Positions 1 to 64,000 of a stretch of 64,000 nt of DNA are shown piece by piece. The notes beneath the pieces are model-generated. The model had not been told where the DNA came from. It ran no database searches and worked only from the letters and a program-made list of their open reading frames with translations. Position 1 is the stretch's first letter. The number at the start of each line of letters is the position of its first letter. The stretch is from an uncultured candidate division Zixibacteria bacterium (GTDB lineage Bacteria > Zixibacteria > MSB-5A5 > UBA10806 > 4484-95), in assembly GCA_963668625.2 (NCBI GenBank), contig CAXXKA010000008.1, forward strand, positions 1,248,001-1,312,000, read 5' to 3'. Position numbers and translations under genes: made by a program.

Positions 1-1611
1 GAAAATGGTTTGACGGATGCCGGAATAACTTGCATGGCGCTGGCGAACGATACACTTATGGTGGGAACATCAACCGGGGTGTTTTGGATGGGCGCCGACT
101 CCATATGGAATTCTATAGGCCCTGTTATAACTATCCGGGATTTGCAATATCTCAACGATACCATGTATGCCGCCACGAATAACGGAGTTTATAAGCGATC
201 CGGCGGAGTTTGGAACTTAGTATCCACAGACAGTCTTTTATCGGTTCGTTCCAGAGGCGTAACGGCTGACAACCAGGGTAGGTTATGGGCGTCATTCGAA
301 GACGGCGCGTTCGCGGTTTATGATAACTCGTATTGGAGTGTCAAAACCATAGAAGGCCCTGCCTCTAATAGAATACAAGATATTGCCATAGATTCGACCG
401 GTAATATATGGCTTGCTCATACGATTCCGGGGTATTCTGAAATCAGGGGGGTGACCAAATATAATGGTATCGAATGGACTAATTATAATTATCTGAACTC
501 GGGCATAGGCAGAAACGCGGCGGTTGAGATAGAATATGATTACATCCACGATTTGGTCTGGTTCGCCAGTTGGGGCAACGGTCTTTTTAGTTTCGATGGT
601 GACACGACATGGCAGGTTTTCAATGATACCAACAGCCCATTGAGGGGCGTGGCTCCTTCATATGTTTCCGTTCCCGATATCACTCTCGATGCCTACGGTA
701 ATATCTGGGCTTTAGATCAGCAGGCATATGAACCGGATGGCGATAATCCCGTGATGGGAGTTTATGATCCCGATGAGGATAACTGGTTGATTTACTCGGA
801 AAATCCCGCTCAAATCAATGACAATTATCAGCAAGTAATTTACAATAATGATAATATAACGTATGTATGCGGAGCACTTCAAAATATATACCTTCTTGAT
901 CATGGAGCGGATCCTCTAAGCGTCGAGGATGATATCTGGCTGGATCAAATCCGTGGTACTGAAGATATTGCGGTCGAGGAGGTCAGGGATGTCATCTATG
1001 ATGATGAAAAACTATACATCGCCAGCGCATCGGGATTGGCGTACTATGACTTCGTAAATAACAGATTGGTTCGAGTAGAATTACCCGATGGCTATAGAAG
1101 CCAGGCGAACTGCATAACGCTCGATGGGCTAGGCAATAAATGGGTTGGTACCGATTCGGGTGTCGTAGTTCTAGCCAGCAAGGTTGACCTGTATAATCAA
1201 AAATGGGAGTACGCTTTCAAACCCTCGAACTCCGATCTGCTCGGTAGTAGAATTCTTTCGATTGAGGTTGATAATAATACCGGTTTTGCATATATCGGAA
1301 CGGAAAACGGTTTTTCTGTTTATGAATCCGGTTTCGTGGCTCCTTCGCCTGATCTGAACGATATGGCGGTGTATCCGAACCCGGTGTATGTAGGTGACGA
1401 TTCCGAGATAAATTTCCAACGTGTTCCGTCTGATGCTATCATTTCGATTTTCACGATCTCCGGTGATCTGGTTGCAGAGATAAACTACGAGGAGGATAAA
1501 TCGTGGAATTTGAAAAATGAAAGCGGGAGAACAGTCGCAGCCGGTATATATATATTCTATGTCAAATCGGCTGATAAATCAGGTCTCGGTAAGTTCGCGG
1601 TTATCAGATAA
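1..1611 (+). CDS. Secreted beta-propeller protein with C-terminal T9SS/FlgD-Ig-like sorting domain (PorZ-like); 5' truncated
   Basis: Frame open from base 1. Repeated two-component-regulator propeller blades (DxxGNxWxxT: DSTGNIW, DAYGNIW, DGLGNKWVGT). C-terminal VYPNP...IFTISGDLV...WNLKNESGRTVAAGIYIF...GKFAVIR. Confidence 0.7.
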   Translation, partial: ENGLTDAGITCMALANDTLMVGTSTGVFWMGADSIWNSIGPVITIRDLQYLNDTMYAATNNGVYKRSGGVWNLVSTDSLLSVRSRGVTADNQGRLWASFEDGAFAVYDNSYWSVKTIEGPASNRIQDIAIDSTGNIWLAHTIPGYSEIRGVTKYNGIEWTNYNYLNSGIGRNAAVEIEYDYIHDLVWFASWGNGLFSFDGDTTWQVFNDTNSPLRGVAPSYVSVPDITLDAYGNIWALDQQAYEPDGDNPVMGVYDPDEDNWLIYSENPAQINDNYQQVIYNNDNITYVCGALQNIYLLDHGADPLSVEDDIWLDQIRGTEDIAVEEVRDVIYDDEKLYIASASGLAYYDFVNNRLVRVELPDGYRSQANCITLDGLGNKWVGTDSGVVVLASKVDLYNQKWEYAFKPSNSDLLGSRILSIEVDNNTGFAYIGTENGFSVYESGFVAPSPDLNDMAVYPNPVYVGDDSEINFQRVPSDAIISIFTISGDLVAEINYEEDKSWNLKNESGRTVAAGIYIFYVKSADKSGLGKFAVIR

Positions 1612-1614
1612 GCT

Positions 1615-2577
1615 TTGTCTGACTGTGAGATAATATTTCCTGAAAGGGATCGGTATCGAAAGCTAGTTACACCGGAGTTACTCGATTTTCCGGGATCGGT
1701 TTTCTACGAGCCGATATTCCTTATAACAGCAGCCGAGGTATTGAATCTCGAATTCGAACCCGCTATAGCGATTCGCGATAATAAAGTTATCGGTTTAGCT
1801 AACTTTCTCATCGGTAAACGAGCCGGTATTAGATCCGCCTCGATTCCCCGGCTTTTTCAATATTATGGCCCTATCGGGTTAGGCGATGATCCAGGCACGG
1901 CTAATGATCTGGCCCTGGGATTAATCGATAAAAAAGTGGATTTGTGCGTTTATTCATTAACACCCGAGGCGAGCCCGCAATTTAAACTGACGAACTGGCA
2001 AATCACCGATAGACTTACTTATTATCTCGATACAGGCGATTATGATAGTATGCTGACAGCGTGTAATTCTAACTGTAAAAATAAAATCAATAAAGCTATC
2101 AGGAATGATATTCTCATTAATGAGAGTCCGGAATTCCCGATCGATATCTATTTGAAAACTTTTTCACGCCGTAATTTGAATCCACCTATTTCCCCGGATA
2201 CTCTGGTTAGATGGGCCGATCAATTATACGAGAATGGTCTGCTTAAAACATTTATTGCCAGTCATAATTCCATTTCTGTTGCTTTCCGGTCGGTTTTTTA
2301 TTACGGTAGATACGCTTATAATTGGGTCTCCGGCGTGATCCCTGAGGGATTCAAGTATGGCGCCAGTAATTTGTTGATGTTGAAAGTGGGAGAATATCTT
2401 TTTAACGAGGGAATAAGTCATTACGATCTGGTCGGTGGTGATATCAAATCGATAGCCGAATTCAAAAAATCGTTCGGCGGTCATCCGAGAAAGCATGTTC
2501 AGGTGGAAAAGACTTTTACTCTGAAGGGCAAGGCTTACAGGGGATTGATGAAAATGAAAGCAAGAATGAATGAATAG
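1615..2577 (+). CDS. GNAT/FemAB-like acyltransferase
   Basis: KNKINKA, YGASNLL, YDLVG...IAEFKKSFGG motifs typical of the GNAT family found in polysaccharide loci. Confidence 0.7.
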   Translation: MSDCEIIFPERDRYRKLVTPELLDFPGSVFYEPIFLITAAEVLNLEFEPAIAIRDNKVIGLANFLIGKRAGIRSASIPRLFQYYGPIGLGDDPGTANDLALGLIDKKVDLCVYSLTPEASPQFKLTNWQITDRLTYYLDTGDYDSMLTACNSNCKNKINKAIRNDILINESPEFPIDIYLKTFSRRNLNPPISPDTLVRWADQLYENGLLKTFIASHNSISVAFRSVFYYGRYAYNWVSGVIPEGFKYGASNLLMLKVGEYLFNEGISHYDLVGGDIKSIAEFKKSFGGHPRKHVQVEKTFTLKGKAYRGLMKMKARMNE

Positions 2578-3934
2578 AATATCTATTGATTTTAAATGCT
2601 CGGAGTTAACAAGAAAAAAGGCCATATACGTATTAAATCTGATAAGCTCTATTACCTCGATTGGCTTTACTATTAGCTCTACCGATCCGCAGATAGTTTA
2701 CGGCGAACAAAGCGGTAACCCGAAACTTCACATACCATACATAGAATACGAGGCCACCGATGAGGAGTGGCAATTGTTCACCGGCCGTTCCCGCCTGGTA
2801 CTACCGGGGTTCATACAACCGGTATCGCTCGAGGTTAACGATGGTAAACTGGGGATAGATTTTTTCAGCCTGGCTTATCATTTTCTGGAGATGGGTTTAG
2901 CGGATAAAAAGCAGGAGCGATGGTCGCCCGAATTGATAGATACCCGGATTCGTCATGTCTATCCTTTTTTCAACAGTTTCGTGACAGTGTTCGTCAATAC
3001 CTTGAAAAGCTCGGGCTGTATTCATGAAAATTACGTGTTAGACTCTCCCTGGCCGAATAAAGCTCCGCTGGCTATCGGCTTATCGCACGATCTGGATATA
3101 TTCAAGCGGAGATTTTTCGGAAGTCTCGGCATGCTGGCAAAATCGGTTTATTCGGATGATATACCCGGCGGAGTCGGCGGCTCGGTTAAAGGTCTGGCCC
3201 ATACCATGAAATCGAAAGTTTCCGCCGGCGGTAATCCGTACAATCAATTCGCCAGATGGTTCGGGCTGGAGGGGCGTTCGACTTTATTCCTGTTCACGGG
3301 AGAACGTAAATCGGGTAATGATCCGACATACAAAATAAAAGATGTAGCCAAAGAACTGGCTAAACACGATTCGGGGAAATTCGAGATAGCATTTCATAAT
3401 GGCATAGGCACCTCGGAGGAACCCAACACGCTCGATAGAAACAAATCCGAACTGGAAAGACAGCTCGATTGCGAGGTGCGCGGCATCCGACCCCATTACC
3501 TCGATTTCGAATTACCTTCATTCTGGTATAACCTGGAGCGGTTCGGTTACTCCTCTTCTGTTGGCTCCGATACGATACCCGGATTTACCAGCGGTATGAA
3601 TTTTCCGTTCTATGGTTTCGATTTGGGAACGGCCGAGCCCCTGGATATACTCGAGATACCTATCGGGCTAATGGATTGCGCCTTGCTGGAGATAAAAGAT
3701 CCCGTTCTTCGCGAACGTACTATCGATGATATGCTGGCCAACTGCCGTGATAGCCAGGGCCTTCTGGTGCTGGACTGGCATATACGTACCGCCTACGAAC
3801 CCGATTACCCCGGCTGGCTGGCGGCGTATATATCCATTCTGGAGAAAGCTAAGGCGCAAGGAGCATATATCGCCTCGCTGGATGAGATAAACGGGTACTG
3901 GAGGAATCGTTGCGAATCTGTTTTCTTATCTTAA
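2570..3934 (+). CDS. Polysaccharide deacetylase family protein
   Basis: WP...LSHDLD, EIAFH, GIRPHYL, YSSSVG, LEIPIGLMD and LDWH motifs; overlaps both neighbours. Confidence 0.7.
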   Translation: MNRISIDFKCSELTRKKAIYVLNLISSITSIGFTISSTDPQIVYGEQSGNPKLHIPYIEYEATDEEWQLFTGRSRLVLPGFIQPVSLEVNDGKLGIDFFSLAYHFLEMGLADKKQERWSPELIDTRIRHVYPFFNSFVTVFVNTLKSSGCIHENYVLDSPWPNKAPLAIGLSHDLDIFKRRFFGSLGMLAKSVYSDDIPGGVGGSVKGLAHTMKSKVSAGGNPYNQFARWFGLEGRSTLFLFTGERKSGNDPTYKIKDVAKELAKHDSGKFEIAFHNGIGTSEEPNTLDRNKSELERQLDCEVRGIRPHYLDFELPSFWYNLERFGYSSSVGSDTIPGFTSGMNFPFYGFDLGTAEPLDILEIPIGLMDCALLEIKDPVLRERTIDDMLANCRDSQGLLVLDWHIRTAYEPDYPGWLAAYISILEKAKAQGAYIASLDEINGYWRNRCESVFLS

Positions 3935-5016
3935 ATCCATTCGATTTCGACTCCCGGGCCAGACTGATATGTAATGATATAATCGAAAATGGCTGGTCTC
4001 TCGATATAATCGCCACCGAGGGCGGCATGATGTCCGAATTTCGCGGAGCGAGGATTCATCGCGTAAAACAAAATATCAAACCATTCAAGCAGCGCCGCTT
4101 TCTGGAATATAATCTTCGCGCCGCCGGGATAGCCAGCCGCCTGGAATGTGATATCATTCACGCCGTCGATCTCGACACTTTATGGGCCGCGGTGAACGCC
4201 TCAAAGAGCAATGGCGCGAAAGTCCTGTACGAGGCGCGCGAATTGTACGTAGAGCTTCTGGCAGTGCACGACCGGCCGATAGTAAAAGCGTTCTGGACCA
4301 TGCTGGAAAAAAGACTTATCCACGAAGCTGATACGGTGATTACGATAAACGATTCGATTGCCGGCGAGCTGGTTGAAAGGTATAACATACCTCAGCCGAT
4401 AGTAGTCCGAAACGTGGCCGAATCCTCTCGGGTAACGCCTGTCGATCTCAGGGGTAAATATAATCTCGATTGCAAATACCTGATGGTTTACCAGGGAGTT
4501 CTACGTCCGGGGCAAGGAATATCTAGATCGCTTGAACTCATAAGGGATGTCGCCGATACCGGCCTGGTTATTTTTGGAGATGGTCCCTATCGGAATGATA
4601 TCGAAAAAAAGCTCGAGCAATATGGCATTACCGCCAGAGTCAGGCTTGCCGGTATGATTCCTCCCGATAAGCTGGCTGATTATACGGCGGGCGGGGATTG
4701 CGGTTTTCTGCTCATGGAACCGGTAGCGAGAAATAATTATCTGGCTTTACCGCAAAAAATATTCCAATATATAGAATCGGGAATAGCGCCGATCGTAACT
4801 AATATCCCCGAATTGCGTAAAGTTATCGAAACCGATGACCTGGGGCTGGTGCTCGACAATAAAATCGAAAGCGATGACCGTACTTTGCTGCAATCGTTTT
4901 TAGAGAAAGACCTGGCGAGGACCAGAAGAAACTGTAAACTAATTAAGGGAAAATACAGTTGGAAAAGTGAGGGAGGCTTAATTATAAATGCATACAAAGG
5001 ACTTATTGAATGTTAG
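3910..5016 (+). CDS. Glycosyltransferase family 4 (GT-B)
   Basis: DSRA, IIHAVD, YEARELY and LPQKIFQYIESG (NKxFEY-like) motifs; GGAGG RBS before a TTG start. Confidence 0.85.
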   Translation: MRICFLILNPFDFDSRARLICNDIIENGWSLDIIATEGGMMSEFRGARIHRVKQNIKPFKQRRFLEYNLRAAGIASRLECDIIHAVDLDTLWAAVNASKSNGAKVLYEARELYVELLAVHDRPIVKAFWTMLEKRLIHEADTVITINDSIAGELVERYNIPQPIVVRNVAESSRVTPVDLRGKYNLDCKYLMVYQGVLRPGQGISRSLELIRDVADTGLVIFGDGPYRNDIEKKLEQYGITARVRLAGMIPPDKLADYTAGGDCGFLLMEPVARNNYLALPQKIFQYIESGIAPIVTNIPELRKVIETDDLGLVLDNKIESDDRTLLQSFLEKDLARTRRNCKLIKGKYSWKSEGGLIINAYKGLIEC

Positions 5017-5942
5017 AGACGAGCATAATAATCCCGGTGCGGAATCAGAAGGATACTCTTCTGGCGGCCCTGGACAGCTTGAGAAGGCAAATAAGAAAAC
5101 CGCGAATTTATGAAATAGTCATTTGTGATGATGATTCCACTGATGGCACCGGTGATATCGTAAAGAAACTTCGTTTCCCGATATTTTTCAAATATTTCAT
5201 AAACAAACCCTCTCTCGGCAGGGCAGGCAATCGTGACCAGGGGGTTGCTCGTTCGGTCGGTAAACGCGTTATATTCCTCGATGGCGACATGGTGCCGGAT
5301 AATAATTTTATCGCTAACATGGTCGAGGAAAACGATTCGGGTTATGTGAAAATGGGCAAGGTGCTACCGCCGCCGGATAGAAAAATGTCCGGTATCGAGG
5401 AATATCTATATACTCGTGGACGGTACACGTACACCGAGGACGGCGCTGCTATACCTGGAAGATATTTTACCAGTAATAATTTCTGTATCAGCCGCGACCT
5501 GTACCAAAAGGTCGGCGGGCTGGATACCAAATTTACCGGCTGGGGCGGCGAGGATATGGATTTCGGACTACGACTGGAAAAGTCCGGTATCCCGATTAAA
5601 AACAGTCCCAGAGCGATCACCTACCATCACCACGAAAGAACTCTCAGGGATATTATAGCGGACTTTTACGAGTTCGGCCGTTTGAGTTTTCCCTACCTGA
5701 TCGAGAAGCATCCCGATTTGTTGGACCGGATTCCCTCCAATAAACTCGGTATTCCTGATTCCAAAGGGAAGATAAAACCGATCGACCGTCTGGTCTCAGC
5801 ATTGGCGGTTAATAAAGTGATCCACGGATTGATTTATAAATTCGCCGCCGCCTCCCCCGATAAAAGGTGGCCCGATTATTTATACGATTACCTTCTCTGG
5901 GGAAGTCTTGCGCTGGGATATAAAAAAGGACCGAGAAAATGA
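5010..5942 (+). CDS. Glycosyltransferase family 2 (GT-A)
   Basis: SIIIPVRN, ICDDDSTDGT, FLDGD, GGLDTKFTGWGGEDMDFGLRL. Confidence 0.9.
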   Translation: MLETSIIIPVRNQKDTLLAALDSLRRQIRKPRIYEIVICDDDSTDGTGDIVKKLRFPIFFKYFINKPSLGRAGNRDQGVARSVGKRVIFLDGDMVPDNNFIANMVEENDSGYVKMGKVLPPPDRKMSGIEEYLYTRGRYTYTEDGAAIPGRYFTSNNFCISRDLYQKVGGLDTKFTGWGGEDMDFGLRLEKSGIPIKNSPRAITYHHHERTLRDIIADFYEFGRLSFPYLIEKHPDLLDRIPSNKLGIPDSKGKIKPIDRLVSALAVNKVIHGLIYKFAAASPDKRWPDYLYDYLLWGSLALGYKKGPRK

Positions 5943-6079
5943 ATGATGACGATAATAAGTACAACTCCAGACCATGGCGGCTGGCGATCGGGGCGTACTT
6001 ATTAATCGCTTTCGGCTCGTATTTTCTTACTTTCGTTATCACGCGCGTGGCTCGTATTAAAGATTTACTTGGCTTATGA
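5939..6079 (+). CDS. Small (46 aa) single-pass membrane protein, absent from the ORF track
   Basis: MNDDDNKYNSRPWRLAIGAYLLIAFGSYFLTFVITRVARIKDLLGL*; ATGA overlaps with both the GT2 stop (5939-5942) and the next start (6076-6079). Confidence 0.7.
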   Translation: MNDDDNKYNSRPWRLAIGAYLLIAFGSYFLTFVITRVARIKDLLGL

Positions 6080-7962
6080 AACTTATTGTCGATTTACTTT
6101 TCGGTGTGATTTTCACCATCTCACTCGCCGGGTTGGGCGTGGTCGTATCCAGATCGTTGTTCGAATATAAATCTGATTTCGTGACAGGTTTTTTTATCGG
6201 TTGCGGCGTGAGCGCCGTTTTGGCTTTTATCGCCGGTATGCTCGGGCTGTATAGCGATATATTCAACGCCGCTTTTATCATAATAGTATTTCTATTCGCG
6301 ATAGCCGGCAGGCGTTCTTTGATAAAATACAGGTTGCCGATCGACAGGCGATATCTCTTGCCGTTGCTGTTACTCGGGTTGGTTTTCGTAATGGCCGGGT
6401 TGACCTCGCTTTCCCCGCCAATCAAAAATGACACTCTTTATTATCATATGGGGCTTCCTAAACTATGGGCTGCGGATGGCGGCATAACTTTCTACCCCTG
6501 GTTATCGTTTTCCACCACCGCCTTGAATTCGGAAGCGCTTTTGACTCCCATCGTGGATTTCGTGTCTCCCGAGGCGGCGCAATTCTGGGTGTTTTTAGTC
6601 GGGGTAATGGTAATTCTTTTACTGGCCGGCGCCGTAAGAAAATTCGCGAATAGTTCTCCGGCGCTGGCAATACTCGTTCTGGGGTCGGTTTCGTTTTTCT
6701 GCGTTGGGCTCGTGGATGCCAAAAACGATTACCTTGCAGCGGGTTTCGCTTTCATGGCTTTCGTGTTTTATGCCGAGTATTTTAAAGATAATAGTCTCAA
6801 ATTGATAATACTATCCGGTATATTCGCGGGGCTGGCAGCCTCGACCAAAGCAAATTCGCTCATATTCGCGTTTGCCATATTGATGACATTATCGATAAGT
6901 CGTCACAGGCTAAAACATGTGTTAATATTCTGCGCAATGGCATTCATATTCGGCAGTCCCTGGTATATCAAGTCGTTTATCCAGACCGGTAATCCCCTGT
7001 ATCCGTTTTTTCATGAGTATTTCAATTCGCCTGTCTGGCATGATTTATTCACCGGTTTCAATAATTCCACCAATGTCGCGAACGATAATCGCAGTATTCT
7101 CAATTTCATGACTTCGCCGTTCAGGTTGGTATATTGGCCGGATATTTTCCGCACCCGTATCGGGCCGTTACCAATGATACTATTACCGCTTTTAGCGCTT
7201 ATCAGGGGTGTTCCTCCTATGGTGAAAAAGGCATTGATTATCAGCGCGATATTCTATCCGTTCTGGTATATCGCCTGGCCGGTAGGGCGGTACCTGATGC
7301 CGATAATAGTACTCTTGAGTTTTGTCGGGGCATTCATCCTGGGGGAAATAACCGCCCGGTCAAGATATATATCGCTTATAGTAATTCTCGGCTTTTGCGG
7401 ATTGATTATATTAAACGGCGTACAAATATACCGGGATGGCAGCCTTCGTATAAAAACAGCATTTGGCATAGTAGATAAAGATACTTTCCTGCATACCGCA
7501 GCCTCGTTAAATCCGAATCAACTACAATCGGCGGGGAAAGTGACCGCACTGCCTTATATCGATATCTGGAATTATATGAACGCCACCGCCGGCAAGGATG
7601 AGACTATCGGAATACTGTGTTCGAACTGGAACCGGGCCGATGGATTTTATCTTGATATCGATCATATGTATCTCAATCCCTCCGGTCAGACAGTCATTGA
7701 TTTCACCAAAGATAAATACTCGATTGCCTCGGATATAGTCGAAAATGAAATACGCTACGTGTTGATAGATAAAAACGTGATCGAGGAATTCTCTCCCGAT
7801 TCGGAGTTCGAGGGTGCGCCTGGTTTCGATATCCTGGCGCGCGGCGTGGCTGATTTTATCGATATAACAAAACAAAACGGCCGGTTAATTTACATAACCG
7901 ACCGCTTTGAGATGTACCGTATGAAGAACCTATCTTCTATTTTAAAAGCACCATTTTCTTGA
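6076..7962 (+). CDS. Polytopic membrane GT-C-like glycosyltransferase (ArnT/PMT-like)
   Basis: More than 10 hydrophobic segments; DTLYYHMGLPK, KND, GLAASTK, PWYIKS..TGNPLYPF and RYLMP motifs. Confidence 0.7.
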   Translation: MKLIVDLLFGVIFTISLAGLGVVVSRSLFEYKSDFVTGFFIGCGVSAVLAFIAGMLGLYSDIFNAAFIIIVFLFAIAGRRSLIKYRLPIDRRYLLPLLLLGLVFVMAGLTSLSPPIKNDTLYYHMGLPKLWAADGGITFYPWLSFSTTALNSEALLTPIVDFVSPEAAQFWVFLVGVMVILLLAGAVRKFANSSPALAILVLGSVSFFCVGLVDAKNDYLAAGFAFMAFVFYAEYFKDNSLKLIILSGIFAGLAASTKANSLIFAFAILMTLSISRHRLKHVLIFCAMAFIFGSPWYIKSFIQTGNPLYPFFHEYFNSPVWHDLFTGFNNSTNVANDNRSILNFMTSPFRLVYWPDIFRTRIGPLPMILLPLLALIRGVPPMVKKALIISAIFYPFWYIAWPVGRYLMPIIVLLSFVGAFILGEITARSRYISLIVILGFCGLIILNGVQIYRDGSLRIKTAFGIVDKDTFLHTAASLNPNQLQSAGKVTALPYIDIWNYMNATAGKDETIGILCSNWNRADGFYLDIDHMYLNPSGQTVIDFTKDKYSIASDIVENEIRYVLIDKNVIEEFSPDSEFEGAPGFDILARGVADFIDITKQNGRLIYITDRFEMYRMKNLSSILKAPFS

Positions 7963-10372
7963 CCAAGTTATCGTTGTCGGTGGAAAGCTTATAGAAATAC
8001 GCGCCACTGGCAATCAAATCGCCCGAATCGTTGGTGCCGTTCCAGACAATCGAATGTGTCCCGGCCTCCAGGTTATCTGAAACCAGGGTCTTGACTTTCT
8101 GACCGGTGATATTGAATACCTCAAGCGAAACCTCTCCGGTGTTAGCCAGCGCGAAATTAATTTCGGTATTGGCGTTAAACGGATTGGGGTAGTTCGAGCT
8201 GAGGCTGGTTACCGCCGGTATGGCGTTATTCTCATCATCCGCCGAAAGAATCAGGTGAACATTGATCGTATCGATATCGGGCAACATATCCTGGCCGACA
8301 GAGGTGACATAAATCTGGCCCGCCTCGGTCATGGAAAGCGGAACCTCGAATTCGCCGCTCTCATCAGTATACCCGCGATAGTAGAATTCACCCGGTTTCC
8401 AGACAGTAACCTTAGTGTTAGCGGCCGGGCTGGAACCGTTTTGCACCTCGACCGTGATGCCGGTCGTATCCAACTGTATATCGGAGGGCACGTTATTAAC
8501 CAACGGGGTCGGCTCGTATAACCACATGCTCAGTTCGGGATCGCCGAAAACGTTGTGACCATAACCGATATCCCTCTTGGTGGGATAATACAGTTTGGAC
8601 ATTGACTCGGCCACCGCCAACTGACGAGCGGTATCGGAATATACGTATTCGATGAATTTCTTCTCTAATTGGAACGAGGATGACACCCAGCCCCATCTGG
8701 TATTACCCAGAAAGGCTACGCCGCCCTTGTTCGGTAAGAACAGGTAAGCCTCCATGAACGAGTTATTCGAGATAAACGGGCCCGCCCAGAACACTTCCTG
8801 ATCGAAATCGTAGGCGGCCGTGTAACAGCTTATCGAATAATGTACGCCATACATCTGGTTATCCTCGATATTGACCAGGCCGCTTGTACCGTTACCGGTG
8901 TTGCAGGAATCACCGAAGAAATCGGAACGCGGGTTCTGGCCGTATCCGGAGGCCATCGCGGCATAGTAGTAAAAACCGCCATGGTTCAGGTTGGATACGA
9001 AACCCCAGCCCTCGCCCATGACATCGGCGATTTGCTCACCGGTAGGCTGAGTCGGGGTGGTTGCGCTGCCTGAGGGTTCCTCGGCAAGCCTGGAATAATC
9101 TAATTCGAAATGCTCCGGCATCAACTCGGCCAGCGCGGTATGTTCATTCAAATCTCTCATCTGATCGGCGGTTATGAACAGGCCTTTTTCGAGATACGAG
9201 AAATCGCCGTTATTGGGATTTTGTTCGTACATGAGTTGTTTGCCAACCCATATATCGACATCCTCAACGCTCTCGGCCGGAACGCGACCGACATAAACCT
9301 CGAGATAAGTATCGGGATCATCCTGACTGTATTCGCCCCAGATACCGTCGCCATCGGAGTCCCAGTCACCGGTCAAGTCCGCATAGTAAACATCGGTAAT
9401 TTGCTGATAACGTAATATAGGGGCAGTACTGACATTGCCCGGATAGGCGTATCTGATCGGGATAATTTCCTCATCGCCGCCTAAAAGTACCCACTGGGCA
9501 CCCGATGAATGAGCGTCCTTTAGATACTCCCTGAGTCTCTCGGCATCATCAATACCGCTATAACTTGCCAGAATATCCTCGATTAGAACTATCTCTGTTA
9601 AAATACCTTTCTGGTTTTTCCAAACGACGAAAGGATAAAAAGCTGAGGCCAACTCGCCGGAGGTTATAACCAGATACTCCGCGCCAAGACCCATAACAGC
9701 ATCACCGGGCACCGGGCCGAAACCGCTTGTCACGACCGGGTTGTCAACCGGCAAATCCTCGGGGTTTTCCACGACGCCGCCAAGTAAGGCGTTTCCGTGA
9801 TTAGCTTTACTCGAGATCGGTAAATTGTTATTATCGAGGTTCAATTTAATATTGATATCTCTAATCATCATAACCTGGCCATCCGCGGGACGATATTGTA
9901 TCGGATAAACCGCGATTGAGGCCAAATGTTGCGAGCCCATATAACCACTGTTTATTATTTCGGCATATTGGCCGGGCAAAAGACTATTAGACGAATAAAC
10001 ATCAGCGTTCTTGGATGCCGGTTGATACTGTTCGTCGATATCTGTTTTAATATCGCCCTCAAACCAGGGAATCTCCACTCCGCCGGCGAGATTGATAATC
10101 CCGGCGCCGTTTGCCTCGATCGATGCTACTTTAGTGCCGGTCGGCAACGCCAGGGTAATAACTTTATAAGGAATCTCAGGCGATCCCTCAATATCCAGGT
10201 AGTTTTCACCATCAAGGCTGTACTTAATCCCTTGATTAGTATTAATGGTGTTAATCTCCGTAATATCAGTATTAACCTGATATTCGAATATTTGATCAGA
10301 TGCAACAGCCAATGTTAAGCTATTGATAATGATAAAGATAATTATCATACTGATGTTAGTTAGGTTCTTCAT
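7937..10372 (-). CDS. Peptidase C25 (gingipain-like) with propeptide and C-terminal FlgD-Ig/T9SS-like domain
   Basis: Signal peptide; propeptide (GSPEIP); YLVIT, WKNQKG, VLLGGD, TDVYYADL and VGRVP; catalytic-type LNHG and SISC; GDPEL; C-terminal NYPNPFNANT...SGAYFYKL...KKMVLLK. Confidence 0.88.
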   Translation of the reverse strand: MKNLTNISMIIIFIIINSLTLAVASDQIFEYQVNTDITEINTINTNQGIKYSLDGENYLDIEGSPEIPYKVITLALPTGTKVASIEANGAGIINLAGGVEIPWFEGDIKTDIDEQYQPASKNADVYSSNSLLPGQYAEIINSGYMGSQHLASIAVYPIQYRPADGQVMMIRDINIKLNLDNNNLPISSKANHGNALLGGVVENPEDLPVDNPVVTSGFGPVPGDAVMGLGAEYLVITSGELASAFYPFVVWKNQKGILTEIVLIEDILASYSGIDDAERLREYLKDAHSSGAQWVLLGGDEEIIPIRYAYPGNVSTAPILRYQQITDVYYADLTGDWDSDGDGIWGEYSQDDPDTYLEVYVGRVPAESVEDVDIWVGKQLMYEQNPNNGDFSYLEKGLFITADQMRDLNEHTALAELMPEHFELDYSRLAEEPSGSATTPTQPTGEQIADVMGEGWGFVSNLNHGGFYYYAAMASGYGQNPRSDFFGDSCNTGNGTSGLVNIEDNQMYGVHYSISCYTAAYDFDQEVFWAGPFISNNSFMEAYLFLPNKGGVAFLGNTRWGWVSSSFQLEKKFIEYVYSDTARQLAVAESMSKLYYPTKRDIGYGHNVFGDPELSMWLYEPTPLVNNVPSDIQLDTTGITVEVQNGSSPAANTKVTVWKPGEFYYRGYTDESGEFEVPLSMTEAGQIYVTSVGQDMLPDIDTINVHLILSADDENNAIPAVTSLSSNYPNPFNANTEINFALANTGEVSLEVFNITGQKVKTLVSDNLEAGTHSIVWNGTNDSGDLIASGAYFYKLSTDNDNLVKKMVLLK

Positions 10373-10427
10373 GGTTTCCCCTCCAAAGCTATTTTTATTT
10401 TATTTCCGTATTCTTGACAGTCATTAA

Positions 10428-10444
10428 AGCAAAGGGGATACCAA
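10428..10444 (-). promoter_or_regulatory. sigma54 (-24/-12) promoter for the C25 peptidase
   Basis: Minus strand reads TTGGTAT-CCCCT-TTGCT, matching TGGCAC-N5-TTGCW with exact GG/GC spacing, about 55 nt upstream of the ATG. Confidence 0.65.
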
Positions 10445-10633
10445 CAGGAAACCAACCAGCAACGAAAATGAAACACTATAGTAAGATTATATTTTATAGG
10501 CGGTTACAGGGAGCTCTAATGATGCTGCCGAAATGGGAATCAACAAAAGTTTACAAAAGTATGGGGGCAATCCAATAATCATCGCTGTAGTCCTATATGT
10601 CTTAAAGGACTATAGCTTACGATAAGTTTTTCC

Positions 10634-10678
10634 TTGACAAATGGTGGGTATAAAAGTAGTTTTGTGGGAGATTGTGGG
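10634..10678 (+). promoter_or_regulatory. sigma70 promoter of the dcw operon overlapped by MraZ-binding GTGGG boxes
   Basis: TTGACA(10634)-N17-TAGTTT(10657); GTGGG at 10644, 10664 and 10674 on a 10-nt register. Confidence 0.8.
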
Positions 10679-10698
10679 TTAAAAAGGAGAATTCTTAC

Positions 10699-11133
10699 TT
10701 GGCAGGGTTTAAAGGTTCATTTCAGCATTCGGTCGATCAAAAAGGCCGTATCAACATACCGGCTAAGTTTCGGAAAGCGCCGGGAACGGCTGAAAGTTAT
10801 GTCATAACCCGTGGTCTCAATTCGTGCCTGTATGTTTATCCCTCCGAGGAGTGGGATAAAGTGGAGGAAAAGCTGCGTTCTCTGGCTCAAAACGATCCGA
10901 ACGCCTTGTATTACCTTCGCGCTACATTGGCCAACGCCGCTGATGTTCAAGTCGACAAACAGGGACGGATTAACCTGCCGCCTAAACTTATCAAATTAGC
11001 CGGATTAAGTAAAGAGGTTTTAATCAACGGGGCGCTGGATAAGATGGAGATCTGGTCGCCGGAGGCTTTTGAAAAATATATAGAGGAAAACCAGGAATCT
11101 TATGAGGAGGTCGCCAGAAAAACGCTCCTCTGA
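10699..11133 (+). CDS. mraZ: Division/cell wall cluster transcriptional repressor MraZ
   Basis: Two DxxGRI motifs (DQKGRINIP, DKQGRINLP). Start moved to TTG 10699 behind the AGGAG RBS. Confidence 0.95.
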   Translation: MAGFKGSFQHSVDQKGRINIPAKFRKAPGTAESYVITRGLNSCLYVYPSEEWDKVEEKLRSLAQNDPNALYYLRATLANAADVQVDKQGRINLPPKLIKLAGLSKEVLINGALDKMEIWSPEAFEKYIEENQESYEEVARKTLL

Positions 11134-12058
11134 GGCGTTACATATTCCGGTATTGTTGGATGAAGTAGTAGATATTATCGGTGGATGCCCTGAAGGAGTG
11201 GTGCTTGATGGAACGGTTGGCGCAGGCGGTCACCTAAAAGCAATTTATGGGGCATACGGCGAAAAGTATCAATACTATGGCTTCGATCTTGACAACGAAA
11301 TTTTAAATAAAACTCGGACGCTCTTTTCTGAATGCGGTTATGAGGCCGAGTTTATCAATGCGAATTATAAAAAAATAGTCTGGTATCTTCAAAGGAGGGG
11401 GATAAAGAGTATCAGCGCTTTTTTATTAGACCTTGGTATAGGGTCTTTTCAAATCGATAACCCGTCCCGGGGATTTTCCTATTTGCAGGATGGCCCGTTA
11501 TCGATGGCGTTTGATGGTTCGGACTCCCTGGCAGCGTCAAAGATGATAGATAGTTTTAGCGAGAAAGAGTTACGGGATGTTCTATACGAATATGGTGAGG
11601 AGCCGAAAGCGCGCGCCATCGCCAGGGCAATAAAGGACTACCCCGAAACGATAGATACCACCGAGCGGCTTGCCTCGGTTATCCAGTCCGTAGTGGGCGA
11701 GAGGAATTTTATCAAAACAGCCGCGAGGGTTTTTCAGGCATTAAGAATAAAAGTCAACAGTGAATTTCACAACCTTGAAGAGGGCCTGGACAAATTACTG
11801 CCGAAAGTAGCCCCCGGCGGCCGGGCCCTCATTATTACGTATCACTCGTTGGAGGATCACCTGGTAAAACGAATGGTCAAGAAATTTACCGGTAAATGTA
11901 TTTGTCCTCCCAGGCTTCCGGAATGCAGATGCGGTAAGGAAAAGCTTTTCAAGGTAATAACATCAAAACCGATTTTACCGTCACGGGATGAAATAAGGAA
12001 CAACCCGCGGGCCCGGTCCGCGAAACTGAGGGTGGTAGAGAGACTTGCCCAGACGTAG
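11102..12058 (+). CDS. rsmH: 16S rRNA m4C1402 methyltransferase RsmH
   Basis: HIPVLL, DGTVGAGGH, DLG..S.QID...RGFSY, FQALRIKVN, YHSLED, NPRARSAKLR. Confidence 0.95.
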   Translation: MRRSPEKRSSEALHIPVLLDEVVDIIGGCPEGVVLDGTVGAGGHLKAIYGAYGEKYQYYGFDLDNEILNKTRTLFSECGYEAEFINANYKKIVWYLQRRGIKSISAFLLDLGIGSFQIDNPSRGFSYLQDGPLSMAFDGSDSLAASKMIDSFSEKELRDVLYEYGEEPKARAIARAIKDYPETIDTTERLASVIQSVVGERNFIKTAARVFQALRIKVNSEFHNLEEGLDKLLPKVAPGGRALIITYHSLEDHLVKRMVKKFTGKCICPPRLPECRCGKEKLFKVITSKPILPSRDEIRNNPRARSAKLRVVERLAQT

Positions 12059-12419
12059 TAGAAAGAAAAAAGAAAGTAAAAGCAAGATGTTCACCGTAAT
12101 CGCTTTTATCTTTTTGCTGGCGGTTCTCTGGGTATGGAAGTCGATCGAGGCGCATAAGTTATCACGAGAGTTAACTGAATTGGAAAGCGCGAGAGTGGAA
12201 CTGGTGGAAAACAATAAACATCTTAATGCCGAATTATCCCGCTTGCGTTCGATAGCCTGGGTGGATAGCTGTGTGCGTTTCAAATATGGAATGACATACG
12301 AGGTTAAAGAGCGAATGGTGCTTTTCGATAAAGGCCAGGTCAGGAATAGAGTAAATCGTAATATGTTCGCCAATAGTGTCAGTAAGTTAATCGATTGGGT
12401 TAAAAAAGTATTAGAGTAG
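12045..12419 (+). CDS. ftsL: FtsL-like cell division protein
   Basis: Basic N-terminus, one TM helix, coiled coil; lies between rsmH and ftsI. Confidence 0.75.
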   Translation: MPRRSRKKKESKSKMFTVIAFIFLLAVLWVWKSIEAHKLSRELTELESARVELVENNKHLNAELSRLRSIAWVDSCVRFKYGMTYEVKERMVLFDKGQVRNRVNRNMFANSVSKLIDWVKKVLE

Positions 12420-12421
12420 TT

Positions 12422-14380
12422 ATGACAGTATCATTAAAATCGAAAATAAACGCGAAGATTAATTTGATAAGGATTATCCTGGGTGTAATCATGCTGGTGT
12501 TCGTTGCCCGCCTGGTATGGCTTCAAGTGATAGCCCGCGATAAATTTTTAGCCGCCGCCGAAAGACAGCAGAATCATATCATAGAGGTACAGGCCGAGCG
12601 CGGTAAAATCTATGACCGTAACATGCGTGTGCTGGCCGAGGATATCGATTCGTATACTTATTACCTGGTTCCCGAACGGATCAGTAATAAAAGAGCGGTA
12701 GCCAATAAGCTTGCCAGGATAACCGGCAAATCGGGATGGTTGGCAAAATTCAAAAGACATCCACGGTTTTTGTATATAGAGCGCAAGACGACCCGCGAGA
12801 TGGAGAGCAAGCTCGAAAGCTCGGGAATCAAAGAACTGGCTAAATTCGTTGAGCCGAGACGAGTGTACCCAAACGGTAAGCTTGCCCTGGCCGTATTGGG
12901 TAGAGTGGATATCGACAATAAAGGCCTTTCGGGTCTGGAGATTCAGTACGATAAGTACCTTTCGGGCTGCAATGGTAAAACCATGTTAAAACGCGATGGC
13001 CTCGGTCATTGTTATAACTTCAATCAACAGCCGGTAATCGCACCCGATCCAGGATCGGATATTGTAACCACCATCGATTTGAACCTTCAGCAGATAGTGG
13101 AACAGGAGATGGTTCAGGCTATGAAAGATAACGATGCCGTAAGTGGAATAGGGCTTTTCCTAAAAGCCGGCACCGGCGAGATACTTGCCTGCGCCGTTTT
13201 GGACAGCCTCGGCAAACCGGCCACGCGCAATCGCGCTATCGCCGACCAGTATGAGCCGGGCTCCACATTCAAGCTAATAACCACGGCCCAGGCGATATCG
13301 AGCGGTTTATTCGAACCCGATGACAAGATATACGTAGAAGAAGGTAAGTTCCGGATTGGCAGACGAACTATACGCGATGATCATGAATTCGATACCCTTA
13401 CGGTCGAGGAGTCATTGGTGTTTTCCTCTAATATAGCGCATTCCAAAATGGCGTTGGCCCTGGGTGACGAGGTATTGTTCAAGGCTATCAAAGAAGCGGG
13501 TTTTATCGAAAAACTGGGCATCGATTTCCCGGCTGAGGCGCCCGGATATATGACCTCGCCCTCATGGCGAGAGCATTACCTGGCCAACTTGAGTTTCGGG
13601 CACGGAATTTCGACCTCGACTCTCCAGATTGCCTCGCTATATGGCGCGGTGGCCTCTAACGGCTACCTTTACAAGCCGTACTTTACCAGCGAGATGATTT
13701 CTCCCGATGGCTCTCGTTCGGTGGTTGGCAGAAGTTGTAAGATCAGAAAATTATACGATACGAATATTCAAGAGTTGTTGAAACGAATGCTGCGCGAGGT
13801 GGTCGAGGTGGGGACGGCCACGAAAGCCATTTCGCGGATGGTAAGTATTTCCGGTAAAACAGGTACCGCTTTGAAAGTTCGCGAGGACGGGCGCGGATAC
13901 GATCATCGTAAAGCCCGGGCCTCGTTCGTGGGATATTTCCCCTCGGATAATCCGATGGTGGTTGGCATTATCATGTTCGATGAGCCGAAGAACTCCCGCT
14001 ACGGAGGCGAGACGGCCGCACCGGTATTCCGGAGTATCGCCGAAAGGTATTACTCGTTGCCTGAATTCATGGCCGGCCGCTATGTCGATAACACTAACTA
14101 TGTCGAACCGGAGCCGAACGCCTCTTACGCCTCGGCGGGGCAAACCGATGAATACGCACGGGTGATGGAGACAATCGAGCCGTATCACGAACTAAACGAA
14201 AAACCGGATGAGATGCCGAACTTTAAAGGCTTGACTGTCAGGCAGGCAATCAGGCTGGCCTCGATGGTGGGAGTCGAGTTCAAGATAGAGGGCTCAGGGA
14301 TCGTGGAAAGCCAATCGCCGAGGGCAGGCGCTAAATTGGATGATATAAAGATTCTCAACTTAAGGTGCGATGTTAAATGA
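12422..14380 (+). CDS. ftsI: Class B PBP (FtsI/PBP3) with C-terminal PASTA domain
   Basis: RGKIYDRN, RVYP, GLE, EPGSTFK (SxxK), SSN, KTGT; PASTA MPNFKGLT...QSP. Confidence 0.92.
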   Translation: MTVSLKSKINAKINLIRIILGVIMLVFVARLVWLQVIARDKFLAAAERQQNHIIEVQAERGKIYDRNMRVLAEDIDSYTYYLVPERISNKRAVANKLARITGKSGWLAKFKRHPRFLYIERKTTREMESKLESSGIKELAKFVEPRRVYPNGKLALAVLGRVDIDNKGLSGLEIQYDKYLSGCNGKTMLKRDGLGHCYNFNQQPVIAPDPGSDIVTTIDLNLQQIVEQEMVQAMKDNDAVSGIGLFLKAGTGEILACAVLDSLGKPATRNRAIADQYEPGSTFKLITTAQAISSGLFEPDDKIYVEEGKFRIGRRTIRDDHEFDTLTVEESLVFSSNIAHSKMALALGDEVLFKAIKEAGFIEKLGIDFPAEAPGYMTSPSWREHYLANLSFGHGISTSTLQIASLYGAVASNGYLYKPYFTSEMISPDGSRSVVGRSCKIRKLYDTNIQELLKRMLREVVEVGTATKAISRMVSISGKTGTALKVREDGRGYDHRKARASFVGYFPSDNPMVVGIIMFDEPKNSRYGGETAAPVFRSIAERYYSLPEFMAGRYVDNTNYVEPEPNASYASAGQTDEYARVMETIEPYHELNEKPDEMPNFKGLTVRQAIRLASMVGVEFKIEGSGIVESQSPRAGAKLDDIKILNLRCDVK

Positions 14381-15903
14381 ACCTTGCTATTAATGATGAT
14401 ACCATGGATTCGATTTATAAGAAACCTTTAAGGGATATCCTGGAGGGATTGGATTGCGATATCTTCGGGGACGTTGACGATATCCTCATAACCGATCTTT
14501 CCAATGATTCGCGTCAGGCCAAACCCGGTGATTTGTTCGTTGCCGTTCCGGGATTCAAATTCGACGGCGCCAAGTTTATCCCGGAGGCCGCCTCGATGGG
14601 CGCGGTTGCTATCGTGACCAAGAAGAAAATTAAAGGCCTGGAGCATATGCCGCTAATAGTTTGCAAGGATGTTCGCAAGGTCATGTCACGTATAGGTTCG
14701 CGTTTTTTCAATCAGCCTTCGCGTAATCTCGATATTATAGGAATAACGGGCACAAACGGCAAAACTACCGTGACATACATGATATCTCATTTGATGAGCG
14801 CACTGGGTAAGTCGTATGGTAAAATCGGCACGGTTGAATATTACACCGGCAAGCGTACGATCCAGGCGATCAACACCACTCCCGATACTATCGAGATTCA
14901 TCGCATGCTGGCCGAGATGGTCGAATGCAAGCTTGATGGCTGTGTGATGGAGGTATCCTCGCATGGGTTGGACCAAAACCGTTGTAACGATATCGAATAC
15001 GCGGCGGCGGTGTTTACCAACCTGACCCAGGATCATCTGGATTATCATAAAGATTTCGAAAACTATTTCGCGGCTAAAGCGATATTGTTCGAGAAATTGT
15101 TAAAACGTGATGGCGTTGCGGTATTGAATGCCAACGATCCCTATGCTGAACGTTTGAATAAATTGACGGCGGCGAAAACAATCACGTATTCGGCGATAAT
15201 AAACGGTTCACAAACAAATGATGCCGATATCGTGCTTATCGATAAAGGCTATGAAAATAATAACCGTCACTACGAACTTAAATATAATGACCAAACGCTG
15301 GTCGGCAGTATACCCCATCTCGGTAAATTCAACCTGATAAATACCGCCGCGGCCATAGCTACCGTCACCGGTTTGGGGTACGATATCACGGAGGCGGTCG
15401 AGGCGATGAAGCGTGCACCGCAGGTACCTGGTAGAGCCGAGAAAATCGTAGCGGGCCAACCGTTCGAGGTGATTATCGATTACGCTCATACGCCGGATGC
15501 GCTGGAAAATCTGCTTACAGGCGTAGATAGCAAAGGCCGTAAAATCATAGTGTTCGGTTGTGGTGGTGATCGGGACAAGACCAAGCGGCCGATTATGGGA
15601 CAGGTTGCGGCCAAGTACGCCGACAGGTTATTCGTCACCTCGGATAATCCGCGCACCGAGGATCCCCATAAAATCATAGAGGATATGTTGCCCGGGATTC
15701 CCACCGGTGTTGATTATGATGTAATAGAGAAACGCGATGAGGCAATCGTGAAGGCGCTTATGGTCGCCGAGCCTGATGATTTGGTAATTATCGCCGGTAA
15801 AGGTCACGAGGACTACCAGGTGATCGGTAATACCCGTCACTATTTCTCCGATCCACAGGTAGTCTTGAGCAGTTTGAAAAAATTAGGTTATGCTGGTAAC
15901 TGA
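14377..15903 (+). CDS. murE: UDP-MurNAc-tripeptide ligase MurE (meso-DAP type)
   Basis: [48 protein letters not shown]. Confidence 0.96.
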
Positions 15904-17254
15904 GAAGATGAAATTCGATTACGATGATATCGTTAAAGCTCTGAACGCGGAGTCCGTAGCGGCGTTATGTCCGCCCGGGTTTGCCGGTGTATCCACCGAC
16001 AGCCGTACGATTAAAAGTGGCGAGTTGTTTTTCGCTATAGTTGGTGAAAATTTCGACGGTCATGAATTTATTGATGCCGCAATTACCAACGGCGCGGAAG
16101 GGGTAGTGGTCAGTAACGATTATAATACATCCGATGCCGCTGTTTTTAAGGTTAGCGATACGACCCGCGCTCTGGGCGATTTGGCCTCCTATGTGCGAGA
16201 TCAGCACGATATCAAATGTGCTGCAATCACCGGCTCCAACGGCAAAACCACCACCAAAGAGCTGTTTTGGGCTTGTATGAACGTTCGGTTCAATACATTC
16301 AAAACGCTGGGCAATTTCAATAATCTTTACGGCTTGCCTTTATCGATATTCGAACTCGATAAATCGCATGAGGCGGCGGTGTTCGAAATCGGTATGAATA
16401 CTTTCGGCGAGATAGATAGGCTGGCCGAGATCTGCAAACCACAGGTGGGCGTGTTCACCAATGTAGGCGCGGTTCACCTGGAGCATCTCGGATCGATAGA
16501 GGCGGTGGCCAAGGCCAAATTCGAGTTGATAAACCGTCTGCCGCAAAGTGGCGTGGCCGTTCTTAACGCCGATGACCCCATACTCGCCGGCTGGATCGGT
16601 AAATTAAATCAGCGGGTTATCACCTATGGTATTAATAGTGATGCCGATTATAACGTGGAATCTTATGCTTTCAAAGGCGACGGCGTAAGCGAATTCGTTT
16701 TAAACGGTATCAAATATAAAATTAATTTCTATGGCAAACATAATATTTATAACGCGGCCTGTGCGATTGCCGGAGCCTCGGCGTTCGGGATCAAGGCCGA
16801 AGAATTACCCGGCTCTCTCGCAAGCGTAAAACCGTATAACCTGCGATCCGAAATTGTGAATATAAACGATATCACGCTTATAAACGATTGCTACAATGCC
16901 AATCCCGTCTCTATGCGGGCCGCTATCGATACATTGTCGGAATACCCGGTAAACGGTAGGCGAGTGGCGGTGCTGGGAGATATGCTTGAGCTTGGCAAAG
17001 ATGAAATAAAATATCACGAAGGGATCGGCGAGTATTTATCCCGAAAACGTATTGATGCATTATTCGCTACCGGAAATCTCGGTAAGCATTTTCTGAATAA
17101 TTTCAAGGGCGAATTTAAAGCCCATTATGATAATAAAGATGAAATGATTCCCGAATTGAAATCGTACTTGAAACCAGGCGATTGTGTATTGATAAAAGGC
17201 TCGCGCCGCATCGCCCTCGAACGTATAACCGAGCAACTACGGAAAGGCATCTGA
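15890..17254 (+). CDS. murF: UDP-MurNAc-pentapeptide ligase MurF
   Basis: [42 protein letters not shown]. Confidence 0.96.
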
Positions 17255-18339
17255 TGTTATACCATCTGTTGTTCCCATTAAGCAAAGCTATAAGCGGGTT
17301 TAACCTGTTTCAGTATATCACGTTCAGGACCGCCTACGCTACAGTCACGGCGATGCTCATCAGTTTCATATTCGGTTCGGTGTTCATACAATTCTTGAAA
17401 CGAAAGCAGATCAAAGAGGAAATACGCGAGGACGGGCCTAAGACTCATCTCTCGAAAAAGGGTACCCCCACGATGGGTGGCCTGTTAATCATTATCTCGA
17501 TAATAGTGCCGACCCTGCTCTGGGCGGACCTGACTAATATAAATATCCACTTGATGCTGCTCGTTACCGTATGGATGGGGCTGATCGGCTACATGGATGA
17601 TTACCTGAAAGCCATAAAACATCAGAAGAAGGGCGTGGTAGCCAAGAAGAAATTCGCGGGCCAGATAGCGCTGGGCTTGATACTCGGTTCGATATTGTAT
17701 TTCTATCCACCCGATCCGAATTTCAGTACGGCCACCGAGATACCGTTCGTGAAAGATGTTTATCTCGATTTCGGCATACTCTACATTCCGTTCGTGGTGA
17801 TAGTAATAACCGGCGCATCCAATGCGGTAAATTTAACCGATGGTCTCGATGGACTGGCTATCGGGCTGGTTGGTATCTGTGCGGTGAGTTTCGCTGCATT
17901 GTGTTACGTAACGGGCCGTGTCGATTTCAGTTCGTATCTGAATATCGAATATTTCAAACACGCCGGCGAGCTAACGATATTTTGCGGGGCGTTGGTCGGT
18001 GCCTGTCTTGGTTTTCTCTGGTACAACGGCAACCCGGCGCAAATTTTCATGGGGGATACCGGCGCCCTGGCGTTAGGTGGAATTCTCGGCGCGCTGGCTC
18101 TTCTGATAAAAAAAGAGATACTACTAATAATCATGGGCGGAGTTTTCGTGATCACCGCGCTTTCGGTGATAATACAGGTTCTATCATATAAGCTAACCGG
18201 TAAACGCGTATTCAAGATGGCGCCGTTGCATCACCATTTCGAGCTTTCGGGCTGGCCGGAGCAAAAAGTAACGATAAGATTCTGGATACTGGGAATAATT
18301 TTCGCGCTTATAAGCGTTAGTACGTTGAAAATAAGATGA
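17254..18339 (+). CDS. mraY: Phospho-MurNAc-pentapeptide transferase MraY
   Basis: KKGTPTMGG, DDYLK, NAVNLTDGLDGL, FMGDTG, MAPLHHHFE. Start moved to ATG 17254 overlapping the murF stop. Confidence 0.97.
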   Translation: MLYHLLFPLSKAISGFNLFQYITFRTAYATVTAMLISFIFGSVFIQFLKRKQIKEEIREDGPKTHLSKKGTPTMGGLLIIISIIVPTLLWADLTNINIHLMLLVTVWMGLIGYMDDYLKAIKHQKKGVVAKKKFAGQIALGLILGSILYFYPPDPNFSTATEIPFVKDVYLDFGILYIPFVVIVITGASNAVNLTDGLDGLAIGLVGICAVSFAALCYVTGRVDFSSYLNIEYFKHAGELTIFCGALVGACLGFLWYNGNPAQIFMGDTGALALGGILGALALLIKKEILLIIMGGVFVITALSVIIQVLSYKLTGKRVFKMAPLHHHFELSGWPEQKVTIRFWILGIIFALISVSTLKIR

Positions 18340-19691
18340 ACGAATTTAAAGGTAAAAAGATCAGCATCATCGGGGCCGCCAGGTCGGGATTGGCCTCGGC
18401 TATTGCCTTGAAACAACTGGGCGCAGTACCGTTTTTATCCGAAAGCAAGCCTAAAGAGCAGTTTATGGAGGCGGTCGAGTCACTCGATAAGCACCAGATC
18501 GATTCCGAGTTCGGCAAGCATACCGGCCGCGTGTTCGATTGCGAGTACATGGTTACAAGCCCGGGGGTACCCTCAACCAGCGAGGTTTTAGTCCACGCCG
18601 GAAAGTCGGGTATCGATATCATCTCCGAACTGGAGCTGGGCTACCGGATGTGCAAAGGCAAAGTGCTGGCAATTACCGGTTCCAACGGTAAAACCACGAC
18701 GACCTCGCTTATCGGCGAAATATTCAAACACTCCGCTATCAAGGGCGAGGTAGCAGGTAATATCGGCAGGCCGTTTACCGAGGTGGCCGGAACCCTGTCT
18801 GAAAACGATTGGGCGATACTCGAGGTATCGACATTCCAACTCGAATGGATCGATAAATTCAAGCCACAGGTAGCAACCGTACTAAATATCACTCCCGATC
18901 ACTTAGACCGTCACGGCAGCATGGAAAACTATATCTACCTGAAATTGCGCGTGTTTGCCAACCAGAACGGTACCAATAAATCGGTTCTCAATTATGATGA
19001 TGAAGTATTACGAAAATTCGAGTCGCTTTCCGAAGCCTGGACTTTTTCGACTAAGACGAAAGTCCGTAATGGTTGTTATATCGATGGCGACTGGTTGGTT
19101 TTGAGTAATGGTGATAATAAAAAGAATATTATTAAAATCGATGATATCGGCATCAAAGGGCCTCACAATCTTTCCAATGCTTGCGCAGCGGTCTCGTGCT
19201 GCGTGGCGGCGGGTGTCGATCTCGAATATATCGCGAAAGGTTTGCGCTCCTTCGCAGGTGTGGAACATCGGCTGGAACGAGTGGCGCTTATCGGAGGGGT
19301 AAGCTTCATTAACGATTCCAAAGCCACCAATGTGGACGCTGTTTTTTGGGCGCTCCAGTCGGTGTCTTCACCTGTGATATTGATAGCCGGAGGTCGCGAT
19401 AAGGACAGTGATTTCAGCACGCTTCGTGATTTGATTAAAGAGAAAGTTGCGACGCTGGTGTTAATTGGTGAGGCCTCGGACAAAATCGAAAGCGCTTATG
19501 ACGGGCTCACGGAAATTTGTCGTGCCGATTCGATGCAGGACGCCGTCAGGTTATCGTACGAGAAATCCGGATCGAACGGCACGGTGTTATTGTCACCGGC
19601 CTGTACGAGTTTCGATATGTTCAAAAACTACGAGCATCGCGGCGAGGTATTCAAACAAGCCGTAAACATGCTGGCAAAGGAGAAATCTTGA
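18336..19691 (+). CDS. murD: UDP-MurNAc-L-Ala:D-Glu ligase MurD
   Basis: [48 protein letters not shown]. Confidence 0.96.
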   Translation: MNEFKGKKISIIGAARSGLASAIALKQLGAVPFLSESKPKEQFMEAVESLDKHQIDSEFGKHTGRVFDCEYMVTSPGVPSTSEVLVHAGKSGIDIISELELGYRMCKGKVLAITGSNGKTTTTSLIGEIFKHSAIKGEVAGNIGRPFTEVAGTLSENDWAILEVSTFQLEWIDKFKPQVATVLNITPDHLDRHGSMENYIYLKLRVFANQNGTNKSVLNYDDEVLRKFESLSEAWTFSTKTKVRNGCYIDGDWLVLSNGDNKKNIIKIDDIGIKGPHNLSNACAAVSCCVAAGVDLEYIAKGLRSFAGVEHRLERVALIGGVSFINDSKATNVDAVFWALQSVSSPVILIAGGRDKDSDFSTLRDLIKEKVATLVLIGEASDKIESAYDGLTEICRADSMQDAVRLSYEKSGSNGTVLLSPACTSFDMFKNYEHRGEVFKQAVNMLAKEKS

Positions 19692-20827
19692 ACATCCTGA
19701 GACATCCCGAAAAAGCCATACAGATTTCGGTGGCGCTGTTAGTCGCGCTCAGCCTGATTTTCATCTACAGCGTATCCGGACCCTACAGTCAGCAGAATAA
19801 CTTGCCCTCGTGGTATTATTTCGTCAGGCAGCTTGCCTGGTCGGTAGTGGCTATCGTCGCCATGATCGTATTATCCTCTATGGATTATCGTAAATATATA
19901 AAGCTATCGCCGTTTTTGATGTTTATCGCGTTCGCGTTTTTAATCGCGTTATTTTTCACTACTACCAAGATGAACGTGCAACGTTGGATATATCTGGGAT
20001 TCATGAGTTTCCAGCCCTCGGAGGTTTTTAAAATAACTCTTGTGATGTACCTGGCGTTCATGCTGGTCGACAACAAGGGTAAACCGAAAAATATAAAACG
20101 AATGATACCTCATATTATAATTTCCGCTATCGGTTTAATGATGATTATTAAGCAGCCCGACCTGGGAACGACCATGCTGGTGTTTTCGGTGACGGCCACG
20201 ATATTGTTCCTTGCCGGATTGAAACTCAGATACCTGCTGGCGGCGGGATTGGTTATATCATTAGTCGCCGGCGTGATAGTATTCGGTTTAGGATACGAGA
20301 AAGATCGCATCGATGACTACATCGCCTGCCTGCAAGATCCGTTGGGTGAGTCACCTGATGCGCAGTTGACCAACGGCTACTACCAGAGCCGCCAATCGCT
20401 GGTAAGTATCGGTTCTGGCGGTCTGATCGGTCGAGGATTAGGCGGTGGCGGCCAGAAAAACCTGTTTCTACCGGCCCCGCATACCGATTTCATATTTTCG
20501 GCCTCGGCTGAGGAGGGAGGATTCGTTCTCTGTGTAGCCGTGCTGGCGTTACTGACTATATTCGGTTTTGCTTCCCTGAAAGTGGCGGCCAACACCGGGG
20601 ACCTTCGCGGTTTCCTGCTGGTTTCGGGTTTGACTGTGATGATAGTATTTCAAGCGATAATGAATATCGGAGTGGCCCTGGGGTTGTTCCCTATAACGGG
20701 CATTACTCTGCCGTTTTTCAGCTACGGCGGATCATCCCTGGTGATTAGCTGTGCGGCGGTCGGCATTATCCTGTCGGTCGCTCGCTACGGTTCGATGCCG
20801 GTTACGCGTTACGTGAGGACCAGATGA
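19688..20827 (+). CDS. ftsW: SEDS glycosyltransferase FtsW
   Basis: RWI...FQPSE, QPDLGT, YQ...S..GSGG, LPAPHTDFIFS...EE, GITLPFFSYGGSS. Probable TTG start at 19688. Confidence 0.93.
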   Translation: MNILRHPEKAIQISVALLVALSLIFIYSVSGPYSQQNNLPSWYYFVRQLAWSVVAIVAMIVLSSMDYRKYIKLSPFLMFIAFAFLIALFFTTTKMNVQRWIYLGFMSFQPSEVFKITLVMYLAFMLVDNKGKPKNIKRMIPHIIISAIGLMMIIKQPDLGTTMLVFSVTATILFLAGLKLRYLLAAGLVISLVAGVIVFGLGYEKDRIDDYIACLQDPLGESPDAQLTNGYYQSRQSLVSIGSGGLIGRGLGGGGQKNLFLPAPHTDFIFSASAEEGGFVLCVAVLALLTIFGFASLKVAANTGDLRGFLLVSGLTVMIVFQAIMNIGVALGLFPITGITLPFFSYGGSSLVISCAAVGIILSVARYGSMPVTRYVRTR

Positions 20828-21909
20828 GGATATTATTTGCCGGTGGCGGAACCGGCGGGCATCTCATACCGGCGATCAATATCGCCCTGAAGCTTCGTGA
20901 TAAGCTGACCGACGCCGAGTTTCTATTCGTCGGTATAAAAGGCGGCATCGAAAGGGATATCGTAGAGAAAAACGGATTCAGGATAGAGGAGATAGAGGTT
21001 GTCGGCTTGAAACGTAACCTTGGCGGCATGATGGATTTTTCCAAGAAGATAATGCGCGCATTTTCGCAGGCCGATAAGGTCGTGCGTGGTTTCGGCCCGG
21101 AGGTGGTAGTTGGCACCGGAGGTTATCTTTCCGCACCGGTGGTGATGGCCGCTAAGAGACGGCGGGCACGAGTAGTGATCCAGGAGCAAAATATTTTTCC
21201 CGGATTGGCAACGCGGTTCCTTTCCCGTTTCGCCGATAGAATTTGTGTCGCATTTGACGGTTCCAAAAGATACCTCAAAGGCGTAAGAAATATCGTGGTA
21301 ACCGGCAACCCGCTGCGCAACGATCTTGTTCTACCGAAGGGGAACGGTTACTTGAATGATTTCGGCTTGAAGCACGGTAAGAAAGTACTGTTCATAACCG
21401 GCGGCAGCCTGGGGGCCAAGTCAATCAATGATGGCATCACACGTTTCATAAAGGATGGCAATCTATCGGATGACTGGCAGGTGCTCTGGCAGACCGGTGT
21501 AACCAAGTATGATGATGTGTTAAAAGGTATGGAGGGGATCGATCACACCGGTGTTATCGTTCCGTTTATTGATAATATGCCGGTAGCTTACGCCGTGGCC
21601 GATTTGATGCTGTGTCGGGCGGGAGCGATGACTTTATCTGAACTTCTGGTGCTGGGAATGCCGGCGCTTTTAGTGCCGTATCCTCACGCCACCGCGAATC
21701 ATCAGATGAAAAACGCGATGGATCTGAAGAACAAAGAGGCGGTCGAGGTGATCGCGGATGACCAATTACAAACCGAGAGGTTCACCAGAATGCTTTCGGG
21801 GCTATTGCAGGATAGCGCCCGCCGCCAGAAATTGATGACTAATTCCAAACTACTGGGAAATGATAAGGGCGCTGAGATAATCAGCGAGGAGATAATCAGC
21901 CTGATATGA
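20824..21909 (+). CDS. murG: MurG GlcNAc transferase
   Basis: GGGTGGH, GGYLS, EQN, TGNPLR, GGSLGA, RAGA, HQMKNA. Confidence 0.96.
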   Translation: MRILFAGGGTGGHLIPAINIALKLRDKLTDAEFLFVGIKGGIERDIVEKNGFRIEEIEVVGLKRNLGGMMDFSKKIMRAFSQADKVVRGFGPEVVVGTGGYLSAPVVMAAKRRRARVVIQEQNIFPGLATRFLSRFADRICVAFDGSKRYLKGVRNIVVTGNPLRNDLVLPKGNGYLNDFGLKHGKKVLFITGGSLGAKSINDGITRFIKDGNLSDDWQVLWQTGVTKYDDVLKGMEGIDHTGVIVPFIDNMPVAYAVADLMLCRAGAMTLSELLVLGMPALLVPYPHATANHQMKNAMDLKNKEAVEVIADDQLQTERFTRMLSGLLQDSARRQKLMTNSKLLGNDKGAEIISEEIISLI

Positions 21910-23279
21910 AATTCAAACGAATAAAGAAACTTCACTTTATAGGCATCGGTGGCACCGGTATGTGTGGAATCGCCGAGGTATTGCATAACCTGGGATACAC
22001 TATTACCGGGTCGGATTTGAAGCAAACCGAGGTCACCGACTACCTGTCTAAACTCGGTATGAAAATAACGTACGAACATAAACCGGAAAACATTCACGGC
22101 GCGGATGTCGTGGTTTATTCCTCGGCGGTGAAAGGTGAAAATCCCGAGCTTAACGAGGCCGGTGTTCAGAAAATAGCCGCAATATCACGGGCGGAGATGC
22201 TGGCCGAGCTTATGCGGATGAAATTCTCCGTGGCGGTCGCCGGCACGCATGGCAAAACCACTACCACCTCGCTGGTGGGGCACGTACTCAACAAAGTAGG
22301 ATTCGATCCGACTGTAATTGTCGGTGGCCGCGTACTGGGTGTTGGCACCAATGCTTATGTCGGCAAGGGCGACTATATCGTCATCGAGGCCGATGAGTTC
22401 GATCGCTCGCTATTGCGATTCTATCCGACGGTTTCGATTATCACCTCGATAGAACCCGAGCACATGGAATGCTATGCCGATTTCGATGATTTGCAAAACT
22501 GTTTCGTGGAATTCGCCAACCGGGTACCTTTTTACGGAAGTATAATCTATTGCCTGGATGACCCGACTCTTCAGCAAATAAGAACACGGTTCACCCGTCC
22601 CAGCTTATCCTATGGATTTTCCCGTCATGCCGATTTGTGGGCAACCGATCTCGTCCCTTCGATAGAGGGCACGGAGTTCACCTGCAGGTCCAACGGTAAC
22701 ATTCTGGGGAAAGCGTTCGTACCTTTGCTCGGCAAACATAACGTGTTAAACGCCATGGCCGCGTTAACGGCAGCTCTCGACCTGGAGGTCCCGTTCGAGA
22801 AAGCGGCCGAGGCTTTAAAATCATTCCCGGGTGTCGGTCGACGTCTGGAGTTGGCCGGGCAGGTTGATGGGATAAGAGTTTACGATGACTACGCGCATCA
22901 CCCCACGGAAATTAAGGCGACTCTGGAGGGAATTCGTCATAGTTTTCAGGGTAGGATCACGGCGGTGTTTCAACCGCATTTGTATTCACGCACGCAGAAT
23001 TTCGTTAACGAGTTCGGCACCGCTTTTTTCGATTCGGACATGCTGGTGGTAACCAAAATATTCCCTGCTCGCGAAAAACCGATCGAGGGGGTAACCGGCA
23101 AGATCGTAGCGGAGGCCGCTCAACGCTCGGGACACAAGAGGGTGGAGTTCATCGAAAATAAGGATGATATACCATCGTTCCTGAAAAACAGTATCAAAAG
23201 CGGGGATATCGTGGTAGTGTTCGGAGCCGGTGATATTTACCGGTTGACGCCGAAAATTTTAAAAGAGCTCGAGAGATGA
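21906..23279 (+). CDS. murC: UDP-MurNAc:L-Ala ligase MurC
   Basis: HFIGIGGTGM, GTHGKTTT, EADE, DDYAHHPTEI, FQPHLYSRT. Confidence 0.97.
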   Translation: MKFKRIKKLHFIGIGGTGMCGIAEVLHNLGYTITGSDLKQTEVTDYLSKLGMKITYEHKPENIHGADVVVYSSAVKGENPELNEAGVQKIAAISRAEMLAELMRMKFSVAVAGTHGKTTTTSLVGHVLNKVGFDPTVIVGGRVLGVGTNAYVGKGDYIVIEADEFDRSLLRFYPTVSIITSIEPEHMECYADFDDLQNCFVEFANRVPFYGSIIYCLDDPTLQQIRTRFTRPSLSYGFSRHADLWATDLVPSIEGTEFTCRSNGNILGKAFVPLLGKHNVLNAMAALTAALDLEVPFEKAAEALKSFPGVGRRLELAGQVDGIRVYDDYAHHPTEIKATLEGIRHSFQGRITAVFQPHLYSRTQNFVNEFGTAFFDSDMLVVTKIFPAREKPIEGVTGKIVAEAAQRSGHKRVEFIENKDDIPSFLKNSIKSGDIVVVFGAGDIYRLTPKILKELER

Positions 23280-23980
23280 AAAGAGTAATCGGAGCGATAA
23301 TAGTCGTGGCGCTTTCGTTTATCACGGCCAGGTATGCTTATATTAAAACCGGCGATCTAGCTTGGTTCAAGCTCTCCGAGGTGGAGATAGATTGCCCGGA
23401 GTTTCTCGACAGGGAGCAGGTGATGGAAAGGTCCAACCTCGAACTGGGTGAATCGATATTCGACCAGGATTTTGCCTCGGCCGCGGATTCGCTTGTGACC
23501 CTGCCGGGTATAGAGGCGGTGAGTATCGAGCGCAAACTGCCCTCGGGCGTGAAACTTCAGTTGCACCCCGACCAGGTGGTGTTATTCGTCAGAACCGATA
23601 AAATATACGGTCTCACCCGGAGATTGAAAACTATCGAGGTGAGCAGAAAGGATAAAGTATTACCGGTGGTGACCGGATTATCCAACCGTAACAGCAAGAA
23701 ATACGATAATAAGGTTAACCTGTGCTACGCGCTTTCTCTCTTTGATGAGTTGAGCACGCTTTCGAGAAATTTATCGAACAGGCTTTCGGAGATACATTTT
23801 AAAAACAGTGAATTAGTCGAGTTGTATTTCGACCCGGGAGGTGTCAGGATTTTGATGTCATTGCGTAATTACAGGAAATCATTATCCAGGCTCGTAGTAA
23901 TCGATAACAGGGGGTTATTGGGAAACTCCGGATCGTTTGATATGACCGCCGGCAAGATGGTGGTGAAAGGCGGGGTGTGA
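23276..23980 (+). CDS. ftsQ: FtsQ/DivIB-like POTRA protein
   Basis: N-terminal TM helix, POTRA-like segment (F.LSEVEI...IERKLP), LPVVTG; directly upstream of ftsA. Confidence 0.75.
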   Translation: MKRVIGAIIVVALSFITARYAYIKTGDLAWFKLSEVEIDCPEFLDREQVMERSNLELGESIFDQDFASAADSLVTLPGIEAVSIERKLPSGVKLQLHPDQVVLFVRTDKIYGLTRRLKTIEVSRKDKVLPVVTGLSNRNSKKYDNKVNLCYALSLFDELSTLSRNLSNRLSEIHFKNSELVELYFDPGGVRILMSLRNYRKSLSRLVVIDNRGLLGNSGSFDMTAGKMVVKGGV

Positions 23981-23981
23981 T

Positions 23982-25211
23982 ATGGCAAAAGAAAATATAG
24001 TAGTAGGTTTAGATATAGGTAGCACCAAGATAGCCGTGGCCGTGGCAACACCGGCCGAGGACGGCGGATTCAAGCTGCTGGGAATCGGCGCGACTCCCTC
24101 GGAGGGATTGAAACGCGGCGTGGTGGTCGATATCGAGAAAGTTGTTCATTCGATACATACCGCCGTTGCCGATGCCGAGATGATCTCAGGCAGCAAGATC
24201 GATTCGGTGTATGCCGGTATCGCGGGTGAGCATATTAAAAGCATAAACAGTCGCGGAGTAATCGCCATAGGCAAAGGCAACTCCGAGATAACTCATTCGG
24301 ATGTCGACAGGGTGATCGAGGCCGCCCGGGCGGTGGCTATTCCCGCCGACAGGGAGATCATCCATGTGTTACCGCAGGAGTTCACTGTCGATGACCAGGG
24401 CGGCGTAACCGACCCGGTTGGTATGATCGGTATGCGCCTAGAGGTGAACGTTCATATAGTGACAGGCTCGACCGCCTCGGTGACTAATGTTGTAAAAGCG
24501 ATAGAGAAGGCCGATTTGGCCGTGGAGGAACTGGTGCTAAGCCCGTTCTCGGCGGCATATGCGGTATTGAACGAGGATGAGCGCGAGCTGGGATGCGTAT
24601 TGGTAGACCTGGGCGCGGGTACCACCGATGTAGCGGCGTTTCTCGATGGTTCGATAAAGCACACGGCGGTGCTGGGTATCGGCGGCAAGAATGTCACCAA
24701 CGATATCGCTATCGGCCTGCGTACGCCTCTCGAACAGGCGGAACGTCTGAAATGCCTTCATGGCAGTTCACTCGTTTCGATGGTCGATTCGAGTGAGATG
24801 ATTATCGTGCCGGGAGTCGGTGGTCGTGAATCCAAAGAGGTATCGCGTTCGGTGTTGGCGGCGATAATCGAGCCGCGAGCGGAGGAGATCTTCTCGCTGG
24901 TAGCGCGCGAGTTGAAAAAAGCCAACCTGGCCGAATCAATGGCCTCCGGCGTAATAATTACCGGAGGTGGATCGAAATTAACAGGCGTTGCCGAACTGGC
25001 CGAGCAGATATTCGATCTGCCCGCGAAACTGGCCGCGCCGTCATATACAATCGAGGAAAGCAATGAGAAAATCGGACCTGAATTCGCGGCCGCTATCGGG
25101 CTGGTCCGCTATGGTATTCAGTTCGAACAGCAGGCCGGCGGCAAGAAAAGCAGACGGTCGGGTTCCAAGTTTTTCGAGAAGATTAAAAATATATTTTCAG
25201 AATACTTTTAA
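23982..25211 (+). CDS. ftsA: Cell division protein FtsA
   Basis: [31 protein letters not shown]. Confidence 0.97.
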
Positions 25212-25243
25212 CCTCCTCATGGAGGGGTAGGAGGGAAGCAGCC

Positions 25244-26446
25244 GTGATCGAGTACGACGTTGAAAGCGAAACCTATGCCAAGATGAAAGTCGTTGGTGTC
25301 GGCGGCGCCGGCGGCAACGCAGTTAACCGCATGATCGAATCAGGCCTGGTGGGCGTGAAATTTATCGCCATCAATACGGATAACCAGGCGCTGGAGTACA
25401 ACAAAGCCGAATCGATAGTTCAGATCGGCAAGAAACTTACCAAAGGATTGGGCGCGGGAGCAAACCCGGATGTCGGGCAATCCGCCGCCGAGGAGGATAT
25501 CGACTGTATCAAGAAATCCGTCGCCGGTGCGGATATGGTCTTTGTCACCTGCGGTATGGGTGGAGGTACCGGTACCGGGGCTATCTCGGTGGTTGCCCAG
25601 GCCGCTAAAGAATTAGGCGCGCTGACAGTAGGTATTGTCACCAAGCCGTTTGTTTTCGAGGGTTCGCAGCGTATGAAGAAAGCTGAGGCGGGTATAAAAC
25701 GCCTGCGTGAGGCTGTCGATACGCTGATCGTTATACCCAACCAACGACTATTGCAAATCCTCGATCCGGGAACGCCGTTTACCGAATCGTTCCACAAAGC
25801 CGATGAGGTGCTGTATTCGGCCACGAAGGGTATCGCCGATTTGATAACTCGTCATGGCCTGATCAACCTCGATTTCGCCGATGTGCGTACGGTCATGTCG
25901 GAAAAAGGCGAGGCATTAATGGGCACCGGGTTCGGAGCCGGCGAGAGTGGAGCGGAGCTGGCCGCCAAGATGGCTATCAGTTCACCGCTTCTCGAGGATA
26001 TCGATATCTCCGGCGCCAAGGGCGTGCTGGTGAATATTACCGGCGGCAAAAACATGACTATCATGAATGTCAACGATTCCATGGAGGCGGTTTATGCCGC
26101 GGTTGGCGGGGATGCCAATATTATATTCGGCGCCGTGATCGACAACAATCTCGATGACGAGATATTCGTGACCGTTATCGCTACCGGGTTCGGCAATAAA
26201 GATGACATGCTCGGAAAGGAAGTTATCCCCGGTTCGTTGTTCAATGAGGGGGGGGATGACGGTGGATTACGTCCGCCTGCGCCGCGTAAACGACCCCAAC
26301 AGGGCGATGAGCGACGGATTTACAAAGAGATCATGCATCGCGAGTACGAGCCTAAAAATATCGACAGGCCCGCGTTCGAACGTTACCGCGGTGGTAGTGA
26401 TGATGACGATGATGATAAGGGCTGGAGTCAGGACGATTTGATTTAA
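25244..26446 (+). CDS. ftsZ: Cell division protein FtsZ
   Basis: [19 protein letters not shown], tubulin signature [22 protein letters not shown]; GGAGG RBS and GTG start. Confidence 0.98.
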
Positions 26447-26474
26447 AAATTCTGTTTAACTGATATTCTCGGGT

Positions 26475-26531
26475 AAAGTCTCCGTAGATATGTAGTGTTA
26501 GCGACGGCGCTGCTATTTGCGGAGACTTTTT
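26475..26531. terminator. Long hairpin, probably a bidirectional intrinsic terminator between ftsZ and the convergent kinase
   Basis: AAAGTCTCCGTAGATA ... TATTTGCGGAGACTTT followed by a T run. Confidence 0.7.
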
Positions 26532-26601
26532 GTTTATGTTTTCGCGATCTTGTATAGTTTCAAGATTCCAATGAAATAAACAATATAAATATTACACCAG
26601 T

Positions 26602-28836
26602 TTAAGTACCGATCATTTCTTTAGACTTCTTTTTAACCCTGTCAAGTTCGTTTCTGACAGAGATAGCCAGCGATCTCAATGTCAACGGTTTTCTGATATA
26701 AGAGCCGACTCCCAATTCGAGCGCCTCTTTGACCTGGTCGTTCTCGCTGTATCCCGAAACAATTATAGCTTTCTGACCGGGACGAATCTCAATCGCTTTT
26801 CTATATGTCTGGGTACCGTTTAAATCCCCCGGCATGATCATATCCAGTATTAATAAATCATACGATTCTCTCTGTAATAGATCAATTGCTTTGCGCCCGC
26901 TGTCTACGGCTATAACTTCATATCCCAGATCATCCAGGAGCTTGGATGTAACATCCCGCTGTATCGAATCATCATCCACGACAAGAATACTTTCATTTCC
27001 GCCGACGATCTCCAATTCGGTTTCGTATATCACCTGTTCACGAGTAATGGGGAAATAGAGTATGAAAGTAGTCCCTTTACCTTGATCGGTGATAAGATCG
27101 ACGTAGCCGTTATGATCTTCCATGATGGAATGCACTACTGTAAGTCCCAATCCCGAGCCCTTATTTTTATCCGATATCTTTGTCGTGAAGAACGGATCGA
27201 ATATTCTGGGCAATACGTTTTCGGGGATTCCCGGGCCGGTATCGGAGATCGTGATTTTTACGTATTCGCCTTTGGGTATTTTTTGATTGAAACCGCCAAT
27301 GGTATCTTTATAATTGTTTTCGGAAACGACCCTGATTATTCCTGCCTCCGGTATCGACTCGATGGCGTTCGATAACAAGTTCTGAAGTATGCGAAGGATT
27401 TGAGCCGCGCCGCCCTTTATTGCCATAAGGTTATCTGCCAGGGTGGCCTTTATGAGTATATGTTCGGGAATAGGTTTCAGGCTTTCGATCACCTGGTTTA
27501 GGATATCGTTAAGGTTTATTGGCAGAAGATTATAATGGCCTCGCCGGCTTAATGTCAGTAACTGTTGGTTTATCTCGGCGATGTTTCCCGCTGACATCTC
27601 GATTTTATCGATGTATTGTCTTGCCGGATTGGTGTCATCTATGTGTTTCCTTATTAACTCGGGGTAAGCCATCAGTGGGCCGAGCAGATTATTGAAATCA
27701 TGCGCCACCTGCCCGGCAATTCGACCGGCTACTTCCAGACGTTGGGCGCGACCGGATAAATCCTGAAGTCTTTTCTTCTCGGTTATATCGATAGCGATAC
27801 CGCGAATACCGTTTGCGATATTATTCTGAAATATGGGATTCGTGTAGACGCTCACCGTAGCGCTCTGACCGCTCTTCTTTACCAGTTTATATTCGTTATT
27901 CTCGGATTCGACACCTTTAAATATCTGTTTGATTCTCTGGGCAATGCGGGAATTGTCTTCGGGATTGAATAATTTCGAGAAATGTAATTTATTTTCGATA
28001 TCTTTTTCGGTATAGCCGGTGAAATTGAAAGCAAACTTGTTGGCATAGGTGAAATACCCCTGAGTATCGATCTCGAAAATCATCTGAGGCAGCAAATTCG
28101 CGAGATTTTTAAACCGTCTCTGGCTTTTTCGGAGCTGGCACTCGGCTTCCTCTCGATGCATCCTGGCATTAATACTTTGCTTGATTAGAAATACTTGTAA
28201 TATTAACACCAGGAATAAAATACCGGCGGAAAATACCAGTACTCGTTTCTGTATCGCGGCAATCTCGGCTTCTACATCATCTATATAAATGCCCGATCCG
28301 ATTATCCATCCCCAGGGTTTGAATATTTTTACGAATGATATTTTCGGGACTACCCTGGTTGAATCATCTTTCCATTGCCACATATAGTCGATATAGCCTT
28401 CATCATGAGCTTTTACCGTTTTAACGGACTCCACGAATAACTTTTTGCCGTGAGGGTCCATATAGTTAGATAGATCTTTACCATTAAGGTCGGTTCTATA
28501 GGGATGTACAATCATTGTTGGATGTAAATCGTTTATCCATATATAATCTTTCATATCCTCGCCATAGCGAATGAATTTTATATGGTCGATGAATTCCTGT
28601 TGGGCTTCCTCAAGCGTTGCGGTTCCGTTCTCTACGAGACTGTTATGGTAAACCATGTCATTCCAGGTAGCGTAAATGATATTTCTGATTGCCTCTTTTT
28701 TTTTATCCATTATACTTTCTTTGATCGATGGCAATACTATCGAATAGAAAGAACTGATGAATAAAATTATACTCAATGTTGCAGGTAAGATAATATAAAG
28801 GAATTCCGCCCTGGTGAATTTGCTGAATTTTTCCAT
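26602..28836 (-). CDS. Hybrid sensor histidine kinase (TM-single Cache-TM-PAS-HisKA-HATPase-REC)
   Basis: Cache RYG..DYIWIND...HPY..DL.G...PWGWIIGSG; H-box AHDFNNLL; N-box NL.SNA; DTGPG, IFDPFFTTK, GSGLGL; REC VVDDD...LDMIMP...KP. Confidence 0.92.
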   Translation of the reverse strand: MEKFSKFTRAEFLYIILPATLSIILFISSFYSIVLPSIKESIMDKKKEAIRNIIYATWNDMVYHNSLVENGTATLEEAQQEFIDHIKFIRYGEDMKDYIWINDLHPTMIVHPYRTDLNGKDLSNYMDPHGKKLFVESVKTVKAHDEGYIDYMWQWKDDSTRVVPKISFVKIFKPWGWIIGSGIYIDDVEAEIAAIQKRVLVFSAGILFLVLILQVFLIKQSINARMHREEAECQLRKSQRRFKNLANLLPQMIFEIDTQGYFTYANKFAFNFTGYTEKDIENKLHFSKLFNPEDNSRIAQRIKQIFKGVESENNEYKLVKKSGQSATVSVYTNPIFQNNIANGIRGIAIDITEKKRLQDLSGRAQRLEVAGRIAGQVAHDFNNLLGPLMAYPELIRKHIDDTNPARQYIDKIEMSAGNIAEINQQLLTLSRRGHYNLLPINLNDILNQVIESLKPIPEHILIKATLADNLMAIKGGAAQILRILQNLLSNAIESIPEAGIIRVVSENNYKDTIGGFNQKIPKGEYVKITISDTGPGIPENVLPRIFDPFFTTKISDKNKGSGLGLTVVHSIMEDHNGYVDLITDQGKGTTFILYFPITREQVIYETELEIVGGNESILVVDDDSIQRDVTSKLLDDLGYEVIAVDSGRKAIDLLQRESYDLLILDMIMPGDLNGTQTYRKAIEIRPGQKAIIVSGYSENDQVKEALELGVGSYIRKPLTLRSLAISVRNELDRVKKKSKEMIGT

Positions 28837-28929
28837 TGAAATTAGTATTACCCCCGCTTTTGATGCAATCTTTTATATATCATTCATCCGGTAAAACGAA
28901 AAACAATACCCCCGAAGAATCCATTATAT

Positions 28930-28956
28930 TTTTCGGTGTATTTATTTGACACTTAA
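28930..28956 (-). promoter_or_regulatory. Putative sigma28 (FliA-type) promoter
   Basis: Minus strand TTAA-N15-ACCGAAAA upstream of the first hybrid kinase. Confidence 0.4.
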
Positions 28957-29102
28957 ACGTCGAACTTAGATATCGTTTGAAAAAGAAATGAATTAGTGCA
29001 TCATATTGATTTTATTGACTGATAGGTAAATAACAATGAATGAGAATGCTAATTATCTGATAATCGAATTACAGTATTTATTAAAATCTGGACTAATTAT
29101 TA

Positions 29103-31364
29103 TTAGAATATTTTTGCAGACGATATTTCATTATCTTCTTTCGAATCCAGTTCGGATCGTACTGCAAGAGATAATGATTTAAGGGTCAGAGGTTTTTTAA
29201 TAAATGCCCCGGCGCCCAGATCGAGAGCTTGTTGTACATGCTCATTCTCAGCGTAACCGGAGACTATAATAGCTTTTTGATCGGGATTTATAGCAATTGC
29301 TTTTTGATATGTTTCAGATCCATTGATATGTCCCGGCATTATCATATCGAGCACTATCAAATCGAATGTTTTTTTCCTCAATAGATTTATAGCTTTTTCG
29401 CCACAATCAACGGCCTCCGCGACGTAGCCGAGATTTTCCAGTAATTTCGTAGTAACCTCGCGCTGCAATTCATCATCATCTACCACCAGTATGGATTCAT
29501 CGCCGCCGATTATTCTGTCATCATTACTTGACCTTAATTTCTCACGGGTAATCGGGAAATAAAGATAGAATGTTGTCCCGACACCCAAATCACTCGCATA
29601 GTCGATAAACCCATTGTGATCTTCCATGATGGAGTGAACAACGGTTAAGCCAAGACCGGAACCTTTCCTTTTATCTGAAAGCTTGGTCGTGAAAAACGGA
29701 TCGAATATTTTCGGTAATGTCTCAGGCGAAATGCCATGCCCCGTATCGGAAATCGTTATTTTAATATATTCGCCCTGTGGTATTTTGTAGTAATTACCGG
29801 CAGGCTTATCCTGATAGTAGTTTTCGGTTTTGATGGATATTATTCCATCTCCTTCTAGCGCCTCTATGCTGTTTGAAATCAAATTCAACAGGATCCTGTT
29901 TACCTGGGCGGCTCCCCCTTTTACCGTCATCGGATACTCCACCAGATCGATATCCAGGCTGGCATATGAGGGTATCGGTTGAAGCTGGTTTATTACTTGC
30001 TTTACCACCTTATTGATATCCATGGGGATTTGATTGTAATGTCCTCGTCGGCTTAATGTCAGGAGTTGCTGGTTTATCTCAGCTATATAGGCGGCCGCGA
30101 CTTCTATTTTATTGATATACTGGATAGAAGGGTGATCCTCTGAAAGTGTGTTTTTTATCAGATCGGGATACGCCATTAGCGGCGCCAGCAGATTGTTAAA
30201 ATCATGCGCTACCTGCCCGGCTATTCGACCCGCTACCTCGAGACGCTGGGCTCTCTGTCCCTGTTCCTGTAACTTCTTGAAATCGGTAATATCAATAATA
30301 ATACCCCTGTAGCCGATGGGCTTATCATCATGCAAAATAACATTCGAGTAGATATGAATATCTGCTTGTTCTCCGCTTTTTCTTATAAGTTTGTATTCGG
30401 AATCTTCAGTGTCTTCTCCAGCAATCAGTTTTTTCATATTATTCCGTACTCGGGAAAATTCTTCCTCGCTGAATAACGAAGCGATGTTGAATCCCTCGGA
30501 TACTTCTTTACTGGTGTAACCGGTAAACTCGAAAGCATAACGGTTGGCATATATAATATTGCCATCTATATCGAGCTCGAATACCATTTGCGGTAATAAT
30601 TCAGCCAGTTCTTTGAATCTGCTTTCGCTTTTGCGGAGTCTTTGCTCGGCGGATGAGCGTTTACGATTCGATTTTAAATTCTGGCTTATTAGTTTAAATT
30701 GTAATAATAATATGAGTAGCAGTATGCTAAGAAAAGCATAAGTCATTTTACGTTTTACGTCGGCTATTTTCGCTTTGACATCATCTACATACATGCCTGT
30801 ACCGATAATCCAGCCCCAGGGCTCGAAACCTTTGACAAATGTAACTTTTAACGCTAGATTCAGCGGGTCATCATAGCGGTCGAAGACATATTCGATATAA
30901 CCTTCACCATTATTTTCGACCATTTCAATCGATTCATTGGATATATCGGTATCAATGGCCTGGCTAGAATCAATCAAATCTGGCACGTAGAGATCAGGCC
31001 TGTATGGGTGCATTAATAACTTGGATTTGCCATCGTGTATCCAGAAATAATCTTTCAACTCGGGGCCATATCGGATATATTTTACGCTTTCGACAACCTC
31101 ATCCTGGGCTTGCTTGAGGCTAAGTTTGCCCTCCTTTACCTGGGCATTATAATGATCCATATAGGTATAGACTACATAAGCCAGATTCTTAACACTTTCT
31201 TTTCTTTCGGAGATTATGTCGTTTTCGAAATATGGCAGCATTAAACCGAAAATAGCTATCGTGAATAATATGACGCTTAATAATGCAGGGATAATTATAT
31301 TCGAGTATTCTGAATACCTGGAAATATTCAGAAAACGAGAAATTGCGGTTTTAATTCGTGTCAT
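29103..31364 (-). CDS. Hybrid sensor histidine kinase, tandem paralogue of 26602-28836
   Basis: Same Cache-PAS-HisKA-HATPase-REC order; identical RAQRLEVAGRIAGQVAHDFNNLL and EINQQLLTLSRRGHYN blocks. Confidence 0.92.
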   Translation of the reverse strand: MTRIKTAISRFLNISRYSEYSNIIIPALLSVILFTIAIFGLMLPYFENDIISERKESVKNLAYVVYTYMDHYNAQVKEGKLSLKQAQDEVVESVKYIRYGPELKDYFWIHDGKSKLLMHPYRPDLYVPDLIDSSQAIDTDISNESIEMVENNGEGYIEYVFDRYDDPLNLALKVTFVKGFEPWGWIIGTGMYVDDVKAKIADVKRKMTYAFLSILLLILLLQFKLISQNLKSNRKRSSAEQRLRKSESRFKELAELLPQMVFELDIDGNIIYANRYAFEFTGYTSKEVSEGFNIASLFSEEEFSRVRNNMKKLIAGEDTEDSEYKLIRKSGEQADIHIYSNVILHDDKPIGYRGIIIDITDFKKLQEQGQRAQRLEVAGRIAGQVAHDFNNLLAPLMAYPDLIKNTLSEDHPSIQYINKIEVAAAYIAEINQQLLTLSRRGHYNQIPMDINKVVKQVINQLQPIPSYASLDIDLVEYPMTVKGGAAQVNRILLNLISNSIEALEGDGIISIKTENYYQDKPAGNYYKIPQGEYIKITISDTGHGISPETLPKIFDPFFTTKLSDKRKGSGLGLTVVHSIMEDHNGFIDYASDLGVGTTFYLYFPITREKLRSSNDDRIIGGDESILVVDDDELQREVTTKLLENLGYVAEAVDCGEKAINLLRKKTFDLIVLDMIMPGHINGSETYQKAIAINPDQKAIIVSGYAENEHVQQALDLGAGAFIKKPLTLKSLSLAVRSELDSKEDNEISSAKIF

Positions 31365-31388
31365 CTCCTTTTTTCCTATTCAATATTT

Positions 31389-31416
31389 TTTTCGGTTGTG
31401 ATGATGGATATCTTGA
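31389..31416 (-). promoter_or_regulatory. Putative sigma28 (FliA-type) promoter
   Basis: Minus strand TCAA-N16-ACCGAAAA upstream of the second hybrid kinase; spacer is one base longer than consensus. Confidence 0.35.
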
Positions 31417-31565
31417 ATTGTTGTCAATTATAAGTTTAAAATACTAATATTTATTGTTATAAAAGTTAATTAACAAGAAAGGTACATATGTTGATCTATA
31501 ATTGTATGATCCCGATACGAAAGATGCGTTGTTAAGTACGATATCAGGCAATAGTCCGAAGTGTA

Positions 31566-32102
31566 TTAATTCAGGATAATTTTATCACCCTTGATCGGTA
31601 CTCCCTCGAATCTCAGCAAACGTTTTTTTATCTCTATGCCATCCCCTCCGCTGTAGCCGGTCAGATGACCATCGGAGCCAACGATTCTGTGGCAGGGGAT
31701 AACTATCGGGATTGGATTAGTAGCCATCGCCTGTCCGGCTGCTCGGGCGGCTTTTGGGGAACCGGCCTTTCGCGCCAACTCGCCATAAGTTATTACCGAA
31801 CCGAATGGGATTCGAGTAGCCGTTTTCAGAGCTTTCAATTTGAAAGGCGTCAGATAGTCGATATCGAGATCAGCATCGAAACTATCACGCTTACCGTTGA
31901 AATATTCGGCCAACTGTTTTTTTATCCCCGAAGTTTTGTGGGTATCTTCCCCGGTTTTAAAGCCATATTTGCAGGCATGCTCGAAAATGTCAATAAGCCC
32001 TTTGTATCGCCCGAAACTGACAACTCTTAAACCTTCATCGCTGACCGCGAATACTACATGGCCGTAGTCCTTATCCTCAATTTTATCGATATATAGCTTC
32101 AT
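31566..32102 (-). CDS. ogt: Methylated-DNA--protein-cysteine methyltransferase
   Basis: IPFG...TYGELA, AARAAGQA..NP..IVIPCHR (active-site PCHR), GYSGG. Confidence 0.93.
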   Translation of the reverse strand: MKLYIDKIEDKDYGHVVFAVSDEGLRVVSFGRYKGLIDIFEHACKYGFKTGEDTHKTSGIKKQLAEYFNGKRDSFDADLDIDYLTPFKLKALKTATRIPFGSVITYGELARKAGSPKAARAAGQAMATNPIPIVIPCHRIVGSDGHLTGYSGGDGIEIKKRLLRFEGVPIKGDKIILN

Positions 32103-32119
32103 CCTATTTTCTCGTTTTA

Positions 32120-33277
32120 CTAGTTTCGATTCAGCCGTTGTGACCTTTTTATACGATTTTTAGCGTTTACATGTTCACGGTTACTCCTCGAAAATACATG
32201 CGAACCATCGCCTTTAGCAACAAAATAAAGATAGTCTACAGAGGCCGGGTTGACCGCGGCCTCCAGCGAAGCTTTACCCGGCGAGCAAATCGGGCCGGGA
32301 GGAAGGCCGTAGTATTTATATGTATTATATGGCGAGTCGATCTCAAGGTCTTTATACAGTAGTCTCTTTTTTCGCTTACCTAACGCGTAGATGACAGTCG
32401 GGTCGCATTGAAGGCGATAGCCTTTTTTCAGGCGATTGTGATATACTGCCGAGATAGTCGGCCGTTCACGGTCGAGCATCGCCTCGCCCTCTATTAACGA
32501 GGCCATGGTTATCGCCTCGTGAAAAGTCATACCCAGAGCTTTGGCTTTGGTCTCGAAATCCGGGGGAAGATTAGCCTTGAGCTGATTGGTCATCTTGGTA
32601 ATTACCGATTGCGGTGTTTCGTTATAAAAGAAATTATATGTGTCCGGGAATAGATAACCCTCGAGATTATCGGAAGTAGTGATCGAAAAGCTATCGAGTA
32701 ACTGCCTGTCGTTGCAAGCCTGCACGAACGCGTCATAGTCGAATTCCAGGTTATCGGCTAACACCTCCGCTATCTCTTTTATTTCCTGCCCCTCCAGTAC
32801 GGTGACATTAAACGGTACCGCCGCGCCACGGGTCATTATATCGAAAATATCATGCAGGCTGTATCCCGGTTCGAGACCGTACCTGCCGGCTTTAAGATCG
32901 GTAGCATGTCCCAGAATTTTCGAGAACAACATGAAATTGAACTCGGTGGATATCGCGCCCATTTTCTGAAGGTTATATGCTATATCGTAGGTCGTGTCGC
33001 CTCGTTTGACTATCAGGTATTTGGTTTGATCTCCGAATTCGGAGGTTTGACATGGCGTATAATAAGTGTATACACCGAATACGAAGATCAAAATAACACA
33101 TAAAACGGCTATTCTTACGGCGAATTTCATAACTCTGGAATATCTCCCTTTAAACAGTAATGATAGTGTAGAGGCTAGTACCACCACGATCGAGACAATA
33201 AAGCCAAGCAGGTTGGATAACCACCAGTACAGCTTATCTTTAGCCTCGAACTCGTAACCATCACCTTTTTTTACCAT
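32120..33277 (-). CDS. mltG: Endolytic transglycosylase MltG
   Basis: LEGYLFPDTY, ASLIEGE, NRL....LQCDPTV.Y, SPYNTY...GLPPGPI.SPG, YLYFVA. Confidence 0.93.
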   Translation of the reverse strand: MVKKGDGYEFEAKDKLYWWLSNLLGFIVSIVVVLASTLSLLFKGRYSRVMKFAVRIAVLCVILIFVFGVYTYYTPCQTSEFGDQTKYLIVKRGDTTYDIAYNLQKMGAISTEFNFMLFSKILGHATDLKAGRYGLEPGYSLHDIFDIMTRGAAVPFNVTVLEGQEIKEIAEVLADNLEFDYDAFVQACNDRQLLDSFSITTSDNLEGYLFPDTYNFFYNETPQSVITKMTNQLKANLPPDFETKAKALGMTFHEAITMASLIEGEAMLDRERPTISAVYHNRLKKGYRLQCDPTVIYALGKRKKRLLYKDLEIDSPYNTYKYYGLPPGPICSPGKASLEAAVNPASVDYLYFVAKGDGSHVFSRSNREHVNAKNRIKRSQRLNRN

Positions 33278-33671
33278 CTAAAAACGCCTGCAATATAATC
33301 GTGGCTGCGACTTCATCGATTCGACCCTTCTTTACCTTTCGCCCCGAGGCGTGAATCTGCCGGGCCGCCTCTACCGTGGTCAGTCGCTCATCCATGAAAT
33401 TTATGGGATGTTTAGTTTGCTCTTTAAGCGTCTCGGCTAACTTTTCGGCTTTATTAGTCATGAACCCTTTCGAGCCGTTCATGTTTAACGGTAAACCGAT
33501 AACGAACTCGCCAACTCCCTCTTTGCCGGCAATTGTCATCAGGTTTTCTACCAGCACTTTGTAACTGGTAAACTGTAAAAAACCATATCCGCTGGCCAAT
33601 GATCTCGATGGATCGGAGATGGCGATACCAACTCTGGCTGCGCCCATATCAATACCAATTACTCTACTCAT
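33261..33671 (-). CDS. ruvX: YqgF/RuvX RNase H-like pre-16S rRNA nuclease
   Basis: GIDMG..RVGIAISD, VIGLPLNMNG, DERLTT, IDEVAATIILQ. Start moved to ATG 33671. Confidence 0.92.
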   Translation of the reverse strand: MSRVIGIDMGAARVGIAISDPSRSLASGYGFLQFTSYKVLVENLMTIAGKEGVGEFVIGLPLNMNGSKGFMTNKAEKLAETLKEQTKHPINFMDERLTTVEAARQIHASGRKVKKGRIDEVAATIILQAFLDGKKR

Positions 33672-34227
33672 TTGGGTTTGGCAACTTTCCTGTTTTAAGA
33701 TATTGTTTATACTCATTAAGAGCCCTGATATGTGACTCGAAGGCGAGGTTTTTCGGTAAATCATTAAGCGAGAAAAACTTTAACTCACTGGCATCATCCC
33801 CTGCCTCCATCTTTCCGCCAATTTGTTTAACCAGATAGAGTATTAAAATCGCCCTGGTGCGGGGATCATCAGTGCCCGAGTAAACTTTAAACGAGCTGAA
33901 TACCTCTACATCCAGTCCGGTTTCCTCCTTGACCTCACGGATGGCACAATTAGCGGGGGACTCGCCCCATTCCATGAAACCGGCGGGAAAACTCCAATAT
34001 CCCTCCCGAGGAGGGTACTTTCTTTTAACCAGTAAAATTCTATCGTCCTCAACTATAAAACCGCCGGCTGCCGGTACCGGGTTTTTATAATGGATAAAAT
34101 CGCATTCGGGGCAGTGTTGGCGTGTTTTACCATCGATATGCCTGTCAACGAGTTTTGTCGAACACCAAGGGCAATACGTGTAATTTCTATCTGGAACTAA
34201 TTTATGGTCGCCATTAATTTCATTCAT
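33664..34227 (-). CDS. NUDIX hydrolase with N-terminal zinc ribbon
   Basis: YCPWC...CPEC..IHYKNP; Nudix box GFMEWGESPANCAIREVKEETGL. Confidence 0.9.
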   Translation of the reverse strand: MNEINGDHKLVPDRNYTYCPWCSTKLVDRHIDGKTRQHCPECDFIHYKNPVPAAGGFIVEDDRILLVKRKYPPREGYWSFPAGFMEWGESPANCAIREVKEETGLDVEVFSSFKVYSGTDDPRTRAILILYLVKQIGGKMEAGDDASELKFFSLNDLPKNLAFESHIRALNEYKQYLKTGKLPNPNE

Positions 34228-34299
34228 ATCAAATTGATCCCTGGTTTATCGAATTATTATCCGAAATACCATCCTGTTTTATAATCTTAACGAATTCTC

Positions 34300-34326
34300 C
34301 ATTCGGCGATATTATAAGGTATTTAA
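34300..34326 (-). promoter_or_regulatory. Putative sigma28 (FliA-type) promoter
   Basis: Minus strand TTAA-N15-GCCGAATG upstream of the NUDIX-ruvX-mltG-ogt operon. Confidence 0.35.
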
Positions 34327-34493
34327 ACGGTTTAATCAAGGTCTATCGCCACGAAGTAAAACCTAAAAATATTGTAACTTAACAGCCCGGATTTATATAC
34401 GCAGTGCCTATATATAATGCGGATACTAAATTCATAAATTCCTTTCAATCATAATATTAGTAAACAGCTTCATAATACGATTACGCACAATTT

Positions 34494-34537
34494 AGTGATC
34501 GATTTCACTTGCGGATAATGTGCGTTTTAATTATGTT
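34494..34537 (+). promoter_or_regulatory. CRP/FNR-family-like palindrome abutting a sigma70 promoter
   Basis: AGTGA-N6-TCACT (34494-34509), then TTGCGG(34509)-N17-TATGTT(34532). Confidence 0.4.
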
Positions 34538-34585
34538 AACCATGGTCTTGATAAGTACCCAATGATTTTATCAGGAAGGTGAACG

Positions 34586-35797
34586 ATGAGTGAGATGGCA
34601 AATGATATAAAAAATCTTGTTGAAAGCTGGCAGTTTTCCAGAAAAGCAATCGAACAGAAAAGTTCAATTATCCGTGAGATATTGAAAGATTCCTCCAAGC
34701 CCGGCGTTATCAATTTCGGCGGAGGACTCCCCGCCCCCGACCTGTTTCCCGTTGATTTGATTCAACAATCATGTGAATCGGTATTGAAAGAAAACGGAAC
34801 GTTGGCGCTTCAGTATTCACTTACGACCGGCGTGCAGCAACTTAAAGAAGCCATCGTGGAGCGTTACGCTAAACAGGGTGTCGAATTGACCCCGGAGGAA
34901 GTACAGATCACCGGTGGCTCTCAGCAGGGGCTGGATGTTATAGCTAGAGTGTTTTTAGAGCCCGGTGCCGTAGTACTGACCGAAACCCCTACTTACCTCG
35001 GGATGCTTCAGGCGTTTTCGTTTTATGGCGTGAAATACGTTTCAGTAGATACTGATGATAACGGTGTGATCCCTGAGGATATCGAGGCAAAGATTAAGAA
35101 GCATAGTCCTCGATTGATCTATCTCGTGTCGACATTCCAGAATCCGACCGGTATTACGATCTCCGATGAGCGGCGTATTAAGATCGTGGAGATAGCCCGG
35201 AAATATAATATTCCGATTATCGATGATAACCCTTACGGCGAGATTCGCTTCGCCGGTGAAGAGGTCAAGCCTCTCAAGTATTATGGCAAGGGTCATGTTA
35301 TCGAGTTGGGAACGTTCTCGAAACTTCTGGCGCCCGGTTTACGAGTTGCCTGGATCGTATCCAACCCGTTTGTCCAACCGATCATCGAGAGAATGAAACA
35401 GGCAATGGATCTTCACAGCGCCACCTTCAACCAGTATGTCATCGCGGACTTTATCAACAAGGGCCACCTCGAGAGACATATCGAGTTGATCAAAAAAGTA
35501 TACGGTAAAAAACGTGATTGCATGATAAAGATGCTGGAGAAGTACTTCGGTGATAAGGTTAGCTGGACCACTCCCGAGGGCGGGCTTTTCCTATGGATTA
35601 AAACTCCCGACCATCTGAGCGCCACCGAGATGTTGCCAAAAGCCATCGCCGCAAAAGTGGCATATGTCCCCGGCAAGTTTTTCTACAGCGCCGAACAGGA
35701 TGACTCGACGATGCGTTTGAATTTCTGTAATGCTACGGAGGAGAATATAGAGGAAGGGTTAAAGCGTTTAGCAAGTGTCGTTGAATCTGTAAATTAA
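34586..35797 (+). CDS. PLP-dependent class I/II aminotransferase (LysN/MocR-like subgroup)
   Basis: FGGGLPAP, ALQY, ITGGSQQGLD, FQNPTG, DDNPY, GTFSKLLAPGLR (PLP lysine), PEGGLFLW, MRLNF. Confidence 0.88.
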   Translation: MSEMANDIKNLVESWQFSRKAIEQKSSIIREILKDSSKPGVINFGGGLPAPDLFPVDLIQQSCESVLKENGTLALQYSLTTGVQQLKEAIVERYAKQGVELTPEEVQITGGSQQGLDVIARVFLEPGAVVLTETPTYLGMLQAFSFYGVKYVSVDTDDNGVIPEDIEAKIKKHSPRLIYLVSTFQNPTGITISDERRIKIVEIARKYNIPIIDDNPYGEIRFAGEEVKPLKYYGKGHVIELGTFSKLLAPGLRVAWIVSNPFVQPIIERMKQAMDLHSATFNQYVIADFINKGHLERHIELIKKVYGKKRDCMIKMLEKYFGDKVSWTTPEGGLFLWIKTPDHLSATEMLPKAIAAKVAYVPGKFFYSAEQDDSTMRLNFCNATEENIEEGLKRLASVVESVN

Positions 35798-35822
35798 CCT
35801 TTTTGTACGTTTTATCTTATTT

Positions 35823-36659
35823 ATGAAATTACCTTTCATTAAATTGGAGGGGCTGGGCAATTGTTATATTTTTGCCGAGGCTCAAAAAGTCTCCAAAATA
35901 AACCATCGCAAGCTGGCTATAGCTATATCCAGGATCTCCACCGGCATCGGCGCGGATGGGCTGATAATCGTAGATACGCGCAAGGAACCGCACCGGATGA
36001 CAATATTCAATCGGGATGGTTCGGAGGCGGAGCTTTGCGGTAACGGCCTTCGGCAAGCGGCCCTGTTCATAAGGAAATGTAATAAATCGAATAAAAAGAA
36101 ATTTATCCTGAAAACCATTACCGGAAAATTCCAGGCTGAGATTAAATCGATCAAAGGTAATAAAGCCAATGTCAGAACCTCGCTCGGTTCGCCTGATTTC
36201 TCGGCGGAGGCGATTGGTTTGAAAGCCTCTAAGGGGCTGGCGTTCGATATTGATCTGGTAATCGGTAAACGAAAAAAATATCCGGCCGATTGCGTGAGTT
36301 TCGGAAACCCTCATGCAGTAATATGGGTTAATAATTTTGATTTCGATTGGGAAACAACAGGGGCATCATTAAGCAAACATCCTATGTTTTCCGATGGTAC
36401 GAATGTACATTTTTGCCGCGTAGTAAATTCCAGGCGTTTTCAAATGATGATATATGAACGCGGATCTGGAGTAACTATGGCTTGTGGGAGCGGCGCCGCG
36501 GCCTGCTTTGCCGCCGGTGTGATGAAGAGCAAGCTTGGCCGGAATGTAGTTGCGGAAATGCCGGGGGGCAATCTCAAACTTACGTGGGACATGAGCGAGA
36601 GCCTGATTTATCAGGAGGGGCCCGTATCGATTGTCTGCGTCGGAGAATATTTCATTTGA
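35823..36659 (+). CDS. dapF: Diaminopimelate epimerase
   Basis: GLGN, GIGADG, N.DGSEAELCGNG, GNPHAV, ERGSGVTMACGSGA; both catalytic Cys present. Confidence 0.93.
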   Translation: MKLPFIKLEGLGNCYIFAEAQKVSKINHRKLAIAISRISTGIGADGLIIVDTRKEPHRMTIFNRDGSEAELCGNGLRQAALFIRKCNKSNKKKFILKTITGKFQAEIKSIKGNKANVRTSLGSPDFSAEAIGLKASKGLAFDIDLVIGKRKKYPADCVSFGNPHAVIWVNNFDFDWETTGASLSKHPMFSDGTNVHFCRVVNSRRFQMMIYERGSGVTMACGSGAAACFAAGVMKSKLGRNVVAEMPGGNLKLTWDMSESLIYQEGPVSIVCVGEYFI

Positions 36660-38368
36660 ACAGATTTAAAGAACATATAAGCCGTCAATTGGCAAAGGCA
36701 ACCTCTTTGCCGAACGCGGATTTCATGAACACTCTGGTTATTCCACCCAAGGATGATTGGGGTGATTACGGCTGGCCGTGTTTCAGCCTGGCCAAAACGA
36801 TGAGAATGGCGCCGCCCAAGATAGCCTCGGAGCTATCACAGAAAATTACTTCTGATGATTATATAGAAAATGTATCCTCGGAAGGGCCTTATATAAATTT
36901 CACACTCAGGAAAAACGTCGTCATCGATGATGTTTGCCGCAAGATATTCGCTGAGGCCGAGAACTATGGAAGTTCCGATTTGGGTAATGGTCGGAGAGTT
37001 ATACTGGAATACTCCTCGCCGAATATCGCCAAACCCATGTCAATCGGTCATCTAAGAGCAACGATACTGGGCGCCGCGCTCAAGCGAATCTATGAGTACC
37101 TGGGCTATGATGTCGTAAGCATCAACCATCTGGGCGACTGGGGCACACAGTTTGGCAAACTGGTTTTAGCCTACCGCAAATGGGCTGATCCGGAAGCGAT
37201 GAAAATCGATCCGATCAAGGAACTGTTCAGGATTTACGTCCAGCTTCACGAGGAAGCCGAACAGGATAAAACGCTAGAGGATGAGGCGCGGACTATATTC
37301 CGGAAACTGGAGCAGGGCGATCCGGAGATCAAAAAAATATGGAACGATTTTATAGATTTAAGTTGGAAAGAGTTCGACCGCATTTACGCTATATTAGGAG
37401 TCAAATTCGACTCCGTTGCCGGCGAGTCTTTCTACCAGGATAAGATAGATGATATCGTAAAGCTTTTAGAGGATAAAAAGCTTTCCACGGAAAGCCAGGG
37501 GGCGCTCATAGTGCCTCTGGATGATTACAAGCTCGAGCCTTTACTTCTGAAGAAGAAAGACGGCTCAACGCTTTATGCTACCCGTGATTTGGCGGCGGCC
37601 GTGTATCGTCATGACGAATACGATTTCGATAAGATGATATATGTTGTCGGAGTCGCCCAGTCGCTTCATTTCAAGCAATTTTTCAAAGTATTGGAACTGG
37701 CCGGTTTCGATTGGGTGAAAAATTGTCAGCATGTCGATTTTGGCTGGGTGAAGCTCGGTAGCGAAATGATGTCAACCCGGAAGGGCAATATCGTGTTCGT
37801 TCAGGATGTTTTGGACAGCTCGATTGACAAGGCAAGCCGAATCATGGCCGAAAGTAAATTCGAACTGGAAAACGCCGAGGAGATATCTAGCCAGGTTGGC
37901 ATAGGCGCGATTATATTCGCCAATCTTTCGGTAAAACGTCAAACCGATGTCTCGTTCGATTGGGAAAAAATACTGGATTTTAACGGCTACTCGGGACCGT
38001 ATCTTCAGTATGCTCATGCCCGCCTGTGCAGTGTATTGAGGAAACATAAAGGCGAGCCGCACGTAGAGGCAGACTATGGATTGTTGGATTTACCCGAGGA
38101 ATACAAACTTGCCAGGATGCTTCTTGATTACCCTGAGAAGGTTGCCGATGCAGCCGCTCATAACGAACCGTATATCATATCCGCTTATCTTCTCGAATTA
38201 GTCGGTTTGTTCTCCACTTACTATCAGAAATACAAATCCGCCAGGGATAAAATATTATCTGATGACGATAAATTAAGAGCAGCAAAAGTAAATTTAACTT
38301 ACTGCATAAAAACCGTAGTGGGATCGGGCTTGAGCCTTCTGGGGCTGAAGGCGCCCGAAAAAATGTAA
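36656..38368 (+). CDS. argS: Arginine--tRNA ligase
   Basis: EYSSPNIAKPMSIGHLR, NHLGDWGTQFG, MSTRKG, GPYLQYAHARLCS, PEKM. TTG start at 36656 behind GGAG. Confidence 0.97.
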   Translation: MNRFKEHISRQLAKATSLPNADFMNTLVIPPKDDWGDYGWPCFSLAKTMRMAPPKIASELSQKITSDDYIENVSSEGPYINFTLRKNVVIDDVCRKIFAEAENYGSSDLGNGRRVILEYSSPNIAKPMSIGHLRATILGAALKRIYEYLGYDVVSINHLGDWGTQFGKLVLAYRKWADPEAMKIDPIKELFRIYVQLHEEAEQDKTLEDEARTIFRKLEQGDPEIKKIWNDFIDLSWKEFDRIYAILGVKFDSVAGESFYQDKIDDIVKLLEDKKLSTESQGALIVPLDDYKLEPLLLKKKDGSTLYATRDLAAAVYRHDEYDFDKMIYVVGVAQSLHFKQFFKVLELAGFDWVKNCQHVDFGWVKLGSEMMSTRKGNIVFVQDVLDSSIDKASRIMAESKFELENAEEISSQVGIGAIIFANLSVKRQTDVSFDWEKILDFNGYSGPYLQYAHARLCSVLRKHKGEPHVEADYGLLDLPEEYKLARMLLDYPEKVADAAAHNEPYIISAYLLELVGLFSTYYQKYKSARDKILSDDDKLRAAKVNLTYCIKTVVGSGLSLLGLKAPEKM

Positions 38369-38409
38369 AAAAAAGAGATGGGATAAATTTTAATCAAAGT
38401 TAAGACTCT

Positions 38410-39795
38410 ATGGACAAAATAATCAAACCTGCAAAAAGAATTGTCGGCAAGATGCGTCTCCTGGGAGACAAATCAATCTCTCATCGCGCGGCGATTCTGG
38501 GGGCATTAGCTAAGGGAGACACAACGCTGGTCAATTACAGCACCAGCCAGGAATTTAAATCAACATTGCAATGTCTTACGCAACTGGGCGTAGAGATCGA
38601 ATACGTCGAGGATGCCGAACAGCCGACTCTTACCATTCACGGTAAAGGTATCGAGGGACTTCATCAGCCGGAGAGCCAGCTTGATGCCGGTAATTCGAGC
38701 GCTACAGTTCGCTTGATGATGGGGTTGGCGGCCGCCTGCCCATTCGAGGTAGAGTTCGTCGGTTCGGACCAGCTAAAATCACGCCCAATGCTTCGCGTGA
38801 TCGAGCCGCTCGAAAAGATGGGCGCTACTATCGAAAGCGATAACTACAGGGTACCGGTAAGGGTACTCGGGGGCAACCTGCAGGCGATTCGGTATATCAT
38901 GCCGCTCTCGACCTCCCAGGTCAAGGGAACTGTCTTTACAGCCGGTTTGTTTGCCGAGGGTACGACAGAGTTGATCGAAAGAATTCCCTCGCGCGACCAT
39001 TACGAGAGATTGATGGTTCAGTTGGGGATCAAATTCAAGAAAGAAAAAATACTGCCGCCGCAACCCAGGGATGACGAGGATGAACTCGAACGCCGCCTGA
39101 AAAAACTGACCAAGAACAATGTTTTAGAACCTCGTGGTGATCTGTATAAGTTGCAGGGCGGTCAGGTTCCCAAACCCGGTACGACACTGGTTATTCCCGG
39201 CGATATTTCGGCCTCGGCGCTGTTTACCTCAGCCGCCGTACTTGTCAAAGACTCCGACCTGGTAATCGATGATGTTTGTTTGAATCCGACTCGTATAGGT
39301 TATCTGGATATTCTCGATAAGATGCGAGCGGTTATCAAATTCGATGCCAGTTCACGTATGGGATACGAGCCTACCGGAACCATAATGGCTAAGTACGGGC
39401 CTCTTAAAGGTCGACGTATCGTTGGCGAGACTATTCCTACTATCATCGATGAGTTGCCGATTATGGCTATTATAGCCTCTCAGGCTCAGGGTACTACCGT
39501 CATTCGCGATGCTTTCGAGTTACGCCATAAAGAAACCGACCGTATCAAGCTGGTAGTATCTAACCTTCGCAAGATGGGCGCTCGTATCGGCGAACTGGAG
39601 GATGGCATGGCCATTGACGGTGGTTCCGAACTCGAGGGCGCTGAGATTTCCACCTATGGCGATCATCGCATAGCTATGGCTTTTGCTATTGCCGGTCTGA
39701 TTGCAAAGGGCGAGACCGTTATCAAGGATGCCGATTGCGTGACTACCTCGCATCCGTCGTTCTGGGAAGATCTCGAATCGATAGTGGAGTACTAG
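38410..39795 (+). CDS. aroA: EPSP synthase (class II-like) with atypical residues
   Basis: GDKSISHRA, RPM.R...PL..MGA, SQVK, SRDH.ER, PGDISAS, NPTR, IDELP, ELRHKETDRI, DHRIAMAF. Confidence 0.88.
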   Translation: MDKIIKPAKRIVGKMRLLGDKSISHRAAILGALAKGDTTLVNYSTSQEFKSTLQCLTQLGVEIEYVEDAEQPTLTIHGKGIEGLHQPESQLDAGNSSATVRLMMGLAAACPFEVEFVGSDQLKSRPMLRVIEPLEKMGATIESDNYRVPVRVLGGNLQAIRYIMPLSTSQVKGTVFTAGLFAEGTTELIERIPSRDHYERLMVQLGIKFKKEKILPPQPRDDEDELERRLKKLTKNNVLEPRGDLYKLQGGQVPKPGTTLVIPGDISASALFTSAAVLVKDSDLVIDDVCLNPTRIGYLDILDKMRAVIKFDASSRMGYEPTGTIMAKYGPLKGRRIVGETIPTIIDELPIMAIIASQAQGTTVIRDAFELRHKETDRIKLVVSNLRKMGARIGELEDGMAIDGGSELEGAEISTYGDHRIAMAFAIAGLIAKGETVIKDADCVTTSHPSFWEDLESIVEY

Positions 39796-39805
39796 CGAGG
39801 GCCGC

Positions 39806-40264
39806 TTGTCAAACGACACCCATGCGCCTATCATCTCATTGAAAGCCAGTTTATTCGAGGGAATAAAGCAGGGTTTCTACGCGTTCTATTCGCTTCTTAA
39901 AGTAATGATACCGGTGTATATCATTATCGCGATTATGAAAGAACTGGGGGTCGTCGAATGGATGGCGATAGTTTTTTCACCCTATATGAAATATTTCGGT
40001 TTACCCGGCGAGGCGGCGCTGGTAATCGTTTCGGGCTGGACCGTTAATCTCTATGGAGCAATTGCCGCCCTGGCGGGGCTGAGTTTCACCGCTCGCCAGG
40101 TGACGATATTGGGGATCATGTTGGGGATAACACACTCACTGGTTATGGAAACAGCTATAATAACCCGGATGAAAGGCCGACCCCTGATAGTTCTGTTGTT
40201 CAGGCTCGGGATGGGGCTAATCGCCGGTTTCGTGATGAACTTGATATTACCGTATAGACTATGA
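39806..40264 (+). CDS. Nucleoside-recognition (Gate) domain membrane protein
   Basis: Hydrophobic; P.M..FGLPGEAAL, NLYGAIA, HSLVMETA. Confidence 0.7.
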   Translation: MSNDTHAPIISLKASLFEGIKQGFYAFYSLLKVMIPVYIIIAIMKELGVVEWMAIVFSPYMKYFGLPGEAALVIVSGWTVNLYGAIAALAGLSFTARQVTILGIMLGITHSLVMETAIITRMKGRPLIVLLFRLGMGLIAGFVMNLILPYRL

Positions 40265-40701
40265 TGGAATTCACACTGTATACGGCGCTGGGTTTGACTC
40301 GACTGCTATTGTTGGTGTTTTCTATTATAATGCCGCTGATGATAGCGCTGGAGCTTTTTCGTTATTACGGCTTACTGGGCAAACTGGTAAAGATCGTAAC
40401 ACCATTGACACGCAGGTTGGGATATCAGCCCGATTCGGTTTATCCGCTTTTAGCAGGCGTGATATTCGGTATCTCATACGGTGGCGGAGTGTTGATCGGC
40501 GAGTCGCGGAAAGGTAATATTGTCGGACAGCAGGCGTTTTTAATCGCGTTGTTTTTAGCTATCTGCCATGCCGTGGTTGAGGATACGTTGTTGTTCGTTG
40601 CCCAGGGCGCTAATTGGTGGATCTTGATATCGACTCGTCTGGTTTTGGCGACTCTTCTGACGCTTGCCGGATCATTCATGTTAAAAAGAGGCTGGCTATG
40701 A
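40261..40701 (+). CDS. Nucleoside-recognition (Gate) domain membrane protein, partner of the preceding gene
   Basis: GVIFGISYGGGVL, ICHAVVEDTLLF; ATGA overlap with the preceding gene. Confidence 0.7.
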   Translation: MMEFTLYTALGLTRLLLLVFSIIMPLMIALELFRYYGLLGKLVKIVTPLTRRLGYQPDSVYPLLAGVIFGISYGGGVLIGESRKGNIVGQQAFLIALFLAICHAVVEDTLLFVAQGANWWILISTRLVLATLLTLAGSFMLKRGWL

Positions 40702-41072
40702 AAAAAACAGGCGATCTGGGCGAGGAACTTGCCGTGGCCTATCTCGAACGTAAAGGTTATCGGATTTTAAAACGCAACTGGCGGGGTGTGAAAGGAATGC
40801 GCGCACCAGAACTGGATATTATCGCTAGCGATAATGGTGTAATCGTTTTCGTCGAGGTGAAAACATCGACCACCAACAAGTTCGGTCGGCCACAGGAATG
40901 GATTACCGATATGAAAAAGAAACGTTTAGTACAGGCCGCCGAAATTTACCTGGCTACATTCGATGATAATCCGGAGGCCACGCGTTTCGATGCCGTCGTA
41001 GTGGATAAAAGCGTCGAACCGCCGGAAATAGTTCATATAGTTAATGCTTTTTCGATATCGGATATAAGCTGA
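40698..41072 (+). CDS. yraN: YraN (UPF0102) PD-(D/E)xK family protein
   Basis: G..GEELA..YL..KGY.IL.RNWR, ELDIIA, VFVEVK, RFD. Start moved to ATG 40698. Confidence 0.9.
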   Translation: MKKTGDLGEELAVAYLERKGYRILKRNWRGVKGMRAPELDIIASDNGVIVFVEVKTSTTNKFGRPQEWITDMKKKRLVQAAEIYLATFDDNPEATRFDAVVVDKSVEPPEIVHIVNAFSISDIS

Positions 41073-41082
41073 TAAATTTTCG

Positions 41083-41475
41083 TTATTTATTAAGCTTGTT
41101 CAATGTCAGTTCTTTAATCATGAAATTCAGTGAATCTTTAGGTAACTCCCTATACGCTTTTAATTGCTTTAAAATGCGCTGATATATCTCGTTTTGAAGA
41201 TCGGGGTTGGATGATATCTTATCTTTGAAATTGATGAATTCTTCTTTACTGATTCCGTTACGTTTAAATATTTCGTTTTCCGTTTTTTCTATTATTTTGC
41301 TGTTCGTATCATATTTGGATTTTACCAACACCAGATCGGTATATATATTGATAAATGTGGTTTTCTCATCCTCGGAAACACTATCCCCGAAATATGAACA
41401 GGCGCTTAACAACAAAAGCGCGATAAAAAAAGCCCCGGTTGCCCGGGGCATAATCTTACGATCCGTATATTTCAT
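41083..41475 (-). CDS. Hypothetical lipoprotein
   Basis: Lipobox LLSAC after a hydrophobic stretch; overlaps the PPIase stop. Confidence 0.6.
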
Positions 41476-43303
41476 CTCGGTAATCTTCTATTGTCGCGTT
41501 TTCATAAACCTGACGGTACCACTCTCTCCAGATATTCTGTCTCTTTTTCGTACCCTCTTCTTTTAAGAGAGAATCGGAGACGGCATCGAATTCGGCCATA
41601 TCGATGGGTTGACGATTGATATACTCCATCAGGTAGCAGCCGTTACGACTTTTGATAGGATCGGAAAGCGGGTTATCCTCGGTCAAATTGAAAGCAGCTC
41701 CTATAAATGCCGGATCGCTGCCGATATTTTGTACGAAATCGTTACGCGAGAAATATTCCGTTTCTTTCAAGCTGCGGTTTTCCTGGTCGCACAATTGCTT
41801 CAGGTTAAGCTTATTGTCAACCATAACACGATGTAGCTGTTGACCTTTCTCGAAAGCTTTTTCGGCCAGAATCTCACGTTTTAACATGCCCTCGATACCT
41901 GACTTGACGTCTTCTAAAGGTTTGTAGCCGGCTTTGTTGTATTCGCCCTTAGTGGCGACCATGAAGAAATTTCTGGTGTCGACAACATCGCTGACATCGC
42001 CGGTTTTACCATCGAAAGCCAGGTCGCTGAGTTTGGCGTTTACGCCTACACCCCTGATCGAACCATTACGGGGGAAAGCCGGTGTACTTTCTATTTTATA
42101 TTCCTTTTCCTCGGCTGTTTTAACGAAACCGAACTCCATTGCCTCCTGGCGGAACAGATCGGCTTCAGCCCTGATATCGGCCAATGTCTGATCGGAAACC
42201 TCTGTTTTCAAAAGGATGTGACTGGCTTTGATCTGGTTCTCAGGCTGACCTTTGTCGTTTGTATCGCGCTTGCCGGTGAGCTTGATAATGTGCCACCCGA
42301 ATTGGCTCAGTATAGGCTTGGAAACATCGCCGATATTTTTCAGCGCGAAAGCGGCGTTCTCGAAAGGTTTAACCATCTTACCTTTGCCGAACCAACCCAG
42401 GTCGCCGCCTCTACTGGCCGAGCCATCCTGTGAATGCTCTTTCGCCATCTCCGCGAAATCCGCTCCCGCTTGTACGATACCCTCGTAGATATCCTGTATC
42501 GCTATCTTGATGGAATCCAAATCCTCCTGGCCGGCTTCTTTCATGAACGACACGTACTGCAGAGTAGCCGTCTCATCGGTTTTATAATTTTCCTTATCCT
42601 GCTCGTAACGATCGCGAATCATTTGCTCGGTGATTCCCAGGCCGGTGGTATCGATCTCATTAGTTGAGATATTCGTATAGTTGACTTTTACTTTCTCGTT
42701 TTTGACCTTGTAGTCCTCGAGTATTTCGGGTTTGGAGACATAAGCGGTCGAGACGACCATCTCCTGAAGTTTATTAATCATGATTTGCGATTTGACGGTG
42801 CTCTCGAGATACAGGAGAACCTGTTCGGCTTGCGGGTCGGGGGAGGTTGCCAGGTTTTGAAGGTAACTCTGGTACTTGGCCGGGTCGAATTGACCATCAG
42901 TTTGGAAATCCTCGACACCGACGAGTTCCCTTGGCGGCATGGCTTTGACATATTCGGTTAGCTCCTCGGGGGTAACCTGAATGTTGTATTTCTTGATTTG
43001 CTGAGCCATCAACACCTGTCCGACTATGCTATTCCAGGTTTCATCCCTGAGTCTTTTTATATCATCCTCGCTGGGATCGTTGTTGGTTTGTAGTAGTTCA
43101 TCATATTTGGAACGATAAGTCTGACTGAATGTTTGAACAGAGACTTCATCATCATTGATTTTCCCCACAGAGTTAGCCTGTCTTTGCCCGCCCTGGCCTT
43201 TACCACTGAGATCCATACCCCAGGCAAAGATAATAGTACCAACGAAAGCCACTGCGACAATTATATAGACCGGCTTAGCTGCTGTCCTTATCGACTTCAT
43301 CAT
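41456..43303 (-). CDS. PpiD-like periplasmic chaperone / parvulin PPIase
   Basis: N-terminal anchor, SurA-N-like region, parvulin [20 protein letters not shown]...MVKPFE..AF...SQFGWHIIK. Confidence 0.88.
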
Positions 43304-43434
43304 AACGGATAACTCCTTGTATTCTAAATTTTAAGCATCGATTAGTTAATCGACAGAAAACATCATTTTCTTATACAATATACCAATATAAAAAAAGATT
43401 TTATTTTATCAAATAAAAATTAGAACCTTGACCA

Positions 43435-45630
43435 TTGTTTCGGGTTTTTACTAATATAAGTGTTATGAATAAATTGTTAAAAATACGGAATCTCTTACTG
43501 ATGGTAATATTATTCGCTGTTCAGTTATCATATGCCGGAGATTATATGTGGCCGATGAAGATAACGCCGAAATTATCCTCGCAATTCGGTGATTACCGTT
43601 CCGGGCACTGGCATGCGGGGATAGATATAACCACCAGAGGTAAACAGGGTTACAAGGTTTATGCCGTTGACTATGGCTACGTTTATCGGATTAAAACATC
43701 GTTTTGGGGTTACGGCAAAGCGCTTTATTTGAAGCTCAATGACGGTCGCTATGCGGTGTATGGTCATCTCGCCCGGTTCGATCACGATATCGAGGATTAC
43801 GTTCGTAATAAGCAGGTCGAAAGCCGAAAATATTATCAGGATTTGTTTTTCACTCCGGGTCAATTTCCAGTGAAAAAGGGTGACTATATAGCGCTTTCAG
43901 GTCAATCCGGGGCCGGCGCGCCTCATTTGCATCTGGAAGTACGCGATAAAAATAACATTCTTCTCAATCCGCTGCGTGATATATATAGCTATAATGATTC
44001 GAAACCGCCCATGTTAGAGTATCTGGCCTTAAAGAGGTTTAACGATGTCGGGCTGGGAAATTATCACGAGGTGGAATTCCTGACCGTTAGTGGAAACGGG
44101 AACGATCTTATCGTGCCTGATACTATCTCGGCTTACGGCCGGATGGCTCTCTCGCTTTCCGGTTATGATCCTAACGGCGGCTATAATTATGGTTTATATG
44201 CGATCGATATGACTTTGAACGGAGTTGAAATATTCGCTTACGAAAGTAATCATCTGGATTATGCCAGCGGCAATCAAATAGATTACGTGCGTGATCATGC
44301 TTTAAAAGCACGGTGCGATGAGTATTTCGGCGTGCAAAACGATAACGATAAGCACGTATTTTATAAGCTCCATATTCAACCTCACGATACGCAGCTTTTC
44401 TACGATGGCGCAGGCCACCCATCCGGGATTATTTTTGCTGATAGTCTGGATGACGGCGTGAATAAGTTGGAGATAACAATTCGCGATGTTAACGATAACT
44501 CCACTCGTGTCAGTCTGTACCTCAAAAAGGCCGGCCTCGATACGCCCGAGATAGAGTCGATGCATGTTCATAACGATTCTCTGACAATTAAATCTCCTCG
44601 TATCGATGAGGATCACTATGTTGAGATACAATACCGACGGAATGAAGTATCACCATATAAAACAATACCGGCAAGTTTCGATTTATTCGGCGGGCTGACA
44701 GGAATAAGACTTCAACCTGATGCAGGCGGCTACCGCCTGAGACTGATTGACAGTGATCTGGAGTATTCCGAATGGCTGGAGTTCAACCCAGAAAATAAGG
44801 CCGAGAAAGTAACCGCATACGCCGATTATTTAGATCTCGTGATTTATCGGGATGAGCAAATACTGGCCAACCAGAAACCTCTGGATAGTTTCCGGACACT
44901 ACCGTTGCCGGGAGGTTATGTTAAGACACTGATACCGCTGCCGGTCAAGAACGGCTATTTCGCCATCGATTTGAAGGAGGATGACGGCTGCAATACCTTC
45001 TATAAATTCAATTCGGGCGGCTACGCCTACTCGCCCGATTCCACGGTGAAAATCAAAATCAGCGATAGTAATTTATACGATCCGGTCGTGATGCAGATAA
45101 CTAACCCGACTATCGAGAATGGAAACTACGTATTCGAGGTGCTGCCCTCGGATATTCTGTTTAAAAGTCCTGCTGCAATCGAGGTGGACTATGCTCGACT
45201 GGGGATCAACTCCTCCAAAGCCTCGTTATACTTTTACTGGGTACCGAAAAATAAGTGGGTGTATATCGGCGGCGATAAAGCCGGGGCAATAGAGGCTAAA
45301 ACCGGTGGCGGCGGTAAATTCGGTATTATGGCCGATATCAATGGGCCATATATCGGCGCCGTTAAGCCGGGCCACAGAAGCTCGACTTCAGATCGAACTC
45401 CGTATCTATCATGCAAAATCGAGGATCAGCTTTCCGGAATCAAGAGAGAGACTCAGCTGGAGATGACTATAGATGGTATCTGGGTGCCTGCATACTATGA
45501 TATCGATACCAAGGAATATGGCTATCAGGTGAGAAATAATCTCAGGAAATCATCCCATACACTGAGAATAACCGCCACCGACAACCAGGGCAACAAGACA
45601 GTAAAAATCTCGACATTCACGATCAGGTAG
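43435..45630 (+). CDS. Secreted M23-family metallopeptidase with long C-terminal extension
   Basis: HAGID (HxxxD), GYGK, YGHL, SGQSG...PHLHLE. True start is probably ATG 43465. Confidence 0.82.
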   Translation: MFRVFTNISVMNKLLKIRNLLLMVILFAVQLSYAGDYMWPMKITPKLSSQFGDYRSGHWHAGIDITTRGKQGYKVYAVDYGYVYRIKTSFWGYGKALYLKLNDGRYAVYGHLARFDHDIEDYVRNKQVESRKYYQDLFFTPGQFPVKKGDYIALSGQSGAGAPHLHLEVRDKNNILLNPLRDIYSYNDSKPPMLEYLALKRFNDVGLGNYHEVEFLTVSGNGNDLIVPDTISAYGRMALSLSGYDPNGGYNYGLYAIDMTLNGVEIFAYESNHLDYASGNQIDYVRDHALKARCDEYFGVQNDNDKHVFYKLHIQPHDTQLFYDGAGHPSGIIFADSLDDGVNKLEITIRDVNDNSTRVSLYLKKAGLDTPEIESMHVHNDSLTIKSPRIDEDHYVEIQYRRNEVSPYKTIPASFDLFGGLTGIRLQPDAGGYRLRLIDSDLEYSEWLEFNPENKAEKVTAYADYLDLVIYRDEQILANQKPLDSFRTLPLPGGYVKTLIPLPVKNGYFAIDLKEDDGCNTFYKFNSGGYAYSPDSTVKIKISDSNLYDPVVMQITNPTIENGNYVFEVLPSDILFKSPAAIEVDYARLGINSSKASLYFYWVPKNKWVYIGGDKAGAIEAKTGGGGKFGIMADINGPYIGAVKPGHRSSTSDRTPYLSCKIEDQLSGIKRETQLEMTIDGIWVPAYYDIDTKEYGYQVRNNLRKSSHTLRITATDNQGNKTVKISTFTIR

Positions 45631-45639
45631 TTTCAGGCG

Positions 45640-46290
45640 ATGATACCTATTCGTGATGATATCCGGTCGAGAAAATTCCCGCTTTTCACGATACTATTGA
45701 TTGCCGTAAATATCCTGATTTATATTTATCAAAACCTGATCTATGTCGAGCCCGAGTTGTTCGTCTGGAAATATGCCCTGGTCGCGAAAAGCCTGATAAG
45801 CTTTCAGCCCTTGAACCCGGTCTCTACCTTGCCGCCGCCACTTACGCTTATCACCTCACAGTTTCTTCATGGCGATATATTTCATTTAGGCAGCAATATG
45901 CTTTTTCTGTGGGTTTTCGGCGATAATATCGAGGCGGAGCTTGGTTATTTCAAATACCTGGGATTTTATCTGACCTGTGGTATTATCTCCGGTATCGTAC
46001 AGGTTATCGCTTTCCCGGGGTCTACAATCCCGATGGTGGGCGCCTCGGGTGCTATCTCGGGGATAATGGGCGCTTATCTGCTCAGATTCCCTAAGGCGCG
46101 AGTGGTGACCTGGTTGTTTTTTATCTTCTTCGTTCGCTTACCGGCTGTTGTTTATCTTGGTTTATGGATAATTTTTCAGATCGTGGCCGGCGTGCCTACA
46201 TATGGCAATGATGGCGACGGGGTGGCTTATTTCGCGCATATCGGAGGGTTCATAGCCGGGATGGTATTGTTTAAAGTCTGGAAAAAATAA
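45640..46290 (+). CDS. Rhomboid family intramembrane serine protease
   Basis: MIPIRD, FLHG...HL..NMLFLWVFGDNIE, GASGAISG, AHIGGF. Confidence 0.93.
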   Translation: MIPIRDDIRSRKFPLFTILLIAVNILIYIYQNLIYVEPELFVWKYALVAKSLISFQPLNPVSTLPPPLTLITSQFLHGDIFHLGSNMLFLWVFGDNIEAELGYFKYLGFYLTCGIISGIVQVIAFPGSTIPMVGASGAISGIMGAYLLRFPKARVVTWLFFIFFVRLPAVVYLGLWIIFQIVAGVPTYGNDGDGVAYFAHIGGFIAGMVLFKVWKK

Positions 46291-46328
46291 AACTAAACCT
46301 TGAACAGCTAATCAAAGTTAATTAATTT

Positions 46329-46616
46329 ATGCCAGCTAAAAAGAATGTCAGATGTGAGAGATGCGGTAAACGATTGAAAAAAGGCGGTGACAACTACCGT
46401 CTCGAATGCTCCGTGACAGCCGATTTCGACGGCTGTCTAGATGCCTCTATCGCGAATACCAGCCCGGAAGAAATACTCGATGAAATCGAAAAGTCAGAAG
46501 TAACCGAGGCCGAGCTGGAGGAGCAGGTTTATTTCAATACCAGGCAGAAACTCTGTCATGATTGCCGCAACATAATAGTCAGTTTTTTGAAAGGATACGA
46601 GCCTGATGCCCGCTGA
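46329..46616 (+). CDS. Hypothetical protein with two CxxC pairs
   Basis: CERC near the N-terminus, CHDC near the C-terminus, acidic middle; overlaps the dnaE start by 11 nt. Confidence 0.65.
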   Translation: MPAKKNVRCERCGKRLKKGGDNYRLECSVTADFDGCLDASIANTSPEEILDEIEKSEVTEAELEEQVYFNTRQKLCHDCRNIIVSFLKGYEPDAR

Positions 46617-49600
46617 TTTCGTTCATCTTCACAACCACACCATGTATTCTCTTCTCGATGGCGCGATAAAAATACCCAATCTGCTGAAAACAGTATCGGG
46701 CATGAATATGAACTCCGTGGCTATCACCGATCACGGCAACTTATTCGGCGCTATCGATTTTTATACACAGGCTAAAAAGAACAGGATAAAACCGATTATC
46801 GGTATAGAAACTTATGTCGCTCCCGGTGATCTTACCGATAAAAGCCCCAACCAGGATGGCGGTCACAGCGGCTACCATCTGGTGTTGCTGGCGAAAAACG
46901 AAACCGGCTATAAGAATTTAATGAAACTGTCCTCGATAGCCTATATCGAGGGTTTCTATTTCAAACCCCGTATCGATAAAAAGGTACTGCGCGAGCATTC
47001 GGAGGGACTTATCGCGCTATCCGCTTGCTTGAAAGGCGAGGTCGCCCAGGCGGCGTTGAAAGATAATGATGATAAAGCGGCGAAAGTCATAAGAGAGTAT
47101 CTCGATATTTTCGATACCGAGGATTTCTATCTGGAGATTCAGGATCACAATATCGATGAGGAACTGACAGTCCGTACCGCCATGAAACGTTACGCCGAGA
47201 AATTCGGTTTGGGGCTGGTTGCCACCAACGATTGCCACTATCTCAAGCAGGAACACGCCGAGGCGCATGAGGTGCTGTTATGCCTTCAAACAGGCAAGAC
47301 CTTGAACGACCTCGATCGGATGAAATACAGCACCGACCAATTATTCTTGAAATCACCCGAGCAGATGAAAGAACTGTTTGCCGATACGCCCGCAGCGATC
47401 GAAAATACGGTCAAGATAGCCGAACGCTGCAATCTCGAGCTGGAGCTGGGAAAGAACAAAGTGCCGGAATTCCCCCTGCCGGAAGGATTCGATACCGAGG
47501 AAACTTACCTGAACCATCTCTGTAACGAGGGCTTGAAAGAGCGTTATGATGAGATAACACCGGAATTCCAGGAGCGTCTCGACTACGAACTTCGCGTTAT
47601 AAAGCAGATGGGCTATTCGGGATATTTCCTGATCGTCCGTGATTTCACCGATTACGCGCGCAGGCACGATATCCCGGTCGGGCCGGGAAGAGGATCAGCG
47701 GCGGGTTCGTTGGTTTCGTATACGCTGGGGATTACCAATATCGATCCCATGCATTACAACCTCCTGTTCGAGAGGTTTTTAAATCCCGAGCGTGTGTCAA
47801 TGCCTGATATCGATATAGATTTCGCCGACCGCCACAGGGGACGAGTGATAGATTACGTGCGCGATAAATACGGCTGGAAAAACGTGGCCCAGATCGTCAC
47901 GTTCGGTTCGATGGCCGCCCGGGCGGTGGTCAGGAATGTCGGCCGGGTGCTTTCGGTACCCTATACCGATATGGATAAGATCGCCAAGATGATACCCGAG
48001 GATATCGGCATGACACTCGATAAGGCGCTCGAGGTATCGGCCGATTTGAAGAAAGCTATCGATGAGGATGAGACTATCGCCAAGGTGTTAGAACACTCGC
48101 TGGTACTCGAGGGCCTGGCCCGTCACTCCTCAACGCATGCGGCCGGTGTGGTTATCGCCCCCGCGCCGCTGACTAATTTCGTGCCCCTCTATCGCTCCAG
48201 CAAGGATGAGATCGCCACCCAGTTCGATATGCGTTGTATCGATTCTATTGGCCTGCTGAAAATGGATTTCCTGGGTCTTCGCACCTTAACTGTCATAGAT
48301 GACGCTATCAAGCTGGTTAAGCAAACACACGGGGTGGAGATCGTTCTGGATGATATCCCTATAGATGACGAACCTGTTTATCAGCTTTTCTCCCGAGGTC
48401 AGACCATCGGCATATTCCAGTTCGAGTCAAGCGGCATGAGAGACTATCTCAGGCGACTGGGACCGACCTGTATCGATGATCTGATCGCTATGAACGCTTT
48501 GTACCGTCCCGGCCCGTTGGATTCGGGTATGATCGATGTATATATCGACTGTAAGCGGGGACGTAAAAAACCGGAGTATCCTCACCCGATGCTCGAGCCG
48601 ATCTTGAAAGACACTTACGGCGTTATCGTGTTCCAGGAACAGGTATTGAAAATCGCGCAGGATATGGCCGGTTTCTCTCTGGGCAAAGCCGATATTCTTC
48701 GTAAAGCGATCGGTAAGAAAATCGCCGAGATGATGGCCCAGCAAAAAGATGAATTCATTGCCGGGGCGGTTAAAAAAGGTGTCGAAAAGACCAAAGCGGA
48801 AAAAGTTTTCGAGATGATCGAGATGTTCGCCCGCTACGGATTCGTGAAAGCGCACGCCACCGGCTACGCGGTCGTTGCCTATCAAACGGCTTATTTGAAA
48901 GCACATTATCCCGCCGAGTTTTTAGCCGCCGCCTTAACCTCGGAGATGGGCAATTCCAGCCGTGTGACTATTTTCAGGCAGGAATGCAAGGAACTCGGTA
49001 TAGAGCTGTTGCCGCCTGATGTCAACGAGGGATTCGCGCATTTTACGGTCGTGGATGGTAAGATAATATTCAGTCTGGCAGCGGTGAAAAATGTCGGTGT
49101 GGGAGCTGTCGAGTCGCTGGTTGCGGTTCGTGAGGAGGGCGGTAAGTTCGCTGATATCACCGATTTCTGCAAACGCGTGAATCTTCACCAGGTAAACAAG
49201 AAAACGCTGGAAAGCCTCATTATCTGCGGGGCGTTCGATTCGATAGAACCCAATCGCGCTATGCTATATAAGAACGTGGAAAACCTGGTAAGTTACGGCT
49301 CTAAACTTCAGAGAGAACAGGAATCGGGGCAGTCCTCGCTGTTTGGCGGAGCCAGCTCGGAGGAGATTGTCAAGCTGACATTAACTGAGGCCACACCCTG
49401 GACGGATGCCGAGATACGCGATCATGAAAAGAACGTGCTCGGGTTCTATCTCAGTTCGCACCCGCTCGAGGATCATCGTATAGAGTACCTTGCTCTTACC
49501 GAATACAAGCTCGAGGAGCTGGCAGATTTGAAAGACCAGTCGGTAGTATTCGTGGGGGGAGTAATAGGCGAGGTTAAAACGGCCATTACCCGCACCAACA

Positions 49601-50097
49601 AACAATATGCAAGGCTCGTGCTGGAGGATTTCACCGACTCCATATCGGTGCTGGTTTTCTCTCCATGTTTCGATAATCGACGCGAATTACTTCAGGAGGG
49701 AAACAGTATATTCGTTTCGGGCGTATTAAATACCAGGGAGGGCGAGAAACCGACAGTCATGGCCGATGAGGTATTGGCTATGGGGGATGCCTACAACGAG
49801 CTTACCGGCAGGCTTCACATACTGGCCGATGAAAGCCGCCTGAAGGATGAGCATATCGACAATTTGGACAAGTTATTCATGGCCAACAGGGGAAATCTGG
49901 AAATCGTATTTCATTTTAAAGCCGATAATGCCGAATTGATTAGTAAGTGCACTAAATATAAGGTCGAGGCCAATCTCGACCTGTTGAGCGGGCTCTCGAG
50001 CAGGTTCGGAGAAAAAGCCATCCGTATGGAGTCAACCAAGAAATTCAGTAACGGAAACGGTCGAGGGGGACATTGGAAAAAGAAGTTTCAAAACTGA
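46606..50097 (+). CDS. dnaE: DNA polymerase III alpha subunit
   Basis: PHP FVHLHNHT.YSLLDG and AITDHG; GPGRGSAAGS, FERFLNPER.SMPDIDIDF, GLLKMDFLGL; C-terminal OB fold. Confidence 0.98.
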   Translation: MPADFVHLHNHTMYSLLDGAIKIPNLLKTVSGMNMNSVAITDHGNLFGAIDFYTQAKKNRIKPIIGIETYVAPGDLTDKSPNQDGGHSGYHLVLLAKNETGYKNLMKLSSIAYIEGFYFKPRIDKKVLREHSEGLIALSACLKGEVAQAALKDNDDKAAKVIREYLDIFDTEDFYLEIQDHNIDEELTVRTAMKRYAEKFGLGLVATNDCHYLKQEHAEAHEVLLCLQTGKTLNDLDRMKYSTDQLFLKSPEQMKELFADTPAAIENTVKIAERCNLELELGKNKVPEFPLPEGFDTEETYLNHLCNEGLKERYDEITPEFQERLDYELRVIKQMGYSGYFLIVRDFTDYARRHDIPVGPGRGSAAGSLVSYTLGITNIDPMHYNLLFERFLNPERVSMPDIDIDFADRHRGRVIDYVRDKYGWKNVAQIVTFGSMAARAVVRNVGRVLSVPYTDMDKIAKMIPEDIGMTLDKALEVSADLKKAIDEDETIAKVLEHSLVLEGLARHSSTHAAGVVIAPAPLTNFVPLYRSSKDEIATQFDMRCIDSIGLLKMDFLGLRTLTVIDDAIKLVKQTHGVEIVLDDIPIDDEPVYQLFSRGQTIGIFQFESSGMRDYLRRLGPTCIDDLIAMNALYRPGPLDSGMIDVYIDCKRGRKKPEYPHPMLEPILKDTYGVIVFQEQVLKIAQDMAGFSLGKADILRKAIGKKIAEMMAQQKDEFIAGAVKKGVEKTKAEKVFEMIEMFARYGFVKAHATGYAVVAYQTAYLKAHYPAEFLAAALTSEMGNSSRVTIFRQECKELGIELLPPDVNEGFAHFTVVDGKIIFSLAAVKNVGVGAVESLVAVREEGGKFADITDFCKRVNLHQVNKKTLESLIICGAFDSIEPNRAMLYKNVENLVSYGSKLQREQESGQSSLFGGASSEEIVKLTLTEATPWTDAEIRDHEKNVLGFYLSSHPLEDHRIEYLALTEYKLEELADLKDQSVVFVGGVIGEVKTAITRTNKQYARLVLEDFTDSISVLVFSPCFDNRRELLQEGNSIFVSGVLNTREGEKPTVMADEVLAMGDAYNELTGRLHILADESRLKDEHIDNLDKLFMANRGNLEIVFHFKADNAELISKCTKYKVEANLDLLSGLSSRFGEKAIRMESTKKFSNGNGRGGHWKKKFQN

Positions 50098-52238
50098 AGA
50101 TAATATTCATACTGATAATAAGCGTATCATTATTCACCGGGGTCAGTCATTCAAGGGGCGATACGCTTTTTGATTTTGATAGCTTATATCTCGCCGGCGA
50201 TTACGATTATCTCATAGACTCTCTCGAAACGAATACTTATCAAAACCGTATCGTCAAAGCCCGGACTTCAGTCAAGGTTGGTTTTTTCGAACGGGCCGAG
50301 AAGATATTGGATGAGTGCGACAACGCCTCGGTAGAAAAAGCGATATTGTATTACCGGATGGGGGCATATAGCAAGGCCACCCGGACTATCGAAAGGCTAA
50401 AGCCGGCAAATGGTTTTCAGGCCGATCTGGTTGCATATTTAAAATTCAAACTGAAAATAGACAATGAATCGATTGACTTGGATGATATTAATGAAAACTC
50501 GCTATTGTTTAACTCGTTGGCCTCGCTTGAAATAGCGAGAAGATGGTACGATAGGGTCGAGGATAAAAGGACTGGCGCAATCGATTCGGCCTTATCATAT
50601 CTCTCTCGAGTCGAGTATTCGACATTGAATAATCTCGATAAGCCGACTTATCATTTTCTCAAATGTAAAATATACAATAACCAGGGCGAGTACGAGGTGG
50701 CGTTAAATCATTTCGATGATTTACTGAAAGCCAACTATATATTCGATAAGGCGGATGAGATCATCTCGTTTGCCGAGGACTCTCTTGCGCCGAATCTCGA
50801 CAGGCAACAGACTCTGAGGTTGGTGAACAGCCTCAAGCGTAAACGTTATTTCGATCAGGCTGTTGTCATCCTGGCCAATGTCGATTCCAATGATACTACT
50901 CGCCTGGAGACAGCCTGGGCGTATTTCGGCGAGAAACAATACACCCGAGCCGCCGCGATTTTCGATAGTCTGGCAAGCTCCGTCGATAGCGCGATAATAG
51001 CCGAGGCGCTGTATGGACTGGCCGTTTGCGATTACCGGCGCGGGAGACGGCTCGATGGCGTTGGTAAGCTTCTGGAGTTTGCCGAAAGCTATCCCACGAA
51101 TATCCTGGCGCCGAGGGCGCTTTTTACAGCCGGCGATTTCTATATGCGGAGTGATCGTTCGCGATCTCTGGATATATTCTCGAAACTGATCGATAGTTAC
51201 CCGGAATCCCGTCACTACCCGCGTGTACTCTATCTGGCGGGCAGTATGTATTCCAAAAGCGGCAAGAATGATCAAGCGGTTGAGATGTTCGCTAAATATC
51301 CCTATGACAACGATACTGCCGACCTGTTCGAGTACTGGCGATTCAAGCTGGCTCCGCAAGATAGTACGCTTTTGAAGAATGTGATCGACAGGAAATACCC
51401 ATCGTTTTACAACTATAAATCGCGCGAGAAACTCGGTTACGATAAGCCCGATACGGTAATCACTTATGATGAATTCCTGAGCGGTTTTTTAGCAAAAGCC
51501 GAGAAATACTTGGGCTGGAGAGTTAAACGTCATGTCTTCGATCGGGGACAGGTTGATTTGGTTGACAGTTTGTTCAAGTATGGCCTGGAATACGAGGCCG
51601 GATTACAGCTCGTAAACATTCATGGCAAAACTAAAAATTATTATCGCGATATCGAACTTATCCGCAAAGCTTACGATCTGAAACTCGAATGGGCTTATTT
51701 CGAGATACTGGAGGATTTCAAGGAATCACTTCAGAAGTTAGGCTATTCGTTCAGCTTTCATACCTGGGACAGGCTGAAATATCCATTCCTGTACCGGGCT
51801 TTAGTCCGGTTTCACGCTAAGGATAGAACCGATCCTTACCTGGCTCTATCGGTAATCAGGCGGGAAAGCCGTTTCGATCCTCTGGCGGTTTCCAATGTCG
51901 GCGCTCTGGGTTTGATGCAGTTAATGCCGGCTACAGCGGCTCAGATGGCTCGTATGGATGAGGTGCCGGTGGCCTGGATGTTCGAGCCGGGGTATAATAT
52001 TCTATTGGGATGTAAATATCTTCGCTGGCTGGATGTACGCCTAAAGAAAGATGAGATAGTCGTAGCCGCCTACAACGCCGGCCCGACAGCCGCCAAGAGG
52101 TGGAAACGTATGGCCGGAATCGATACCGAAACTTATATAGAAACCATCGGTTACGATCAGAGCCGCAATTACACCCGCTGGGTAATCGGCGATTATTACT
52201 GGTATCGATTCTTATGGCCTAAAACGGTTAATGAGTAA
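50073..52238 (+). CDS. Soluble lytic transglycosylase with TPR repeats
   Basis: Signal peptide, TPR-like helices, IRRESRF..LAVS..GALGLMQLMPATA, AAYNAGP. Confidence 0.88.
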   Translation: MEKEVSKLKIIFILIISVSLFTGVSHSRGDTLFDFDSLYLAGDYDYLIDSLETNTYQNRIVKARTSVKVGFFERAEKILDECDNASVEKAILYYRMGAYSKATRTIERLKPANGFQADLVAYLKFKLKIDNESIDLDDINENSLLFNSLASLEIARRWYDRVEDKRTGAIDSALSYLSRVEYSTLNNLDKPTYHFLKCKIYNNQGEYEVALNHFDDLLKANYIFDKADEIISFAEDSLAPNLDRQQTLRLVNSLKRKRYFDQAVVILANVDSNDTTRLETAWAYFGEKQYTRAAAIFDSLASSVDSAIIAEALYGLAVCDYRRGRRLDGVGKLLEFAESYPTNILAPRALFTAGDFYMRSDRSRSLDIFSKLIDSYPESRHYPRVLYLAGSMYSKSGKNDQAVEMFAKYPYDNDTADLFEYWRFKLAPQDSTLLKNVIDRKYPSFYNYKSREKLGYDKPDTVITYDEFLSGFLAKAEKYLGWRVKRHVFDRGQVDLVDSLFKYGLEYEAGLQLVNIHGKTKNYYRDIELIRKAYDLKLEWAYFEILEDFKESLQKLGYSFSFHTWDRLKYPFLYRALVRFHAKDRTDPYLALSVIRRESRFDPLAVSNVGALGLMQLMPATAAQMARMDEVPVAWMFEPGYNILLGCKYLRWLDVRLKKDEIVVAAYNAGPTAAKRWKRMAGIDTETYIETIGYDQSRNYTRWVIGDYYWYRFLWPKTVNE

Positions 52239-52458
52239 CTACTACTTAAGGATAAGCAGTAATATTTCCTATAAATAAATTAGGGAAAAAGGATATATAA
52301 ATGTCTTGCAATAATGTATTAATCAATTGCAAATCAATAACGTGTTAGCTTTAATGTGACTAAAAACCAAATTTATATGCGAATGGGAGATTGTTAATGT
52401 AACGATTTTATGTAGAATAATGATAAATTCTTAAAAGGCATAGTTTTTACTTACTTTA

Positions 52459-52710
52459 TTATGGACATTTTCTTGCGGAACAACCTACAACATTAAAATC
52501 ATAAATTCTCTTTTCTGGGTTAGCCTCGCGGCGACTAATTTTCGCTTTATTGCACGCATCTCTTTCATTTCTTGCACTTACAACGGTAATATAAACACGT
52601 TGTGTATCAGCTATGTTGTTTTCGTTACTGGGTGGATCAAATTTTATTTTATTTTTTTCAGTCCACTTAGGAAAAGGTTCATAAATAATCTCGACACAGA
52701 ATTTCGGCAT
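52459..52710 (-). CDS. Hypothetical 83-aa protein in the AT-rich islet
   Basis: Open frame in AT-rich DNA with AAGGA upstream of the ATG; no recognised motif. Confidence 0.6.
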   Translation of the reverse strand: MPKFCVEIIYEPFPKWTEKNKIKFDPPSNENNIADTQRVYITVVSARNERDACNKAKISRREANPEKRIYDFNVVGCSARKCP

Positions 52711-52783
52711 TAAAATTTCCTTTATTTTTTATTGGTGGTTTTAAAATTAACTTATAACTTAAAGGGATTAGCTTTTTGTCGAA

Positions 52784-54076
52784 CTAGTCCACCAATACTT
52801 TTTCTATTCGTGGGTGAAAATCTTTTAATGATTTGCCAATCCCTTTGGCGGACTTTAGAAAGTGTTGCTTTACGTCTTCTACAATAATTTCAATACCAAT
52901 CCTATAAGCTAAATTTTCAGATATGCGAGGAGAACACATTGTAAGTAAGTTCCGCATGACATTCCAGCGATTGTGAGATGAGCCTAATTCGGCTGTAGCA
53001 ATTGCTGCGGCAGCCTTGCACTCTATATTACCTAAATTATATATCATTTCAAGTCTGTTGATAATTACATCGCAATATGCAAAATCAAATGAGCCTTTGG
53101 CCCATTCACAGTACATAAGTGCTATTTTATACCACAAATCACCATCGGCGTCAAAAATATCTTGAATCCGTTTTTCGTCGAGTTCTACGCAAATTACGTT
53201 TATATCTTCTTCATTTGCTTCTGAAGAAATATATCTACTAAAGTTTAGCATTGTTTCATCATCCCAATCAAAGATGTTATTCAATTTTTCAAGCCATTCT
53301 GTTGTTGAAGGATTTGATTGATGTGTTGATGGGCTTGATAAAATTGTAAGTAATGCTCCACGAAGTATTGAAACATTTTGAAAACGTTTTTCTGGTTCTT
53401 TTACAGTACACCTTTCTATTATAGTCCCAATCGGTCCCTCGCATGTATGTTGTTGATATGGAATCCGCGCATTTGGTCCATCTCCATATACATCATGAAG
53501 TATCGCTCCAAAAGCATAAATATCTACTTTTTGTGTTGAGTGTTTAAAATCTAACACTTGTTCAGGCGCACAATAAGGAGCACTTCCCCAAGCTGACCTA
53601 GAAGAAGTAAATGTTGATGTTTCAGGTAACACAAGCCCGAAATCAGATAGTTTCCATCTCTTGTTATGTAAAAGAATGTTTTGGGGTTTTAAATCCCTGT
53701 GAGTATAACCAAGAGAATGCAACTCTTCAAGAGCGAATAGGATTTCTGCAAGTTGTTCCGTTAAATCTTTACCGTCTTGTTTAGATTCATTTATTTCATC
53801 TTCAAAGTTCCGGTCAGCTAATGGCATTGTAAACCAAGGTGCATTGCAATCAAGATCAAAATCTAAAATGGGAATAAATGATTGACTTTCTAAGGATGAT
53901 TGAATTTTTACTTCTCGTTTGAAACGTTTTTTTAACTTGTCTTGATTGCTAGCTAACAAAATGTCTGGTCTTGGATCGAAAACTTTTCGTGCTATAGTAT
54001 TACCTGGGCTTTCTTCAAGATATTCGACTCTGGCGAAGCCCCCCCGACATATTTTCTTTATATTTTTGTTATTCAT
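52784..54076 (-). CDS. Hanks-type Ser/Thr protein kinase with C-terminal helical domain, soluble
   Basis: RGGFARV, ARK, RFKRE, HRDLKPQNIL, DFGL, GSAPYCAPEQ, DIYAFG; no TM segment. Confidence 0.92.
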   Translation of the reverse strand: MNNKNIKKICRGGFARVEYLEESPGNTIARKVFDPRPDILLASNQDKLKKRFKREVKIQSSLESQSFIPILDFDLDCNAPWFTMPLADRNFEDEINESKQDGKDLTEQLAEILFALEELHSLGYTHRDLKPQNILLHNKRWKLSDFGLVLPETSTFTSSRSAWGSAPYCAPEQVLDFKHSTQKVDIYAFGAILHDVYGDGPNARIPYQQHTCEGPIGTIIERCTVKEPEKRFQNVSILRGALLTILSSPSTHQSNPSTTEWLEKLNNIFDWDDETMLNFSRYISSEANEEDINVICVELDEKRIQDIFDADGDLWYKIALMYCEWAKGSFDFAYCDVIINRLEMIYNLGNIECKAAAAIATAELGSSHNRWNVMRNLLTMCSPRISENLAYRIGIEIIVEDVKQHFLKSAKGIGKSLKDFHPRIEKVLVD

Positions 54077-54103
54077 TGGAATTATTTTTCCCCTTTCTAA
54101 ACT

Positions 54104-54132
54104 AAATTAGTAAAATTTAAAGATAAAGTCAA
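54104..54132 (-). promoter_or_regulatory. sigma70-type promoter of the kinase
   Basis: Minus strand TTGACT-N17-TAATTT, then AAAGGGG RBS-like sequence. Confidence 0.55.
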
Positions 54133-54230
54133 TGCTCATGTCTATCTTAATAATATCACCCATGAAACTATTATTGCATTATGGATGTTATAACTCGCAG
54201 TGAGAAAATTGAATTTATCGGGAGGATTAA

Positions 54231-54791
54231 ATGAGGAAAATTCTTTTCGGGCTCTTTATCATGACAATCGGGCTGGCGCTGGCTTGCGGCTCCTCGGATG
54301 ACAGCGCATCAAAGCAGGATGGCGGTTCGACCGAAATGGCCGCTTCCAACCTGGAGACATCCGGCAAAATAAACTGGATGAAATTCGATGACGGCTTAAA
54401 TGCCGCTACCAATGAGAATAAACATCTGATTGCCTATTTCTGGCGGGATGGCTGACCGTGGTGTACTAAAATGGAGAAGGGTACCTTCTCTGATGGATCA
54501 ATCATTTCTTTCGTAAATGATAATTTCGTTGCCGCTAAAGTAAAGACCACGAATAACGAAACATTCGACACGCCGTTTGGTGAGATGAATACCGGCCAAT
54601 TAGCCAGATCTTTACGTATCCGAGGTGTTCCTGCGGTTTTCTTTTTCGATATCGAGGGCAAACCGGTTTTTAACGTCCCTGGCTATGTCCCACCCGATAT
54701 GTATCTGACGATACTGAAATACGTATCGGAAAAGCATTATATGAACAAAAGCTTCGAGGAATTCCAGGGTTCTGAAAAAACAACGATGTAA
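54231..54791 (+). CDS. Thioredoxin-fold lipoprotein with UxxC motif, probable selenoprotein (186 aa; UGA at 54453-54455 read as Sec)
   Basis: ORFs 54231-54455 and 54471-54791 are in one frame and join as ...HLIAYFWRDG-U-PWC-TKMEKGTF...IRGVPAVFFFD..G....VPGY; GGAGG RBS; lipobox LALAC. Confidence 0.88.
54472..54492 (+). promoter_or_regulatory. Bacterial SECIS-like hairpin
   Basis: GAGAAGG-GTA-CCTTCTC perfect 7-bp stem (54474-54490), extendable by G.U pairs; G-initiated loop 25 nt after the UGA. Confidence 0.7.
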
Positions 54792-54893
54792 TAGTAATAA
54801 AACATTAGTAAAATGCCCATAGTTAACCAGCTATGGGTATTTTTTTGCTTTTTACTGATTGACTTTTCATACGATTGGAGCGTATTTAGAGAT

Positions 54894-55034
54894 ATGCCTG
54901 AAGGATTTGAAGGATTTTTCGCGTCACACCCAATCTGGGCTGTAATATTAATAATATTGATGGCTCTGCCAATCGTGGGGGCTGTAGCCTGGGTAATCCA
55001 AAGAGCGATCAAAAAGCCCAATAAAGATCAATAG
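54894..55034 (+). CDS. Small single-pass membrane protein (46 aa; the ORF track starts it at 54813)
   Basis: MPEGFEGFFASHPIWAVILIILMALPIVGAVAWVIQRAIKKPNKDQ: hydrophobic helix plus basic tail; GGAG upstream. Confidence 0.55.
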   Translation: MPEGFEGFFASHPIWAVILIILMALPIVGAVAWVIQRAIKKPNKDQ

Positions 55035-55305
55035 TATCCACTACCTTGTTGTCGTAATCAAAACGCTCCGTTTGTAGCCTTTTTAGATAAGATTTATTGG
55101 CTTATTAATAGACTTTTTCCATCACCTATGGGATTTTTCCAATATTTTTACAGCTAATGGAATAAACAGTATAGCCTGCCTGTATCTTAACAAACCCTAC
55201 AAAATAAAGCCTTTTCGGCCAAAGCAAAGGATTTGAAACGGTGAAACATCGGCCGGAATGGTTGTTGCAATTTGTCAAGGAGGTTCTGTGAAAAATAGTA
55301 AACCT

Positions 55306-55332
55306 TTAAAAATTCGGAATAACTGCCGATAA
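55306..55332 (+). promoter_or_regulatory. Putative sigma28 (FliA-type) promoter
   Basis: TTAA-N15-GCCGATAA with a perfect -10 box. Confidence 0.55.
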
Positions 55333-55391
55333 AATTACTGGAGCTTATTGACAACGTAATTTTCGGCGATATTCCGGGATCGGAGCCTCAC

Positions 55392-55535
55392 GTGGCCAAG
55401 AAGAAGAAAAAACCGGATTATAAGATGCCGAAAAAAACCTGTTGGCATTTGTATAGCTTACAGAACTTGAATTCTGAGAAGTTCATTAAGGTTGTGGCGA
55501 AGATTTTAGATAGCGAATACATGTTGATCAAATAA
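55392..55535 (+). CDS. Small basic protein (47 aa), absent from the ORF track
   Basis: GGAG-N6-GTG start; MAKKKKKPDYKMPKKTCWHLYSLQNLNSEKFIKVVAKILDSEYMLIK*; downstream of a sigma28-like promoter. Confidence 0.55.
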   Translation: MAKKKKKPDYKMPKKTCWHLYSLQNLNSEKFIKVVAKILDSEYMLIK

Positions 55536-55540
55536 AAAGA

Positions 55541-55569
55541 TTGACATTTACCGAGCTGAATCGTAAATT
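55541..55569 (+). promoter_or_regulatory. sigma70 promoter
   Basis: TTGACA-N17-TAAATT, followed by the AGGAGG RBS of the M23 gene. Confidence 0.65.
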
Positions 55570-55602
55570 GGCCAGAGCCTTGAAGTTGAGCAGGAGGTTT
55601 GC

Positions 55603-56517
55603 ATGCCCCAATCGAAATTTTCAGTAATCATCGTGCCTGATGATACTGGAAAGGTGATTAAGAGACGGCTTTCGAAATGGAAATTGATTGCAGTGCTGAG
55701 TTTCGCTGTACTATTCGTTTGCGTTTCAGCGTTTTTTACTTACGGTTATTTTAAAGCGAATATCGATTCGCAGAAGTTAGTTTCGCTCGAAAAAGAAAAT
55801 TTATATTTATCGACTAAGATTGCCGGTCTCCAGGAATCGGTCGAGAGTATTAAAGGCAAGATGTCTACGATTATCGAAACCGATGAGAACATAAGATTGG
55901 TTTTCGATTTTCCCTCTATCGATCCCTCGATAAGAGAGGTCGGTATCGGTGGTCCGGAATACGGCGTAATGGAATTCAATTCACCGGCATCGCAAGACCT
56001 GGATTTCGTCGAACAGGATATCGATAAGATCCTTCGCCAGTTGAAACTGGAGAACGCCTCGTTCGAGGAGATATATACTCAAGTACAGGAAAAGAAACAC
56101 GTTCTCGACCATATGCCATCCATAAAGCCCTGCGAGGGGTTGATTACCTCGGGTATGGGTATGAGGCGCGATCCATTCACGGGTTTATTGACCCAGCATA
56201 ACGGGCTCGATATTGCCACGCCGAAAGGAACACCGGTTTACGCTCCTGCCAACGGTAAGGTAGTTAAAGCCCATTATGAAAGAGGAATGGGTAACCTGAT
56301 TGTTATTGATCACGGGAACAATCTTAAATCTTACTATGGCCATCTTAGCTTGATAAAAGTCAAGAAAGGCCAGCGAGTAAACCGTATGGATGTCATAGGA
56401 GCCGTAGGTTCCACCGGTCGTTCCACCGGATCGCATCTACATTATGAGATCAGGAAATATAATCGGCCGATTAATCCTCGCGACTATTTCGTGAAATCGA
56501 TTATCTATCGCAATTAA
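55603..56517 (+). CDS. Membrane-anchored M23 peptidoglycan endopeptidase with coiled coil
   Basis: TM helix, coiled coil, PSIKP..G.ITS..G.R.DPFTG...HNGLD, YGHL, GSTGRSTGSHLHYE. Confidence 0.92.
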   Translation: MPQSKFSVIIVPDDTGKVIKRRLSKWKLIAVLSFAVLFVCVSAFFTYGYFKANIDSQKLVSLEKENLYLSTKIAGLQESVESIKGKMSTIIETDENIRLVFDFPSIDPSIREVGIGGPEYGVMEFNSPASQDLDFVEQDIDKILRQLKLENASFEEIYTQVQEKKHVLDHMPSIKPCEGLITSGMGMRRDPFTGLLTQHNGLDIATPKGTPVYAPANGKVVKAHYERGMGNLIVIDHGNNLKSYYGHLSLIKVKKGQRVNRMDVIGAVGSTGRSTGSHLHYEIRKYNRPINPRDYFVKSIIYRN

Positions 56518-56544
56518 ATTCGTTCGCGAATAATGATAAATTCT

Positions 56545-56569
56545 AGCCCCGGTTATGCCGGGGTTTTTT
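56545..56569 (+). terminator. Intrinsic terminator
   Basis: AGCCCCGG-TTATG-CCGGGGTT followed by a T run. Confidence 0.85.
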
Positions 56570-56604
56570 ATTGGTACTAAAAACTACAGGTTTTTATGAC
56601 GGAA

Positions 56605-56856
56605 TACTGCTTTGTGGTCGGCACACGTCCCCATGTGCCCCTTGGCAGTAGTAGATGTTAGGTGGTGAATGCAGCAGACGAGGACGTCCGCCAGCCACGA
56701 ACGATGTAATAGAAGGCCAAGGCCGACCGATATATCCGATAGAAAACCACCGGCATATTTGTAATCACGGCTCCCCGGCCGGGATGACAGGATTTGATAG
56801 CGCAAGTTTTCGCTAAGACGGCAGGGATCTTTTCCCGACGATATTCAGCATGAATA
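56605..56856. repeat. Cluster of short imperfect palindromes (REP-like) or a structured RNA
   Basis: GTGG-tagged hairpins at 56614-56639 (+) and 56674-56698 (-); TGTC-tagged hairpin at 56764-56789 (-); further stems at 56798-56815, 56824-56836 and 56842-56856. Confidence 0.5.
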
Positions 56857-56891
56857 GGAACTACTCACTCTTAATCTCGAATAGTTTAAAT

Positions 56892-57734
56892 CTATGGTTG
56901 CTGGATATTTTGCGGTATAGCTGTTTTATTTTGTTCCGCGGCTTTTTTACGTTTCTCGGCGAAAGAATTCTTTATGAATTGTAGCAACATTTCCAAGTCA
57001 ATCGGTTTGTGAATCATCTGCTCGACGCCAAAATACATATAGGTGTTGGTCATCTTGCACGGGTTGTGGAACGTGGTGAGAAACAAGGAATAGTTAGGAT
57101 TACTTTTATGACATATTTCGAATAAATCGAAAGCCTCGAAACCGGTCAAATCGGTGAAACAATCGAATAGCACTAAATCGGGCTTGTCCTCAGCCACCAG
57201 ATCGATAAAATCGAGAATATTCGAGCAGTGATAAGTGTTGTACTGATGTTGGCTGAGGTAACCCGACAGGTATTTAGCCGTTCTATATTCCGAATCGCAG
57301 ATTACGATTTCCTTGGCAGTGTTCATACTAACGAAATAATCGTTGCCCAGAGCGGCCTCGATGTAGATAAGCATCTGTGGAAGTACCAGTGGTTTTCTCA
57401 TGAACGCGGAAATACCCAGACGTTTTTTCTCGGGTTGGATTTTCTCCTCCGTAAGGTACCCGGATATGACGATAACGGGAACGCTTTTAATCCTGATGAC
57501 ATCCTTGAGATTATTCTCATAGCGCCTGATTACCTCGAGTAACTCGAAACAATTCATATCGCGAAGGTTGTAGTCGGTGATTATCAAATCTGGTTTGAGT
57601 TTTTCGTATATTTCGATAGCCTTATAGCCGGTGTCGGCATCAAAAACTATATAACCATTACCGGCGAGGTATTGATGAAGGCTGTAACGAACCTGGAATA
57701 TATCATCGATGAGGAGTATCTTTTTATCTTCCAT
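56892..57734 (-). CDS. Response regulator with two REC domains and no output domain
   Basis: REC1 ILLIDD...PDLIITD...VISG...KP; REC2 IVICDS...PDLVLFD...KP. Confidence 0.82.
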   Translation of the reverse strand: MEDKKILLIDDIFQVRYSLHQYLAGNGYIVFDADTGYKAIEIYEKLKPDLIITDYNLRDMNCFELLEVIRRYENNLKDVIRIKSVPVIVISGYLTEEKIQPEKKRLGISAFMRKPLVLPQMLIYIEAALGNDYFVSMNTAKEIVICDSEYRTAKYLSGYLSQHQYNTYHCSNILDFIDLVAEDKPDLVLFDCFTDLTGFEAFDLFEICHKSNPNYSLFLTTFHNPCKMTNTYMYFGVEQMIHKPIDLEMLLQFIKNSFAEKRKKAAEQNKTAIPQNIQQP

Positions 57735-57786
57735 TAACGCCTTTATTTCCCATTATTGCCTATTTACATTAATACCCCTGATAAAT

Positions 57787-57813
57787 ATGTCGGCAGAAAT
57801 CGGTTAACATGTA
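57787..57813 (-). promoter_or_regulatory. Putative sigma28 (FliA-type) promoter
   Basis: Minus strand TACA-N15-GCCGACAT upstream of the double-REC gene. Confidence 0.45.
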
Positions 57814-57970
57814 AGTAATTGAAATACATTCTTTGATAATGTCGAATTGGTGTATTCTTTGAAACCTAACCTGCCATTCTTTCTTAATGACATCGATTAA
57901 TAATAATCTTCCATTGGAGTTTCAAAACTGAAATGTTTAAAAGTCAATAATATATAAATTAATCAGATTT

Positions 57971-57997
57971 TAAAACCGTCCTCAAATCCGCCGATAA
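57971..57997 (+). promoter_or_regulatory. sigma28 (FliA-type) promoter
   Basis: Exact consensus TAAA-N15-GCCGATAA about 45 nt upstream of the SPFH gene. Confidence 0.7.
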
Positions 57998-58043
57998 TCA
58001 TATTAACTGATGTAAATCATTGATAATAACTTAGATAAGATAA

Positions 58044-59171
58044 ATGCAGGAGGCGCAAATGACTATGTTGATGGAAGTTATCGAATGGATGGATATGACC
58101 GAGCGGGATATGATTCACCGCTTTCCCGAAACCGGCTCGGCCGATATAAAATTAGGCGCGCAGTTAATAGTTCGCGATTCCCAATCGGCCGTGTTTTTCA
58201 CTAACGGCAAAGCTTACGATAGCGTCGGCGCCGGCCGTCACACCCTGACCAGCCTGAATATTCCACTCCTGACCAGAGCGCTGTCTTTGCCGTGGAATTT
58301 CAAATCGCCTTTCAGGTGCGAAGTTTATTTTATCAACCATAAAGTATTTACCAATTTGAAATGGGGTACTAAAGACCCGGTGGCTTTCAGGGACAGGGAA
58401 CTGGGCCTGGTGCGTCTCCGTGGCTACGGAACATATACTTGCCGTATAACACAGCCGCTGGTGTTTATCAACTCGCTGGTGGGACGGGAGGCCAAATTCA
58501 CCACCGATGATATCGGGGATTATCTTCGGGATGTCATTGTCTCCCGGCTTAACGATATGTTCGGTGAGAAACTGGAAACGATATTCGATTTGCCGGCACA
58601 GTTCGATGAGATAGGTAACGATATCAAGGTTCGTATTTCGAACGATTTCTCCAAGTATGGGCTGGAGTTGATCGATTTCTTCGTGACCTCGATAACGCCT
58701 CCTGATGAGGTTCAGAAGATGATCGATGAGAAGTCCTCCATGAAAGCCGTTGGCGATCTGGATAAGTTTTTGAAATACTCGTTAGCCAAGGCAATGGGTG
58801 GTGGAGGCGACATGGCACAGGCCGGCGCAGGCATGGGCATGGGGGCCGGTATCGGTATGATAATGCCGGGCATGGTGCAGGGCGCGATGAGTCCCGAACG
58901 CGATTTGAAAGGCGAGCCTATTCCGACAGTAACCTGCCCTAAATGCGGTACCGATACACCGGATAACTCCAGGTTTTGTTACAAATGCGGGCATCAGATG
59001 ATGACTATCAACAAATGCCCGAACTGCGATACCGACCTTCCACCGGAGGCCAAATACTGTTTCAGTTGTGGGGTGGAGATTGCCGCGAAATTGACCTGCA
59101 AACATTGCGGTACGAATATCATCCCCGGATCGAAATTCTGTACCAATTGCGGCGAAAAGCTGGATGGCTGA
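58044..59171 (+). CDS. SPFH (Band 7) domain protein with C-terminal zinc ribbons (YdjI-like)
   Basis: [36 protein letters not shown]; Gly/Met-rich linker; six CxxC pairs. Start may be ATG 58059 behind AGGAGG. Confidence 0.85.
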
Positions 59172-60561
59172 TTATCAACTGATATATAACTGTCCCGGTT
59201 GTGGCAAACCCTCAAATACGCCGGAGGGCGCGCTAACCAATCGATGCGAATACTGTGATCTGGTAGTCAGGCTGGGCGCGCCGGGACGAGTGCTGAAATA
59301 TTTCTATCCCTCGCGTATAGATCAATATGGCGCACGCATGGCCGCCGATCGGTATCTTAAAAAAATAGGCCAACCGTTGACCACGCATATAGCGAGAGCT
59401 CAATCGTTTTATCTTCCCTTTTACAGATTTCGCGGGATCGCGTTAGATTATATTAAACCTAAAGAGAAAATCTCGAGTCTTGGTATTGACCCGTACACAC
59501 AGGTGGTGAACTCCAAAGTTGAGCCTAAGCTGAAAGTTAAGGATTTCGATGTAACGATACCGGGGGAGAACTCTGGAGATTTCGGGCTGGTTTCGTTGGG
59601 TATCCGACCGCAGGCCGTGCCTCTTTATGGTTTCAGCCGTGGGGAGATACCCGAAGATACGATTATAGTCAGCTCCGATATCACCCCGACACAGGCGGAG
59701 GATCAGGCGCTTAAAATGCGGAATGCCAATACTCTTCTATATAGTAAAAACCAGGCGGATATCTCGGCAATGATAGGCGAGAGAGTCACGTCGATTTATT
59801 TCCCGGTATGGGCATTAAGTTACGAGACGCACAACGAGAAGAAAACCGTGTTCGTGGATGCTCTGGCCAAACGGGGGTACCATCAGGCGGAGGGATTTTA
59901 CGAATACACCGGGCCCGTGTCTTCAGAGGTAAACTCACATTTCGTGAAACCCCGCCGCCACCAGTGCCCCAATTGCGGTGATGATCTACAGGAGGATCAT
60001 TTCTCACTGTTTTACCCCTGCAAAAATTGTAACAGGGCTTATGTGCTGGATACGACCGGCGGCTACAGCCAGGTGCATGTCAAGTGCGCCGGCTCCGAGG
60101 TCTGCGCGCCGTTCTGGCGTTTCCCGATGGTGATTGAGGGGGACAGGCGATTTGCCACGGTTGCAGAATTCGCCAAACTACTGCCCAGCGAGATAGCTCT
60201 GTTACGGAAAGAAAAGCGCGATAAACAGTTCTATCTGTACAGTCCGGCTTATAAATCCTCTGATGCCAGGAGCTGGTTTAACAACGCTTATTCGATGCTG
60301 ATAACTCAGCCTCAGCACGAGCTTGGCGATAAACTGCCTGAAAAGCAGTTACCATTCAATATCGATCAATCCGAAGCCCGTCAGATGGCGATATTTTTAT
60401 GGAAGAAATTGGCGATGAAATATGCCTGGGGATTGCCCCAGCTTAAAGATTTAAGCGAATCTCACCTTCCCGAGGGAGAAATCGTTTGGTATCCGGCGCA
60501 AAATTATGCTTTAATACACAAAGTTAAAGGTTTTAAAGAGGTGGATGTTTTAGATACATGA
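59164..60561 (+). CDS. Zinc-ribbon protein (YdjG-like)
   Basis: CPGCG...CEYC, YLPFY, YFPVW, CPNCG...CKNC, PFW; overlaps the SPFH gene. Confidence 0.6.
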
Positions 60562-61456
60562 GCAAAGTCGGAATTATTGATATCGGAACCAATACGGTTC
60601 TCTGCTTAAAAGCCTCGGTTAATGATGACTCCATAGATATACTTTTCGACAGCCGTTTCCATTACCGGGCCGGCCGTCGCCTGGACTCCGCCGGTAATAT
60701 TGCCGAGGAGTACCGTACCGGATTGCGGCGGGCATTGATTTCGGCAATGAGTACGATAGACGACTGCGAAAGTATCAAGATCGTGGCCACTGAGGTATTG
60801 CGTAAGCCTAAAGACGGTGTCTCGTTTGCCAAGGAGCTTTCCTCGGAGATTAACCGTACAATCGAGATAATCGAACCTCAACGAGAGGCCGAGTTAAGCT
60901 ATTTCGGTGCAACACATAATCTGGAGGATATCTCTGGTAAAGTGACCATGATCGATATCGGCGGTGGTTCGAGTGAGCTGGCGGTTGGCAGTAATGGCGA
61001 GCTCGAAAACTGGTCGGGAGTGCGAATGGGGGCTGTCAGTATTAACGAGGCTGTTGGCTATGAAAAGCCTCTCGATGAGTATATTCGTCACGCGGATACG
61101 ATTTTCGATAAATCGGATTTCTCGGGCTTCTATCGCCAAAACCGGCACGAATGATTATCGTTGGCGGGACGGCCGTGACATTGGCGGCGATATTAAATCA
61201 ACAGAAAACTTTTAACGCCGAGGAGATCGAGGGATTCGAATTTAATCGCGAAGTGCTTACCCTGCTTTTAGAAAGCCTCGCCCTGATGTCACACGAAAAG
61301 CGCAAAAAGGCGCTGGTATTCGATCAAGAGCGAGCCGATATTATCGTGGGAGGCGGGGCTATCGTGTTATCATTTATGAACAAATACGACATTTCAACCG
61401 TAAAAATATCTACGAGTGGACTCCGTCATGGATTACTGCTGGAACTGTATGGGTGA
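60558..61456 (+). pseudogene. Ppx/GppA phosphatase family gene split by a frameshift near 61120-61150
   Basis: ORF1 has IDIGTNT, VATE.LR, EAELSYFG, DIGGGSSE; ORF2 has GGT...LAA, RADII..G, GLRHGLL. Together they make one ~300-aa Ppx. Confidence 0.75.
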
Positions 61457-61564
61457 ATTTGAGCTTGACATTGATAAGCGGAACGATATTTTATGATATT
61501 CATTCAGGAGGGTGTCTGATAAGATTGCTAAAGGTTGAATTAGTCGAGTACATTATTTAAGAGG

Positions 61565-62830
61565 GTGAAAATTAATTCTACTGGAAAGGATAGTATCTTG
61601 TCAGGCAACTCAAACTTACTACACCGTTTTAGTAATTTATTTTTATTAACTGTCATAGGATTAGCCTTGATTCTGGGTTTCGCCTGTGGCGGTAATGACG
61701 AGGATAACGACGCGCCGGTAATTTCCGGCCTGATTGCTCCGGATTTTATACCGATTGGTTTTTCACGGTCTGTTTATTTCACATTAGATGTCGATGATAA
61801 CCAGGGTCTGGATGATATTCAGTTAGTGTATTTCACTATTTTGTATCCGGGTACAACATCCCCAACTGATACATTATATATGTATGATAACGGCGAGGAT
61901 GGTGATGTTACCAACGGTGACGGTACTTTCACGTATGAAGTAACATCAGAAAATACGCCTCAAACCGCCGGTGATTATACTTATAGTTTCATAGCGGTTG
62001 ATTCTAAAAACTCATATTCGGAATCAATTGGTAGGGTAATCACTATTGATGAAACCAGCAGCCCTTATATTTATGATTTGACAACCCCTGATTATATTCA
62101 AATCAGTTTCCCGGAGTATTATCTTTTTACCGTTAAGGTGGAGGATCAGGATGGTCTTGATGATGTAAATTCCGTATTTTTCTTAGTTGAGGATCCTCAA
62201 GGTTCAATCGATCCTGATACCTCGTTTATGTATGATGACGGCACCGAACATGATGTAACAGCTAATGACGGTATCTACTCATACGCTATGACCGAGCAAG
62301 GCGATTTCACCTTTGAGGGTGATTATATATTCCATTTCCACTCGATAGATAATTATTACAACGTATCGAATGAGTTGGTTGATACTATATTTATCGATGA
62401 TGGGCCGAATCCCATGGTGTACGATCTCGTAGCGCCTGATTCGCTTCCCCGGGGCTCCGATTCGACATCATTTTTATCGGTGCGAGTATGGGATCCGCAG
62501 GGATTGGCGGATGTTGATTCGGCTTCTTTCTGGGTTTACAGACCTGATGGCACCACTAATGGAAGTATGATCGGTTTGTTCGATGACGGACAACGTTATG
62601 GGAGTGGTGATTCTGTTGCAAACGATGGAATATACTCGAGAGGTATCCAAGCCCCGAATACAGAAAGCCAACTGGGTACATTCACGTTTTATTTTGCCGC
62701 CTTCGATTCGGAAGGTAATTCGTCTGATACTCTATCTAAACTAATCGAAGTTTATGATCCGGGTATTGTCACAAATGATGAAAGCGGGGAATATATCCGC
62801 CCTTATGAAGTACCAAACATGTGGAGATAA
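61565..62830 (+). CDS. Acidic lipoprotein with three ~120-aa repeats carrying a DDG...D..ANDG motif (choice-of-anchor X-like)
   Basis: Lipobox GFAC; repeats YMYDNGEDGDVTNGDGTFTY, FMYDDGTEHDVTANDGIYSY and LFDDG...GDSVANDGIYSR. Start uncertain. Confidence 0.75.
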   Translation: MKINSTGKDSILSGNSNLLHRFSNLFLLTVIGLALILGFACGGNDEDNDAPVISGLIAPDFIPIGFSRSVYFTLDVDDNQGLDDIQLVYFTILYPGTTSPTDTLYMYDNGEDGDVTNGDGTFTYEVTSENTPQTAGDYTYSFIAVDSKNSYSESIGRVITIDETSSPYIYDLTTPDYIQISFPEYYLFTVKVEDQDGLDDVNSVFFLVEDPQGSIDPDTSFMYDDGTEHDVTANDGIYSYAMTEQGDFTFEGDYIFHFHSIDNYYNVSNELVDTIFIDDGPNPMVYDLVAPDSLPRGSDSTSFLSVRVWDPQGLADVDSASFWVYRPDGTTNGSMIGLFDDGQRYGSGDSVANDGIYSRGIQAPNTESQLGTFTFYFAAFDSEGNSSDTLSKLIEVYDPGIVTNDESGEYIRPYEVPNMWR

Positions 62831-62856
62831 TTGCTTAAGAGATAAAAGAGGTGTTG

Positions 62857-64000
62857 ATGAAAAAAATTATTGTGCTTATACTCCTGATGGCCTCCTCGGC
62901 GTTCGCATATATGAATATCGCGCTGGATGACCCGATGGAGGGCTTACGTTCCAACTCGATTATCGAGATTGTTTATGATTCGTCCGGTATATGGCTGGGC
63001 ACCGCCGGTGGTGTTTCGTACCTTCCTGACGGCGATTCGGTCTGGCAGACCTTCACGGCGACAAACGGCCTTCATAGCACCGAGGTTTCGGCTATGGCGT
63101 TTTCGATTTACGCCGGCGATACCATTTTGTGCGTGGCGACCCTTCATACCGAATATCCCTCCGGTGAAAGTGTTCCTTTCGGCGACGGCTATTCGATAAC
63201 CTACGATAAGGGCAATAGCTGGGTGGACGATTCGCTCACATACCCATCCTACGCCAACTATTTTGGGATGCTATCCTACGATGTTGATATGTATCAGAAT
63301 GATATTTACAGCGCCAATTTTTACGGCGGCCTGGTCCGTTCCGGGGATGGCGGGCACTCGTATGATAACCTGTTTTTGAACGCCTCGGATAGTATCGACC
63401 TGGTGGACAGTACCTACGGCAGTTACGATAACCGTTATTTCTCGGTTAAAGTCGATCGTTCCCTGGCCAACGATACTATTAGTGTCTGGGGCGGGTCGGC
63501 TGCGGGTTTGAACCGGTTCGTATTTACCAATTACGATGGCGAGGACAAACAGGATTCAGCCTGGCAATTCGCTCATGATGAAGATGATATAGTTGGCAGC
63601 TTACCCGGTGATCATATCGTCGGTTTGGCTGTTCACGGCGCGCCGGGCAAAGCCTATGACGCGTTCGCCAACGGCAATTATATTTACGTGGCACATGGCG
63701 ATTCGGGATTGCGTGTTATTGATGTCAACGTACCCGATTCGGCATTCGAAGTCGGTTCGATAGATACACCCGGCAGAGCATGGGCGGTGTATGCCGATGG
63801 TAATTACGCTTATATAGCGGACTATTACGGTGGTCTGTTCGTGGCCGATATCTCTGATCCGACACACCCGACCGAAGCTAACAGCCGCAGTATTATAGCT
63901 AGCAGTCATCACATTAATATTGATGTCGACGGTAACTACGCGTATTTGGCCAATGACGCGTTCGGAATGTATGTATATGATATCTCCAGTCCGAGTGATA
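62857..64000 (+). CDS. Secreted beta-propeller protein with LVIVD-type repeats; 3' truncated and absent from the ORF track
   Basis: GAGG RBS and ATG 62857; MKKIIVLILLMASSAFA signal; IWLGTAGGVS; GNYIYVAHGDSGLRVIDV and GNYAYIADYYGGLFVADISDP; runs off the window end. Confidence 0.82.
   Translation, partial: MKKIIVLILLMASSAFAYMNIALDDPMEGLRSNSIIEIVYDSSGIWLGTAGGVSYLPDGDSVWQTFTATNGLHSTEVSAMAFSIYAGDTILCVATLHTEYPSGESVPFGDGYSITYDKGNSWVDDSLTYPSYANYFGMLSYDVDMYQNDIYSANFYGGLVRSGDGGHSYDNLFLNASDSIDLVDSTYGSYDNRYFSVKVDRSLANDTISVWGGSAAGLNRFVFTNYDGEDKQDSAWQFAHDEDDIVGSLPGDHIVGLAVHGAPGKAYDAFANGNYIYVAHGDSGLRVIDVNVPDSAFEVGSIDTPGRAWAVYADGNYAYIADYYGGLFVADISDPTHPTEANSRSIIASSHHINIDVDGNYAYLANDAFGMYVYDISSPSD

Follow-up and report, generated by a model that had tools for sequence, protein, structure and literature searches.

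An in-frame UGA codon that very probably encodes selenocysteine in a thioredoxin-fold envelope protein of an uncultured Zixibacteria bacterium

The DNA analysed here, referred to as the window, is a 64,000-nucleotide stretch from the genome of an uncultured candidate division Zixibacteria bacterium, whose assembly comprises 4.3 Mb in 10 contigs and is 95.9% complete. The locus of interest carries, in order, dnaE, a gene for an SLT/TPR lytic transglycosylase, a candidate selenoprotein gene and a gene for an M23 peptidase (Table 1). The third of these genes forms one frame from the ATG at position 54231 to the TAA at 54789-54791, and its sole internal stop is a TGA at codon 75. When this TGA is read as selenocysteine (U), the surrounding frame becomes Y-F-W-R-D-G-U-P-W-C-T-K-M-E-K-G-T-F-S. 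A preliminary description of the locus, made from the letters of the DNA, had quoted TGG CGG GAT GGC TGA CCG TGG TGT ACT AAA ATG as encoding W-R-D-G-U-P-W-C-T-K-M and proposed a hidden selenoprotein; both the letters and their reading are correct.

Table 1. Features of the candidate selenoprotein gene and its flanks, in positions of the window.
Feature	Position	Strand	Basis or remark
Thioredoxin-fold selenoprotein coding sequence (predicted), 186 codons	54231..54791	+	ORF list, translation, Pfam, model
Shine-Dalgarno-like GGGAGGA	54220..54226	+	Read from sequence; 4 nt before ATG
Predicted signal peptide, ending in lipobox-like L-A-L-A-C (Cys19)	54231..54287	+	Read from sequence
In-frame UGA, predicted Sec (U75)	54453..54455	+	Homologue column; U-P-W-C motif at 54453-54464
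Candidate SECIS hairpin, 9-bp stem and GUA triloop	54472..54492	+	Folding, covariation, consensus criteria
Intrinsic-terminator-like hairpin and T run	54810..54853	+	Starts 19 nt past stop codon

Translation with table 11 cuts positions 54231-54791 into ORFs of 74 and 106 amino acids, which is the split that the preliminary description expected of standard gene callers. Indeed, the protein database holds the product of this gene only as the 106-residue C-terminal piece (P0003), and gene callers report such a piece in relatives as well. Taken at face value, these annotations would fit a locus at which the UGA acts as a stop and two separate polypeptides result, a lipopeptide of 74 residues and a protein of 106 residues that begins at the ATG at 54471. 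We consider this arrangement very improbable. A reading of the sequence upstream of the internal ATG reveals no Shine-Dalgarno motif, and between the two half-ORFs no terminator-like site was found on the plus strand, where the only such site lies after 54791. A Shine-Dalgarno motif located only before 54231 and a terminator located only after 54791 support a single transcription unit that spans 54231-54791. Moreover, the 106-residue piece would be left with neither the predicted signal peptide nor the first strand nor any of the redox motif, and the 74-residue piece stops one residue short of that motif.

Protein family assignments also argue against two separate products. Specifically, the Pfam family Thioredoxin_2 (PF13098) matches residues 60-162 and passes directly across the TGA (5e-17; 62.6 bits, gathering cut-off 27), and the orthologues that carry cysteine at this codon are single proteins. 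Pfam matches were likewise obtained to Thioredox_DsbH (4.6e-10) and Thioredoxin_7. In a search of NCBIfam, no selenoprotein model reaches its cut-off. The TsoB selenoprotein model (NF045694) scores 46.8 bits against a required 805 and the DsbD model (NF001419) 30.5 bits against 330, in both cases over the C-terminal thioredoxin-like part only, and the DsbH equivalog model (NF043050) scores 45.4 bits against 190. Because these curated cut-offs are not reached, we do not assign the protein to DsbH, DsbD or TsoB.

An AlphaFold2 model built from a 23-row alignment is a confident prediction of a thioredoxin fold, with a mean pLDDT of 85.9 and values of about 98 over residues 45-186. In this model, U75 follows the strand formed by residues 65-71 and sits at the N-terminus of a helix (residues 76-83) that also carries C78, and P134, a conserved proline at the position of the cis-Pro loop, precedes the strand formed by residues 135-139. 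Position 75 (U or C), C78 and P134 are invariant in the 23-sequence alignment. The motifs RGVP (residues 131-134) and PGY (residues 150-152), which the preliminary description cited as signs that the frame beyond the TGA continues the fold, likewise occur without variation throughout the family alignment.

The nearest solved structures are 4fyb/4fyc, 2ju5 (DsbH), and 1uc7 and 2fwe-2fwh (DsbD-gamma), all of them envelope proteins that belong to the reducing branch of disulfide exchange. The Helicobacter pylori structures 4fyb and 4fyc are the top match both by profile (5e-20) and by structure (E 1e-9), and represent an exported, periplasmic thioredoxin-fold protein; however, they carry CxxC rather than UxxC and are only 20-22% identical to the predicted protein. 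DsbH, a periplasmic disulfide reductase whose NMR structure is the fourth-ranked structural match, is similarly a small, exported, stand-alone thioredoxin-fold protein, whereas the protein from the window is predicted to carry Sec in its active site. DsbD-gamma, a periplasmic domain of the reducing pathway, resembles the predicted protein in its thioredoxin fold (Foldseek E of about 1e-8, target TM of 0.70-0.76, profile E of 1e-12), and the distant homologues L043-L045 are C-terminal domains of DsbD-like fusions. In contrast to DsbD-gamma, the protein from the window stands alone, has its own predicted signal peptide, and would have Sec in place of the first cysteine.

The N-terminus of the predicted protein includes L-A-L-A-C19-G-S-S, a segment that resembles a lipobox. 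A cysteine recurs at the place of C19 in many, though not all, orthologues, and in several of them it is followed by G/S-S. From these features we infer that the protein is exported, and it is probably lipid-anchored. The genome also encodes, on contig C1 at 251527 and 384627, two DsbD_TM/CcdA-like proteins that are possible electron donors, and the selenoprotein gene is not adjacent to any ccdA or dsbD gene. The neighbouring peptidoglycan hydrolases were considered as functional partners and set aside: synteny is the sole argument in their favour, and no operon is evident because the selenoprotein gene has its own terminator.

When 40 related genomes and that of the window were searched in six frames, a homologue turned up in all 41. 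Among these genomes, the best match carries TGA only in the window's genome and in two others of its genus (G001 and G002). The three extracted loci all read W-R-D-G-U-P-W-C, and 17 other best matches have C-x-x-C in its place. Scans of contig collections add three further TGA forms (L046, L048 and L049), and so the codon-75 column holds TGA in six independent assemblies. The same column is cysteine in 20 of 20 other full-length homologues, which comprise the 17 best matches from related genomes (L024-L040) and the database proteins P0002, P0004 and P0006. An alignment of homologues in search of such Cys/UGA pairing had been proposed in the preliminary description, and the pairing falls exactly on this column.

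These three database proteins are full-length Cys forms up to 61% identical to the predicted protein. P0002 and P0004 read W-R-D-G-C-P-W-C, and P0002 is the closest full-length relative at 60-61% identity. Even TGA-bearing genes with no more than 48% identity to each other show conservation both before and after the codon. In a broader sample from the phylum, 38 of 201 genomes yield a match at E <=1e-25, and the TGA is present in two of these 38, both from the genus of the window. Five additional database entries (P0005, P0007, P0008, P0010 and P0011) are pieces of 104-106 residues that share the same internal start methionine, and one of them (P0005) is 89% identical to the C-terminal half encoded in the window; these fragments probably come from further TGA forms. 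The whole order from dnaE to the M23 peptidase gene is seen in the window and at two other loci (L041 and L042), and parts of it are seen at the shorter loci L022, L026, L028 and L046. Given this conserved gene order, the genes compared are orthologues at one locus.

The same comparisons bear on whether the TGA is simply an error of sequencing or assembly. Contigs from two sequencing runs (X1 and X2) read A at position 54455 and show no differences, although these runs do not provide independent support because they derive from one sample, possibly the source of the window itself. A fourth run (X4) contributed no contig here, and the listed runs that contain this stretch include no RNA run. 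The TGA codon also stands in five further assemblies, and we regard the chance of an error as negligible.

Just downstream of the UGA, the RNA could form a hairpin whose core consists of GAGAAGG (54474-54480), a GTA loop (54481-54483) and CCTTCTC (54484-54490). Two wobble pairs lengthen the stem to 9 bp (54472-54480 with 54484-54492). The preliminary description had placed this stem and loop 25 nt after the UGA. The stem and its loop stand as described, and 25 nt is the distance from the UGA to the loop, whereas the stem itself begins 16-18 nt from the UGA. According to the legend of Fig. 2 in a review (PMC13188914), the bSECIS consensus model asks for 3-9 nt in the apical loop, 4-16 bp in the upper stem, a G within the first two loop positions that is mostly followed by G or U, a distance from UGA to loop of 16-37 nt, and a minimum free energy (MFE) of -7.5 kcal/mol or lower. 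We compared these features with the calculated values. The element in the window has a 3-nt GUA loop, a 9-bp stem, a spacing of 25 nt and an energy of -10.2 kcal/mol in a 33-nt frame. Compared with the consensus model, its loop is a minimal triloop and its stem is without a bulge.

All features of the published model are found in six of the six Sec forms. Each has a stem of 8-9 bp and a GUN triloop in the same register with the same 25-nt spacing, and the energies range from -9.2 to -12.5 kcal/mol, such that all six reach -7.5. In contrast, the hairpin is weak or absent in the Cys forms, whose energies lie between -0.9 and -6.9 kcal/mol, and none of the 18 rows reaches the threshold. These 18 rows correspond to 16 distinct sequences in this segment (L042 and L047 repeat L024), and one further Cys form (L037) that does not fit the motif pattern is absent from the hairpin table but is kept in the tree described below. 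The weak hairpins of the Cys forms, which extend to -6.9 kcal/mol, occur because the codons for E-K...F-S are partly self-complementary.

Pairing across the six Sec forms is complete, with 54 of 54 stem cells paired, compared to 54-69% of cells in controls with slid registers. When sequences were shuffled, 10 of 500 shuffles equalled the observed pairing and covariation. There are two compensatory pairs, both contributed by L046; in one of them, a change of AAG to AAA (Lys) is accompanied by a change of ACC to ACU (Thr), both at synonymous third positions. The covariation signal is thin, since it derives from six related sequences and its compensatory changes from one of them. Among the 768 synonymous encodings of E-K-G-T-F-S placed in the context of the window, 64 reach -7.5 kcal/mol and 12 are as stable as the observed hairpin, placing the latter in the top 1.6%. 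The 71-nt stretch as a whole shows no stability beyond that of shuffled sequences (z of -0.48; 61 of 200 shuffles are equally stable), and its thermodynamics are therefore not counted as support. Finally, an Rfam search of positions 54200-54850 with E values up to 10 returned eight weak matches, all below the gathering cut-offs and none to a SECIS family. None of the eight overlaps the hairpin, and six fall on the terminator region past the stop codon.

The preliminary description had named selA, selB, selC and selD as the genes to look for, and all four are present in this genome at scores above curated cut-offs. Specifically, the tRNA-Sec gene (selC) scores 68 bits against a gathering cut-off of 47 bits, and ARAGORN assigns it the anticodon tca. 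Profile searches find selA at 467.8 bits, selB at 347.9 bits and two selD genes. The selB match covers profile positions 2-579 of 581, and thus includes the C-terminal part. One of the selD genes lies adjacent to selA and selB on a single contig (C1). A genome devoid of Sec machinery, with relatives that all carry TGC or TGT, was the outcome that the preliminary description thought would speak for a nonsense mutation or an error; instead the machinery is present, and TGA recurs in two other species of the genus and in three metagenome relatives.

The selD gene beside selA and selB has its own in-frame TGA, located within S-C-A-G-U-A-A-K at what we take to be the Sec/Cys active-site position of SelD. 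A hairpin with a 10-bp stem and a GUU triloop lies 33 nt past this UGA. This second UGA and its hairpin serve as an internal positive control for Sec decoding in this organism, and the loop type is shared with the hairpin of the gene under study.

Leaky read-through of UGA is known to exist in bacteria, and the codon could in principle be decoded as Trp, Cys or Arg by a near-cognate tRNA, or have changed its meaning throughout the lineage. We give this explanation as little credence as we give to two separate products. TGA has not been reassigned: among the 33 reading frames of at least 300 codons counted in the window, 13 end with it. Furthermore, the amino acid at this column in all other full-length homologues is cysteine, the chemical analogue of Sec, a SelB-type hairpin lies at the right spacing, and the selB of this genome is full, C-terminal part included.

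The history of the Sec/Cys state was examined with an unrooted tree that was inferred by maximum likelihood from 26 full-length sequences, with the U/C column masked. Sequences left out of this tree are the five fragments, the L050 fragment, the duplicate P0009, L042 and L047 (which have the same protein as L024), L041 (which duplicates L023 in protein sequence), and the more distant loci L043-L045 and L051-L054, of which several are DsbD-like fusions. All six Sec forms fall within one supported subclade of ten members (support 96/94). Within this subclade, Sec and Cys forms are interleaved, and at least four changes are needed, a number that the starred branches alone enforce. The gene in the window groups with the Cys form P0002 as its sister (support 99/97). 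By our reading of the unrooted tree, every scenario with four changes holds at least one Sec-to-Cys step. A review describes Sec-to-Cys changes as rare outside FdhA and SelD (PMC13188914).

Two sets of closely related sequences reveal the same switch over short distances. First, L047 (Cys) and L048 (Sec) are approximately 95% identical in DNA over 3.3 kb. Within the gene, they differ by TGC versus TGA and by AAT versus AAG, the latter being at the base that closes the stem beside the loop. Second, a 184-nt contig from another study (run X3) has four differences from the window, among them A54455C, which converts TGA to TGC. The hairpin is unchanged in this contig, which is a single one with a depth of 2.4 and could be in error. 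Given this TGC contig, a recent change from TGC to TGA is compatible with the phylogeny when the tree is considered alone.

These same observations would fit a young pseudogene, wherein TGC has mutated to the nonsense codon TGA and the downstream frame is intact only because the change is recent. P0002, the sister sequence, carries Cys, the near-identical X3 contig has TGC, and L047 and L048 switch state between DNAs that are about 95% identical. However, the TGA is retained in three species of the genus, where protein identity falls to 48% and both halves of the protein are conserved. A hairpin of SECIS grade is found in every TGA form and in no Cys form whose DNA was compared. Likewise, the five database fragments that begin at the same internal methionine, including the one at 89% identity, suggest that more TGA forms exist, and the Sec machinery of the genome is complete. 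We therefore judge a pseudogene to be quite unlikely, if somewhat less so than termination or read-through by another amino acid.

Judged from these sequences, the unusual aspect of this gene is its lability, with at least four switches between Sec and Cys in a small clade, including pairs with approximately 95% identical DNA. One might go further and propose that the locus is a hot spot at which Sec and Cys toggle reversibly through the single change between TGC and TGA. We view this proposal as tentative, and somewhat more likely to be wrong than right. In such a process, the TGC/TGA switch would either suffice or be joined by one synonymous or K/N change that closes the stem. The codons for M-E-K-G-T-F-S, a conserved peptide that directly follows the redox motif, are partly self-complementary, so that on this proposal a near-SECIS hairpin would always be at hand. 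All 41 relatives sampled have selA (40 of them above the cut-off), which indicates that the organisms with Cys forms are also Sec users and that loss of the machinery is not what determines the Sec/Cys state. If toggling does occur, then both alleles would segregate among strains of one species, perhaps following the selenium supply in sediments, and would make it possible to measure in nature what Sec is worth in fitness relative to Cys.

The explanation that we strongly favour is that positions 54231-54791 encode a genuine thioredoxin-fold envelope protein decoded with selenocysteine. The hidden selenoprotein put forward in the preliminary description is supported by the one reading frame, by the pairing of Sec with Cys among homologues, by a hairpin that is conserved and covaries, by the genes for Sec insertion, and by the predicted fold. 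During translation, SelB carrying Sec-tRNA(Sec) would bind the 9-bp GUA-triloop hairpin located 25 nt downstream of UGA75 and deliver selenocysteine at this codon in place of termination. Based on its fold relatives and its predicted signal peptide, the mature protein is expected to face the periplasm or the cell envelope. There it may act as a membrane-tethered thiol:disulfide reductase or isomerase on the reducing side, similar to DsbD-gamma, DsbH or CcmG-type proteins. The U75 selenolate would attack disulfides in substrates, C78 would resolve the resulting selenylsulfide, and one of the genome's two CcdA-like membrane proteins would probably recharge the protein.

Selenoproteins of this kind have precedents. 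A table row in a review lists a predicted bacterial UxxC selenoprotein family of PF13098 named 'thiol:disulfide interchange protein' (PMC13188914), and the same family is present in Table 1 of a 2006 report (PMC1794560) for Syntrophus aciditrophicus and two Geobacter species. The gene described here shares with this listed family its Pfam family, a UxxC motif with Sec at the first position, and a mode of decoding in which a hairpin lies just downstream of the UGA. The listed hosts are Syntrophus and Geobacter, whereas the host here belongs to Zixibacteria, and the likeness is drawn from Pfam family, motif and decoding mode. Thus, the gene adds to a known type of selenoprotein: UxxC selenoproteins of PF13098 have been on record since the mid-2000s, and both the decoding mechanism and the family type are textbook matters. 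A full-text literature search for Zixibacteria together with selenocysteine or selenoprotein found, in the text that it retrieved, no paper on the selenoproteins of this phylum. In one of the papers found, the text that names Zixibacteria mentions it only as a reconstructed genome bin.

Our knowledge of how Sec is decoded is unchanged by this gene. Its value rests instead on a correction of annotation, on a wider range for such proteins, and on an unusually labile Sec/Cys state. Decoding the UGA as Sec turns a stored fragment of 106 residues back into a complete and conserved envelope redox protein, and five relatives appear to have been cut at the same internal methionine in the database. Because no curated NCBIfam selenoprotein model covers the gene, annotation pipelines will keep missing it. 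The gene also adds a selenoprotein to a little-studied, uncultured lineage in which selA is present in all 41 genomes sampled in the class. Finally, the close pairs of Sec and Cys forms could provide a natural experiment that asks why cells bear the cost of selenocysteine.

The selenocysteine machinery genes selD, selA and selB (loci L019, L017 and L009) lie adjacent to one another in the genome from which the window derives. Within this cluster, selD carries a TGA in the motif S-C-A-G-U-A-A-K, and 33 nt downstream of that codon is a hairpin with a 10-bp stem and a GUU triloop. Judged from these features, this selD is a selenoprotein gene too. Upstream of the window, at a distance of roughly 110 kb, is a further selD match (L018; 405 bits), which contains no TGA. 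Because this match sits within an open frame of 739 residues, its sequence suggests a fusion with another domain.

Two minus-strand ORFs, one of 430 aa with a protein-kinase domain and one of 83 aa, separate the SLT/TPR transglycosylase gene from the selenoprotein gene. Since the transglycosylase gene immediately precedes the thioredoxin-like gene at five homologous loci (L041, L042, L026, L046 and L022), the pair looks like a lineage-specific insertion. On the other side of the selenoprotein gene is a 73-aa ORF with a hydrophobic stretch and without any family match. The ATG of this ORF falls within the stem of the selenoprotein gene's terminator, and an alternative start at a later ATG (near 54896) would yield a 46-residue predicted membrane peptide.

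A Ppx/GppA-family ORF in the window ends at a TGA, after 198 residues, and covers only profile positions 4-152 of 285. The frame 3′ of this TGA is full of stops, so the codon reflects a truncation or frameshift and not Sec.

Features and their coordinates
Feature	Location	Strand
selD-selA-selB	G000:C1:154251-158454	
Second selD match	G000:C8:1138152-1139072	
Protein-kinase-domain gene, 430 aa	within window 52459-54076	minus
83-aa ORF	within window 52459-54076	minus
73-aa ORF	window 54813-55034	+
Ppx/GppA-family ORF	window 60558-61154	+
Thioredoxin-like match (example)	G038:C13:11202-11522	
Thioredoxin-like match (example)	G032:C77:48981-49319	
Thioredoxin-like match (example)	G031:C1:114431-114820	

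The six-frame search of related genomes returned nine more, weaker thioredoxin-like matches, each with one in-frame TGA in an open frame of 279-683 aa. Additional thioredoxin-fold selenoproteins are probably common in the class to which the organism belongs.
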